A DNA stretch of 64,000 nt from Octopus bimaculoides. Its lineage: Eukaryota. This document shows, one piece after another, positions 1 to 64,000 of this stretch. The notes beneath the pieces are model-generated. The model did not search any database. It was given only the letters and a program-made list of their open reading frames with translations, and was not told where the DNA came from. The DNA is taken from positions 73,719,095 to 73,783,094 of the forward strand of contig NC_068983.1 of the NCBI RefSeq assembly GCF_001194135.2. Reading direction: 5' to 3'. Within the stretch, counting starts at the first letter, position 1. Every line of letters starts with the position of its first letter. The translations under genes and the position numbers were made by a program.

Positions 1-62
1 ATCGAAACCGCGATCCTATGACCGCGAGTCTGCTGCCCTAACCACTGGGCCATTGCGCCTCT
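1..62 (-). mobile_element. 5' tRNA-like head of a family-C SINE (continues off the window)
   Basis: Reverse complement AGGCGCAATGGCCCAGTGGTTAGGGCAGCAGACTCGCGGTCATAGGATCGCGGTTTCGAT has Pol III A/B boxes and is near-identical to the head of the copy at 12743-13133. Confidence 0.85.
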
Positions 63-343
63 ACTCCTGGTCTAGACTATCTCAGGGTTAAACAACATGG
101 AAAAATTACCACAGTTTATACAATCACATGAAAGACAAATAAAATTCATACACTAGGTATTAAAGAATAATGTTGCATTTCATGTAATGAGTTCAAATCA
201 GAATAAAACATATTGTAATTATATTTATTCATTCGAAATATAATTGCCATTGTTTGCAGCAATATTTCCCCACTTTGAAGCCAGTTGAGAAGTGTCCTCT
301 TATATGTCCAATCCAGAAACACTTGGAATAAAACATATTTACT

Positions 344-489
344 GGTGTGACTGTGTTGTTAAGAAGCTTGCTCACCAGCCATGTAGTCTTCAGTTCAGTC
401 CCACTGTGTGGGCACCTTAAGCAAGCATCTTCTATAGCCCAGGGTCGACCAAGGCCTTGTGATTGGGTTTGACAGATAGTAGAGACTCA

Positions 490-525
<36 letters not shown>

Positions 526-713
526 CCTTGTCTTGACATCATGTGATGGTTGTAAATGAGCATCACCATCATACAAGCAATGTTATCTGTTTCCAGCCTG
601 GCCAAGGGTCAGATGTTACCTTGCTTTGAAAGAGGTGAGGATTGGCCACAGAAAATTTGCCTCAAGAAGTTCCATCCAAGCATGGAAAAGTGGATCTTAA
701 ATGATGATGATGA
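344..713 (+). mobile_element. SINE family A' (A head + CORE-like block + (TG)n + RTE-type tail ending (GAT)n)
   Basis: Degenerate A/B boxes, GGCACCTT(A/G)GCAAG CORE-like motif, (TG)n at ~492-523, tail ...CAAGCATGGAAAAGTGGATCTTAAATGATGATGATGA. Confidence 0.75.
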
Positions 714-919
714 TATGCACATACATTTTATGCAAGATAATGTCTGCTGCTCATACAGATAAATATGGCAGTAAATTTTATTAGAATTTCTTTTGATTCA
801 GTCCCAAGAAATGTAGACGGTGTTGAGTGTTATTGTTGATGTTGCCTATGATTTGAGGGAGATATTGGTTTATTTCTAGTAGGCCAAGTGTATATAAAAA
901 CACCCTCATTGGTTTGTTA

Positions 920-1071
920 AATGTGGTTTCAAATTTTGGCAGCACTAGGCCAGCAATTTTGGGGGAGGAGGAAAGTTAATTACATTGACCCCAGTACTTA
1001 ACTGATACTTATTTTATTGGGACCTTGACGGATGAAAGGCAAAGTTGACCCTGATGGAATTTGAACTCAGA
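920..1071 (-). mobile_element. Old family-B SINE fragment
   Basis: GGATGAAAGGCAAAGTTGACC...GGAATTTGAACTCAGA matches the B copies at 26387-26594 and 53727-53955. Confidence 0.7.
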
Positions 1072-1413
1072 TTTACTGGATGGAGTTTATTGAGGCAGAT
1101 TTTCTATTTTCAGACACTCTTCTTGTCACCATTCCTTATCTCTTTCCAAGCAAGATATAGTCTTGCAAAATATTGGAAATTGGAAATGAATGACATTGCT
1201 TGAATAACAGGGGCAATCATTTACGACAATCACCTAATGTATGAGTAAAGACAAGGCAATACAAACATGCACACACACATATATAAATTCATATATATAT
1301 AGGTTGAAAATATGTGGAAAACATATATAAAAAGTGGAAGAGAAATGCCTTCATTTCACATAGTTTAATATCTTTTTATAAAGAAATTAAAAAAAAATAT
1401 ACACATATTTTAT

Positions 1414-1770
1414 GTGGAACCAAACCTGGAATCATGTGATAGGAAAGCTAATTTCTTACTACACACCCATAAGTCCCTGAAACTTAGCAGTTCAGCAAAA
1501 GAGACTGATAGAATAAGTACTAGGCTTAAAAAAGAAGTCCTGGAGTCAATTTCTTTGACTAAAAAGCCCTTTAAAGTGGTGCTCCAGCATGGCTGCAGTC
1601 AAATGACTGAAACAAGAAAGAGAATAATAGAATATTTCTATGACAGACATCTTTCACTTTCTGTCTACCAAATCCATTCACAAAGCTTTGGTTGTTCTAA
1701 GTGCAATACAGTGGAACCAAACCTGGAATCATGTGATAGGAAAACTAATTTCTTACTACACACCCATAAT
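1414..1770. mobile_element. Rearranged family-A SINE mosaic with a ~57-bp direct repeat
   Basis: GTGGAACCAAACCTGGAATCATGTGATAGGAAA...CACACCCATAA occurs at ~1414-1470 and ~1711-1769. Between them lie a plus-strand A tail and a minus-strand A 5' piece. Confidence 0.65.
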
Positions 1771-2028
1771 ATATATATATAAAGATACAGAAATAAATTT
1801 TTTTTATTCTCAAATGCGTGATAATGCTAATAAATAGTGTGATCAGGATAAATTATCCATACATTGCAGAAAAATACGTTACCAGCCAGCCATGAGACTC
1901 AAACTCACATCCCTGTGATTACGCATCAAGTGCTTTACCATTGAGCTAAACTGCCCAGTCACGAATTCTTCTGCAATTTTATATATATATGTAGGTGTGT
2001 GTATGTGTTATAATATATACATACATAC

Positions 2029-2078
<50 letters not shown>

Positions 2079-2125
2079 CTAAATACATGCATTTTGTGTG
2101 TGTGTGTGTTTGTATGTATGTATTG

Positions 2126-2193
<68 letters not shown>

Positions 2194-2801
2194 AGATATT
2201 ATAAAATGTATGTGTGTATGCATGTGAATCAAATTTCATAGGAAACTGAAAACTCCAGAAATTATTAGTCCAAGGTTCAAGTTTCCAAGACAGGAAACCA
2301 TTAAAATAAATATAGACATGTGATCAAAAAAAGAAGAAAAAATGAGCAATAGACAGCAAAGAAGGGATAGAAAGTAGCAAAGCGGTGGGAGAAGTGACAT
2401 TAGTGAAAAAGAGAAAGAAGGAGAGGGAGGAGATGGAGGAGGAAGAGAAGAAGAAGAAGAAGAAGAAGAAGAAGAAGAAGAAGAAGAAGAAGAAGAAGAA
2501 TGCTGAGGATGCAAAGGGTATACGATAAAATAAAGTAGAACGAATATATAGAAAGCATTTTCAAAAAAACCCCAGTAATTGTGAAAAACAATAATAATAG
2601 AAAACAACATAGATTTTGTCTGAAGTAAAAATGCCTTTAAAATACAATCAAATTGATATGCTGTATATACACATACACCTGTATGTGCTCACATACATGT
2701 AGATATATGCTCACATACATGTAGATATACAAATAAAAAATAAGTACATAAAATGTGCATATACATAAATTCATATATGGCATACATGCATAGAAAATAT
2801 T

Positions 2802-2949
2802 GCACAGCATGGCTGTATGATAAGAAGTTTGCTTCCCAACCACATGGCACCTTGGGCCAGTGTCTTCTACAACAGTCTGGGGCTAACCAAAGCCTTGTGA
2901 GTGGATTTGGTAGACAGAAACTGAAACAAGCCCGTTGTATATATATATT

Positions 2950-3007
<58 letters not shown>

Positions 3008-3213
3008 TGTGTGTGTGTTTGTTCCCCAACCATCATTTGACAACCGATGTTGGTGTGTTTATGTCCCTGTAACTTAGTGGTTCAACAAAAGAGACCGATA
3101 GAATAAGTACCAGGCTTACAAAGAATAAGTCCTGGGGTTGATTTGTTCAACTAAAGGTGGTGCTCCAGCTTGGCCGCAGTCAAATGACAAAACAAGTAAA
3201 AGAATAAAAGAAT
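2802..3213 (+). mobile_element. Near full-length family-A SINE with central (TA)n(TG)n
   Basis: Head, CORE-like block, GGAAACTGAAA, microsatellite at 2937-3020, tail CAACCGATG...GAATAAGTAC...CAGTCAAATGAC...AAAAGAATAAAAGAA. Confidence 0.85.
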
Positions 3214-4240
3214 ACATCCTTGATCTTGGTAATCACTTTGACTTTGGTGTTGTAAGTAGAGCAGCTGGTGTCTTTCTCACACAATAATCTACAGGATTAC
3301 AATTGGGGGAATTAAAAAGCTAGAAACTGGGGCTGTTGAAGTTGTGGAAATTCTCTGACAACCATTTCTGACTCTTTCCTGAGGTATAGCAAAATGTGAA
3401 ATCCTGCTGCCACTCATATGGCCTTCCAGTAGCAACCCTCTAAAGCCAGGGATTGTCCACAGTCTCTAGGAGCTTCACATAGCTATCTGAGTGGAGTTTA
3501 AGGCCCTGTTCAAAGATGTTGTGTAACATGACATTACTCTTACTGGAGACACACCCAGACATCATGCACCTTGTGGGCATCACATGGATTCACATGGATT
3601 CTAGAAAAGCCATCCACCTGTTGTGCAACTGACAGAAGCTATTTATATCAGAGAATAACTAGATCATCCCCAGCTCAACAGGATGCCTCAGCTTGTTCAG
3701 AAGCTTGTTTGCCTTTGTCAGGCAGTTCTCCTTCGCCTTGGCTGTCAATTGCACTTCTCATATGAATGGTAGCGAAGGTCTTCATTCAGGGCCAGCTTCA
3801 TGGTGATGCCTCCCATTTCTCTTGCCAAAACCTGAAATCCCTTGCATGGATCTGCCATCACCTTATCCTGCAGTTGGATGAATTTTGGCATCTAGATGCA
3901 GTCTGAACACCTGCTGTGTCCCCTTCCTACTGGTCACAGCTTCATAGTCTATATTGCATCTGTGCATGTCATATCTTACAGCCTTTACAGTATTCACAAA
4001 GCATTGAGCAGCAGTCATGATGTTGGTACAATATTCAGATTGCTTCCAGTCCTCCATGTTAGCTGACTTTTTTCTCAACAACTTTGATCTTTATGCTCTC
4101 CAACACCATTGACTTTACCAAAATGTCAAGCTGTTGCTGAGAAATGTAGACAAAAGAAAAATTGTCAAATTTAGCCCAGACACTCTGAATATAGTAAAAA
4201 TAGAAATTTTAAATTCCTTGACACAGTAGTGTATATTTTT
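3214..4240 (-). pseudogene. Degenerate Tc1/mariner DD37D (maT-type) transposase
   Basis: Manual translation gives QGLKLHSDSYVKLLETV..GRPYEWQQD-FTFCYTSGKSQKWLSENFHNFNSPSF*LFNSPNCNPV-DY, with 37 residues between the last two Asp. Contains stops and frameshifts. Confidence 0.8.
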
Positions 4241-5143
4241 TAAAATGAACAAGAATGACTTTTCTGATAATTATTTTCCACTTAATGATTATATGTTTAC
4301 AAACTGTATTGTGATTCTGTTTTCCTTCTTATGTTCAAAGAGTTCTTTTTATATATAAAAAAAGTCTCTGATTGGGACTGAGATTTTTGCCTAAATGCAA
4401 TTTTCAAACTGTTCTTTTTTTTGGTACCAGAGTTCCATAATATTCAGTATATATCAAATTATACATCATATATATGTAGTTTTAGATTCTATTTAGATGC
4501 TGTTGGTGGGGAGAGGGTTTACAAATTTACACATGCATATGCATTTACACATACTTACATATACAAACACATATACTTAGATACATTTACATGTGTACAC
4601 ACATAAATACATATATGTGCATATAGGCACATATATAAGACATATGAGTATACACAACCTAGAAAATGTAGAGTTAGACACAGCTGAGGGTGAGAGGGAA
4701 AGCTTTCTAAGCAAAATATAAAATGGTTCAAAGGGAAACTCATCTGAAATAATATCATTTTAAGGTTATCGCAAAACATGAGAATTACTTGTACATGATA
4801 TAGTAATACAAGATAAAACAATTAATAGCAGACTTAAGTAGGATACTGTGTAGAAAACATGAGCTTAAATTTACAAAACCAGGAGAAAAATATATTTTGA
4901 GAAATACAAAGAAAAAGATGTTGCAGTATCTTGACTTTCTAACTTCAGCTTAAAAAGGGGGGAAATTCTGATACTCTGCAGTGGGAATTTTGGTACTCTC
5001 CAGTTTGGGGATTTACACAACTTGCAATAACAACGTTTGGTTTTAGTTCTTTCCAAAACCATCCAAATATATATTGCTGCATATATTTCTCTTCTACACA
5101 TTCCAAATATTCAGTCATAAATTTTTCAGATTTTCCCTAGGCA

Positions 5144-5569
5144 GATGCAGGCATGATTGGCTGGTTGAGTAGTTTGCTTCCTAAGAACATGGTTTCAGGT
5201 TCAGTTTTTCTTAGGCAAGTGTCTTCTGTTATAGCTCTGAGTAGACAAAACTCTTATGAGTGGATTTGGTAGATGGAAACTAAAAGAAGCTCATTGTATA
5301 TATATATGTGTATGTGTGTGTTTCTATCGTTTTATGCTGACATCATGTGATGGTTGTGTCACAGCCATACAAGCAGAACCATTTGTTTCTAGACTTTTAT
5401 GAAAACATGTATGGCCCCTGGGGAAATACTACCTTACTTGGAAACAGATGAGAATTAGTGACAAGAAGGGCATCTGGCCATATAAATTCTGTTTGACCTA
5501 TGCAATGAATTCTGTTTGATCCATGCAAGCATAGAAAAGAGGACAGTAAAATGATGAAGATGGTGATGA
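5144..5569 (+). mobile_element. SINE family A' (RTE-type tail)
   Basis: Same 5' half as family A, then TG tract and tail GACATCATGTGATGGTTG...CCATGCAAGCAT...AAATGATGAAGATG. Confidence 0.7.
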
Positions 5570-5573
5570 CCAC

Positions 5574-5612
<39 letters not shown>

Positions 5613-6499
5613 GAGGCCAATCATATTTATGTGGACCAATTGGAATGCTTTCAGCTTTGTCATGAGATTTGAAGAACTCATCTGGTTCATTAATTTGTTT
5701 GGGAAATGAAAATACTGTTGAATAATTCATTCAATACTTCATTAACATTTTAAGCATCTGCTCTTGATGTAAACAATAACCAACATTCATAATGAATGAA
5801 AGCTGTTAACATTTGATAACTTGGAGAAAACTCAAGGAGTGCTTTTGTGAATTTTAAAAGCCCAATTTCCCTTTAGTGCACTTTCATAACTCATGAAGCA
5901 TTTTATTTCATTTCCACTTTCTGTAAGTGACATTCATAAATGCAGTTTTCACTATAAATTCACTTTTCATATCAGGCAAATAGCTTTCTTTGTAAATTTC
6001 AACTTACCCATTTTGGGATTTATAATGTTATAGCAGACAGTGATCCTACACACAATATATGCAAAAGAATGTAAAGGTATTTGTGTATATCTGTCCACAT
6101 ATCATCTGTCTGTCTCCCTGTCTGCCTGCCTGCTTGTCTATTGTTGGTTTGTCTCTCTCTATCTGTAAATGTGTTCTACATTATTTTGTGTGTGTTAAAG
6201 CATCTTGTTTACTGGAAATGAAGTTGGAAAACTGCTGTGATGATGACGTCTATTGGAGTAGATACAAGTGCTCACAGCTGTTGTCTTGTCTTCTAACAGT
6301 TAAACTGTTTTTATTTCCTTGATAATCTTCTTCAGATTATCTCCACGAAGTGATTATTTTATGTTCCCCAAAAGTGGAGATAATTTCAATAAATGAAGAA
6401 TTTATGTTGTATGGCATATAATATAACTTTACTAACAACCTTAAGTTATTTCTCTTACCTTATTTTCATCTTTATGTGTGTGTCTGTGTGTGTATAATG

Positions 6500-6503
<4 letters not shown>

Positions 6504-6552
<49 letters not shown>

Positions 6553-6556
6553 CATA
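6504..6556 (+). repeat. (TAA)n microsatellite
   Basis: Direct reading of the sequence. Confidence 0.95.
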
Positions 6557-6811
6557 ATAACAAAATCACCAGGACTTACAAATATATATAACATACAGAA
6601 AATTGCACTACTGGGCACTGCACACATCCTATGCAAAACACTTTCAATACAGTAACCATAAGAGCATCACAGCAAACCACAGCACATACCCAAGGCAGAC
6701 AGAGCTGCGCTTGGTAGTGAAGTGAAAGCACGTTATAAAAATAAAACTACTGAATAATAATAATAATAATCATAATAATAATAATAATAATAATAATATA
6801 ATAATAATAAT
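6557..6811 (+). mobile_element. 3' end of an R4/Dong-like RLE LINE (C-terminus, 3' UTR, (TAA)n tail)
   Basis: Translates to ITKSPGLTNIYNIQKIALLGTAHILCKTLSIQ* (stop 6653-6655), the conserved QK..LLGTA.IL C-terminus. Followed by ~100 bp UTR and (TAA)n. Confidence 0.75.
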
Positions 6812-7215
6812 TGGTATGACCACAAATCCGAAGGCATCATCGAAAATAAAAATGCAAAGATCCTATGGAATTTTATGATTCAGTGCAACCATGATATAGA
6901 GAATAGGAAACCAGACATAGTCTTAATTGAGAAAGAAAACAAACTATGCTGGATCATAGATATAGCATGCCCAGCTGACAACAAGTTATGCGATAAGGAA
7001 GAAAGAAAAGTCGAGAGATATGGCAGGTTAGCTTGGGAAGTTAAGCAGTTGTGGTCGATGAAAAAGTTAGCAGTAGTACCAATAATTGTCGTAGCCCTGG
7101 GAACAGTGAGCAAAAATCTTGAGAAGTACATGGAACAAATAGGGGCTGCAATAAGGGTGGAGCACTTGCAGAAAACAGCATTGCTTGGAACCGCTCGAAT
7201 ACTCCGGAAGATGCT
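6812..7215 (+). mobile_element. R4/Dong-like LINE restriction-like endonuclease fragment
   Basis: Open frame WYDHKSEGIIENKNAKILWNFMIQC..NRKPDIVLIEK..WIIDIACPAD..KEERKVERYGRLAWEVKQLW..VVPIIVVALG..LQKTALLGTARILRKM (PD..D..K RLE motif). Begins right after (TAA)n and runs into a gap. Confidence 0.9.
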
Positions 7216-7950
7216 NNNNNNNNNNNNNNNNNNNNNNNNNNNNNNNNNNNNNNNNNNNNNNNNNNNNNNNNNNNNNNNNNNNNNNNNNNNNNNNNNNNNN
7301 NNNNNNNNNNNNNNNNNNNNNNNNNNNNNNNNNNNNNNNNNNNNNNNNNNNNNNNNNNNNNNNNNNNNNNNNNNNNNNNNNNNNNNNNNNNNNNNNNNNN
7401 NNNNNNNNNNNNNNNNNNNNNNNNNNNNNNNNNNNNNNNNNNNNNNNNNNNNNNNNNNNNNNNNNNNNNNNNNNNNNNNNNNNNNNNNNNNNNNNNNNNN
7501 NNNNNNNNNNNNNNNNNNNNNNNNNNNNNNNNNNNNNNNNNNNNNNNNNNNNNNNNNNNNNNNNNNNNNNNNNNNNNNNNNNNNNNNNNNNNNNNNNNNN
7601 NNNNNNNNNNNNNNNNNNNNNNNNNNNNNNNNNNNNNNNNNNNNNNNNNNNNNNNNNNNNNNNNNNNNNNNNNNNNNNNNNNNNNNNNNNNNNNNNNNNN
7701 NNNNNNNNNNNNNNNNNNNNNNNNNNNNNNNNNNNNNNNNNNNNNNNNNNNNNNNNNNNNNNNNNNNNNNNNNNNNNNNNNNNNNNNNNNNNNNNNNNNN
7801 NNNNNNNNNNNNNNNNNNNNNNNNNNNNNNNNNNNNNNNNNNNNNNNNNNNNNNNNNNNNNNNNNNNNNNNNNNNNNNNNNNNNNNNNNNNNNNNNNNNN
7901 NNNNNNNNNNNNNNNNNNNNNNNNNNNNNNNNNNNNNNNNNNNNNNNNNN

Positions 7951-8137
7951 CATAGTGTTGTTCTAGAGAATATTTAAGAAACCATAAGAAAATTATGTGT
8001 TTGTTTTAAAATTTGAGATCACATAGACAGTATTTTACGTAGGATATGGGAAGTTTCCATGAGCACTATCTTTTGAACTTCAGCCATTTTGGGGTTTCCT
8101 GGTATCTGAGCTAGGTAGTAATCAGCCTGTTTCACTG

Positions 8138-8140
<3 letters not shown>
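7951..8140 (-). mobile_element. 3' end of a third R4/Dong-like LINE
   Basis: QIPGNPKMAEVQKIVLMETSHILRKILSM* directly after an (AAT)n array (8140-8232). Confidence 0.75.
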
Positions 8141-8210
<70 letters not shown>

Positions 8211-8590
8211 CATTATTATTCAATCATTATTATTCGGATTCCATGCTACTTCAAATTTCACAGGCCCCTGTCACCTCAGGCTCATGAAAAATCCAAGTGA
8301 ACAGAGATGTACAGAAAGTCCAAAATACATACATATTTATACTGTTCTTATTATCATGATCAACATCATTGTTTTAGCATCCTCTTTTCTATGTCTGCAT
8401 GGGTTAGACAGTGTTTATTGAGGCAGATTTTTATAGTTGGTTGTCTTTCTTGTCACCAGCTCTCACCTATTTACAAGTAAGGAGATTTTCCCCCCAAAGC
8501 CAGACATGTTTTTGCAGAATACTGGAAATGAATGACACTGCTTGTATGACAGTGATACTTATTTACAACAATCACATGTTCTCAATACAA

Positions 8591-8706
<116 letters not shown>

Positions 8707-9474
8707 GTGTGTGTGTGTTGTAAGAAGTTTACTTCTGAACCACATGGTTCTGGGTTCAGCTTCACAGCATGGCACCTTGGGCAAGTGTCTTCTACTATAG
8801 CCCTGGGCCAACCAAAGCCTTGTGAGCTGATTTGGTAGATGGAAAGAAACCTGTTGTATATATACACAGAATCATCATCACCAAATGATGGAGATCCACC
8901 ACTACCACTCTACATATATATATATNNNNNNNNNNNNNNNNNNNNNNNNNNNNNNNNNNNNNNNNNNNNNNNNNNNNNNNNNNNNNNNNNNNNNNNNNNN
9001 NNNNNNNNNNNNNNNNNNNNNNNNNNNNNNNNNNNNNNNNNNNNNNNNNNNNNNNNNNNNNNNNNNNNNNNNNNNNNNNNNNNNNNNNNNNNNNNNNNNN
9101 NNNNNNNNNNNNNNNNNNNNNNNNNNNNNNNNNNNNNNNNNNNNNNNNNNNNNNNNNNNNNNNNNNNNNNNNNNNNNNNNNNNNNNNNNNNNNNNNNNNN
9201 NNNNNNNNNNNNNNNNNNNNNNNNNNNNNNNNNNNNNNNNNNNNNNNNNNNNNNNNNNNNNNNNNNNNAATACATCCATTTGTTGTTTACACCACCTGTC
9301 TTCGTCTGTTGTTTTGTCGGGAATTCTCCTATATATATATATTTATTAACTTACTGTTAACAAAAGTCGGGTTGAATAGGATTGAATACTAAAAAATGTT
9401 CATGTATGACAGACACAGAAGGACCCTAATTCTTCATCGGTTATCAACCAAAATGTTAATACTCAGTTTTATGC

Positions 9475-9509
<35 letters not shown>

Positions 9510-9511
<2 letters not shown>

Positions 9512-9790
9512 CAGGGTATGGTGAATATATTGCAGTCTGAGTTATACAAAAATGAAAATAATGCTGACATCTCATTTTAACAGATATAATTACCAAAAAT
9601 GCATAAAAATATATTGAAATACTAAAGAGTAAATTTATTCAATAAAATCGCCATTGGCTTCAACCATGGCCTCTATACAACTTCAGAATGTCCTGCAACT
9701 CTTCTGGACAGTCATCATACAGTCTACCTTTCACTCTGAGTGAGAGGCCATTGTTGCCAGCAGAGGTAGAAGCTTTCTGAACTTTGCCCA
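9510..9790 (-). mobile_element. Tc1/mariner 3' end fragment with TIR in a TA run
   Basis: Translation TVQKSCRTF*SCIEAMVEANGDFIE*; terminus TACAGGGTATGG next to (TA)n. Confidence 0.65.
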
Positions 9791-9793
9791 GGC

Positions 9794-10017
9794 TATTCTT
9801 ATTCTTTTTTACTCTAGGCACAAGGCATGAAATTTTTTGGGAGGGGGCCAGTCGATTAGATCAACTCCAGTATGCAACTGCTACTTAATTTATTGACCCC
9901 GAAAGGATGAAAGGCAAAGTTGTCCTTGGTGGAATTTGAACTCAGAACATAAAGACAGATGAAATACTGTTAACCATTTTACCCAGCATGCTACCATTTC
10001 TGCCAGCTCCCTGCCTT
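9794..10017 (-). mobile_element. Family-B SINE
   Basis: CTCTAGGCACAAGG...GACCCCGAAAGGATGAAAGGCAAAG...GGAATTTGAACTCAGAAC...TGCCAGCTC. Confidence 0.8.
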
Positions 10018-11012
10018 CCAGGCTATTATTATTCTAGCAGCTATGCTCTCTGAGCATCAACCCCCACCACAGATGGTTGCCTAGGTAGCGGAAGTTATCA
10101 ACTACTTCTAGTTTTTCCCCCTAGCATGTGATGGAATCTGTTTTCTGTACCTCTGTGGCTTATTGCCCCTGTGCATCTGCCACACACAAAAACTATCTTC
10201 TCGGTTAACTTTCCTTTGATATTGCTGCACCTCTTATGTGTCAATAGCTTACACTGGGCACATCTTATGGAGTTTCTACCTACACCTTTTCTACAGATTG
10301 AGCAGGGCTATCTACCTGAAGGGGTTTGTGATTTGCCTGCCTTCCTACTTACTAAACTTTAAATAATATAAATGTAAAATAAGTAAATAACAGAAGTAAA
10401 ATATCCAATTACGAGATATATATATAAAAATATAAATACATATACATTCATAGTTATTTATGTATATATAACCTAAATTAATCAGTTAATTCCCAATTCT
10501 ATATGTTTACTTGTATATAATTAGAAATATAGGGAAAATAAAATTTTGAATATATTTGACTAATTTATTTACATTTATCCCAGCTGGTTTCACAACATCA
10601 TGATAATAATGAAGATTACCAAAATAATTGCATTCACGGTAATTTAATTTATATAAAGATAACTACATTAAGAAAACCTAGGTGGAAAGTCTCAATTTAA
10701 ATAACAGTTAACTTACAACTGTTGCCAGTGAATGCATTATTTTGATATGTATTTTTAGTCATTTGATCTTTACTAAGCTACTCTCTGCTGTTTCTGCATA
10801 CTGGATTAATATAGAAAAATATTCTTGAAACCTTTTAATCCATTTACATCTTCTTTTTATATCACGTTGTCTTACATTATAAATGGTCATAATCTATTTA
10901 GACATATGTTATGTATGTTAATATATGCATTTATTTATTCATCTTGTTTGCCTGGTAGTATCACTAACACATTAGTACAGTGAAAAAAAGTTGGTATTTT
11001 GGGTATGTATAT

Positions 11013-11330
11013 GTGTGACTGTGTAGTAAGAACTTTGCTTTCCAACCTCATGGTTCCAGGTTCAGTCCTACTGTGTGAAACATTGGATTATATAGATATG
11101 TATATGTGTGTGCGCATGTCTTTCTATCAGTGTTTGTTCCCCATCACTGCTTGACAACTGGTATTGGGTTATTTACATCCCTGTAGCCTAGCAGTTTGGC
11201 AAAAGAGACTGATTAAATAAGTAGCAGACTTAGAAAAAAGTACTGGGGTTGATTCATTTGACTAAAAGTTCTTCAAGGTGGTGCCTTGGCATGGCCATAG
11301 TCTAATGATTAAAATAAGTAAAAGATAAAA
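11013..11330 (+). mobile_element. Old family-A SINE with internal deletion
   Basis: Head, then tail CTTGACAACTGG...GGGGTTGATT...GCATGGCCATAGTCTAATGA. Confidence 0.7.
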
Positions 11331-11342
11331 TATATTTATTAC

Positions 11343-11392
<50 letters not shown>

Positions 11393-11393
<1 letters not shown>

Positions 11394-12110
11394 TGTACTT
11401 TTCAGGATCGTTCCCAGGACACCTATAACAACAGGGATTGTTTTGGTTTTGAATTGCCACGTCTTAGATATCTCAATCTCAAGCTCCTTATATTTCGACA
11501 ATTTTTCAAATTCCTTTGCGGATGTTTCTATCAGTAAGCACTGTCATATCCATTAACAGACATGTTTTTCATCTTAGGTCTTTGATGACAATGTCTGGTC
11601 TGTTATCAGTTATTTCCTGTCTGTATGTATCCCATATTCCCATAACATAGTAACATTCTCTCCCTCAGTGATTGGCTCTGGATGGTGTTCCTGTAGGAAT
11701 AGCATACGTTCCAGTGCAAGTACTGGCCAACTCAGTCATGCCTGACTTTATATTCTGTAGGGGCAAGGACTGAGTAACCAGTAACAATGTGGTCAATACT
11801 CTCAAGTTTGTCATTGCCAAGTCTACACTTTGTGTCTACTTCATTGTGTGCGATATTAGCTTGATAGATCTGAGTGAGGAGACTCTGATCTTGGTCCGCT
11901 AGGATAAATCCTTCTGTTTCAGCTTTTAAACCAACACTCTGCAGCCACTGATGCATTCTTCTTACATCTATATCAGCTTCTAGCTCGTTTGGGGCACTGC
12001 TCATACAATGGGGTTTTTTTTTTTTGCCAGGGTCTTGATATTTCCTTCAAGCTTTCTTGTTTGGCTTTTGTTTTACACTTTTTTGCTGCCTTAGTGGGTT
12101 GTGTGTCCTC
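11393..12110 (-). mobile_element. R4/Dong-like LINE fragment (post-RT, zinc knuckle, RLE), bounded by triplet arrays on both sides
   Basis: HQWLQSVGLKAETEGFILADQDQSL..KCRL..ESIDHIVTG..LAPTEYKVRHD, then NRPDIVIKD..CLLMDMTV..KEFEKLSKYKELEIEISKTW..IPVVIGVLG, with frameshifts. Confidence 0.88.
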
Positions 12111-12198
12111 CTTATCATCATCATCATCATCATCATTATAATCAGGGAGGTTAAGCTCGTTATCATCATCATCATCATCATCATCAACATCATCATCA

Positions 12199-12235
<37 letters not shown>

Positions 12236-12742
12236 CATTATTATTATTGAGAGAGAGAGCAGTGCATACCATCAAAGTGGCACTGGGGTAAAATATATGA
12301 AGTCCAGTATACCCATCATGACAACCTGTCTGATAACTGCACTAAGGGTATGCATGTCTGTGGAGTACTCAGCCACTTGCATGTTAATTTCACAAATAGG
12401 CTGTTCTGTTGATTGGATCAACTGGAACCCTTGTTGTAAGTGGCAGAATGCCAATCTCTCACAAGTAACATTTGCATATGATCTGGTAAAATATATGAAA
12501 TCTTATTCACAGTTTTGTTGTTTAACCCTAGGTCAGCCCTGATTGTATTAATCTATGATCAAAGGTATTCCAGTCTTGGTCATTTCCCCATCTTTCAGAA
12601 TGCATTGTCCAATATTTCCTTTCTTAATTTTAAGACACCAGAACTATGACTTGAGGAAGATTTTTATGCTATATCTAGCCTATCAAATGATGACATTCAA
12701 GCTCTTTTGTTCTTTTAAATGGTTAAGTGAATTGAGATGATA

Positions 12743-13133
12743 AGTTGTTGTTGTTAGCACTCCGTCGCTTACGACGTCGAGGGTTCCAGTTGATCCGATC
12801 AACATAACAGCCTGCTCGTGAAATTAACGTGAAAGTGACTGAGCACTCCACAGACACGTGTACCCTTAACGTAGTTCTAGGGGATACTCAGCGTGACACA
12901 GTGTGACAAGGCTGGCCCTTTGAAATACAGGTACAACAGAAACAGGAAGTAAGAGTGAAAGAAAGTTGTGGTGAAAGAGTACAGCAGGGTTCACCACCAT
13001 CCCCTGCCGGAGCCTAGTGGAGCTTTAGGTGTTTTCGCTCAATAAACACTCACAACGCCCGGTCTGGGAATCGAAACCGCGATCCTATGACCGCGAGTCT
13101 GCTGCCCTAACCACTGGGCCATTGCACCTCCAC
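12743..13133 (-). mobile_element. Full-length, young family-C1 SINE with 10-bp TSD
   Basis: tRNA-like head, (CAA)n tail, CpGs retained; TSD TGAGATGATA at 12733-12742 and 13134-13143. Confidence 0.9.
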
Positions 13134-13578
13134 TGAGATGATATGATATACCATAGAATGTACAGTTCAGAAATAAAGCAAAATGCCAACAGCATATTTG
13201 AAACAAAAGCCTATGAGGAGATAGTCCAGTATGTTATCAAACTCCAGCATTTTGTTTCTACTTGATGGAACTGATCAGACGTAAAAGTAATATAATAAAG
13301 TCATGAATTAATAATTATGTATTAAAGATATCTGTGACACATCTTTAATACTATGTTTTCTCCATCAAATTTCAATTAATATTTCAATGATATGTCAGAA
13401 GCATACACTATATCTTTAATATCACCAACACACTCCAATCTTTAACAACAGACAAGATGTCTCCTCCTTTAGTAGCAGTATAAAAGGCCAGTAAGGCAGT
13501 GTGAAGAAATTGTAGACTGTGTCAATGGTATTAGATATTCTAAGGAATACTTTATATTTTAGAAATATACTGTATATA

Positions 13579-13961
13579 GGCGCAGGAGTGGCCTTGTGGT
13601 AAGTAGCTTGCTAACCAACCACATGGTTCCAGGTTCAGTCCCATTGCGTGGCACCTTGGGCAGTGGATTTGGTAGACGGAAACTGAAAGAAGCCCGGTGT
13701 ATATATGTATANNNNNNNNNNNNNNNNNNNATATAAAGCTTCATTTTAAATGGATATATTTGTGTGTGTAAATGTATATATAATATACAAGTTTGTGTGT
13801 ATGTATATATAAATGCATGTATATATATATGTGTGTGTGTGTGTATGTGTGTTTATGTGTCTGTGTTTGTCCCCCCACCATCGCTTGACAACCGATGCTG
13901 GTGTGTTTACGTCCCCGTAACTTAGCGGTTCGGCAAAAGAGACCGATAGAATAAGTACTAG
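13579..13961 (+). mobile_element. Family-A SINE, internally deleted, with a gap in the central microsatellite
   Basis: GGCGCAGGAGTGGC head; tail CGCTTGACAACCGATGCTGG...GAATAAGTACTAG. Confidence 0.85.
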
Positions 13962-14254
13962 TTTTTTCAGGCTCCTGCACATTTTATGTGGAAGAAGGAC
14001 AGGATAAATATCTGGTCCTTCTTCCACTTCAAGAAATCACACCTTGCCTATGTTTTTCCTATAGCTGTCAATGTGCAGCTGTTCTTGAGGAACATCAGCC
14101 ATGTTTATCTCACTGGTCTTGGAGAGCCTGCAAAAGCCACAGGTATAGACCCTCCCACAAAAACAAACCATTACGAAAACACATAAAAAACAGACTTCCA
14201 CTACTTTCAACAAATAAATACACACACATTCCCACAAATATGCACACACACACC

Positions 14255-14285
<31 letters not shown>

Positions 14286-14287
14286 AC

Positions 14288-14734
14288 ATGTGGCTGTGTG
14301 GTTAAAGAGCTTGCTTTCCAGCCATGTGCTCTCAGGTTCAGTCCCACTGCATGACATCTTGGGCAAGTGTCTTCTAATATAGTCCCTAAAGTCTTGTGAG
14401 TGAATTTAATAGATGGAAACTGAAAGAAGCCCATTACGTATGTATTCAAATACATGTGTGTGTGTGTGTGTGTGCCTGTGTGTTTGTTTGTACCCTTGTC
14501 TTGACATTATATTATGGTTGTAAATGAGCGCCCCCATCATACAAGCAATGTTGTTCATTTTCAGTCTTCCATGAAAATTGTGTCTTGCCATGAGGAAATA
14601 TTACCTTGCTTAGAAACAGATGGTGAGAGGAAAGGCATCTGACCTTAAAAAAATCAACAAACTTCACCTGGACCATATAAACATGGAAAAGTAGACTCCA
14701 AAATGACAACGATCAAGATAACGATGACAATGAC
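14288..14734 (+). mobile_element. SINE family A'
   Basis: A-type 5' half, (TG)n, tail CCTTGTCTTGACAT...GAAAGGCATC...CATGGAAAAGTAGAC ending in GAT/GAC repeats. Confidence 0.75.
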
Positions 14735-15156
14735 TTAATATATAAACTTCATTATATTTAAACAGTATTTTATTATTCTTGAAAAACTTGGTTTTATTGA
14801 TGAAGTGGAAACAGCTGTAATTTATAACATGAATTGAATTTATCATTTAATGATTAAATTATCTAATTATTCAATTTGTTGAAATATGGGAGTAGGAAAA
14901 CAGCCAACAACTGATGAAGGGTCGTTCTTTGTGTTGTTTGTCTTGTTTTCCATTTGTGTCTTTCGTTGTTAAAAAAAATAGTTCATATTCCATGTACTCG
15001 TACTTCGTATTTTTTGTTGTACATGTTTCGTGATGTCCAGTGCCCACATATGCATATATATATACATATAGATGTAAATATGTACATATGCGTATGTATA
15101 TATGCATATATATATATATATCTATAAATAATATGCGACAATTATTCAGTAGCCAT

Positions 15157-15217
15157 GATAAAACTCTGAGTTTTGGATGTCAGGGCAGAAACCCACACCG
15201 CCATCTCTTCAGTTATC
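15157..15217 (-). ncRNA. Hammerhead motif copy with mutated core (GAAA>AAAA)
   Basis: Same fold as 15539-15599; CGAAA changed to CAAAA, a CpG-type transition. Confidence 0.65.
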
Positions 15218-15538
15218 TGGCCATCGAAAAAATGCTATCTGTAATTTTCTCCAAAAGTTTCTTAAAGTATAGTTCCCTTGATGGTATAGGTATGCTTTTC
15301 ATAGAATAATCGATGTAGTAGGCATCCATATTGAATTCTTCTGCGGGACAGAGTTCTCAACTGATTTCTGGCGATTTTCCAAAATAAGCTTTATAAGCCC
15401 TTACGGAAAAATAGCAGTGTATAGGAGGTAACTTATTGATAGAAAAGGTAAGACAACAAAAGAAAGAAAGAGATCTTGATATTATGTAAATAGAGGAATT
15501 TATCTGTAAATAATAGGTGACAATTATTTAGTAGCCAT

Positions 15539-15599
15539 GATAAAACTCCGAGTTTCGGATGTCGGGGCGGAAACTCACACTGCCATCTCTTCAGTTATC
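15539..15599 (-). ncRNA. Type I hammerhead ribozyme motif with intact core
   Basis: 5'-GAUAA CUGAAGA GAUG(GCAG..CCGC CCCGA)CAUC C GAAA CUC G GAG UU/UUAUC-3'. Helix I GAUAA:UUAUC, helix III ACUC:GAGU with a 1-nt loop; predicted cleavage between 15544 and 15543. Confidence 0.8.
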
Positions 15600-15899
15600 T
15601 GGCCATCAAAAAAAGGCTATCCTCTATTTACATAATATTGAGGTCTCTTTCTTTCTTTTGTGGTCTTACCTTTTCTATCAATAAGTTACTTCCCGTAAAC
15701 CGCTATTTTTCCGTAAGGGCTAATACAGCTTATTTTGGAAAATTACCAGAAATCGGTTGAGGACTCTGCCCTGCAGAAGAATTCAATATGTACGCTTACT
15801 ACATCGATTATTCTATGAAAAGTATACCTATACCATCAAGGGAACTATACTCTAAGAAACTTTTGGAGAAAATTACAGATAGCATTTTTTCGATGGCCG

Positions 15900-15960
15900 G
15901 ATAACTGAAGAGCTGACGGTGTGAGTTTCCACCCCAATATCCAAAACTCGGAGTTTTATC
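15900..15960 (+). ncRNA. Hammerhead motif copy with mutated core in the inverted arm
   Basis: GATAA CTGAAGA ... CCAAAA CTCGGAG TT TTATC; helix II degraded. Confidence 0.6.
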
Positions 15961-16136
15961 ATAGCTGCCGAATAATTGTCACATATTATTTACAGATAAA
16001 TTCCTCTATTTACATAATATCGAGGTCACTTTCTTTCTTTTGTTGTCTTACCTTTTCTATCAATATATATATATATATTTATGATTTAACCACTGATGTA
16101 TATATATATATATATATATACATATATACACATATA

Positions 16137-16380
16137 TATATCATCGTCATCATCATCATCATCATCATCCTTTAATGTCCATTTTCCGTGCTGGCATGGG
16201 ATGGACGGTTTGACCAGAGCTGCACCAGGTTCCAGTCTGATTTAGCCTGGTTTCTACAGTTTGATGCCCTTCTAATGCCAACCACTTTACAGTGTGTACT
16301 GAGTGCTTTTAACATATCACCAATAGAGTGCTTTTATGTGGCACCAGCATAAACGCTTTTTACATGGCACTAGCACAGGA
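16137..16380 (-). mobile_element. Family-D repeat (RTE-type 3' tail with (GAT)n)
   Basis: Reverse complement contains GGTTGGCATTAGAAGGGCATC..CCATGCCAGCACGGAAAATGGACATTAAAG(GAT)n. Confidence 0.7.
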
Positions 16381-16489
16381 CACTTGTAGGCCAGTCCTCC
16401 TCCCCAGAGGAGTGGCGTTAACACTTCTACTATGGAGGACTTGTCTTCTTGTGCGTATTTATTTGTATTTACATATATGTATAGAAGGA

Positions 16490-16810
16490 GGAGGGCCGTC
16501 TTTGGTCATAAATGACCATGGGATTGTACCTGAAAGTTCCCCTCTGAAGCACAAGTCTGGGCAAGGTTATTTATGGAGGGCCAGCAGTTGCCCGTGTATA
16601 CCAGTCTCTCCTCTCCATGCCCCCGATGTCTCTCAGGGGAAAGGCAAAGGCTGATACAGCTTGGCACTAGTGACATCGCAACTCATTTCTACAGCTGAGA
16701 GAACTGGAGCAATGTGAAATAAAGTGTCTTGCTCAAGAATACAACAGAGAGCTCGGTTCAGGAATCAAACTCATCACCTCATGATTGTGAGCTCAATGCT
16801 TTAACCACTG
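16490..16810 (-). mobile_element. SINE with C-type head + CORE-like block + a third tail (C3)
   Basis: Reverse complement CAGTGGTTAAAGC..GAGTTTGATTCC..TTCTTGAGCAAGACACTTTATTTCACATTGCTCCAG..AAATGAGT, then a tail not shared with C1/C2. Confidence 0.7.
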
Positions 16811-17004
16811 ATATATATATGTATGTATGTATTATGTATGTATGTATGTATGTAGGTATGTATGTATGTATGTATGTATGTATGTATGTATTTATGGATG
16901 TATGTATGTATGTGTGTGTATATGTATGTATATGTCAAACTAGAAGGGAATAAAGAAAAAACACTAATTTTATGTCTCAAGATATTCATAGATATGTATG
17001 CATA

Positions 17005-17386
17005 GGCACAGGTGCGGCTGCATGGTAAGAAGCTTGCTTCCCAACCACATGGTTCCAGGTTCAGTCCCACTGTGTGGCACCTTTGGCAAGTGTCTTCTAG
17101 TATAGCCTCGGGCTGACCAAAGCCTTGTGAGTGGATTTGATAAACGGAAACTGAAAGAATCCTATTGTGCATGTATACACACGCACACACACACACACAC
17201 ACACACATATGTATTTATGTGTGTGTCTTTGTGCCTGTGTTTGTCCACCCCCACCATAACTTGACAACCAATGTTGGTGTGTTTATGTCCCCATAACTTA
17301 GCAGTTCAGCAAAAGAGACTGATTTCTTTGACTAAAGGTGGTGCTCCAGCATGGCTGCAGTTAAATGACTGAAATGTGTAAAAGAG
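17005..17386 (+). mobile_element. Family-A SINE
   Basis: Head, CORE-like block, (CA)/(TG) centre, tail. Confidence 0.85.
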
Positions 17387-17956
17387 CATATATATGTGTG
17401 TAAGAGTAAATACCTTGTCATTGTCATCATTCTCATCGTTCTCTTTTTACATCAATAGATTTTCTTGCTTGGTCTAGCAATAGCATTTCTTGTATTTTAT
17501 TACCTTTCCATTGCAAATTTTTCTGTTGTTGTTCAGATGTTAGCATAAGCTGAAATCAGACCCAAAATCAATTCTCTCCTTGGTTACTGCACAAATTAGT
17601 AAGGTCAGATTTATCTTAGTCAACTTTGATTTACCTGGTATTTCCTGGCCTCTTATCTTTTATATGGCATTTATTATTTTCATTATTTTTTTCTTTTGAT
17701 TATCAAGGGTTTATTGTCTAGTCTCAGTATGGCTGAATGGTTAAGTAATTCACTTTGAAACCCCAAGATCTTGGGTTCAATCTCAGCCTGTGATATTTTG
17801 GGCAAAAGCTATTTTCTCAAACTTGGGTCAATTAATATCTTGTGAGTGAAATTAGGAAGACACAGATTATATAGAAGACTCTCAGGTAGCTTGCACCTGA
17901 ATTTAAAAATATACAATGTTGTCACATCTGTGCCATGCTGATTTGGATGGAGAACT

Positions 17957-18320
17957 ATTCTTTTACTCTTTTACTCTTTTACTTGTTTCAGTCATTTGAC
18001 TGCGGCCATGCTGGAGTACTGCCTTTTAGTCGAGCAAATCGACCCCGGGACTTATTCTTTGTAAGCCTAGTACTTATTCTATCGGTTTCTTTTGCCGAAC
18101 CGCTAAGTGACGGGGACATAAACACACCAGCATCGGTTGTCAAGCAATGCTAGGGGGACAAACACAGACACACAAACACAGACACACATATATATATACA
18201 TATATACGACGGGCTTCTCTCAGTTTCCATCTACCATTTGCCCAAGATGCCACGCAGTGGGACTGAACCCGGAACTATGTGGTTGGTGAGCAAGCTACTT
18301 ACCACACAGCCACTCCTGCA
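17957..18320 (-). mobile_element. Family-A SINE, internally deleted
   Basis: TTTTACTCTTTTACTTGTTTCAGTC tail end; head ends ACCACACAGCCACTCCTGC. Confidence 0.85.
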
Positions 18321-18699
18321 TCTATGTTTACCTTTTTATTGGAGGAAGCAGATATATCTGCTCAAAATTTCATTACCTTTGGCTGTGGAAAGCAGTCTTA
18401 TATTCCAATATACTTTTTGTTGCAGAATGTCTTATTTGAAAATGTTTTCTGTTGAAATATGTCTAACCCTTTCATTACCATATTTTTCTACTTTAGTTTC
18501 AATAAATTTCGAAAATAATGAAGAATTATAGGTGCAGGCATGGCTGTGTAGTTTCTTAACCACATAGTGCCAGGTTCAGTTCCACTACATGGCACATTGG
18601 GCAAGTGTCTTCTGTTATAGCCTCAAGCTAACCAAAGCCTTGTCTATGAAGCTGTAACAGCAGCAGCAATGAAATGGCACACATGCACGCATGCTCTCT

Positions 18700-18990
18700 C
18701 TCTCTCACACAGAAATATGTTGCAGCAAGGGGAAATGTTACAACATTAGCCAGCTATGTATGCCAATTAAAAGAAAAGGGAATGCCATACAAAATTAAAT
18801 GGCAGCTGTTAGAACAGCCCGGGCCATATTTCAACAGAAGCAGATGGCGCAAACTTTACTTAGCCAAGAGGACAATAAACCTAAAACATTCACACAATAT
18901 GAATACCTTCTTGAATTAAAAAATAAGAAATTTTTAGCTGATGCCTTCATGAAAGAAAATTTATTTTCAAAATGTGGCCTTCTATGTTTT
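18700..18990 (+). pseudogene. Penelope-like element GIY-YIG endonuclease C-terminal fragment
   Basis: TTLASYVCQLKEKGMPYKIKWQLLEQPGPY..RKLYLAK..FLN*K*EIFS*CLHERKF resembles the T.LS.Y.W.LK....Y.IKW.IL..A..Y...C.LCL.EK..LNKRSE...CRH..K pattern of PLE EN C-termini. Confidence 0.65.
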
Positions 18991-19566
18991 CAGACTAGAG
19001 AACAGAAAAAATATATGCTGACTAACTCATTTTAGCCACAGCTGGAATCGTACAAGGGAAAGTAACTCTTCTTAACATCTCAGAAAGGTTTCTTTTTGTT
19101 TTGGATTTTTTCACCACTAAACTGACCAAGACTGTATATTTACCTCCATTAGTAAGGAAACTATGTGCTTTTGGCCAGGAGGTCTGGTGAGCTGCTTATA
19201 TTGCTAAGTGTAATAGTATATGAGAAACCAATGATATCTTTCTCACCAGTTATGTTCCATAATCAAGGATATACTACTTGAGTACATAACATTTATATAT
19301 ATCTATAATTTAGGACAATCAGTAAGTTGTCATAATTGTACTCGGAGTTTCAAATGCCAGAGCATATGTTTGTGTGTATGGGCATGTACATATACATGTT
19401 TGTGTGAGTGTGTATGTATGTAGACATTATGAATGCAGGAGGTTTTATGTCTATGCATTGTGAGAATATGGTTGCATGTATTTTTTATCTTTTATATTTT
19501 TTCCTACCTATTAGAGTAGCTTCCCTTTTATTCAACGTTTTTTTTTTTTATAGCGTCTATTGCCAT

Positions 19567-19629
19567 TAATAGCCAATGAGAATGCATCATAGTTCTTAGC
19601 TTTGGCATTTGAAACACCGAGTACTATTA
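19567..19629 (+). ncRNA. Degenerate type I hammerhead motif
   Basis: TAATAG CCAATGA GAATGC..GCATTT GAAA CACCGAG TA CTATTA. Helices I (6 bp) and II (6 bp) pair, but the core reads CCAAUGA instead of CUGAUGA. Confidence 0.55.
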
Positions 19630-19721
19630 TGACAACTTACTGATTATCCTAAACTATACATATATAAATATCCTCTATTTACTTAATACTGAGGTCTCAT
19701 TCTTTTGTTGTCACTTTTTTA

Positions 19722-19870
<149 letters not shown>

Positions 19871-19872
19871 AT

Positions 19873-20672
19873 GTCCAAATTGAGGGAGTGGGACAGGTGT
19901 AATCCATGCTACATATGTTTCCTAGCTAGCTGACCCTCTGAAGTAATAATTACTCAATGAGAGGTACTCAGTTAGCTACTCACGAGACTGAAGGTTACAT
20001 TGTCATTTGTGAATCCCAAGTTACTGTATATACTTGGCTATCAGTCACACTTTTTTTCCTTGAAATTTTCGCCTAAAGTTGGGGGTGTGACTTATAAGTG
20101 CATCCTATAAAAAAAATCTTCAGATATTTTCTAGGTAGAAGCCATGTCTGAAGTTCCAGCACTTGGAATAACCAAAAAGGATAAAATTTTACGTTATAAA
20201 TAACGGTTTCTAAAATGCATGAACTTAATGGGATAACAGTTGTTGTAAGTCATCTTCAGCTTACTGAAAGCTTGTTTACTAAACAACAACTATGTTGGCG
20301 TGATTCCTAATTGAACTTTGCTCTCCAGCATCAAAAAAATCGCTGTGACTTATAGTTGGGTCAATGATAAAAATCCGATTTGAATCTTGTAAGTCGGGGG
20401 CGTCTTATAGGCGAGGGTGTTTTATAGTTGAGTATATACGGTAACTCACCAAAGATGTAATTTAAAATTTAAAATTACATCTTTGTAATTTGAATTTATG
20501 TAATTTGAAAAATTACACCTTTGTAATGTAACCTTCATATGACTAAGATATCTTCAGCCTGATAAATACGTAGCTGAGTACCCCTCTTTAAGTAATTATT
20601 ACATCAAAGGATCTGCTACCTAGGAAATATGTGTAACCTGGATTTTACCTGTTCCACTCTCTCATTTTGGAC
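19873..20672. mobile_element. Old foldback/MITE with ~140-bp imperfect TIRs
   Basis: GTCCAAATTGAGGGAGTGGGACAGG...AAGGTTACATT at the left is the reverse complement of AATGTAACCTT...CCTGTTCCACTCTCTCATTTTGGAC at the right. Confidence 0.7.
20024..20441. mobile_element. pogo/Tigger-type MITE with TA TSD, nested in the foldback element
   Basis: TA|CTGTATATACTTGGCTAT ... ATAGTTGAGTATATACGG|TA. Confidence 0.75.
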
Positions 20673-20920
20673 TTTTATTTGCATTCATAGCACCTCTAGT
20701 TGCTTACTGTGAGCTATATAAACATTTTCTTCAGCTTATTGAACTTCAATATGAGAAAAGCCAATAACCTTTGATGCCAGTAAATAATTATTGTTCCTGA
20801 ATGTTTCTTTTTATACATACCACAGACTGCTTGAAGCTTACAAACTTCCTACATTTAGATCCTTTCATCTTACAATCACTCCCCCCCCCCACACACATAC
20901 AGGCATGCATGGAAAAAGGC

Positions 20921-20922
<2 letters not shown>

Positions 20923-20968
<46 letters not shown>

Positions 20969-21037
20969 ATCTATCTATCTATCCATCTATCTATCTATCT
21001 ATCTACCTACCTACTTGTCTGTCTGTCTATCTGTATA

Positions 21038-21073
<36 letters not shown>

Positions 21074-21082
21074 TCTATCTAT
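20923..21082 (+). repeat. (CTAT)n/(CTGT)n tetranucleotide tract
   Basis: Direct reading of the sequence. Confidence 0.9.
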
Positions 21083-21774
21083 ATGTATATGATGGGGTAT
21101 GCATCTGTGTGTATGTGTGATTTCATATGTTTCTAAGAGTTTTGCTATATTTCTATATCCACCTCTTTTATTTATTCTACTATTTAGATTGTAATTTTTA
21201 CTTTGTTCTCCTTTTACCTATGATATTTTATGACTCTATAAATGCTATCTAATTCTGTTTCCAATACTTTGATAGATTAATGGTACAACCTTTTCAATAT
21301 AAGTAGTTTTAAAGCGCTTTTTATGTAACCCTTTATACTGAAAACAGACTATGTATCTGCCATTTATCACAATATCTCTCTTAAAACCACTGGACAACTA
21401 TAAATATCTATCATTATACACAGTTTCTCACTTTCCATAACACTTGTGATGAAATGAGGTGCAATGGAAAATTACATAAAAGTAATTTTATGCACTCATT
21501 ATGTAATTATCACTGAAACACATGTAAAGATGTCATAAGTAAATAATTTCATTTTGTATTCTTCTGTTTGTACTATTATACATACATACATTTTAGGATA
21601 AACACTTGTGTACTGAGGGTGTTGCTGTACTCCATCTCCGACTGCAAGACTTGATGTCTCATAAGTCAGTGAAGCAGCTCCGTAGCTGTTTTGGCCTCTT
21701 CCATCACAAGACTCACCCACTGGTGTAGGTAACGGTAAGAGATTGTGACTCTTGGCCAGATGTTTCTACCATCC

Positions 21775-21963
21775 GCATTGTTCAGTTCTATATTTAAGAG
21801 ATGAGGAATTATGTACATTATTTACATTATTTACATTTGATGGATATTTGTCTTCATCTTGTTTGTTGTTAACACAACGTTTCAGCTGATATAACCTCCA
21901 GCCTTCATCAGATGTCTTGGAGAAATTTCAAACCTGGATTCTCATCCCTAAGGTATTTTTCGA

Positions 21964-22004
<41 letters not shown>

Positions 22005-22080
22005 GTCAGGTCACTGCCTGGAATCGAACTCAGAATCTTGGGGTTAGTAGCTCGCGCTCTTAACCACTACGCCATATGCC
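21775..22080 (-). mobile_element. tRNA-headed SINE-like element (family E) with internal (TAA)n and an HHR-bearing 3' module
   Basis: Head GGCATATGGCGTAGTGGTTAAG...GAGTTCGATTCCAGGC (A/B boxes), (TAA)n at ~21966-22004, then ~190 bp containing an HHR. Confidence 0.7.
21871..21916 (-). ncRNA. Minimal type I hammerhead ribozyme motif (palindromic ACGU helix III)
   Basis: GACAU CUGAUGA A GGCUG gagguuauau CAGCU GAA ACGU U/GUGUU; all core nucleotides present. Confidence 0.75.
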
Positions 22081-22563
22081 TTTCTTGCTGCACTTCTTGT
22101 CTTCTCTCTTTCGAGTCAAATATAATGGCTAGCTTTCTCATTCATCCATCCATCCATCCATCCATCCATCCATCCATACATACATACATACATAGAAACT
22201 GATGTGGATTCTCCAAATCCAATCTATTAGTGGCACAGTGAAGAATTGTAAGACATTCCAAAAATTCTCCACCTGAGATTCTTTTATGAATAGATGCATA
22301 CACTTGGGTGTATACATCAACAGTTCAACCAGCATGCTAACTCAATCACATATTTACAAACACCAGGAACTCTCTGAACTCAAAAAGTCTTGTTGCTTTG
22401 TTAGCAACTCGCTTGAACTCTCTCAAGAACTTAAATTAAACTCAACGAAAAATCATACGTACATACATACATACGTATGTACATATGTACATATATGTAT
22501 ATACATACATATATACATATATACATATGTACATATATATGTGTGTGTGTAATAGTTAATTTT

Positions 22564-22832
22564 AGTGCCCCTGGACTGGCTCTTGTGCGGGTGGCACATA
22601 AAATACACCATTTTGAGCGTGGCCGTTGCCAGTACCGCCTGACTGGCCTTCGTGCTGGTGGCACGTAAAAGCACCTACACTCTCTGAGTGGTTGGCGTTA
22701 GGAAGGGCATCCAGCTGTAGAAACTCTGCCAAATCAGATTGGAGCCTGGTGTAGCCATCTGGTTTCACCAGTCCTCAGTCAAATCGTCCAACCCATGCTA
22801 GCATGGAAAGCGGACGTTAAACGATGATGATG
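22564..22832 (+). mobile_element. Family-D repeat (RTE-type tail)
   Basis: Duplicated GGTGGCAC(A/G)TAAAA motif, GGAAGGGCATCCAGCTGTAGAAACTC, CCCATGCTAGCATGGAAAGCGGACGTTAAAC(GAT)n. Confidence 0.85.
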
Positions 22833-23455
22833 AAATTAACTAGTGAAAAAATATCAATAAAACTGAATAATAAAATATTGTGCAGATGTATGATAAAACT
22901 ATATGTACATAGTCACAGTCCAATCACTGAAGCAAGTAAATGAATAGAGGAACAGCAGAATGCATGTGAATATATATATGTTAAAACACATACTGTAATA
23001 TCCAGAAACAATTTTACAGCTGGAATCTGAATAAATTAACAGCATTGGCAGATCAGCAGCAGTAATGAAATTAATTGAATTCAGAAACAACTCAGTTACA
23101 AAATATGTTTGTGTTTCATATTTTTCCATCATTAAATTGTGTAAGCTTACAATGACATTTGAAATATTTCTTTGTTTATTTGTAAGCTGTTCACATGCCC
23201 CCCCTCTCTGTCTTTGTCTCTTTAACACAGATATTTGCTGACATACACATGTGCATACATCTACACACACACACACACACACATTATATGTGTCGATCAC
23301 ATGAAATGGAAGATATTTCAAGGTTAGAGACCTTCTTATTACATAAGACTATTAAAGTAGGTAGAGAAGAAATTATGTTAGAATTCTGAGACATTTGAAA
23401 AGTAAAAGAATATAGATAAGAGCAAGATCCATTGATATGTGTATCTCTTCTCTAC

Positions 23456-23486
<31 letters not shown>

Positions 23487-23519
23487 TGTATGTATATATG
23501 GTTGCTCTTCTGTGCTACT

Positions 23520-23700
23520 GGTACGATGTAGTCCAGTACAACCTGTTCCATGGTTGGGTCATCGGCAACTAAACTGGCAACCCCACCAGGCTTGCTTGGT
23601 GAGGTGGGTGCTTGTTGAACACCCTGCGGGACAAAACATAAGACCCATCAAAGGGTGGAGGAACTACAAAGTAGTCAACGGTCATTCAACTACATGTGTT
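23520..23700 (+). repeat. GC-rich structured fragment, probably retroelement-derived (unclassified)
   Basis: GC-rich island in AT-rich DNA with hairpins 23581-23604, 23606-23624 and 23643-23656. Confidence 0.35.
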
Positions 23701-24343
23701 TATGGAGTGTTTGTGTGTGTGTGTTGTATATATTGCATTTTAAGCTGTGTGTGTGTGTGTGTGCGTGTTTGGTAAATGCTGTATTTCAGCATGTGTATGT
23801 ACATATTTTATATTGTGTGTTTAAACTGTATATATTGTATGTCAATCTTATTTTAAAATTTACTCAGTTTTTATCCCAATTTTTAATTTGTATTTATTTC
23901 TCTCATTTTAATTTTTTTTTTTATAAATAGATGAGGGGTGGATAGAGTTCCTCTGTTTACCCAAGCCAATGGCGAAGGCAGTCTACCTTTCATAACAAAA
24001 CATACACATACACACATTCATACATACATACATACTTATACATGCACAGACAGAAATGAGGGTGTTAGTATACATATATTCATAATGCAACATACAAGAA
24101 AGCATAAGTGTAAATAGAAGATTAATAACTATATTTCAGTTTGTTTGCAATCAGAGCAGTTATTGGCATTCATTACACCATTGCTATAACTTGGCCAATT
24201 TGTTTTTAAACCCTATTATTGTTAATAAATCCATAAATATTAGGGAGTTCACTCAGGTTTGGACTCCTTTATGATATATGAGTATTATCAAAACAACTTT
24301 AAAAAATAACTATTGTGGGAATATATTATAGTTCAATATGTGT

Positions 24344-24617
24344 CAGTGCCGATGGACTGGATCCTGTGCAGGTGGCACGTAGAATACACCATTTCGAGCG
24401 TGGCCATCGCCAGTACCGCCTGACTGGCCCTCGTGCCGGTGGCACGTAAAAGCACCCACTACACTCTCGGAGTGGTTGGCATTAGGAAGGGCATCCAGCT
24501 GTAGAAACTCTGCCAAATCAGATTGGAGCCTGGTGTCGCCTCCTGGTCCACCATTTCTCAGTCAAATCGTCCAACCCATGCTAGCATGGAAAGCGGACGT
24601 TAAACGACGATGATGAT
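24344..24617 (+). mobile_element. Family-D repeat
   Basis: Near-identical to 22564-22832. Confidence 0.85.
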
Positions 24618-24624
24618 GTTATAA

Positions 24625-25963
24625 TGCTTTATTTTTGAAAGCAAAATTTTCCTGTCTTTTACAAGAGATTTTTCAGCATAAAAAAAAACAAAAAAAACAA
24701 ACTGTGTTCTACAGCAGCCAATGTTACTTAGCATTGTCTCAGAACTGCATATACTGTGGGTGAAACTTTGGGGCCCATTAGTTGAATTATCAAATTGATT
24801 TAGTTTTTATTGACTCTAAAATCAATGTAATTCATGATGCAACAAGGGTCTTTGTTAAATTTCAATTCTTTGAGGCTTTTGCAAGCATTGTAGATGGTGC
24901 TGACTGTTGATTCAATTTTCAAAATCACCTCTTTCAACTGCAGATAGTTTGAACAGATTTGGACAAGGTTAGTCCTGACTTCAGGATTTTGCACCGGTTC
25001 TTTTGCTCTCTGCACCGTAATGCTTTTGTCCTCAAAACTCTCTAGAATTTTTGTAACTTCTGCTAGTTTCTTGACATAGTAATTGCAGGCATCCAACCAG
25101 TGACCTCACCTAATCACAAATGGCTGAGCTGAGGAGTTGATTGTTTTGAATTGCTCTCGATAGAGTTCGTTTTTTACAGTAGCAACCTCGATGGTGGCAA
25201 TCAGATAACTGACTGAACGATAGAAAGCCTTTATTTTTAGAGCATAGTTGTGCAGTAGTTTGGAGAAGCAGGTTACATGGAAGAGCTTAGGGTACATAAC
25301 ATGCAACGTTTATCCAGCAGTTACCATATACCAAGCAGCATCAGACAATAAGAGGAGAACATTTTCTCTTGGAACTGTCATACTTTTTAGCAAATCATTG
25401 ATGATCTGAGCAGTGACTGTGGCAGTTAAAGCTGATTTGAGTGTTAAACATTCTATTACTAGCGTGTTTTGCTGATTTTTAGCTGAATCAGCGAGTACAT
25501 TAACAATTTTTTTGTCATCGATCTCACTTTCATCAACAATTAAAAATACATTTTGATCATCCAGGTAGCTCTTGCAATTTTCAGCCATGGTTGCACTAAG
25601 CATGTAGATCGAAATGGTAATGGCTTATTGATAGAATCAAAGAGACTTCTCATACTTGGATTAGTGTGCTTGTGCAAAACCTTAAGAAACACTTTGGTCA
25701 CTATTGTACCCCAAGATTTATTGCTTTCAATAAATTTAAATGATTTGATTGGTGACTGTTCAGTTTTTGTAGTCTTTTAAAGATAGTTTTGATGTTTTTT
25801 GCTCATTGTATGTGACTCAACAAAATTCCTTTGACATCACATTTGACATCAATGAGGTACAGTCTGCAGTATAATTGGTTATTGTGACTCAATACAAATT
25901 CTTTAGAGAATTTTTCTATAAATTCAAGAGCCGTGTCTTCTGACTTGTTTTTGGCTTTGGCAT
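24625..25963 (-). pseudogene. Degenerate hAT-superfamily (CGGBP1-like) transposase
   Basis: MPKPKTSQKTRLL..QLYCRL..(zinc-finger-like), FLIVDESEID..NVL, VLLLLSDAAWYMVTAG, YPKLFHVTCFSKLLH, VIR*GTWLDACNYY, and C-terminal AAVEHS (ERSFS-like). Broken by stops and frameshifts. Confidence 0.8.
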
Positions 25964-26386
25964 CTGTGTTAAAAACAAGAAAATCATAATAATCAAAATT
26001 AGAATTACTTGGAACAGGAAAAAGTAGTGCAATAAGAGAACTCTACACTTAACTTCAAAAAGACCTAGCAATGCAACAGTTAAAGAAAATGTTTCAATTC
26101 AATTAACCTTAGATAAAAATTTGCATAATTGTTAACAACAAAATTAAATGTTACATAAAAAAATATATATCGTAATATTATTGAGAAACAACTAGCACAC
26201 TGTATATTTAGTGAAAAAAAATAGCAAGGAAAAGAACTTACTTTCGATAGTAAATTTAAAATTCCAAAATAACAGGCACAAAGAATTAAAACTGTAAGTA
26301 AATTCACTTACAAGTGGATGGTGATAAATAATTCTATTCTTAAAGAGGCCTGTTTCATGAATCGGAAAAAAAGATGCAGATGATCA

Positions 26387-26594
26387 ATATTCTTTTCTAC
26401 TCTAGGCACAAGGGCCGAAATTTTGGGGAAGGGGACAAGTCAATTAGACCAACCCCAGTACACACAACTGGTACCCATTTTATCGACCCCGAAAGGATGA
26501 AATGCAAAGATGAACTCGGCGGAATGTAAAGACAGACGAAATACCGCTAAGCATTTCACCTGGCGTGCTAATGTTTTTGTTACCTCTCCGCCTT
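26387..26594 (-). mobile_element. Family-B SINE, young copy
   Basis: CpG-retaining copy: TTTATCGACCCCGAAAGGATGAAA..CTCGGCGGAAT..ACCGCTAAGCATTTC. Confidence 0.85.
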
Positions 26595-27092
26595 AAATAG
26601 AATGTAAACATTCTTCTCTACTCTAGGCACAAGGCCCACAGATAATCAATATTAGCAGTTGGTATCGATCACCAATAACTAATATAGGTAAAAGTAGTTT
26701 GAAGTCAGAAATTTATCATACAGAAATACTATTCAGACATGCTAGATTTTTGTTTGTGTTCAAATGACTGGACACACACATGGTGTCATATAATTTCCAG
26801 CATAAGAGGGTAGGATAGCCTATAGGGAGTGCTAAAAATAGCTCTGAAGTGGTAGTCCAATACAACAGCTTTACTAAAAACTAGCAGAAATATATATCAA
26901 GTTTAGGTTTAATCAATACGTAAAAAATACATATCAACGAAGTCATTTATTCTTTTTAATATCTAAAAAAATTCTTTTTAATAAAACTTCATTTTTAAAC
27001 CTTATTTTAACTTTGTTAACTTCAAAAAGTGATTAATTACGATGACCAATCGTAAAAAAAGTTTATCTTTGGCTGTAACCTTGAAATGAACG

Positions 27093-28272
27093 TATCAGAT
27101 CATCCCTTAAGTACTGTCCGATTTTACCTTTTTTAAAATTGAATGAAATTTAAAAGTATTTTAGAATGTCTAATGGAATTAAAAATTACTTTTATTTGTG
27201 AACATTTAAACTAATTAAATATTATTTTACAGAATAATTAGAATTAAAATTTCTTTGATTAAAACCCTTTCTAACATGGAATTATCCAAAGAGCATTTGA
27301 GGCCCATAATGCTTTATGAGTACAAAAACGGAAACTCTGCAGCCGAAGCGACTCAAAACATACTCAGTTTATGGGAAAGAATGCTTGAATGAAAGNNNNN
27401 NNNNNNNNNNNNNNNNNNNNNNNNNNNNNNNNNNNNNNNNNNNNNNNNNNNNNNNNNNNNNNNNNNNNNNNNNNNNNNNNNNNNNNNNNNNNNNNNNNNN
27501 NNNNNNNNNNNNNNNNNNNNNNNNNNNNNNNNNNNNNNNNNNNNNNNNNNNNNNNNNNNNNNNNNNNNNNNNNNNNNNNNNNNNNNNNNNNNNNNNNNNN
27601 NNNNNNNNNNNNNNNNNNNNNNNNNNNNNNNNNNNNNNNNNNNNNNNNNNNNNNNNNNNNNNNNNNNNNNNNNNNNNNNNNNNNNNNNNNNNNNNNNNNN
27701 NNNNNNNNNNNNNNNNNNNNNNNNNNNNNNNNNNNNNNNNNNNNNNNNNNNNNNNNNNNNNNNNNNNNNNNNNNNNNNNNNNNNNNNNNNNNNNNNNNNN
27801 NNNNNNNNNNNNNNNNNNNNNNNNNNNNNNNNNNNNNNNNNNNNNNNNNNNNNNNNNNNNNNNNNNNNNNNNNNNNNNNNNNNNNNNNNNNNNNNNNNNA
27901 CTGTCAGCAATTAGAGCATTTGAACCAAGCTTTGAAGAAAAAAAGACCCGCTTTAGTGAATCGAAAAGGAGTGATGTTTCATCAGGATAATGCATGACTC
28001 CACACTGCAAAGATCACATCACAGAAGATCGAAGAGCTTGGTTGGGAAAAAATTCCTCATCCACCTTCTTCTCTCGACCTTGCTCCTTCAGACTACCATT
28101 TGTTTCGTAGCTTACAGAATCATTTGGGGGACATAACTTTCGCAAGCTAGGAGGTCGAAACTGACATTTCAGAGTTCTTCGCTTTGAAAGCAAAAGAGTT
28201 TTACATTGAAGGGATTAAAAAGCTTGTAAATAGATGGAAGGAAGTCATAGGTAATCGGGGAAAGTACATTGA
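27093..28272 (+). mobile_element. mariner (DD34D) element, defective, spanning a gap
   Basis: TIR-like TATCAGATCATCCCTTAAGTACTGTCCG; N-terminal YEYKNGNSAAEATQN..VYGKECLNE; C-terminal FHQDNA*LHTA..LGWEKIPHPPSSLDLAPSDYHLFRSLQNHL..RWKEVIGNRGKYID. Confidence 0.9.
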
Positions 28273-28309
28273 TAGGCGCAGGAGTAGCTGTGTGGTAAGT
28301 AGCTTGTTT

Positions 28310-29676
28310 AGACATTTGTGTGTTCCTTGAGTTAAAAGTTGAAATATGTGGAATAGCATTTTTTCTTTCTTTTTTGTACTTGGATGTTACTTTGATTGGC
28401 TTCCTGAGTTCCAAATTCTATCAGCTTTGTGGGATATTTTCTTATAAGTATTTTTCCATTTCGTCTAGTCTTCGGTCTTTTGTTCAAGAGTTTTACGCAA
28501 TTGTACAGAATCGTTTTGCTGGAGTGAATGGAATATACCTTTGAGTATTTCGGGGGACATTATGTATTAAGGTTGTATTGTCACGAGTTGGTGGGCTTAA
28601 ACTATATGTCCGTTCCTAGTATTGTATTTCAGTTTGTTATTAGAATGTGAAGGTTTATGTTTATGAGATTTTGAACTTTGTTTCAACCTGTCAATACTTT
28701 CCCTCCATAAAATGAAACAATCGTCTAGAAATCTCTTCCAGTTGTCTTTCAAGCAGCTATTCGACTCCATAAATACCGGAAGATTTTTTGTAGGTTCTTG
28801 GTTCACGGCATCCCATGATTAAGTTGACATGATGGAACAAATTTCGTTCCCATCGTTGTTCTTTGCTCCTGATTTTGGTGAAAGGCAGTGATACCAAATA
28901 TGAAATAATTGTTTTCTAAAGTGAATTGGGGGCTATCTACAATAAATTTTCTGTCTATGCATTTTGGTATTTCGTAAGAAAGTGAATGTAGACAATATTT
29001 TATTGCTTCGATTCCATAATCGGTAGGAACGCTGTTGTACAGTTTTACATCATGTATGACAATATAGGTATTTTCGTTTACTGTATTAGGTAGATGGTTG
29101 AGTATATCAAAACCATCTCGTCTAAAGTTCTTTATGCATTTGAGGAAAGGTTTCAGCAGAATGTCTAGGAAATCACTTAAGTCATGTGTTTCACACGATG
29201 AGCCTGCTGCATTGGGTCGCAATTTTAGATCTGATGGTTGCGGGATGTTCACACAATTTGTTTATGTTCCTTCATATGTTTCATTCATTAGTTTATTCTT
29301 ATTATTTGAGGTAGTTCATAGAAGTTGCTTGTTATATATTTGAAGTTTGTTGGGTGGTCCAGCTCTTTATAAGTTAAAGAATTTCGGTTTGGAAGTAATA
29401 ATTTTCATAATTATCTTCACAGTAAATATTATCTTGTAACATACTCAATACCATATTCTTGTAATAACCTGTACCCACATTAACAACTGAACCTTCTTTA
29501 TCAGTTTCTTCGATGACTATATACTTTTCATATTATAAATCTGTTAAGTGGGTACATTGTTGTCTACTAAAGTTAGATTTTATTTGCTGTTTTCCGTTTT
29601 TCTATGAAAGTTTGATTATGCTCGCAGAATTAATCGAGAGCCGCATTACTTGTGCACGCGCACAAACACACACACA

Positions 29677-29712
<36 letters not shown>

Positions 29713-30100
29713 NNNNNNNNNNNNNNNNNNNNNNNNNNNNNNNNNNNNNNNNNNNNNNNNNNNNNNNNNNNNNNNNNNNNNNNNNNNNNNNNNNNNNNNN
29801 NNNNNNNNNNNNNNNNNNNNNNNNNNNNNNNNNNNACACACACACACACACACACACAGAGAAAACTAGTTGGAATTTAGTTGGGGTTATCTGAAGTAAT
29901 GTTGATGGAAAATAAAGGGAAGGAACAAATTTTGAATACACGCCAACAAAGGAAGTATGTGCGTAATGACCTTGGGGGTAAAACTTCCGAGGCATTTAGA
30001 TGGCTCTCTGACTACTTATATCTTCGGCCAGCATTAAGTGAGAGAGACAGGTTTTGTGAATCCTTATTCTATACAACTGTCCACCATGACTGATTGAATA
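28310..30100 (-). pseudogene. Penelope/Poseidon-type PLE reverse transcriptase relic
   Basis: ETDKEGSVVN..YYK, SNFYELPQI, LKLRP..AGSSCETH.LS.FLDILLKPFL, LYNSVP.DYGIEAIK, LENNYF, TTMGTKFVPS, WKRFLDDCFILW, RKYPTKLI. Interrupted by (CA)n and a gap. Confidence 0.85.
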
Positions 30101-30899
30101 TAGGCAGAGGAACGTATCACAGAAATGAAAGAAGTGCATTTATATACAAGAGGAAAACTCGTGTCTTTCTAAAACAATAAAAATTTCTCTAAATTACTTT
30201 AAAAGGAGAGGTATAAAGTTAGAAACTTTTAAAAATATCTAGGAATGGTTATATATGTACAATGTATACACATGCGCGCATGTATTAAGTTAGAAAACTT
30301 TAAATACCTAGAAGCGATTATGTATATATTATGTATGTATTTTATTATACACACACACATATACAAATATGCATACATGCGTGTACACACATTCACACAC
30401 ACGCGCATACTCATACACACATGTGCCTCACTGAATATTACCTTCAGTTACATCATCAAAACTCGTCCAATTAGCATTCCACCTCATTATACAGCACATG
30501 CCTCTCTCATACAATTCTAGTTGCATATTTTTTTGTTAATCTCAGAACGTGACACCAAGCTTTACATCACAAACCAACCTGCCAGTTCTAACTCACATAT
30601 AAAATCCGTAGAAGAAATCCACTACCTTGAAATACATACGAACAGAAATATCATCAAACCCTCTCGCATGTAAACCACTTTCCCACACTCTTCGAGATTT
30701 CTGAATAAAATAAATACAACCTCCGTTTTAAAAGGATCTCACATGACTATGATTGATACTACAATGATTGTAAACCATCGACCTTTTCAATATCCCTTTT
30801 TTTTTTACTGAGGTTACATACCGTGAATATTATACTTTTAAATAACACTTTCACGTTATGCATTCTGACTTAACACGAAGGAAAAAATCTAGGAAAATG

Positions 30900-32030
30900 A
30901 AAGTATAAAAATAGAAAAAATTGTAGGTAGAATCCTCTCTTAAAATTATAGCCATACTCTCCAGAGTACATTGCCAAAAGCTGTTTCTCCCCAAGACTTT
31001 GAACTTTATTAAGAGACTCAGGTTGAAAGCTTGTTATTTTGGAAATAGTGACAGCAAAACTATATATAAACTCAAAGATAACTTCAGATCAACAAAATAT
31101 TCACTCTTTAACATACTTTTCGCTAAATTCAAACAAACTTTCTTCCAAGCATTTAAAAACATACCTACACAAACAATTTCCAGATGAAAAAAAAAAACAA
31201 AACGACAACTAAGAACAGACCATCATTACATTCTAGAATCAAGGAATTCACGTGCACTCAGACAAAACAAAAGTATTGTACGAATCAAACCTAGCAATTT
31301 GTCCCAAATCACCGACTCTATTTCCAACTCATAAACGGAAACTCGTCGCAAAACTCTTATTGATATGAACACGGAAGTCGTACAAATTATCACAAATCTA
31401 TCTATGAATGGTATAGTAGGAATTCGTGTACAAAAGAACTCAATCATTACATTTAAAGGCCGCAAACCTAACATCCATACTAACTGGTTATCATTGCTAA
31501 TCGATCCGACTAATTTCTCCAACTAGGTAAAGAAAGAAAACTTTAGACTGTATATCTATTAGGAAAAAATCACACCTCACAATTTATATACAACCCCGCC
31601 ACAAATGCGGTATTAAAATTGTTCAAGATCATACAAAAGAAAGACAACCATACATTCACATTGCAATTTTACCAACTACTACACTTCTGTTATCAAGAAC
31701 CTTTTAGAAACGCTTCCCTACACTACCAATTCTCTCCCATCTGCAATAAAACTGAAAACAGCACCCTACACTCAATGAAAATATTACTCTCATTCAACAA
31801 CGACATATTTCAATAAAAAATAAACTCTAACGAACTCTTTAACATCAACAGGAGAGCGTTCGATTCCACTATGGTAAGGGACCTGGTTGGCTTATTTCTT
31901 TCCCACAAAACACACTCTAAATACACTCCAATCAACGGAGGCATCTACAGTAATGATGACTTTTTGATCCTAAATACTAAAGAATTGAACAGGTTAAGGA
32001 AAGATATTTCCTTCCAAACATTTCTGCTTT
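30900..32030 (+). pseudogene. Highly degraded PLE RT of a second type (FITLKDHK / GLYRDDG group)
   Basis: NFIKRLRLKACYF, ITFKGRKPN..LLIDPT, VLKLFKIIQKKDN.TF, LHSMKILLSFNN, FDSTM.RDLVGLFL, GIYSNDDFL..NRLRKDI. Confidence 0.65.
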
Positions 32031-32047
32031 ATCGTTATAGCAAACAT

Positions 32048-32207
32048 TACTTGTTTCAGTCATTTGACTGCGGCCATGCTGGAGCACCGCCTTTAGTAGA
32101 ACAAATCGAACCCAGGACTTATTCTTTGAAAGCCTAGTACTTATTCTATCGTACTCTTTTATGGGGACGTAAACACACCAGCATCGGTTGTCAAGCGATG
32201 GTGGGGA

Positions 32208-32286
<79 letters not shown>

Positions 32287-32414
32287 GACGGGCTTTTTTT
32301 TTAGTTTCCGTCAACTAAATCTACTCACAAGGATTTAGTCGGCCTGAGGCTATAGTAGAAGACACTTGCCCAAGGTGCCACGCAACTTCTTATCACACAG
32401 CCACTCCTGCGCCT
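32048..32414 (-). mobile_element. Family-A SINE
   Basis: Tail, (CA)n centre at 32210-32283, 5' half with deletion. Confidence 0.85.
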
Positions 32415-32443
32415 ATTTCATGAATGAGGAAAGAAAATGTGCG

Positions 32444-32471
<28 letters not shown>

Positions 32472-32479
<8 letters not shown>

Positions 32480-32610
32480 TTTTCTTTCCTCATTCCTTTC
32501 TGTCGAAGAGTGTATGATCGAAACGTCAAAGACTTTTCCATTTTCACTGAGCGTGAAACTGATACTTGTTTGTTGTTCCTTCACCATTTTTTTTGTTTTT
32601 GTACATTTTG

Positions 32611-32612
<2 letters not shown>
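32472..32612 (+). mobile_element. Solo PLE-terminal-like fragment with a minimal HHR variant, inside (TA)n
   Basis: CTTT CTGTCGA A GAG..ATC GAA ACGT C AAAG at 32496-32531; homologous to 63718-63850. Confidence 0.55.
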
Positions 32613-32651
<39 letters not shown>

Positions 32652-32677
32652 TGTACATACATACATATATACGCACG

Positions 32678-32712
<35 letters not shown>

Positions 32713-32789
32713 ACACAAGCACACACACGCACACAGCCACTCACATGCACACACATATCAAACACTCATAATTTTCTTTGGATAAAGTA

Positions 32790-33330
32790 ACTTTCGTGGA
32801 TGTGGTATAAGGTTTTCATTCGAATCTGTAGTTCTTAACATTGCTGTGAAGAATCCATTTCCCATCTCAAGACATGATCAGTTTTGTAGATAGTGTTCTG
32901 TGGTTATTGTGCATGCGGCGATTCATAACAGTCAAACCTTTGGTGACTATTTACCGCTGAAAAAGCATGAGAAATCCCTTTCGCTTATTTTGAAACCTAT
33001 CCTAGCTTCTTCAAACGATTATCAATGACTACAATGCTAGCATTAAATTCAGTGGAAAGCTATCTCCCTAGTACAGCAAGAATCCTTGCAACTATTGCAT
33101 TATCTAATTCGGAAGGAAGTACTGATCTAAATTCATCAAATAAGTTGAAATTGTCACACCTGAATTTTCCTTCTGTAAGTCCTTTCATTCACTGTATCTT
33201 GATCATAAGTCTTTTGAACATTTTTGTATGATTCGCTTGAATTAGAAATTCGATGAAACTCATAAAGCATAAAGTGACAAATATTCTCTTTGCTTGGTTC
33301 CATGGTGGGTTCTTCATATAGAAAATTATA
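32790..33330 (-). pseudogene. Degraded PLE RT-EN linker and GIY-YIG fragment
   Basis: KNPPWNQ (WFNPP-like), QNTIYK, GFFTA..NL.PH. Many lesions. Confidence 0.45.
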
Positions 33331-33503
33331 TTAAAATACGGTTGTTGCTCTGCGGAAGCTCTTCATGAAATGATTATGCATCAACGAATACTACCAATAT
33401 TTACTGTGTTGAGAAATAAAAGATAGAAAAACAACACGCAAAAATCCGAAAAAAAAAATAAAGAAGGTTTCAATAGGCTCAACTTCGTAATCTATACACC
33501 CTG

Positions 33504-33542
<39 letters not shown>

Positions 33543-33796
33543 NNNNNNNNNNNNNNNNNNNNNNNNNNNNNNNNNNNNNNNNNNNNNNNNNNNNNNNNNN
33601 NNNNNNNNNNNNNNNNNNNNNNNNNNNNNNNNNNNNNNNNNNNNNNNNNNNNNNNNNNNNNNNNNNNNNNNNNNNNNNNNNNNNNNNNNNNNNNNNNNNN
33701 NNNNNNNNNNNNNNNNNNNNNNNNNNNNNNNNNNNNNNNNNNNNNNNNNNNNNNNNNNNNNNNNNNNNNNNNNNNNNNNNNNNNNNNNNNNNNNNN

Positions 33797-33836
<40 letters not shown>

Positions 33837-34192
33837 TATATACAGGATGTCACCAACAGTAAACAACATGAAATACGAAAACAAATGAGTTAAATACACA
33901 AACAACGAGAGAGAAAATGGAAATCAGTATATACACACACACAGAGAAACATACATACATATATATATATACATATATACATACATACATACACGCACAT
34001 ACACACACATATATATACACACATACAAGAACATAGCTTCTGTAATAAACTTCTTTGTGTGTGCGTGTATGTGTGTGTGTGCGTGTGCGTGTATGAGTGG
34101 GTGGATGTTTATTTTATCATTCCAGTTCGCCAGTGCAGTGCCAATAACCAGTTGCTAGAATTCAATATATTTCCTCTCTCTCACTCTGTGCA

Positions 34193-34228
<36 letters not shown>

Positions 34229-34489
34229 CAACCATCCATACATACATAATACATACATACATACATACATACATACATAAACATATTTATCTACATATAT
34301 GCAGATGTGTGCATATATATATTCTTAATTCTATGCCGGTGACATTCCTGTTTGTGCATGTATCCCGTATACTTACCTGTATATTTGTATATGTCTATAT
34401 ATATCCATAAGTGTCTATGCATCTATTTGTGTACATGTATATGTGCACTCGGTTATCCATACCTAAACTTATGCCCGGATCAACCGATA

Positions 34490-34871
34490 TACGAAGGGGT
34501 ATTCAAAAGAAACCAGAAATTTGCAATGTTATTTTATTCATTTAGTTTTACATGTTAACACTTTTATCGCCTTCAAAGTATTCTCCATTTGAAGCAATGC
34601 ATCGGTTCAGACTCATTGGCCACTGTTCGTAGCAGTGCTGGAACTCTTGCGAAGTGATGCCTTTTAGCACCTCCGTCGTTTTGTTTCTTCACCGGCTTCC
34701 GTAGTACCAGCTTTGATTACCAGTGTTGACCTTCGAAAACGGGTCCCAATCAATTTCCAACTGTTCTTTCAGTTCACGACACGCATTCAGTCGCAACTGC
34801 TTTTGATCTTCTGTGAGCAAGCGAGGCGTAAATTTTGCTGTAACTCTTTTCATTCGCAATTCCTCGCTCAA
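34490..34871 (-). mobile_element. Internally deleted mariner with 3' TIR
   Basis: LRMKRVTAKFTPRLLTEDQKQLR..TGNQSWYYG joined directly to EFQHCYEQW..NRCIASNGEYFEGD; TIR TA|CGAAGGGGTATTCAAAAG. Confidence 0.85.
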
Positions 34872-35803
34872 NNNNNNNNNNNNNNNNNNNNNNNNNNNNN
34901 NNNNNNNNNNNNNNNNNNNNNNNNNNNNNNNNNNNNNNNNNNNNNNNNNNNNNNNNNNNNNNNNNNNNNNNNNNNNNNNNNNNNNNNNNNNNNNNNNNNN
35001 NNNNNNNNNNNNNNNNNNNNNNNNNNNNNNNNNNNNNNNNNNNNNNNNNNNNNNNNNNNNNNNNNNNNNNNNNNNNNNNNNNNNNNNNNNNNNNNNNNNN
35101 NNNNNNNNNNNNNNNNNNNNNNNNNNNNNNNNNNNNNNNNNNNNNNNNNNNNNNNNNNNNNNNNNNNNNNNNNNNNNNNNNNNNNNNNNNNNNNNNNNNN
35201 NNNNNNNNNNNNNNNNNNNNNNNNNNNNNNNNNNNNNNNNNNNNNNNNNNNNNNNNNNNNNNNNNNNNNNNNNNNNNNNNNNNNNNNNNNNNNNNNNNNN
35301 NNNNNNNNNNNNNNNNNNNNNNNNNNNNNNNNNNNNNNNNNNNNNNNNNNNNNNNNNNNNNNNNNNNNNNNNNNNNNNNNNNNNNNNNNNNNNNNNNNNN
35401 NNNNNNNNNNNNNNNNNNNNNNNNNNNNNNNNNNNNNNNNNNNNNNNNNNNNNNNNNNNNNNNNNNNNNNNNNNNNNNNNNNNNNNNNNNNNNNNNNNNN
35501 NNNNNNNNNNNNNNNNNNNNNNNNNNNNNNNNNNNNNNNNNNNNNNNNNNNNNNNNNNNNNNNNNNNNNNNNNNNNNNNNNNNNNNNNNNNNNNNNNNNN
35601 NNNNNNNNNNNNNNNNNNNNNNNNNNNNNNNNNNNNNNNNNNNNNNNNNNNNNNNNNNNNNNNNNNNNNNNNNNNNNNNNNNNNNNNNNNNNNNNNNNNN
35701 NNNNNNNNNNNNNNNNNNNNNNNNNNNNNNNNNNNNNNNNNNNNNNNNNNNNNNNNNNNNNNNNNNNNNNNNNNNNNNNNNNNNNNNNNNNNNNNNNNNN
35801 NNN

Positions 35804-35867
<64 letters not shown>

Positions 35868-36760
35868 CATGTATGTGTGTGTTAGTGTGGTCCCCCACCA
35901 CTTTTTCACAACCGGTGTTGGCGTGTTTACGGCCCCCATAACTTAGCGGTTCAACAAAAGAAACTGATAAAATAAGTAACAGAAGATGGCCTAAGCATGT
36001 ATGTCTGTGCCATCATGTCTGTATGGGTATGGATGTATCCATCTTCTTGTACTCGAGCGCGCGTACTGTATGTTTCCACTCATTTAAATATATTTATAAG
36101 CATATCTGTATGTACCACTACATATTCCTGTATGTACTACTTTACCTTACATATTTATGTATCTAGCTATGTATGTATGTATGTATGTATGTATGTATGT
36201 ATGTATGTATGTATGTATGTATCTATCCAATACAAACACACCTACCTACCTACCTGCCTACCTACCTACCTACCTACCTACCTACCTACCTACCTNNNNN
36301 NNNNNNNNNNNNNNNNNNNNNNNNNNNNNNNNNNNNNNNNNNNNNNNNNNNNNNNNNNNNNNNNNNNNNNNNNNNNNNNNNNNNNNNNNNNNNNNNNNNN
36401 NNNNNNNNNNNNNNNNNNNNNNNNNNNNNNNNNNNNNNNNNNNNNNNNNNNNNNNNNNNNNNNNNNNNNNNNNNNNNNNNNNNNNNNNNNNNNNNNNNNN
36501 NNNNNNNNNNNNNNNNNNNNNNNNNNNNNNNNNNNNNNNNNNNNCCTACCTACCTACCTGTCCATGCTGGTCACAATGAGATCATAAAGTATAACCAAGG
36601 CGCCGCAGGTTTCTCTTTTCAGCCGAAGCCAGCTGGACAGAGGAGACGGTTAAAAGCCAGACGGCACCACAATCTTCCTAATCCACGTTGGTAGACCCCT
36701 CACCTAGGATGCCTCGTGCTGCAACACTTTCTCCAACTGCAACCAGGTTTGTTCGGCTGC

Positions 36761-37327
36761 TAGCCCGGGTTCGAATTTTTTCCCCCCGAGAGTTCCGGAC
36801 CCCGGTAATGAACTCATTCGCATACAGCCAATCAGAGCTTACCTTGACCTTGTTGTCAAGTTAACAAACACACTCTACCAAGTAAACTCAAGACGAAGAA
36901 CAGTGTTGTATGTCGACCAATCGCCAAGTTATGCCTGATTTTAGAAGGAGACAAATAATTAGATTTGCATTTATACCAATTATCGGATTTTGTTAGGGCC
37001 CCATATGGTAAAGATGTGGATGGGAAAAATGTGGGTAGAGGGTGATGTGTTAGCAACCCTGTCCCCTTACTGTTTTATAAAGTAAACAGCAACACAAAAA
37101 ACTACGCAGAGGCAGCCATGGTTGAAACAAGAACAGGAATAACAAGCATTATTAAAAGAGAAAAGAAGCATGGTCATTCCTTAACCAAGTGACCTTATCT
37201 TATCTCCCATCACTTGTCATACGTTCATAAACTAATTTGATAGTTTAATCTCTGATTGGCTATATGCAAATGAGTTCATAACTGGGGTCCGGAACTCTCG
37301 TGGGAAAAAAATTTCGCAGCCTGGGCT
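36761..37327. mobile_element. Element bounded by ~77-bp inverted repeats (probable non-autonomous DNA transposon)
   Basis: 36761-36837 is the near reverse complement of 37250-37327. Confidence 0.65.
37255..37271 (+). promoter_or_regulatory. CCAAT box (ATTGG) plus octamer ATGCAAAT within the right inverted repeat
   Basis: CTGATTGGCTATATGCAAAT; mirrored with one mismatch at 36816-36832. Motif match only. Confidence 0.3.
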
Positions 37328-37329
37328 TC

Positions 37330-37565
37330 GATGCTCCTCAAGCCGAGAAGGGCAAATTGTCAAAGCATTGGCCGCTCCCTGACAAATTTGTGGTCGAGCC
37401 TGTGGCAGTGGAGACGTCCAGCGTTCTTGACCTACGGGCTAAAGCCCTGCTTACTGCTATCGGGGCAGAGATGGCTATTTGCAAGAGCGAGCTCCGTAAG
37501 TCGGAATGGCTGTTACAGCACGTCTCTCTCGCTATCCTCTAGGGCAACGCCTTTTCTATTTTGTC
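37330..37565 (+). pseudogene. CRE-clade-like LINE RLE C-terminal fragment
   Basis: AEKGKLSKH..FVVEPVAVETSSVL..LLTAIG..EWLLQHVSLAIL*GNAFSIL matches the F.P.A.ET.G..G / Q.LS.A..RGNA pattern. Confidence 0.6.
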
Positions 37566-37699
37566 CACGGGGACCATGAGGCGGACAGACAAGTCTCTTT
37601 ATATACATACCTATATATATCTTAAGTAGCTCTGTTTATGTAGCTGTATCTACATCTATGCATATGGTAGTTTGTGGATATATATTCACACACAGTGGA

Positions 37700-38013
37700 G
37701 GGCATTGTGAGTGTTTATTGAGCGAAAACACCTAAGAGCTCCACGAGGCTCCAGCAGAGGATGATGGCGAACCCTGCTGTACTCTTCCACCACAACTTTC
37801 TCTCACTCTTTCTTCCTGTTTCTGTTGTACCTGTATTTCAAAAGGCCAGCCTTGTCACACTCTGTGTCACGCTGAATCTTCCCCGAGAACTACGCTATGG
37901 GTACACGTATCTGTGGAGTGCTCAGCCACTTGCACGTTAACTTCACGAGCAGGCTGTTCCGTTGATCGGATCAACTGGAACCCTCGTCGTCGTAAACGAC
38001 GGAGTGCCAACAA
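37700..38013 (+). mobile_element. 5'-truncated family-C1 SINE
   Basis: Near-identical to the body and tail of 12743-13133. Confidence 0.85.
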
Positions 38014-39264
38014 ACATTCACACACAGACGCCCGCACGCACACTCGCACGCACACACACACGCNNNNNNNNNNNNNNNNNNNNNNNNNNNNNNNNNNNNN
38101 NNNNNNNNACACACACACACACACACATATGTGTGCATACCTCCCAGTCATCTTTTCCATGTTTGATCTCTCAGCCACTCTGTTATAGCCGAGCCATGAC
38201 CCCTGCCAACCGCTTTCCTCTTCCATCCCCCGCAGTCTAAGTTATCTTCTTAAAAAACATTTAAAATCCAAATTACAATTTGCCTTTACAAAACAACTAA
38301 ATATTATACTTCTACACATAAAAAAACAGTTGTTTATGCATCAATGCTTATCTATCTCTTTCACTGTAATTCAAAGCCAGTTTAATTAACATTCCGTTAC
38401 ATCCATTCAAAAAAAAAAAAAAAAAAAAAATCCCGACATTTTAACTTCTCCCACATATTCTATTTATATGCTTTTTTAAAAATTAATTACAAAACCAAAC
38501 GCCCAATTTTAGAATACCACACCCACCTGCCAGGTCACACCTACACACGTCCGATGCGGAAATCACCACTTTCGAATATTTACAAATATAAAATAAAAAT
38601 GAGTTGTCCAGCGTATTGATGCACATCTCACACCCATCAATACTTTTCAGCCAAATAAATGCAACCTCCGTTTAACAAAGGCACCCATATTTTGAGGATT
38701 TCCGCTGATGGGATGAAACTACTAGACAATGCAAGCTATTCAACAGTTATCGTATAAATTGCTTTCTCTTTCGTTAAGGAAGCCGAATATGTAGCCTTCT
38801 CTGTATCATATTTAACTTATATACATCTCTGTCGACCGGCAAGGTACTTCGTTTTTTTTTCGCTCGAGATTAAATTTCTTATAGGTGTGCTGTGTTAAAA
38901 ATGCAAGATATATATTGGAGAGAGAGAGACGAAAGATCATGCCGACAGCGGCTTGCAAGAACACCAGATGCATTTCGGCGTTGTTGAGCCTTGTCAGTAA
39001 TCGCAGCTACATACCTAGACGAACGCTTCCGATATGTAGGAAATTGAATAATACGTTCACTGATATTGTGAATAGCCGCCGGGCTTGATAAAAGCTCAGT
39101 GTACGCAATTAAATCAGTATTAAATCAATTCAAGTAGTATCTAATCAAATAGTCGTCTATATATATCATGCACCGTCGACAGGCAAGATACTGCGGATTT
39201 CGTCCGAGAGGCGACTAATTTCCTAATTTCGCCAAGGCATGTGACTGCGAGTATACATCATTGT

Positions 39265-39665
39265 GATATATTCTTTTATTCTTTTACTGGAGCACCGCCT
39301 TAAAAGTTTTTTTAAAATTGAACGCCTAGTACTTATTCTATCGGTCTATTTTGCCGAACCGCTTGGTTACGGGGACGTAAACACACCAACATCGGTTATC
39401 AAGCAATGGTGGGAGGACAAACATAGACACAAAGATACACACACACTTATACACACACACGCACACACACACACGCACACACACACACACACACATCTAT
39501 ACCCGACGGGTTTCTTTCAGTTTCCGTCTACCAAATCCACTCGCAAGGCTTCGATCGGCTTGAGGCTATAGGAGAATGCAGTTGCCCATGGTGCCACTCA
39601 GTGGGACTGACCCGGACCGTTGTGGTTGGGAAGCAAACTTCTTACCACACAGCCACGCCTTCGCA
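39265..39665 (-). mobile_element. Family-A SINE
   Basis: Tail, (CA) centre, 5' half with deletion. Confidence 0.75.
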
Positions 39666-40936
39666 TATATATATATATATATANNNNNNNNNNNNNNNNN
39701 NNNNNNNNNNNNNNNNNNNNNNNNNNNNNNNNNNNNNNNNNNNNNNNNNNNNNNNNNNNNNNNNNNNNNNNNNNNNNNNNNNNNNNNNNNNNNNNNNNNN
39801 NNNNNNNNNNNNNNNNNNNNNNNNNNNNNNNNNNNNNNNNNNNNNNNNNNNNNNNNNNNNNNNNNNNNNNNNNNNNNNNNNNNNNNNNNNNNNNNNNNNN
39901 NNNNNNNNNNNNNNNNNNNNNNNNNNNNNNNNNNNNNNNNNNNNNNNNNNNNNNNNNNNNNNNNNNNNNNNNNNNNNNNNNNNNNNNNNNNNNNNNNNNN
40001 NNNNNNNNNNNNNNNNNNNNNNNNNNNNNNNNNNNNNNNNNNNNNNNNNNNNNNNNNNNNNNNNNNNNNNNNNNNNNNNNNNNNNNNNNNNNNNNNNNNN
40101 NNNNNNNNNNNNNNNNNNNNNNNNNNNTATACATACATACATAGAGAAAGAAGAAGAAGAAGAAGGAGAGAGAGAGAGAGAGAGGGGGGGGTAGAGAGAA
40201 GGAGGGAAGAAAAAGAGGTTTACTTCCACACAAGTAGGAAAACAAGAAAATTGGTTTTGAAATTGAAAATGCACTTATACTTATGTCTTAAAACGAATTA
40301 TACTCTTTTACTCTTTTACTTGTTTCAGTCTTTTGACTGTGGCCATGCTGGAGCACCGCCTTTATAGTTAATTTTAAAAATATATATTAAAACACCATAC
40401 CGGTTTCTTTAATTTAAATTTGTTTTTCAATGGTAAATAAAAATATCAAGAAAAATATAAAGAAAGTGAATGCACAAGAGAAAAACATTCGCACAAGATA
40501 AAACAAACATTCACATAAAGCCAAATGTTTAATAAGTTTGACAGCTAATAAGAAATTATGAAAGTTCAAATGGCCGATATATCTCATAGCTATAATACGT
40601 TAGAAATTTGAAAGTTCAATAAGTTTCATAGCTATAGATTATGCTGGCAGTTAGACATAAAGAAGATTTCAAAGTATAATTATTAATTTTTTGTTTTGTT
40701 TTTGTGTATTGGTGGAATCGTTGGTCGTTTGCTTTACTCATTCGAATGTGTACCATTCGACGGGATTCCATAAAGTTTCCGTCTTCTCGATTTCATTCAG
40801 AAGGCTTGGATAGACCCAGGGCTATGGTGCAAGACACTTGCCCAAAATTCCACGTAGTATAATCCAACCCGAGAACTCGTGATTGCAAAGCTAACTTCCA
40901 CAACCTTTGGGCATACAATATTTATCTATACATATA

Positions 40937-41003
<67 letters not shown>

Positions 41004-41302
41004 GTATATGTATGCACACATATATTCATACAAACACACACACACATATAGATATACATACATACATACACACGGTTATGTGGGTATGCACGCTCACACA
41101 CATGCCTATGTGCGCACTCTTTTTACTCGTCAACTTACCCACCTATCTACCTCCCTCGCCTCCTTCCTCCCCCCTCTCTCTATCTCCTTCACACACGCAA
41201 ACATTCATATATCTATAAATCACGCACATAATACAGCTCTGGATGCATGCTTAGCCTATATCGAAGAAAGTATCAATGTATATGTTATTTGTTTAGGTGG
41301 AT

Positions 41303-41668
41303 GCGCAATGGCCCAGTGGTTAGGGCAGCGGAATCGTGGCCGTAGGATCACGGTTTCGATTCCCAGATCGGGCGCTGTGAGTGTTTATTGAGCGAAAACA
41401 CCTAAAGCTCCACGTGGCTCCGGCAGGGGGTGGTAGCGAACCCTGCTGTACTCTTTCACCACAACTTTCTCTCACTCTTTCTTCCTGTTTCTGTTGTACC
41501 TGTATTTCGAAGGGCCAGCCTTGTCACACTCTGTGTCACGCTGAATCACCCCAAGAGCCACGTTAAGGGAACACGTGTCTGTGGAGTGCTCAGCCACTTG
41601 CACGTAAATTTCATGAGCAGGCTGTTCCGTCGATCGATTCAACTGGAACTCTCGTCGTCGTAACCGAT
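41303..41668 (+). mobile_element. Full-length family-C1 SINE
   Basis: GCGCAATGGCCCAGTGGTTAG..GGTTTCGATTCCC head plus complete body. Confidence 0.9.
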
Positions 41669-41984
41669 GTGCGATAATGATATGGTCAAATGTTTTAATA
41701 CAAATGTCAATGTCAGAGATGAGTTATGTTAATATTTGTGTGAATTCTTTTGTCCTAATACTTGTACTCTACCCCTGTGTCTGTGTATGTGGGTGCGCGC
41801 TTATGTGTAAATGTCTTTATTTGTGTCTGATATATTGACTATACCTGTATCTTCAGAAATGCTACGGACGAAGCCAAGCACATCTATAGTAGTCGGAAAC
41901 AAAGCCTGTTTACATTTTAAAGCAGGATAGTGTATTAAACATAAACAAGCTTTAGGAGAAAGATTGATATAGAAATACGAACGA

Positions 41985-42798
41985 GGAATATCTGAAGAGA
42001 AATGTGTGAGGTAACAATACTAGATAACAGATGAAAAGAAACATAAGAGAGTGTGAGTACACAAAATAGGTAGATAGATAGACAGGTAGATAGATGGAGA
42101 GACATAGATGAATAGAAAGATATTCAGACAGATTGATAAATAGATAGACATACATATATACAGATAAATAGATAGATAGACAGATAGATAGATAGATAAA
42201 TAAATAGATAGATAGATAGAGAAACGGATAGAAGGAGTAAGAAAACAGTAGAGGCACACTATACAGAGGGATAGAAATATATTGAGAAGAGAGACTAAAC
42301 AAGAGCTAGTGAAAGAATTGGAAATAGGGATAAAGAAAAGGAGAATTAAAGAGATGATGCAAAGTATAAGGTAGATAATGAGGGTAGCATAAGTACAAAA
42401 GAAAGAAATTAAATGAAAGAGGTAAGTGAAATAATAGAATTGAGGGTAGAGAAATGAGAGAGAGAGAGAGAGAGAGAGAGGTAATTTAAAGAAATGGATA
42501 TTTTATATAGTCAAAATATTCTTTTTCTTGTTTTCTCCAACTGTTAAGAAAAAAGCAATGTGTGTAAAAAGTGATAAGGTAAGCGCAATAGAGAAGACAA
42601 AGAAGTAGAAAAGCTAGAGAGAGGGAGAGAGAGAGAGAGAGAGAGAGAGATAGACAGAGAAGGAGAGAGAAAGAAAGGAAGAGAGGACAAATAAACGTAG
42701 AGAGGATGAAGAGATGCTAGATGGATATATACATACATTAGTGCGAATAGCAATATTAGGGAAAGGTAGAGAATACGAAACTCAATGAGTGAGTGAGT

Positions 42799-42835
<37 letters not shown>

Positions 42836-42910
42836 AACTGAAAGAAAAAAAAGAAGGAAAGAGGGATATAGATGAGAGAAAGATAAATGCTAGAGAGGAA
42901 GCGAGAAAAC
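41985..42910 (+). repeat. Purine-rich low-complexity tract with (GATA)n and (GA)n
   Basis: Direct reading of the sequence. Confidence 0.8.
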
Positions 42911-45434
42911 ACCTCTTAGTTGTCTGTCGCTCAATGAGAACGAGGCAAGAAATGAGGGGAAAAGAGTTAGATGTTGTGGAGAGGGCCCTTGAGAACTGCT
43001 TAAGTGCGCGTTTGTGTGTAAGGGAGAGGAATTAGAGCGGGAATATTAAGCATGGTGCCAGAAAACAAACAAACAAAAAAACTTAGAAATTAAAAGTATA
43101 TATATATGTATTATTCAAAAGAATTCCCCAACTCTGTTTTTTATGTTTTATTTATGCTCTTATAATATTAATGTAGGATGTAGAATATATAGTATATATA
43201 GTAAAATGAAATTGTCTTATTGAATAAATGAAATATTGAATATCAAATATTAAATATTAAAGGACTAGTATACTTTTTTGCATTTTAGCAATTTTCAAGG
43301 TCCCATGTTGTGACAGGAAATATATATATATATATATATATATATATTGAGAGAGGAAAGTGGGATCATGAAAAAGAGGAGACCATTGATACTTATGAGA
43401 AAACGAGGAAAAGGTAAATAAAATATTGCGTGCACGTATGTGAGAGGGAAAGGGAAAGAGTGTATGTGTGAGTGAGAGTAAGACGGCGGAAGAAATAAAG
43501 AGTTGAATACACAAGCAGCGGTCGGTTTCATAAGAGAGAGAGAGAGAGAGAATGTAAGGCATAGGAAGCTCGGAGTGAGAAATAAAATGAGAGAGGTGAA
43601 GTTGAAGTAAGAGAGAGTGAGAGAGGAGGGAGAGAGAAAGAGAGATAGAGATCGAAAGTGAGAGAGAGAGAGATTGTTAAGGTAAGTGAATGAGTGAGAG
43701 TATGCGGTAGAAGCAAGCCAAAAGTGTTTTTGGTCGTTGAGAAAATCACATCTCGAACGGCAAGTTGAGAAAAAGAGAGCCAAGCTTGGATGGTTGTATG
43801 TTGATGGCTTAGTCTCACCAAAATTCGACACAATGGGTAAGTTAATAAATATCATTAATAATTATTATTTTTATTTGCATTATCAACATCATCGACATCT
43901 TTATATTGCATAATCGCGGGGTTTATCTTTGAGGTTATCGATGTTCCTTAGTAGTAACTGCTAACACTGCTGTTGATGAACGATGTTGTTATTTAGTCAT
44001 CGAGTTTTGTTATTGACGATTTTGTGGACCTCGTGTTTCTGAGTTCAGATCCTGTTCGATATCAGCTTGACCATAACATCCGCCCATAGTTCGATAAAAC
44101 AAGAAGTACCAGTGGTATGTTCGTGTCGATTCGATCATCTGTACGATATTTACGATATTGCTCTACATCTCGTCAAATGAAATAATTTCTTTTCATATTT
44201 TATAGAAGTGTTATTCGGTCGTTCGTGAAAGACGGGGAAAAATGTTTGTAGGTAGCCAAAGCTATCTGGAAAGGCATGCCGGGCAGACAAAACTGTTCGG
44301 GAAGATGTGACGAGTAGAACGGTTTTGGAAGGTGTAGTCGGCAGATAAAATTGAAACTGATTTTGCTGTTTAACCCTAGTAAACCCCGATCAAAGAAAAA
44401 AATATGTTAATCTAGTGATGATCATCCCGTGTTTTGCAAATTATATTAGGATTACCTTAACATATCCTTTAAGCCTCCTTCGTTGACTCGTTCGTAAGAG
44501 AACTGTTTGGGAATGCGGTGTGTAGACAAACCAGCGGACGAAGATGTACTATATAGACTAAAAAGTCTGTAAGTGGACAAAGCTGTACAGAGAGGTGTAA
44601 TGGGTTGACGATATGGTCAGAGAGTACTTACGGGTAGTCTGGTTCCATCGAACCTGGTTAATAATGGTTAGGATGAAGAAGAGATAGATAATAGATAGAT
44701 AGGGAGGGAGGGAGGTGGAAGAGAGAAGATTCTATTTAAAAACATGACAAAAAGATCTTAAGTTTAGCAGCGTACGATGAGTCAATCGCCTCCACTAATT
44801 CTTTCTCGCTTTACTTCCCACTTTCCAAGAGTTTATTTGCGTTTGTTTACCTTGATAAGGCAATAACTTGATTCTCACTCTATGAATTACTTCATAGTTG
44901 AATACTTTTAAACTGTTCTGTTACCTTGTTTTATTTTCTCTCTTTTCCATTTCGTGATTCCCTTGCCGTTCTTGTCGCTTGGTGACACGTTTTGGCGCAA
45001 GTACACCAGGACTGAGTACAACAAATAATATGCTCTATCCTATCCATGTTTTATTTCCATTAAATTGAGGTGTTATATCTTGATTCCAAGAAGGCCTTCG
45101 AATGTCGTAAACACTGCACTTCTTTGACTTTAAAAAAATGTGAAGATTCATGCATAATCATGTGCTTGTACATGTTTGTACGTACGCATGCATGTATGTA
45201 TAAACACACACACATACATGCTTATGTGTGTTTGGGTATGTATGAGTGTTTACATACGTTCGTTTGTATGCATGCATGCATGTATGTATGTATGTATGTA
45301 TGTGTGTATGTAAGCATGTATAAACACATGCATGTATGAGCGTTTGTATGTATGCATGCATGCATGTATGTATACATAAACACACATACTTGCTCATACG
45401 TATGTTTATGTACTACGTACTTATGTATGCATGC

Positions 45435-45467
<33 letters not shown>

Positions 45468-46869
45468 TGTATGTGCACATATCGTTCCCATGGGCACCTC
45501 GTCACTTTAACGCTGGCCTTGTTACCATGAATTCTCTACCCACGAAAGAATACTCATGATTTCTTGTCAGGATATCAGGCTTGCTTTTTCTTCTTTCTCT
45601 TCCAACTCACATCTTATTCTGAATAGCCTTAACTTCTATTATTTAAAAGAAAAATGTGCATCGTCGACTGACAGAATTGGTAGGGCGTGGGACAGGATAT
45701 GTTGCAATATTTAGTTACCTTATTTTGCATTCTAAGTGCTAACCTTATTTTACATTCTAAGTTCTAATCCTGCCGCATTCAATTTCACCCCTTTTTCAGG
45801 GGCAATATTATATGCATCAACCAAATATCATAGTCGGTGTGACCTTGTACTTAAGTTAAAATAATTTGTTAACGTTCCAAACGGGGGAGTCTCAACAGGG
45901 TTATCCACTATGCTAGAAATAGCAGCCAATTTTCATCAAATCATGCCCTACATTTTTCTTTTTATTAAAGAAAGGACGCTTTAGATTTTATAGTCCAAGA
46001 CACTAAATTCCTGGAAAAACAAAAGAAAAAGAAAAATCAGGAATTTTGTGTGTGTTAGATCTACTCGATCATACTAAACCATCAGTTGCCCTTCTTGTTT
46101 GGGCTCAAATCTCGCGAGGATAGAATAATACACTTTGCATTTCTCCGGAGTTGATAAGATATTAATAATTATATTATTGTCAATTCGTCTACCGTCGATT
46201 ATAATTATTACAGCACCAAAAAAATTGGTTAAATTTCCTGTGAAAAAGATTTAAAAAAGAAATAGTAACTAAATGAAGTCAATGTTAGGGAGGGAACACA
46301 GTATTAACACTGAAAGATAAAAAGAATTAATATAAGTAAATAAATAAGGCATACTTTAATCGCATGCTTTGAAAGAGAACCTAAACAGCACAGCAACACA
46401 CAACCAATCGCTAAATAAAGGCAGTATGTCACTAGACTAACCGCTGACCCATGGCATACGACCTCTTCAATTAAGATCCTGGCAACCAAACAGTCCAGCT
46501 TACGGCCCACACAAAAGGATAACAAATGTATTCTTATAGAGCATCCAAGATGCGAATTAGAGCCATAACAGAAGACAAAATATCCTCGTGACAGGTTGGT
46601 TGCGGGTGAAAAATGAATATATAGCATTATAAACTGTGCGCGTGTCTATCCACACACACACACACACACGTAGTTGTCGATAAATATGTAAATTCGTCAG
46701 TGTATTTGAATATATGCATATGTGAAGCATGTATGTCTGAACACGCACACATACATACACCCATACTTTCGCTCTCTTTTGCTCTTTCTTTCTCTCCCTC
46801 CTACACACATGCACAGACTGGTACAATATTGAGTTAAAACAATACAGATGTACAGCAGAATAAAATGTA

Positions 46870-47360
46870 GCTACTTCAATATGCTCCGGAACGACAATGG
46901 TTTAGTGTACGCCAACGGGGAGACCCCCACATGGTTGTTAAATCTGCTAGAAATAACAGCCAGATGTTTCCTTCTTAAACTACACTCTGCTGACTTTGCA
47001 AAGAAAAAATATGTTGGATAATGTAGCCCTGCGTGCTTTCGAAAGGACGGGATGGCCATGGCTGGAATATCCTTGATCATAGGTCTGTTCGTTCAGGGAG
47101 GGACAACAATAGAAGAATACCTGAAGAATTGTATCATATTAATTATGTATTTTCATATTAAGAAACAGTGACACGGAGTGTTACCGTATGTTGTGGTTTG
47201 CCCAGATTTACATCAGTCCTGATCAAGCAGAACTTTGATCAAAGACATGACCACTCCTTTTTTTAAGAGTATTTAGGACTACATTATCGATTTTTTTAAT
47301 GATGATTTGAGGCAGAGTTGACTTATTTCTAGCAGACTGTGCGACTACGTAGAAACTCTC
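46870..47360. repeat. Divergent pair of unclassified family-F interspersed repeats
   Basis: Motifs CTGATC..GCAGA.CT.TGATCAA, GGACTACATTATC and TATTTCTAGCAG on minus (46870-47090) and plus (47190-47360). Further copies near 12.5, 44.4, 45.9, 52.9 and 54.3 kb. Confidence 0.55.
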
Positions 47361-47460
47361 TAAACGGCTAAGTTTTACTTACATTTCAAATGCTATGGTT
47401 TCGACTTTTTGATTGAAAAATAAATTACAAGTGCAGACGAGATATATTTATATACTCACT

Positions 47461-47601
47461 CACTAGCGTAGCTGGGGGGCGAGAGGTAGGGGGCTGTCCG
47501 CCCCGGGCGGCACTTTTAAAGGGGCGGCACTTTTGGGTTTGCTGTAGGTAATATGTGTTTTTTGTGGGGTCCGGCCGCCACACACTCTAGCTACGCTAGT
47601 G
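47461..47601. mobile_element. Short hAT-like MITE
   Basis: TIR CACTAGCGTAGCT / AGCTACGCTAGTG; possible decayed 8-bp TSD TACTCACT/TATACACT; related copy at ~54376-54520. Confidence 0.65.
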
Positions 47602-50600
47602 TATACACTTATATTTTTGTTCTTGGTCATCAGTGGAGTTGAAAACATTGAGAAAACTTAGTGACTTAAATGATACGAAACCTTAAAATAATGTTTCTCT
47701 AAATTTTGAAATAATATTCTGCATTGACCTAACCACATGCAAAAAACATGATTCATACTTATATACCTTGTCAAAATTTTAATAGAAAACATTGTGAAAA
47801 AGCGTAATTGTATGACATTAACTTTCACATTGTATANNNNNNNNNNNNNNNNNNNNNNNNNNNNNNNNNNNNNNNNNNNNNNNNNNNNNNNNNNNNNNNN
47901 NNNNNNNNNNNNNNNNNNNNNNNNNNNNNNNNNNNNNNNNNNNNNNNNNNNNNNNNNNNNNNNNNNNNNNNNNNNNNNNNNNNNNNNNNNNNNNNNNNNN
48001 NNNNNNNNNNNNNNNNNNNNNNNNNNNNNNNNNNNNNNNNNNNNNNNNNNNNNNNNNNNNNNNNNNNNNNNNNNNNNNNNNNNNNNNNNNNNNNNNNNNN
48101 NNNNNNNNNNNNNNNNNNNNNNNNNNNNNNNNNNNNNNNNNNNNNNNNNNNNNNNNNNNNNNNNNNNNNNNNNNNNNNNNNNNNNNNNNNNNNNNNNNNN
48201 NNNNNNNNNNNNNNNNNNNNNNNNNNNNNNNNNNNNNNNNNNNNNNNNNNNNNNNNNNNNNNNNNNNNNNNNNNNNNNNNNNNNNNNNNNNNNNNNNNNN
48301 NNNNNNNNNNNNNNNNNNNNNNNNNNNNNNNNNNNNNNNNNNNNNNNNNNNNNNNNNNNNNNNNNNNNNNNNNNNNNNNNNNNNNNNNNNNNNNNNNNNN
48401 NNNNNNNNNNNNNNNNNNNNNNNNNNNNNNNNNNNNNNNNNNNNNNNNNNNNNNNNNNNNNNNNNNNNNNNNNNNNNNNNNNNNNNNNNNNNNNNNNNNN
48501 NNNNNNNNNNNNNNNNNNNNNNNNNNNNNNNNNNNNNNNNNNNNNNNNNNNNNNNNNNNNNNNNNNNNNNNNNNNNATATATATATATATATATATACAT
48601 ACATATATATGTAGGTACTTTTCTGACACTGACAGTCTGGAACCTGTAATACACAGGTACTTGTATCATTCAAGTAAATTTAACATTTGTTTAAGTTAGT
48701 GTGTTGACCGAGGCGACTATACCTGGTTCGGAAAAATCAGTTCCTCAAAAGACCGGGGAACCAAAGGTTCTGGAAAATCGATTTTAGTACTTGTATATAT
48801 TATACAATAGTGCGTAATTGAAGGGCGATTTGGCTACTAATTCTCGTTGGCTGAGTGTTTTTCGTAGAGGTCCCTCCTTCTTATGACCGTATATGTTTGC
48901 TGGGGTGTGTGGGTCTATATGCATATATACATACATTTATCATTGCATCTTGGTACTGCGTGACTGGAAGGGCCTCACGAGAAGTCCATTGATTAGAGGC
49001 CTAATCAATAAGATGCCAAATGTTGGAGTTGGATTAGAGTTGACTAAGATATAAACTATCAAATGCCACCTGTAAATACCGATACGATGTATGTTTGTAA
49101 TGTATGTATGTATGTATGTATGTATTCATTCATTCATTGTTCCTCGAGTGTCTTGCGTAAATATCTTCCTTGCACATATATTCTATTACATTGTTTTTTG
49201 ACATTACAGTATTGAGTACGCTGTGTCATTGAGAAATATATAGACCTCTATATGTATGTATATAAATACGCGTGTGTACGCGCGTATATATATATATATA
49301 TATATATATNNNNNNNNNNNNNNNNNNNNNNNNNNNNNNNNNNNNNNNNNNNNNNNNNNNNNNNNNNNNNNNNNNNNNNNNNNNNNNNNNNNNNNNNNNN
49401 NNNNNNNNNNNNNNNNNNNNNNNNNNNNNNNNNNNNNNNNNNNNNNNNNNNNNNNNNNNNNNNNNNNNNNNNNNNNNNNNNNNNNNNNNNNNNNNNNNNN
49501 NNNNNNNNNNNNNNNNNNNNNNNNNNNNNNNNNNNNNNNNNNNNNNNNNNNNNNNNNNNNNNNNNNNNNNNNNNNNNNNNNNNNNNNNNNNNNNNNNNNN
49601 NNNNNNNNNNNNNNNNNNNNNNNNNNNNNNNNNNNNNNNNNNNNNNNNNNNNNNNNNNNNNNNNNNNNNNNNNNNNNNNNNNNNNNNNNNNNNNNNNNNN
49701 NNNNNNNNNNNNNNNNNNNNNNNNNNNNNNNNNNNNNNNNNNNNNNNNNNNNNNNNNNNNNNNNNNNNNNNNNNNNNNNNNNNNNNNNNNNNNNNNNNNN
49801 NNNNNNNNNNNNNNNNNNNNNNNNNNNNNNNNNNNNNNNNNNNNNNNNNNNNNNNNNNNNNNNNNNNNNNNNNNNNNNNNNNNNNNNNNNNNNNNNNNNN
49901 NNNNNNNNNNNNNNNNNNNNNNNNNNNNNNNNNNNNNNNNNNNNNNNNNNNNNNNNNNNNNNNNNNNNNNNNNNNNNNNNNNNNNNNNNNNNNNNNNNNN
50001 NNNNNNNNNNNNNNNNNNNNNNNNNNNNNNNNNNNNNNNNNNNNNNNNNNNNNNNNNNNNNNNNNNNNNNNNNNNNNNNNNNNNNNNNNNNNNNNNNNNN
50101 NNNNNNNNNNNNNNNNNNNNNNNNNNNNNNNNNNNNNNNNNNNNNNNNNNNNNNNNNNNNNNNNNNNNNNNNNNNNNNNNNNNNNNNNNNNNNNNNNNGA
50201 ACTCAATTTACCATACCTATGCTAAATTTTATCGTCATTCGTGGTATATTCGCATGTTCTTATGTGTGTTTGCTATATAATCTCAAATTATATAAAAACC
50301 TTAATAACAACCCCTTTGCTTCTGTGTTATATTTAGGTTTTACGACTGGATCTTTAGCATTGATTTCGACCAACGACTCTTCCAGTGGTTATATCGACGG
50401 AACTGCCTATTCATTATAATAAGTGGTGTTTGTATTCTGCCGACACGTCGTACCCTTCAATCACTCTTGGTAGATCAGGATCAGACCATAGTTTGTAGAA
50501 AGCATGGACTCTCGAGATTGTTTCCGTCTAACGAATTTTATTCCCAAGTGTTTGTTGGGTCGTCTCGAGTCTTATGACATAGGTTTTATGCACCTTGTCC

Positions 50601-51911
50601 GTGTTTCCTGGAAGTGATCCGGCCTGAACTATCGCTATCTTATTGCTTATAATCTCTACTCAGTCACTCTGGTCCATAAAAAGATAAGATAAAATCGAAA
50701 ATTTACTGCCAACTGCATTAACTTTCTCACGTTCTAATCTGGTTTGGTTTAAGGAAGTCAACCCATTGTGTTCTCTCCTCAAATTAATTTGTTTGTTTGT
50801 TTGTTTGTATGTGCAGGGCGTGTGGCGTGTGTGTGTGTGTTGGTAAGACGTGTATGTGTTTGTGGTGTATATGTGGGGTGAGTGTGAGGTGTGTGTGGTG
50901 CATGCATGCGTGTGTGTATGTGTGTGTATGCGTGTGTGTGTGTGCGCGTGTGCTTATGTGTGTGTGTGCGTGTATATGGAAGAAGTGGCGGGGGCGAGTA
51001 CTGACTGAACTTATTTCCATTGGTGGCGAGAAAAATTCTGAACGGTTACATACGTACACTCCATGGTTTAACTGTGACCCAAGTCAACACCGACAAAGAG
51101 GCTTTACGACAAATAAATAAATAAATAAATAAACAAACAAAACATTTCACACTACAACACTTGCGCAAAATCAATTTTGACTCCTTTCTACTTTCACTTT
51201 CTCTCTGTCTCTTCAATTCTATGTCTGTTTCTCTACATCACTGGCTCCAAAACCACAACAACCTTGGACTTTTAATTAATTGTTTATATAATTATGAAGG
51301 GGAGACTACAGGCACATAGCATAAGCGCGGAGGCGGAGGCGGAGACAAAGTGGTAGGGGAAAGCAAGAGACCATCATTATTTAATTATAATTTAAATACC
51401 TCAGCTACTAAATTATATCACTAGATATTATTGCACATAGGTACTCACGCACGCACACATACTACATATATTACGATCGTTACTCCTAGTTTCTCGCCAC
51501 CGGACTTATACGCCGATTAACATAACCGTTTGAAGATGAGCAACGAGGAACTCCGAGTAACGGCTTTCAGTAAATTATTTCACTATTTTTAGTATCGAGT
51601 ACTCTTTTTATCCGACCCTCCTGTTTATAATCACATGCGTATACACACTCATTCACACTCACACACACAGTCACACACACACACTCGCACGCACACAGAG
51701 GCACACAAACGCGTATGTACACACATCACACATGTGTGTAGCATTCTCTTGTTTATGTTTGCACATACATTACATCATATTTGTTTACATTATATAGTCT
51801 GTTAATTGTTTCATTAACAAGCGTTTATACATACATACGTACATACATACATACATACATACATACATACATACGTACATACATACATTCATACGTACAT
51901 GCATACATACA

Positions 51912-51945
<34 letters not shown>

Positions 51946-52022
51946 CATACATATACACTCACACACATGCACACATCTATAATCTATCTATCCATATGTA
52001 TGTACATTCACATATAAATCGT

Positions 52023-52336
52023 GAGGTGTGTTTCTTAGTGGTTCGGGTTTCGGCTCACGATCGTAAGGTCGTGAGTTCAATTCCCGGCGACGCGTTATGT
52101 CCTTGAGCAAGACACTTAATTTCACGTTGCTCCAGTCTAGTCGACTGTCAAAAATTGAGTCGTACCTGTAATTCAAAGGGCCAGCCTTGACACGTTCTGT
52201 GTCACAGTGAAATCTCACCGAGAACTACGTGAACGGTATGCGTGTCTGTGGAGTACTCAGCACGTTAATTTCACCAGCAGGCTGTTCCGTTGAACAGATC
52301 AACTGGAACACACATTGTCGTAACCGACGGAATGCT
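52023..52336 (+). mobile_element. SINE C2: C-type head + CORE-like block + C tail
   Basis: GAGTTCAATTCCCGG..GTCCTTGAGCAAGACACTTAATTTCACGTTGCTCCAG, then CCTGTAATTCAAAGGGCCAGCCTTG as in C1. Confidence 0.8.
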
Positions 52337-52605
52337 ATTTGTTATATAAACCTTAAGCATTATATGTATATAAGTTTGTATGCATAAACATCTATACGAT
52401 ACTTGCGACACAGTGGCAAATATAAATACATCAAAGAAACAACCTATGTATCATGTTATTCAAACAGAGAAATAAATGTTATCATGCTGGGAGGGTTATT
52501 TGCGGACATTGAACATTACTTATTTCCTCAAATCCCTCTATTTTACTATATATTATTTTTTTCAAATCCAGGTCATCATTATTCGAACAAACCGTTCGTC
52601 TGAGG

Positions 52606-52840
52606 CAGTGGTTTTCAACTGGGGTTCATATAAGATTTTGTTGCTAAAATTTATGTCTAATGAATTCGTTATACTTCTTCAATGGACTAAATGTTTTAAC
52701 ATTTTTAATGCAATTCTTAATAATATTTAATAATAAAAATATAGTAGGATTTTTTAAACATTAAATAATCTATGAGGGTCCACCCGAATAAAATAGGAAT
52801 GGAAGGGGTCCACAGGCAAAAAAATGCTTGAGAACAACTG
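52606..52840. mobile_element. hAT-type MITE with 8-bp TSD
   Basis: TIR CAGTGGTTTTCAAC / CTTGAGAACAACTG; TSD GTCTGAGG (52598-52605) and GTCTAAGG (52841-52848). Confidence 0.8.
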
Positions 52841-53726
52841 GTCTAAGGCATTCTAGCCCCAACCACATTGTTTTGTTTTCTTCTGTTGTTGTAATTATAG
52901 GATTACGTTGCCCTATGTGTATTTCTTTTATTAAAACTATGGTATGATTTGAGAGAATTTGGTTGTTATTTTTAGAAAATCAAGTGACCTGCATATAGGA
53001 TCTCTCTCGTTGGCTCAATAATGTAGCAGATAAAGTACCGGGAAATTCGTTCACTACTTTCGCTGTCTCCGTCGTCTAGCTACGTTAGTTACACATGCTG
53101 TGATGGTGCTATATGTCTTATTGAAAACTTAAACGAGAATTATCCGTGATATAAGTGTTAAAATTCGATATGAACTAATAATAGACAATCGGTGGTAATG
53201 GTGGTGGTGGTAATAATTGTGGTGATGGTGGTGGTGGTGCTAGTTTAGTCGGTAGAGGTGGAATTGCGAATACACCCACACTCATAGATACGCATGTATG
53301 TAATGTATGCATGGCTGGATGGACGGGATGGAGGGTGAGGTGCAATGTATATAAATAATGTGAGTGTATGGAGGGACGGACGGGTAGGCGGGTGGGCAGA
53401 TGGCTGGATAGGTGGACTGCAATTAAGGTGAGAGTATGACTGGATGGAATAGATGGAAGGATTGATGGATAGAAGTAAGGTATGTAAATAATTCTTTCTA
53501 ATGTTGGCACAAGAGAACTAGTTAGTTCATTACATTGACCCCCACCAGAGCTTAACTGGTACTGATTTTATTGATCCGGAAATGATGAAATGCAAAGTTG
53601 ACCTTGGTGAAATTTGAACCCAGAACGTAAAGACACGAAATGTCACCAAGCTTTTACTCGCCACCAATGTATATAAATAACGAGCATTTCTATACGTATG
53701 TGTGTACATATATATTTACATACTTG

Positions 53727-53955
53727 AAGGCGGCGAGCTGGCAGAATCGTTAGCACGCCGGGCGAAATGCCTAGTGGTATTTTGTCTGCTGTTATGTTCT
53801 GAGTTCAAATTCCGCCGAGGTTGACTTTGCCTTTCATCCTTTCGGGGTCGATAAATTAAGTACCGGTTGCGCACTGTGTTGATGTAATCGACTTAATCCC
53901 TTTGTCTGTCCTTGTTTGTCCCCTCTATGTTTAGTTCCTTGTGGGCAGTAAAGAA
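53727..53955 (+). mobile_element. Full-length young family-B SINE (alternative tail) with 19-bp TSD
   Basis: TSD ATATATATTTACATACTTG at 53708-53726 and 53956-53974; A/B boxes; GCCTTTCATCCTTTCGGGGTCGATAAATTAAGTACC central block. Confidence 0.9.
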
Positions 53956-54537
53956 ATATATATTTACATACTTGCATGTGTATGTGTGTGTGTGTGTAGG
54001 CATACATGTATGTATGTATGTATGCATGCATTTTAAATAAACAACAACTTAACCATTCGCGACTATGGGTCTGTGTGCTGTGAGTTCCAGTATTGCTGAG
54101 GTCAACTTTGTCTTTCAGCCTATCGAAGTCAATAGAAAAATACTGCTGTTCGAATGAGTCTGCCATTTCTCAATCAAATCTTGATTGAGTGGACCTTCGA
54201 TCAAAGATCTTTCTACAAAATTCATTTGATCTTCGTGTTATATTTCTTTTTCCTGTCATTGTATATTTAGGACTATATTACCTATCGTGAACTTAGCTCT
54301 TTTAAAGATGATAAACAATGTACAATTTGGGGGAGAGTTTGTTTGCCATTTCTAACATGTCAGACAACCATGTAGTCACAAGTGTAGCTAGAGGGGGTGG
54401 TCCACCCTGGTTGAAACCACTTTTGGGCCTGCTGTAGGCAATATGTATTTTTTACGAGGGCCTGGGGGTTGGCAAACTGAAGGGTTGCCCTGGGCAGCAC
54501 ACACTCTAGCCACTCTAGTACATGTAGTGACTCTCTC

Positions 54538-55540
54538 TACTCTTTTTACTCTTTACTCTTTTACTTGTTTCAGTCATTTGGCTGTGGCCATGCTGGAGCA
54601 CCGCCTTTTAGTCGAGCTAATCGACCCCAGGACTTATTCTTTGTAAGCCGAGTACTTGTACTATCAGTCTCTTTTGCCGAACTGCTAAGTTATGGGGACG
54701 TAAACACACCACCATCGGTTGTCAAGCGATGTTGGGNNNNNNNNNNNNNNNNNNNNNNNNNNNNNNNNNNNNNNNNNNNNNNNNNNNNNNNNNNNNNNNN
54801 NNNNNNNNNNNNNNNNNNNNNNNNNNNNNNNNNNNNNNNNNNNNNNNNNNNNNNNNNNNNNNNNNNNNNNNNNNNNNNNNNNNNNNNNNNNNNNNNNNNN
54901 NNNNNNNNNNNNNNNNNNNNNNNNNNNNNNNNNNNNNNNNNNNNNNNNNNNNNNNNNNNNNNNNNNNNNNNNNNNNNNNNNNNNNNNNNNNNNNNNNNNN
55001 NNNNNNNNNNNNNNNNNNNNNNNNNNNNNNNNNNNNNNNNNNNNNNNNNNNNNNNNNNNNNNNNNNNNNNNNNNNNNNNNNNNNNNNNNNNNNNNNNNNN
55101 NNNNNNNNNNNNNNNNNNNNNNNNNNNNNNNNNNNNNNNNNNNNNNNNNNNNNNNNNNNNNNNNNNNNNNNNNNNNNNNNNNNNNNNNNNNNNNNNNNNN
55201 NNNNNNNNNNNNNNNNNNNNNNNNNNNNNNNNNNNNNNNNNNNNNNNNNNNNNNNNNNNNNNNNNNNNNNNNNNNNNNNNNNNNNNNNNNNNNNNNNNNN
55301 NNNNNNNNNNNNNNNNNNNNNNNNNNNNNNNNNNNNNNNNNNNNNNNNNNNNNNNNNNNNNNNNNNNNNNNNNNNNNNNNNNNNNNNNNNNNNNNNNNNN
55401 NNNNNNNNNNNNNNNNNNNNNNNNNNNNNNNNNNNNNNNNNNNNNNNNNNNNNNNNNNNNNNNNNNNNNNNNNNNNNNNNNNNNNNNNNNNNNNNNNNNN
55501 NNNNNNNNNNNNNNNNNNNNNNNNNNNNNNNNNNNNNNNN

Positions 55541-55583
<43 letters not shown>

Positions 55584-55743
55584 TACGACGGGCTTCTTTC
55601 AGTTTCCGTCTACCAAATCCACTCACATGGCTTTGGTCGACCCGAGGCTATAGTAGAAGACACTTGCCCAAGGTCCCACGCAGTGGGACTGAACCCGAAA
55701 CCATGTGGTTGGTAAGCAAGCTACTTACCACACAGCCACTCCT
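54538..55743 (-). mobile_element. Family-A SINE with an assembly gap replacing the central microsatellite
   Basis: Tail at 54538-54736, gap 54737-55540, (TA)n and 5' half at 55541-55743. Confidence 0.75.
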
Positions 55744-55951
55744 GAACAGAAAAAAAATGGATGATCATAGCTGGAATGTGTAAACCAGTGATTCTTAAGC
55801 ATTTTTTTGCAGCCCCACTGTTGTTATTCTTAGCACCCACCTATGTGGTGAGTGAGGTATCACAACTAAACTAACATACCATGGATAATGATTTATAAAT
55901 TTTACTCTAAAAATGGATTGTATTGTATAAACTTTTAACAGTGAAATGATT

Positions 55952-56358
55952 CAGAAGTGGCTGTGTGGTAAGTAGCTTGCTTACCAACCACATGGTTCCG
56001 GGTTCATTCCCACTGCGTAGTATCTTGGGCAAGTGTCTTCTACTATAGCCTCGGGCCGACCAAAGCCTTGTGAGTGGATCTGGTAGACGGAAACTGAAAG
56101 AAGCTTGTCGTATATATGTATATATATATATATGTGTGTATGTGTTTGTGTATCTGTGTTTGTTCCCCAACATCGCTTGACAACCGATGCTGGTGTGTTT
56201 ACGTCCCCGTAACTTAGCGGTTCGGCAAAAGAGACTGATAGAATAAGTACTAGGCTTCCAAAAGAATAAGTCCTGGGGTTGATTTGCACGACTAAAAGGC
56301 AGTGCCCCAGCATGGCCACAACCAAATGACTGAGACAAGTAAAAGAGTAAAAGAGTAA
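55952..56358 (+). mobile_element. Full-length family-A SINE
   Basis: All modules present; ends AAAAGAGTAAAAGAGT. Confidence 0.9.
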
Positions 56359-56654
56359 AGACAAAAGTTATCAATTTACTTTTTGAAAGCTAATGTCTTC
56401 TCTGCACCTGATGAGATCTCATTATACTTTAATAACCGTTACTGCTTTTAATATAATTATTACTACAGGTAGAATTTAGCATGTTAATTATGTCACCCCC
56501 NNNNNNNNNNNNNNNNNNNNNNNNNNNNNNNNNNNNNNNNNNNNNNNNNNNNNNNNNNNNNNNNNNNNNNNNNNNNNNNNNNNNNNNNNNNNNNNNNNNN
56601 NNNNNNNNNNNNNNNNNNNNNNNNNNNNNNNNNNNNNNNNNNNNNNNNNNNNNN

Positions 56655-56897
56655 AGGGGGTCCGTGGACAGCAAATACTTTTTATGGGCAATTTGATTTT
56701 ATATATGTTTTTTAATCGAAATCTTTTAATTGACAATAAACCTATTTGTTAAATACTGTTAAATAAATAAATGTAAAAATATATGTTATTTTAAGCAAAT
56801 ATTTATGTATAAATTTCATAAGCGTTTATAAGGGGGTCCCTAAGGTAAAGCCTGAAATATAAAGGGGTCCACAAGTCAAAAAGTTTGAAAACCCCTG
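56655..56897. mobile_element. hAT-type MITE (right part; left end in gap)
   Basis: Ends TTTGAAAACCCCTG|GTCTAAAC; GGGGTCC repeats as in 52606-52840. Confidence 0.6.
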
Positions 56898-57343
56898 GTC
56901 TAAACAATGACAACTGCTATTATCTACTAGTCCTGCCACAGCTACTGCTGCTACCACTGCTACCACCACTACCACCAACCAAGTCAAGGAAGCTGCACTT
57001 TCATGGTTGCTTGACCTACATGAAACAGTAGCAAGACAAAAAGAAAATCAAATTAGTTTTGTGTATTGTTTTCCTTACACTTTCAGAGCGTAAGATATGA
57101 ATGAAAACAAGTTCTTTATGATATTTTTTTTTCATGCCATTTGTATTTAAATTGCTCTTGTTATTGTTTTGCTCTAGGTCAACCATGCTTGTGCCGATGT
57201 TGTTGTTGTTGCTGTTGCTTTATCCTAGCTCAACTTTCATTGAAAGAGATTTATATCCAAAGTTTTTCCTGCTGTAACACACCCGTTCTTTTTTTTTCTT
57301 TTTTACCCATAGTATATTTAGGATCACTGAGGTGTGGCAGTGG

Positions 57344-57375
<32 letters not shown>

Positions 57376-57522
57376 AGTTTTCTTTATAAGTACATGATTT
57401 TGAGTTCTACCTCACTGCATGGCACTTTGAGTAAATGTTTTTTTACTAGACTCTTTGGATCAACTAAACTAAGTTGAAAATTGGGAGACAGAAACTGTAC
57501 AGAAGCTCGTTGTGGTGAAAAA

Positions 57523-57569
57523 GGATCTTCAGACATTGGATCTTCAGACATTGGATCTTCAGACATTGG
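57523..57569 (+). repeat. 15-bp tandem repeat x3 (GGATCTTCAGACATT)
   Basis: Three exact copies. Confidence 0.9.
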
Positions 57570-57707
57570 GCCTCACAGAGGGAATGACAAGGAACCATCA
57601 CTCTGGCAGTTTGCTTTGCTTGAGAAGACATGTCAGGCTAAGTAAAATCATGGTTGTCCTGGCATACAAGCATGTCCCTGCATCCCTCTTCAACTGAACG
57701 ATCCTAA

Positions 57708-57985
57708 TCTTGCGGGTTCTTGGCCTGCTGGTGCCACATAAAAGTCACCAGTACCAGTGCCATGTAAAAGCACTCATGCTGGTGATGCATAAAAAGCATC
57801 CAGTACACTTTGTAAAGTGGTTGGCATTAGGAAGGGCATCCAGCCATGGAAACCATGCAGCACTACAGCTGGCCAGCCCCTGTCAACCTGTCCAACCCAT
57901 GCCAGCATGGAAAATGAACATTAAATGATGATAATGATTACGATGATGATAACGAGGATTATGATGATGATGATGATGATGATGA
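57708..57985 (+). mobile_element. Old family-D repeat
   Basis: GGTTGGCATTAGGAAGGGCATCCAGCC..CCCATGCCAGCATGGAAAA, (GAT)n tail. Confidence 0.7.
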
Positions 57986-58822
57986 TATATATACTCTCTC
58001 TCTTTTACTCTTTTACTTGTTTCAGTCATTTGACTGTGGCCATGCTGGAGCACCGCCTTTAGTCGAGCAAATTGACCCCAGGACTTATTCTTTGGATACC
58101 TAGTACTTATTCCATCTGTCTCTTTTGCTGAACCGCTAAGTTACGGGANNNNNNNNNNNNNNNNNNNNNNNNNNNNNNNNNNNNNNNNNNNNNNNNNNNN
58201 NNNNNNNNNNNNNNNNNNNNNNNNNNNNNNNNNNNNNNNNNNNNNNNNNNNNNNNNNNNNNNNNNNNNNNNNNNNNNNNNNNNNNNNNNNNNNNNNNNNN
58301 NNNNNNNNNNNNNNNNNNNNNNNNNNNNNNNNNNNNNNNNNNNNNNNNNNNNNNNNNNNNNNNNNNNNNNNNNNNNNNNNNNNNNNNNNNNNNNNNNNNN
58401 NNNNNNNNNNNNNNNNNNNNNNNNNNNNNNNNNNNNNNNNNNNNNNNNNNNNNNNNNNNNNNNNNNNNNNNNNNNNNNNNNNNNNNNNNNNNNNNNNNNN
58501 NNNNNNNNNNNNNNNNNNNNNNNNNNNNNNNNNNNNNNNNNNNNNNNNNNNNNNNNNNNNNNNNNNNNNNNNNNNNNNNNNNNNNNNNNNNNNNNNNNNN
58601 NNNNNNNNNNNNNNNNNNNNNNNNNNNNNNNNNNNNNNNNNNNNNNNNNNNNNNNNNNNNTAAGTTTATATATATATATACATGCTCTTAAATACAAAGA
58701 CCCTCCCCGGTGAAGAATGTACCCTGAACATAGTTATTAGTGACTTTTCCATGCCAGCATGGAAAAGGGACGTTAAATGATGATGATGATGATGATGATA
58801 TACATATATGTATATGTACATA

Positions 58823-59048
58823 CAGATATGACTGTGTGGTAAGAAGCTTGCTTCCCAACCACATGGTTCCAGGTTCAGTCCTACTGCATGGCACCTTGGG
58901 CAAGTGTCTTCTACTATAGCCTCGGGCTGATCAAAGCCTTGTGAATGGATTTTGTAGAAGGAAACTGAAAGAAGCCCATTGTATATATATATGTTTGTGT
59001 GTCTGTGTTTGTCCCCTCATCATCACTTGACAACTGATGCTGGTGTCT
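58823..59048 (+). mobile_element. Family-A SINE, 3'-truncated
   Basis: Head, CORE-like block, microsatellite and start of tail. Confidence 0.8.
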
Positions 59049-59769
59049 TTATATATATATAATGTGAGTTTAGAGGAATATATTATCTGGGTGGATACTG
59101 TGGTAGCTCTCAGTTATGTTCCAGGTTATGGCTAACCACATTGATTAGTATTTAACGTCTATGGCTACTAGAAGTTGTCACTCATGCTGTAAATTCCTCT
59201 CTGATGGGTAATTCTGTGTTCACTTCAGTGGATGGTAATATTATCTAGAGTGTATATTAGCAATAATTACAACAATAGAGATAACAGAAATTGGTACATA
59301 CTCAAAATTTATTTCTTTTTACTTTACGATGATATACAACATATTTTTATGGCTACGATGACCTACACGTGTTTCCACTGCACAGAGTATAATCAGCTGC
59401 ATATACAACTGAGCATAATTTTCTGTGCAGCTTTGTTCTGGATTTTTCAACCAGCTTATGCTCAAAGTGAACATTTTAAAATAAAAGGAAATAAATATAT
59501 ATATATATTCTGAGTTATCCTTTATTCTCATAAAGTTGGACATGTTTATAGGTTCATGGTTTATGGTGCTTACATGGTGCCAGTGCCTTGTAAAAAGTGC
59601 TCAGTACACTCTGTAAAGTGGATGGCCTTAGGAATGGCATTCAGCTGTAGAAGCTATGCCAGAGCGGACATTGGAGTTTGGTACAGTCCTTTAGCTCACC
59701 AGCTCCTGTCAAACCGTCCAACCCCTTGCAAAACAGATGATAAATCATTATGGGGATGATGGTGTGTGC

Positions 59770-59807
<38 letters not shown>

Positions 59808-60586
59808 CAATAATGATATTCCACTTCTTCACTTGTTACAGTCTGAGAGAAAGAGTGATGTGTTGTTTACATTTCCTGTTGCTGTAACAACTGCTTATAC
59901 CAACATTGCATTTTCTAAGTCCAGTATATGAAGAAATCTCTTACTTAAAAAGCAGGGTTGGCAATAGGAAAAACATCTGGTCATAAAATGATGCCTCTGA
60001 ATAAGTCTCTATCCAACCCATGTCAGCAAATTAACAAATGACTGAGTGAATAAACAAATGTTTAGGAATACATTATTTAGTCTGTCCTCTCTATTTCTGT
60101 TGGGAATATATAGTTTAAGGGAAATTTAACGGGCGTTTCTAGCTGGTGAAGTGACTGTATATAGTTTCCATTGTTTACTTGTTGCTAGAGCAGATGTATG
60201 TATGCTGCTGCATATGCTAATAACTTGGTTGTTGTTCTGGCAAAATCACTTATATTTATTGGTTACTGTTAATCCTTGGAGCATTCAGCTTTCAGGAGTC
60301 AGTAAGTGTGTGTTGGTTGAACAATGAGGTTAATATAATTGATGAATATACTCCCTCAAAATTCTTATTCTGGTAACTAATTAATGGTGACTAGCAGAAT
60401 TGTCAAGGCAAAAGGAAAAAGCTTTGGTCTACATTTTCAAGTGAAATCCTATAGAGGTTAACTTTGTCTTTCCTCCACCTGTCAAGTGCCTGATAAAATA
60501 AATAAGTCAAATTCAAGATTTGATTAATAAACTGTTCCCTAATGCTTACATTTGTAGCTTTATATTTACAAGGCTTTACTACCACA

Positions 60587-60587
<1 letters not shown>

Positions 60588-60648
<61 letters not shown>
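60588..60648 (+). repeat. (TATC)n microsatellite
   Basis: Direct reading of the sequence. Confidence 0.95.
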
Positions 60649-60649
<1 letters not shown>

Positions 60650-61389
60650 GGAAGCTCATCATGTTTGAAGATCATGAGAAAGCAGGAAATTCTTAAATGA
60701 TTATGTAAACCAATCCTTGAATGAAAGGCTTTGGTGCACTTGTGGCATGTTAAGATAGGAATTGTGACAATGACTCTTCTTTCTTTTGGCACCAAAAAAG
60801 TAATCTACATACACACACACACACATGCTTGCGTGCACACATGCATGCACACACACAAGATGAAGTTTGTCTATTTGCTATAGAAAATCAATGAGTTGAA
60901 TTTATATATTCAAAATGAACTTCATAATAACCAGTTCTTTACAATCAAATTAACAAAACCATTTATTTAGTTATTTGCACAGTATTTAATTATGATATTT
61001 AATTTTGAAACTAAAATCAATGATTATTGTTTACAGTGTACATTACAAAATGTAAATATCTGATATAGGAAGAGATTAAACTTTCCTCTCTTGGAGTTCA
61101 TAACTACCTTTAAAAGGAATATAAACATGATGGTATAATTTTGGCAGTTTCAGACAGACAATTTAGTTACAATTTAATTTTAAAAAAATATTTAATTTAA
61201 ACAATATTGTTATACCTTTTTGAAAAAAAATGCTCTTTTTATGCTTTCTTACTGACAATATACTGCTCCACCCCTACCCTACGATGCAGTTTATTGATCA
61301 AAATGAAGTTGCTACTTATTCAATGGGGCTTCTAAATTCTTTAGAATTTTCAGGATTGTTTTTTCTTGGAGATTATATAATACTTTACT

Positions 61390-61600
61390 GAAATTTATTT
61401 CAGCCTAATTTTGAGGAAAGGGGTAAGTCAATCACATCAACTCTAGTACCTGACTGGCACTTATTTTACTGATCTTGAAAGGATAACAGGCAAAGTTGTT
61501 GATCTCGGTGGAATTTGAACCTGGAATGTAAATTCAGACAAAATGCCACTATGTATTTTGTTTGATGTGCTAATGATTTTGCCAGCTTGCTGCCTTCATG
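61390..61600 (-). mobile_element. Old family-B SINE
   Basis: GAAAGGATAACAGGCAAAG..CTCGGTGGAATTTGAACC..TGCCAGCTTGCTGCCTT. Confidence 0.7.
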
Positions 61601-62698
61601 ATAACTAGATTGATAATAAAGGCATTATAGCCTCTTGTCATTGAAGCTCAAATTCAAACTGGTTGTAGCCACAAAGATAATTTTATTACTAGGATACTTA
61701 TAATAAAACAGCGATACCATTTCAGTTTAAGTGCTTACAATTTCCAGTGAAATTATGTTTTACTCTAGTTCTATAGCATTCAAATTACATTGTCGAATGT
61801 AATAAGCATTACATTCGACAATGTAATGTTCAACGTAATGCTTATTAATTAGTGATTCACATTGTTTTGAATAAATCATGCATTATCTCATAGTTTTGTG
61901 ATTTCAATGATTATTTGTTTATTATTAAAATAACATAGTAGGGCAAGTGTGGAAGGCCAAATCTGACCACCAATTTTAATATTAAAACAAGTAGAGTATT
62001 TGGGCCAGATGTGGTTGGTTTATATGTTAAAAGGTCAGAGTTGGAATGGCTAACAATCTTTGTAGCTACTCCCCATAGAGAAACCATGCAGTGTAGTATA
62101 CGAAGAAGTATTACAATTTCAAATGAATTTCTGTTTGAATGTTTGTTGGTTTCTCCCTTCCTAAATTTGGTTTAGTTACTGAATAATGTGCTGAAAAGTA
62201 TTATGAGATTTCAATTTTGCTGATCTACTTTTTCACCTGTGCAGTGTGCGGTTACTCAGCATTCACATGCACATACATGCATGTATGTATGTATGTATGT
62301 ATGTATGTATGTTTGTATGCATGCATACGTGCATGTCGTTATTTAGTCTTATTTCCAACCTAGATCCAAAGCTGCTTCACTGGAATTTCAACATCAACAG
62401 GGTCTTTTTGTATGTATGTATGTGGTGTGTGTATGGGTGTGTGTATGTGTGTGCATGTATTTTCATGCATATAGCTGCATGTGTGTGTATGTATGTATGT
62501 ATGTAATGTTTATATGTATGTATGCATATAAATTTATATATATATATATATATATGTAGAAGTTTGAAAAGGAACACACGAGTTGATATGTATGGAAAAA
62601 AAGGTTAAAGTAGAAAATGCTAAGATAATTTTATAAAAAACATTTCAGTACCGGTTTTAACATTTTCTATTTTGACCTTTTTTTTCCATATATATATG

Positions 62699-62751
<53 letters not shown>

Positions 62752-62934
62752 CAAAGGATATATAAGCATGTATACACACATATATGTACATACTTACATC
62801 TACATGTGTATATAGATACATATTCCGGTACAGGACGTTAGAAAAATGAACTACAGACAACGGAACGAACACATAGGAAAACAAATAGCCACTTGGAATT
62901 ATTCCTTCATCAGCTGCCTCTATTCTAAACTAGG

Positions 62935-63141
62935 TGTTTCGAGCGTGGCCGTTTTCGTGCGGGTGACACGTAAAAGCACCCACTACACTCTCTGAGTGGT
63001 TGGCATTAGGAAGGGCATCCAGCTGTAGAAACTCTGCCAAATTAGAATGTAGCCATCCGGTTTCACCAGTCCTCAGTCAAATCGTCCAACCCATGCTAGC
63101 ATGGAAAGCGGACGTTAAACGATGATGATGATGATGATGAT
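62935..63141 (+). mobile_element. 5'-truncated family-D repeat
   Basis: TTTCGAGCGTGGCCG..CACGTAAAAGCACCC..GCGGACGTTAAAC(GAT)n. Confidence 0.85.
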
Positions 63142-63184
63142 ATATATATATATATATATATAAATAATTAAGGGTACTAACAGG

Positions 63185-63385
63185 CAGTATTAGCATGCTG
63201 ACATAGCAGTCAAATTGACCAAACCACAAGTTTTCACTTAAACACAAAGGTGAAAGCGGGCAAATGAATAAAAAATCCTAAGACGCCACTCCCTACCAAT
63301 GACGAAAATAATTGAAAATTGAAAAGTCAAACATACAAACTTGTGGTTTGGTCATTTTGACTGTTGTGTCAGCATGCTGGTACTG
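63185..63385. mobile_element. Small foldback with 49-bp inverted arms
   Basis: CAGTATTAGCATGCTGACATAGCAGTCAAATTGACCAAACCACAAGTTT versus its near reverse complement at 63337-63385. Confidence 0.7.
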
Positions 63386-63808
63386 CATGGTACTGCATGT
63401 TACTACCCTCAAGTTTGAGAATATTTTATTCAGTCTTGGAAGAATGCATTAATTATTTCAGCCTGGCTGTGTTTGTAGACAGTTGAAAAAAATACTTTTA
63501 ACAACAAAAAAATAAATTAAATGATAGCATTGTAGTTATGGGTGGGCCCCCTTAGTCAATATTTTTATACCCAGTCCACCAATAAAAACTACATGACTTG
63601 TGGTTTTTATCACAATATATTTACTCTTAATTGATTGAGTGCTATACTATTTGTTGAAGCCTTACCACAAACTACTCATATATATAATACACACACATAT
63701 ATATATATATATATATATGGGAGAATATACAAATAATAACAACAGACGAGGACAGGTGGTGTAAATAACAAAAGTATATATTAGTATGACGCTCGGGAAT
63801 ATGGAAAG

Positions 63809-63845
63809 TCTTTGACGTTTCGAGCTACACTCTTCAACAGAAAGA
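63809..63845 (-). ncRNA. Minimal type I hammerhead-like motif with variant core CUGUUGA
   Basis: UCUUU CUGUUGA A GAGU gua GCUC GAA ACGU C/AAAGA, within a PLE-terminal-like fragment (63718-64000) ending in (TA)n. Confidence 0.6.
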
Positions 63846-64000
63846 ATACGGAGACAAGGAGAAAAACACGGAGAAAAAAAATTGAATAGTGTTCAGTCAA
63901 CGGTCAATCGTAATAATGGCCGATCATAACAATGGCTGACCGGAAGTTAGAAATTCTTATTTCAGGAGAGCTAAGAAAGGGGGAGATAACAAACGGTGAT

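What the first reader, a model, noticed from the sequence alone, without database searches (positions are those of the whole stretch)
15119..16065. Retrozyme-like 382-nt hammerhead element: candidate ribozyme-processed circular RNA family in a cephalopod-type genome
Seen: an AT-rich, ORF-less 382-bp monomer repeated about 1.3 times (15119-15620), followed immediately by about 1.16 inverted copies (15621-16065), with (TA)n on both flanks. Each monomer holds one type I HHR. The copy at 15539-15599 has a complete core (CUGAAGA, GAAA, GUU), a 5-bp helix I and a helix III (ACUC-G-GAGU) whose 1-nt loop suggests activity as a dimer. Two HHRs lie exactly 382 nt apart on the minus strand. Established: tandem 150-400-bp monomers with type I HHRs (non-LTR retrozymes) produce circRNAs in several animals and are linked to Penelope-like elements. 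Inference: this is a member of such a family, able to release 382-nt monomers. I cannot tell from memory whether it is already described in octopus.
Basis: partly seen in the sequence, partly recalled or inferred. Interest (0 to 1): 0.9.

Follow-up and report, generated by a model that had tools for sequence, protein, structure and literature searches.

The report
Decayed Penelope-type hammerhead repeat in octopus
This is an old, mutated insertion of a small non-coding "hitch-hiker" retroelement that carries a hammerhead ribozyme and was pasted into a TA microsatellite of an octopus genome, most likely by Penelope-like retrotransposon machinery; it is a new example of a known kind and is probably no longer active at this locus.

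Summary
The repeat anatomy is real. A 382-bp non-coding unit is present as 1.3 copies (15119-15621, sense on the minus strand). It is joined head-to-head to 1.16 copies (15620-16065, sense on the plus strand), and TA microsatellite lies on both sides. Each unit carries a type I hammerhead-like motif, but only one of three (15539-15599, minus) keeps the CUGANGA/GAAA core. The other two have G12 changed to A through CpG decay. All three have an extra unpaired C next to helix II, and Rfam does not recognise any of them.

The architecture is the signature of Penelope-like element (PLE) integration:
- inverted, 5'-truncated, longer-than-unit arms;
- two fixed 3' ends, 43 and 110 nt after the ribozyme cut, so there is a "tail" on one side only;
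- a (TA)n target.

A second, diverged insertion at 19291-19725 has the same two ends and compensatory changes in helix I. A PLE reverse-transcriptase relic lies at 28600-29252. The host is an octopod.

Best reading: a decayed copy of a PLE-mobilised non-autonomous hammerhead element, i.e. an animal "non-LTR retrozyme". This locus cannot release 382-nt monomers. It is a new member of a known kind, and interest is modest.

The parts
15041..15118 (.). Left flank: TA-rich microsatellite (target DNA)
   Evidence: Sequence; TRF rows 15054-15134
15119..15621 (-). Left arm, sense on the minus strand. It covers unit positions 258-382, then 1 to about 378. Its 5' end lies at the centre of the locus, and its 3' end ('...TTATTTATAGATA') abuts (TA)n 43 nt after the ribozyme cut site. 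This is the short arm, without the tail.
   Evidence: blastn, alignment, nhmmer
15157..15217 (-). Hammerhead copy L2. The core is inactivated (CGAAA changed to CAAAA, i.e. G12 to A), and four CpGs in or next to the motif are lost.
   Evidence: (found only with [AG]AAA)
15539..15599 (-). Hammerhead copy L1, the only copy with an intact core. It has helix I GAUAA/UUAUC (plus an outer GGCC/GGCU), CUGAAGA, a 31-nt helix II domain with one unpaired C before G12, GAAA, helix III CUC-G-GAG, and U16.1-U17. The predicted cut lies between 15544 and 15543.
15620..16065 (+). Right arm, sense on the plus strand. It covers unit positions 1-382, then 1-63. Its 5' end lies at the centre of the locus and overlaps the left arm by 1-2 nt. 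Its 3' end ('...CTTTTCTATCAATA') abuts (TA)n 110 nt after the cut site. This is the long arm, with the tail.
15900..15960 (+). Hammerhead copy R1. It carries G12 to A, and helix II is weakened (GCUG.../...AUAUC).
15999..16065 (+). The 'tail': the 67 nt (unit positions 379-382 plus 1-63) present at the 3' end of the right arm but absent from the 3' end of the left arm.
   Evidence: alignment A1; the same asymmetry is seen in the second insertion
16066..16141 (.). Right flank: (TA)n microsatellite, followed by (ATC)n.
19291..19364 (-). Second, diverged insertion (F2), left arm. It is 5'-truncated inside helix II, and it ends at the position homologous to the short 3' end of F1 ('...TTATAGATA' followed by TATATAAATG).
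   Evidence: nhmmer E=0.0096, profile E=2e-19, inverted repeat 19291-19363/19599-19671 at 89%, alignment A1
19541..19725 (+). F2 right arm. The hammerhead remnant is at 19568-19628: helix I AAUAG/CUAUU, core CCAAUGA (CUGAUGA with two transitions), helix II GAAUGC/GCAUUU without a bulge, and GAAAC. The tail follows, and the arm ends at the long 3' end next to (ATT)n(TA)n at 19726-19870.
   Evidence: nhmmer E=1.1e-6, profile E=1.6e-41
28600..29252 (-). Frameshifted relic of a Penelope-like reverse transcriptase. It is a candidate relative of the autonomous partner and is not part of the element itself.
   Evidence: 16 homologues, most with RVT_1. It is 38% identical (E=4e-38) to the RT of a complete RT+GIY-YIG element in locus L001.

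Best explanation
The locus is one old integration event of a 382-nt non-coding, hammerhead-bearing, non-autonomous retroelement. In current terms this is an animal 'non-LTR retrozyme', meaning a non-autonomous derivative of Penelope-like elements (PLEs). The integration was carried out by a PLE reverse transcriptase/GIY-YIG endonuclease in a (TA)n microsatellite of an octopod genome.

Proposed mechanism. Each step is marked shown (S) or inferred (I).
1. A multimeric or circular RNA of 382-nt units was the template (I). Each arm is longer than one unit and crosses the same 382-to-1 junction (S).
2. The endonuclease cut both strands of an AT-rich target, and each 3'-OH primed reverse transcription (I, by analogy with the anole PLE studied in vitro, PMC11167929). 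This gives two cDNAs whose 3' ends face outwards into (TA)n and whose 5' ends meet head-to-head at 15620/15621 (S).
3. Reverse transcription started at two fixed internal sites, 43 and 110 nt downstream of the hammerhead cut. One arm therefore carries a 67-nt 'tail' and the other does not (S for the ends, I for the cause). A second, diverged insertion at 19291-19725 has the same two ends (S).
4. In source copies, the hammerhead would cut multimeric transcripts into units. It would probably act as a double hammerhead, because helix III is CUC-G-GAG with a 1-nt loop. The units might then be circularised (I, not testable here).
5. Since insertion the copies have diverged by about 10-13%, mostly by transitions and half at CpG sites (S). 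This destroyed G12 in two of the three ribozymes (S). The locus is therefore a relic and cannot excise a 382-nt unit. If it is transcribed across both arms it would simply fold into a hairpin with a stem of about 400 bp (S for the fold).
For: Repeat geometry.

Hammerhead evidence:
- The descriptor hits once in the window, against 4/500 shuffles.
- Helix I covaries between the two insertions at 2 of 5 pairs (G-C to A-U and A-U to G-C). Overall, 97% of cells are paired, against 29-50% when the partners are slid.

Two independent insertions share both 3' ends:
- alignment A1;
- nhmmer;
- inverted arms of F2;
- a 22-base invariant pattern found 5 times against 0 expected, though the pattern was derived from these same sequences.

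The (TA)n flanks are shown.

Published PLE hallmarks match:
- a partial tandem plus an adjacent inverted 5'-truncated copy, a tail on one end, a (TA)n bias, and hammerheads in the repeated part (Craig et al.);
- cleavage and extension of both strands, two internal RT start sites that define the tail, and a preference for AT-rich targets (Frangieh et al. PMC11167929);
- PLE hammerheads with a long helix II, a short 4-5 bp helix I, a small palindromic helix III and bulges, and pairs 100-700 bp apart on opposite strands (Cervera & de la Pena 2014).

Positive control: an ENA contig (L001) carries a complete RT+GIY-YIG PLE related to the window's RT relic. It also has a head-to-head pair of identical minimal hammerheads. 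Its short arm ends 46 nt after the cut at (AT)12, and its long arm about 131 nt after the cut at (TA)44.

Decay: JC distance 0.105-0.131 between arms, 31/37 differences are transitions and 18/37 are CpG-type. PLEs are abundant in octopus genomes (PMC13282606 and PMC8967140).
Against: - No autonomous PLE carrying this hammerhead-plus-tail module was found, and no octopus genome could be searched.
- The tail is 67 nt, longer than the 30-40 nt reported for PLEs.
- The hammerhead has an unpaired C between helix II and G12. I found no report of an unpaired base at that position, and it may never have been catalytically competent.
- Rfam models do not score it. They also miss the textbook minimal hammerheads of L001.
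- Family size is unknown: there are only two insertions in 57 kb of non-gap sequence, and no matches in JGI metagenomes or in the protein collection.
- The unit RNA is not unusually structured (z=-0.2), unlike the 'highly self-paired' retrozyme circles described in the literature.
Confidence: 0.78

Rival explanations
1. An active retrozyme locus. Transcription of the minus strand yields a dimeric transcript, two hammerheads cut it, and a 382-nt RNA is released and circularised.
For: Two hammerhead-like motifs lie exactly 382 nt apart on the minus strand. The unit size and GC content match mussel retrozymes of 350-390 bp (PMC7229834). The self-duplex of helix III is stable (-12.1 kcal/mol).
Against: The 15157-15217 copy has G12 changed to A, and so does the plus-strand copy. 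In a double hammerhead each active site takes its core from one copy, so only one of the two sites could be cut. The locus fails the published working criterion of two consecutive units with complete hammerheads (Li et al. 2026). The CpG-dominated 10-13% divergence shows neutral decay. Any transcript spanning both arms is predicted to form a 400-bp hairpin that buries two of the motifs.
Confidence: 0.07
2. A 5'-truncated autonomous PLE, or a solo pseudo-LTR. On this view the 382-bp unit is only the terminal non-coding part of a coding element of about 3 kb.
For: Hammerheads of this style sit in PLE pseudo-LTRs. Most genomic minimal hammerheads are reported as truncated PLEs. A PLE RT relic is in the window.
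Against: Both arms read through the same 382-to-1 junction back into the same unit, so the template repeated every 382 nt and not every 3 kb. No reading frame of the unit has a protein relative. The sequence upstream of the hammerhead is non-coding rather than the end of an RT-endonuclease ORF.
Confidence: 0.1
3. A DNA-level foldback element or a MITE-like transposon with long inverted repeats and a TA target duplication. On this view the hammerhead resemblance is incidental.
For: The inverted repeats are 397 nt long, and TA lies at both borders.
Against: The outer termini are not inverted copies of each other. The right arm carries 67 nt with no counterpart at the left end, and the arms are circularly permuted, longer-than-unit copies. 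The same asymmetry recurs in F2. The hammerhead is improbable by chance (4/500), and its helix I covaries.
Confidence: 0.03
4. The locus now functions as a hairpin-RNA gene, for example as a source of small RNAs or as an ADAR substrate, whatever its origin.
For: The predicted hairpin has an energy of -589 kcal/mol with z=-39.7.
Against: There is no expression evidence. The arms have drifted apart at a neutral-looking rate with a CpG bias. Any PLE head-to-head insertion has this property by construction.
Confidence: 0.04

Closest known systems
Metazoan non-LTR retrozymes (Cervera & de la Pena 2020, PMC7229834). Li, Clavereau & Pollet 2026 (bioRxiv 10.64898/2026.07.22.740005) regard them as non-autonomous PLE derivatives.
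   Same: A short (170-400 bp), low-GC, non-coding unit with one type I hammerhead, repeated head-to-tail. Mussel units are 350-390 bp. They co-occur with PLEs in the same genome.
   Different: Only 1.3 and 1.16 units are present, arranged as an inverted pair rather than an array. Only one hammerhead is intact. The hammerhead is of the PLE 'variant' style (long helix II, 5-bp helix I, a bulge), not the canonical 6-bp/4-bp type with loop-loop contacts. The unit RNA is not unusually self-paired (z=-0.2). No expression or circularity data are available.
Canonical endonuclease-positive Penelope-like elements (Neptune/Poseidon-type) and their pseudo-LTR hammerheads (Cervera & de la Pena 2014, PMC4209133; Craig et al. 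2021; Frangieh et al. 2024, PMC11167929)
   Same: The insertion architecture matches: a partial tandem, an adjacent inverted 5'-truncated copy, a tail on one end, and an AT-rich/(TA)n target. The hammerhead lies shortly upstream of the reverse-transcription start sites. The hammerhead style also matches. The same geometry is seen next to a complete PLE in locus L001.
   Different: There is no RT/GIY-YIG ORF, the unit is 382 bp, and the tail is 67 nt rather than 30-40 nt. No sequence identity to a known PLE terminus could be tested.
Satellite-type hammerhead repeats that work as double hammerheads: newt satellite 2, Schistosoma Sm-alpha and cave-cricket pDo500 (cited in PMC7229834 and PMC4209133)
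   Same: A type I hammerhead with a minimal, nearly palindromic helix III that needs a second copy to form a stable helix.
   Different: Those are long tandem arrays or SINE-like dispersed copies with canonical cores. This is a two-armed single insertion with a non-canonical unpaired C beside the core.

Membership tests
Hammerhead ribozyme, type I | Conserved core CUGANGA ... GAAA ... U-H at a three-helix junction, with the open end in helix I | tested here: met
   Met by 15539-15599(-) only. The copies at 15157-15217(-) and 15900-15960(+) have AAAA in place of GAAA (G12 to A).
Hammerhead ribozyme, type I | Helices I, II and III in canonical register next to the core | tested here: inconclusive
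   Helix I has 5 bp plus 4 outer bp and covaries with F2 at 2 of 5 pairs. Helix II pairs only if one C before G12 is left unpaired (searches compared), whereas F2 has no such bulge. Helix III is CUC-G-GAG, whose 1-nt loop is impossible in a monomer. That leaves 3 bp with a triloop, or an 8-bp intermolecular helix with a G-G mismatch (-12.1 kcal/mol).
Hammerhead ribozyme, type I | Match to Rfam hammerhead covariance models | tested here: not met
   There is no hammerhead hit at gathering score or at E<=10 on 15000-16200. As a control, the clear minimal hammerheads of L001 are also missed at E<=1, so this test is weak for PLE-style motifs.
Hammerhead ribozyme, type I | Self-cleavage | not testable with these tools
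   This needs in vitro transcription of monomer and dimer constructs.
Metazoan non-LTR retrozyme | Head-to-tail repeats of a 170-400 bp, low-GC, non-coding unit with a type I hammerhead, and no LTRs | tested here: met
   The unit is 382 bp, with 1.3 and 1.16 copies. GC is 35.6%. There are no ORF relatives.
Metazoan non-LTR retrozyme | [quoted passage not shown] 2026) | tested here: not met
   Of the two consecutive minus-strand motifs, only one is complete.
Metazoan non-LTR retrozyme | Unit RNA highly self-paired | tested here: not met
   The 382-nt unit cut at the ribozyme sites folds at -72 kcal/mol, against -71 +/- 5 for shuffles (z=-0.2). This copy is decayed, so the test is only indicative.
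Metazoan non-LTR retrozyme | Expressed as abundant circular RNA | not testable with these tools
   No transcriptome data are accessible.
Metazoan non-LTR retrozyme | Dispersed multi-copy family in the genome | tested here: inconclusive
   A second diverged insertion lies in the same window. No octopus genome can be searched, and there were no hits in JGI metagenomes, in 20 kb of O. vulgaris or in the protein collection.
Penelope-like element insertion (integration signature) | A partial tandem plus an adjacent inverted 5'-truncated copy | tested here: met
   for F1, and for F2. The definition comes from Craig et al..
Penelope-like element insertion (integration signature) | Two alternative fixed 3' ends, i.e. 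a 'tail' on one side only | tested here: met
   F1 ends 43 and 110 nt after the cut. F2 ends at the homologous positions. The tail is 67 nt, against the published 30-40 nt.
Penelope-like element insertion (integration signature) | An AT-rich or (TA)n microsatellite target with no clear target duplication | tested here: met
   with the literature.
Penelope-like element (autonomous) | A single ORF with a telomerase-like RT and a GIY-YIG endonuclease | tested here: not met
   The element has no coding capacity, so it is not an autonomous PLE. A PLE RT relic lies 12.5 kb away.

The most novel reading that the evidence does not exclude
Octopus genomes harbour a live family of 382-nt hammerhead units that are cut, circularised and abundantly expressed. 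These units would be copied by a (TA)n-targeting Neptune-like PLE that primes on both target strands at two fixed sites downstream of the ribozyme. The ribozyme would work despite an unpaired C next to G12, which would be an undescribed tolerated variant of the hammerhead core environment. This would extend the 'retrozymes are PLE parasites' model from vertebrates to cephalopods, and would give it a concrete integration footprint.
Probability: 0.3. Interest if true: 0.5.

Novelty: new member of a known kind. Interest (0 to 1): 0.3.

Why it matters
Hammerhead-bearing small retroelements and their dependence on Penelope-like elements are already established in cnidarians, bivalves, amphibians and other vertebrates. 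I found no description of them in cephalopods in the searchable literature, so this fills a taxonomic gap rather than opening a new category.

The useful point is mechanistic. Two independent insertions of a non-coding 382-bp unit show the full PLE integration footprint: both-strand priming, two fixed internal start sites 43 and 110 nt after the ribozyme, and a (TA)n target. This is direct structural support for the recent proposal that animal retrozymes are mobilised by PLEs. It also argues that multimeric or circular RNA, rather than ribozyme-trimmed monomers, was the template, because no end coincides with the cut site.

For genome annotation, it shows that such loci are missed by both Rfam and default tandem-repeat searches.

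Tried and rejected
1. Rfam found no hammerhead family, either over the whole window at gathering score or over 15000-16200 at E<=10. The only hits were microsatellite-driven mir-297/466-type artefacts.
2. A strict hammerhead descriptor with no bulge gave no hit. This led me to the unpaired C.
3. I tried to recover other genomic copies through spurious gene calls, using a search with all stop-free frames of the unit concatenated. It gave no hit. This also argues against the unit being the N-terminus of a PLE ORF.
4. Two JGI metagenome scans with 22-base family-invariant patterns found nothing.
5. Twenty kb of Octopus vulgaris chromosome (L004) holds no copy.
6. Pfam on the window's RT-like ORFs gave no significant hit. 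Homology search and comparison with L001 were needed.
7. I asked whether the intact hammerhead copy is selectively preserved. It keeps 4/4 CpGs inside the motif but, by my reading of the alignment, has lost about 3 other CpGs in its 125 nt, so I see no evidence for selection.
8. MFE folding of single hammerhead segments does not give the hammerhead shape (-19 kcal/mol for the MFE against -6.3 for the hammerhead-shaped fold). This is uninformative, as is usual for hammerheads.
9. I considered and rejected a DNA transposon or MITE, a solo pseudo-LTR, and a chance motif (see rival explanations).
10. I did not build a full-length mended consensus of the unit, because it was not needed.
Full report
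**1. What is in the sequence**

Window 15119-16065 holds a 382-bp unit in two blocks of opposite orientation.
- Direct repeats 15101-15239/15483-15621 and 15620-15683/16002-16065 are both spaced 382 bp apart.
- The two blocks form inverted arms 15101-15497 and 15620-16016, which are 397 nt long and 89% complementary.
- I used 15621-16002 as the reference unit. The right block then covers unit positions 1-382 followed by 1-63.
- The left block, read on the minus strand, covers unit positions 258-382 followed by 1 to about 378.
- The two blocks meet head-to-head at 15620/15621 with a 1-2 nt overlap.
- Their outer (3') ends run straight into TA-rich microsatellite at 15041-15118 and 16066-16141.

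The element has no ORF above about 40 aa of its own. A protein search with all of its stop-free frames found nothing. GC is 35.6%, in a window of 32.5%.

**2. The hammerhead**

All three unit copies carry a type I hammerhead-like segment of 61 nt. The minus-strand copy at 15539-15599 reads:

GAUAA-CUGAAGA-[31 nt helix II domain]-GAAA-CUC-G-GAG-U-U/UUAUC

- **Dead cores.** The copies at 15157-15217(-) and 15900-15960(+) read CAAAAC instead of CGAAAC. G12 has become A by CpG decay. From established hammerhead biochemistry (my knowledge), G12 is essential for catalysis.
- **An unpaired C.** In all three copies the helix II strands GAUG.../...CAUC leave one extra C unpaired directly before G12. 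A descriptor without bulges finds nothing. With a 1-nt bulge allowed it finds exactly this site, and 4 of 500 dinucleotide shuffles of the window give any hit.
- **A minimal helix III.** Its 1-nt loop cannot form in a monomer. Two copies could instead form an 8-bp intermolecular helix with a G-G mismatch (-12.1 kcal/mol). This is the classic double-hammerhead situation described for PLE and satellite hammerheads (PMC4209133).
- **No Rfam match.** No Rfam hammerhead model scores the region, even at E<=10. The unmistakable minimal hammerheads I later found in locus L001 are also missed, so this negative result says little.

The style of the motif is what Cervera and de la Pena described for PLE hammerheads rather than for canonical retrozyme ones: a long helix II, a 5-bp helix I, a tiny near-palindromic helix III and a bulge.

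**3. A second insertion, and what it shows**

Sensitive searches with the arms found a diverged relative 3.6 kb downstream.
- Its minus-strand arm is at 19291-19364 and its plus-strand arm at about 19541-19725 (nhmmer E=0.0096 and 1.1e-6; profile E=2e-19 and 1.6e-41).
- The two arms form a 73-nt, 89% inverted repeat.
- It is again head-to-head, and again lies in AT-rich DNA, with (ATT)n(TA)n at 19726-19870.
- In the alignment, its minus-strand arm stops at the same homologous position as the left arm of the first element (...UAUAGAUA).
- Its plus-strand arm runs on through the same extra segment and stops at the same place as the first element's right arm.

So two independent events share two distinct 3' ends, about 43 and about 110 nt downstream of the predicted ribozyme cut. 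The 67-nt difference is present on one side only. The 5' ends are all different, which is the pattern expected from truncation.

The second element's hammerhead remnant has helix I AAUAG/CUAUU instead of GAUAA/UUAUC. That gives compensatory changes at two of five pairs. Overall, 97% of cells are paired, against 29-50% when the partners are slid. Its helix II (GAAUGC/GCAUUU) has no bulge. The sample is small, but it supports a real hammerhead fold in the ancestor of both elements. It also suggests that the unpaired C is a peculiarity of the first element's lineage.

**4. Why this is a Penelope-type integration**

The published hallmarks of PLE insertions are:
- partial tandems with an adjacent inverted 5'-truncated copy;
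- a short 'tail' present at only one end;
- a bias for microsatellites, (TA)n in particular;
- hammerheads in the repeated part (Craig et al.).

In vitro, an anole PLE protein cleaves and extends both strands of an AT-rich target. It starts reverse transcription at two adjacent internal sites roughly 85-92 nt downstream of the hammerhead cut (my arithmetic from the reported ORF coordinates). The sequence between those two sites is the tail. Hammerhead cleavage is not needed for insertion in that system (PMC11167929). Every one of these features is present here, apart from the longer tail of 67 nt.

The window also contains a frameshifted RT relic at 28600-29252(-). It is 38% identical (E=4e-38) to the RT of a complete element in ENA contig L001. 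That element has RVT_1 followed by a CX5CxxC motif and a GIY-YIG domain.

Next to that element, L001 shows the same footprint in pristine form.
- It has two identical minimal hammerheads on opposite strands (2161-2204 and 2444-2487).
- They sit in 99% identical inverted arms.
- The short arm ends 46 nt after the cut at (AT)12.
- The long arm ends about 131 nt after the cut at (TA)44.

The organism behind L001 is unknown, so it serves only as an architectural control.

**5. Why it is non-autonomous and unit-sized**

Both arms cross the same junction from unit position 382 to position 1 and continue into the same unit. The template therefore repeated every 382 nt. No frame has protein relatives. 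This separates the element from a truncated coding PLE and places it with the animal 'non-LTR retrozymes'. Those have units of 170-400 bp, with mussel units of 350-390 bp (PMC7229834). A 2026 preprint argues that they are non-autonomous PLE derivatives.

None of the four arm ends coincides with the ribozyme cut site. This fits a multimeric or circular template better than a ribozyme-trimmed linear monomer (inference).

**6. State of this locus**

- The arms differ by JC 0.105-0.131. Of 37 differences, 31 are transitions and 18 are of CpG type.
- Assume the arms were identical at insertion and take the octopus repeat clock of PMC13282606, where JC 0.065 corresponds to about 18 My and 0.09 to about 25 My. 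The event is then roughly 15-18 My old. This is a rough figure, and CpG decay inflates it.
- Only one hammerhead is intact. By the working criterion of Li et al. (two consecutive complete hammerheads) this is not an active retrozyme.
- In a double hammerhead, each catalytic site draws its core from one copy and its scissile bond from the other (reasoning from the Forster-Symons model). At most one cut could occur, so no unit can be released.
- The unit RNA is no more structured than shuffled sequence (z=-0.2).
- A transcript across both arms is predicted to form a 400-bp hairpin (-589 kcal/mol, z=-39.7). That is a by-product of the architecture.

**7. Host**

A SINE-derived ORF of the window (55907-56374, minus strand) has a single relative in the 5.8-billion-protein collection, a hypothetical protein of Octopus vulgaris. 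Twenty kb around that gene shares roughly 400-bp repeats with the window at up to 90% identity. The window therefore comes from an octopod. Its many N gaps next to microsatellites indicate a short-read draft assembly.

**8. Novelty and verdict**

PLEs are known to be abundant in octopus genomes. Hammerhead retroelements are known in other molluscs. I found no paper in the searchable library describing hammerhead or retrozyme elements in cephalopods.

This is a new member of a known kind, and the locus itself is a relic. Its main value is as a clean structural example that a 382-nt non-coding hammerhead unit was integrated with the full PLE footprint. Family size, the autonomous partner, expression, circularity and catalytic competence could not be tested with the tools available.

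Noticed in passing
window 19291-19870: A second, diverged head-to-head insertion of a related hammerhead element. It has the same two 3' ends as the first and is followed by (ATT)n(TA)n. A 60-nt TG/TA-rich filler (19366-19425) lies between its arms.
   Followed up: yes
window 28600-29252 (minus strand): A frameshifted relic of a Penelope-like reverse transcriptase, 38% identical to the RT of a complete RT+GIY-YIG element. Its 5' side runs into a (CA)n repeat and an assembly gap near 29700.
   Followed up: partly
L001 2101-2703 (ENA ERZ25073814, contig ctg9413): A pristine head-to-head pair of identical minimal hammerheads (UUGAAACU-CUGAUGA-A-GGCGAAAGCC-GAAA-GCGC-UU/AGUUUCAA) in 99% inverted arms between (AT)12 and (TA)44. 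It lies directly upstream of a complete PLE ORF. A weaker CUGAAGA...GAAA-CGCG-UU motif lies after the ORF, about 59 nt before another TA run. The organism is unknown.
   Followed up: partly
window 15620-15621 compared with 15119: The 5' end of the right arm (unit position 382/1) falls within about 4 nt of the unit position at which the short arms end (about 378). This could be coincidence (roughly a 3% chance), or it could hint that the template RNA had a natural end there.
   Followed up: no
window 15554-15566 (minus strand, UCCGAAACUCGGA): In the first element, the extra C plus G12-A13 can pair with the 3' strand of helix III (UCCGA/UCGGA). This gives a competing hairpin that hides the GAAA box and dominates the MFE fold. 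The second element lacks this complementarity.
   Followed up: no
window 55953-56355, 17956-18325, 2845-3222, 32047-32384, 39318-39669: Copies of a repeat of about 400 bp (apparently an octopus SINE) shared with Octopus vulgaris chromosome OX597836.1 at 73-90% identity. SINE-derived peptides such as 'SFGCGHAGAPPFS' recur in the ORF list.
   Followed up: partly
window 15041-15130 and 16087-16149: Below-threshold Rfam matches to mir-297, mir-466, mir-3149 and similar families are produced by the (TA)/(CA)-rich microsatellites. They are artefacts.
   Followed up: yes
window 6875-7192 (+) and 34689-34860 (-): Two ORF fragments abut assembly gaps. From memory, they look like the C-terminus of a non-LTR retrotransposon protein and a mariner-type transposase fragment. 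Pfam gave no hit for either piece.
   Followed up: partly
whole window: About 6.7 kb of N gaps, nearly all bordered by (TA)n or (CA)n microsatellites. Repeat copies that insert into such microsatellites, like this family, are likely to be under-assembled here.
   Followed up: no
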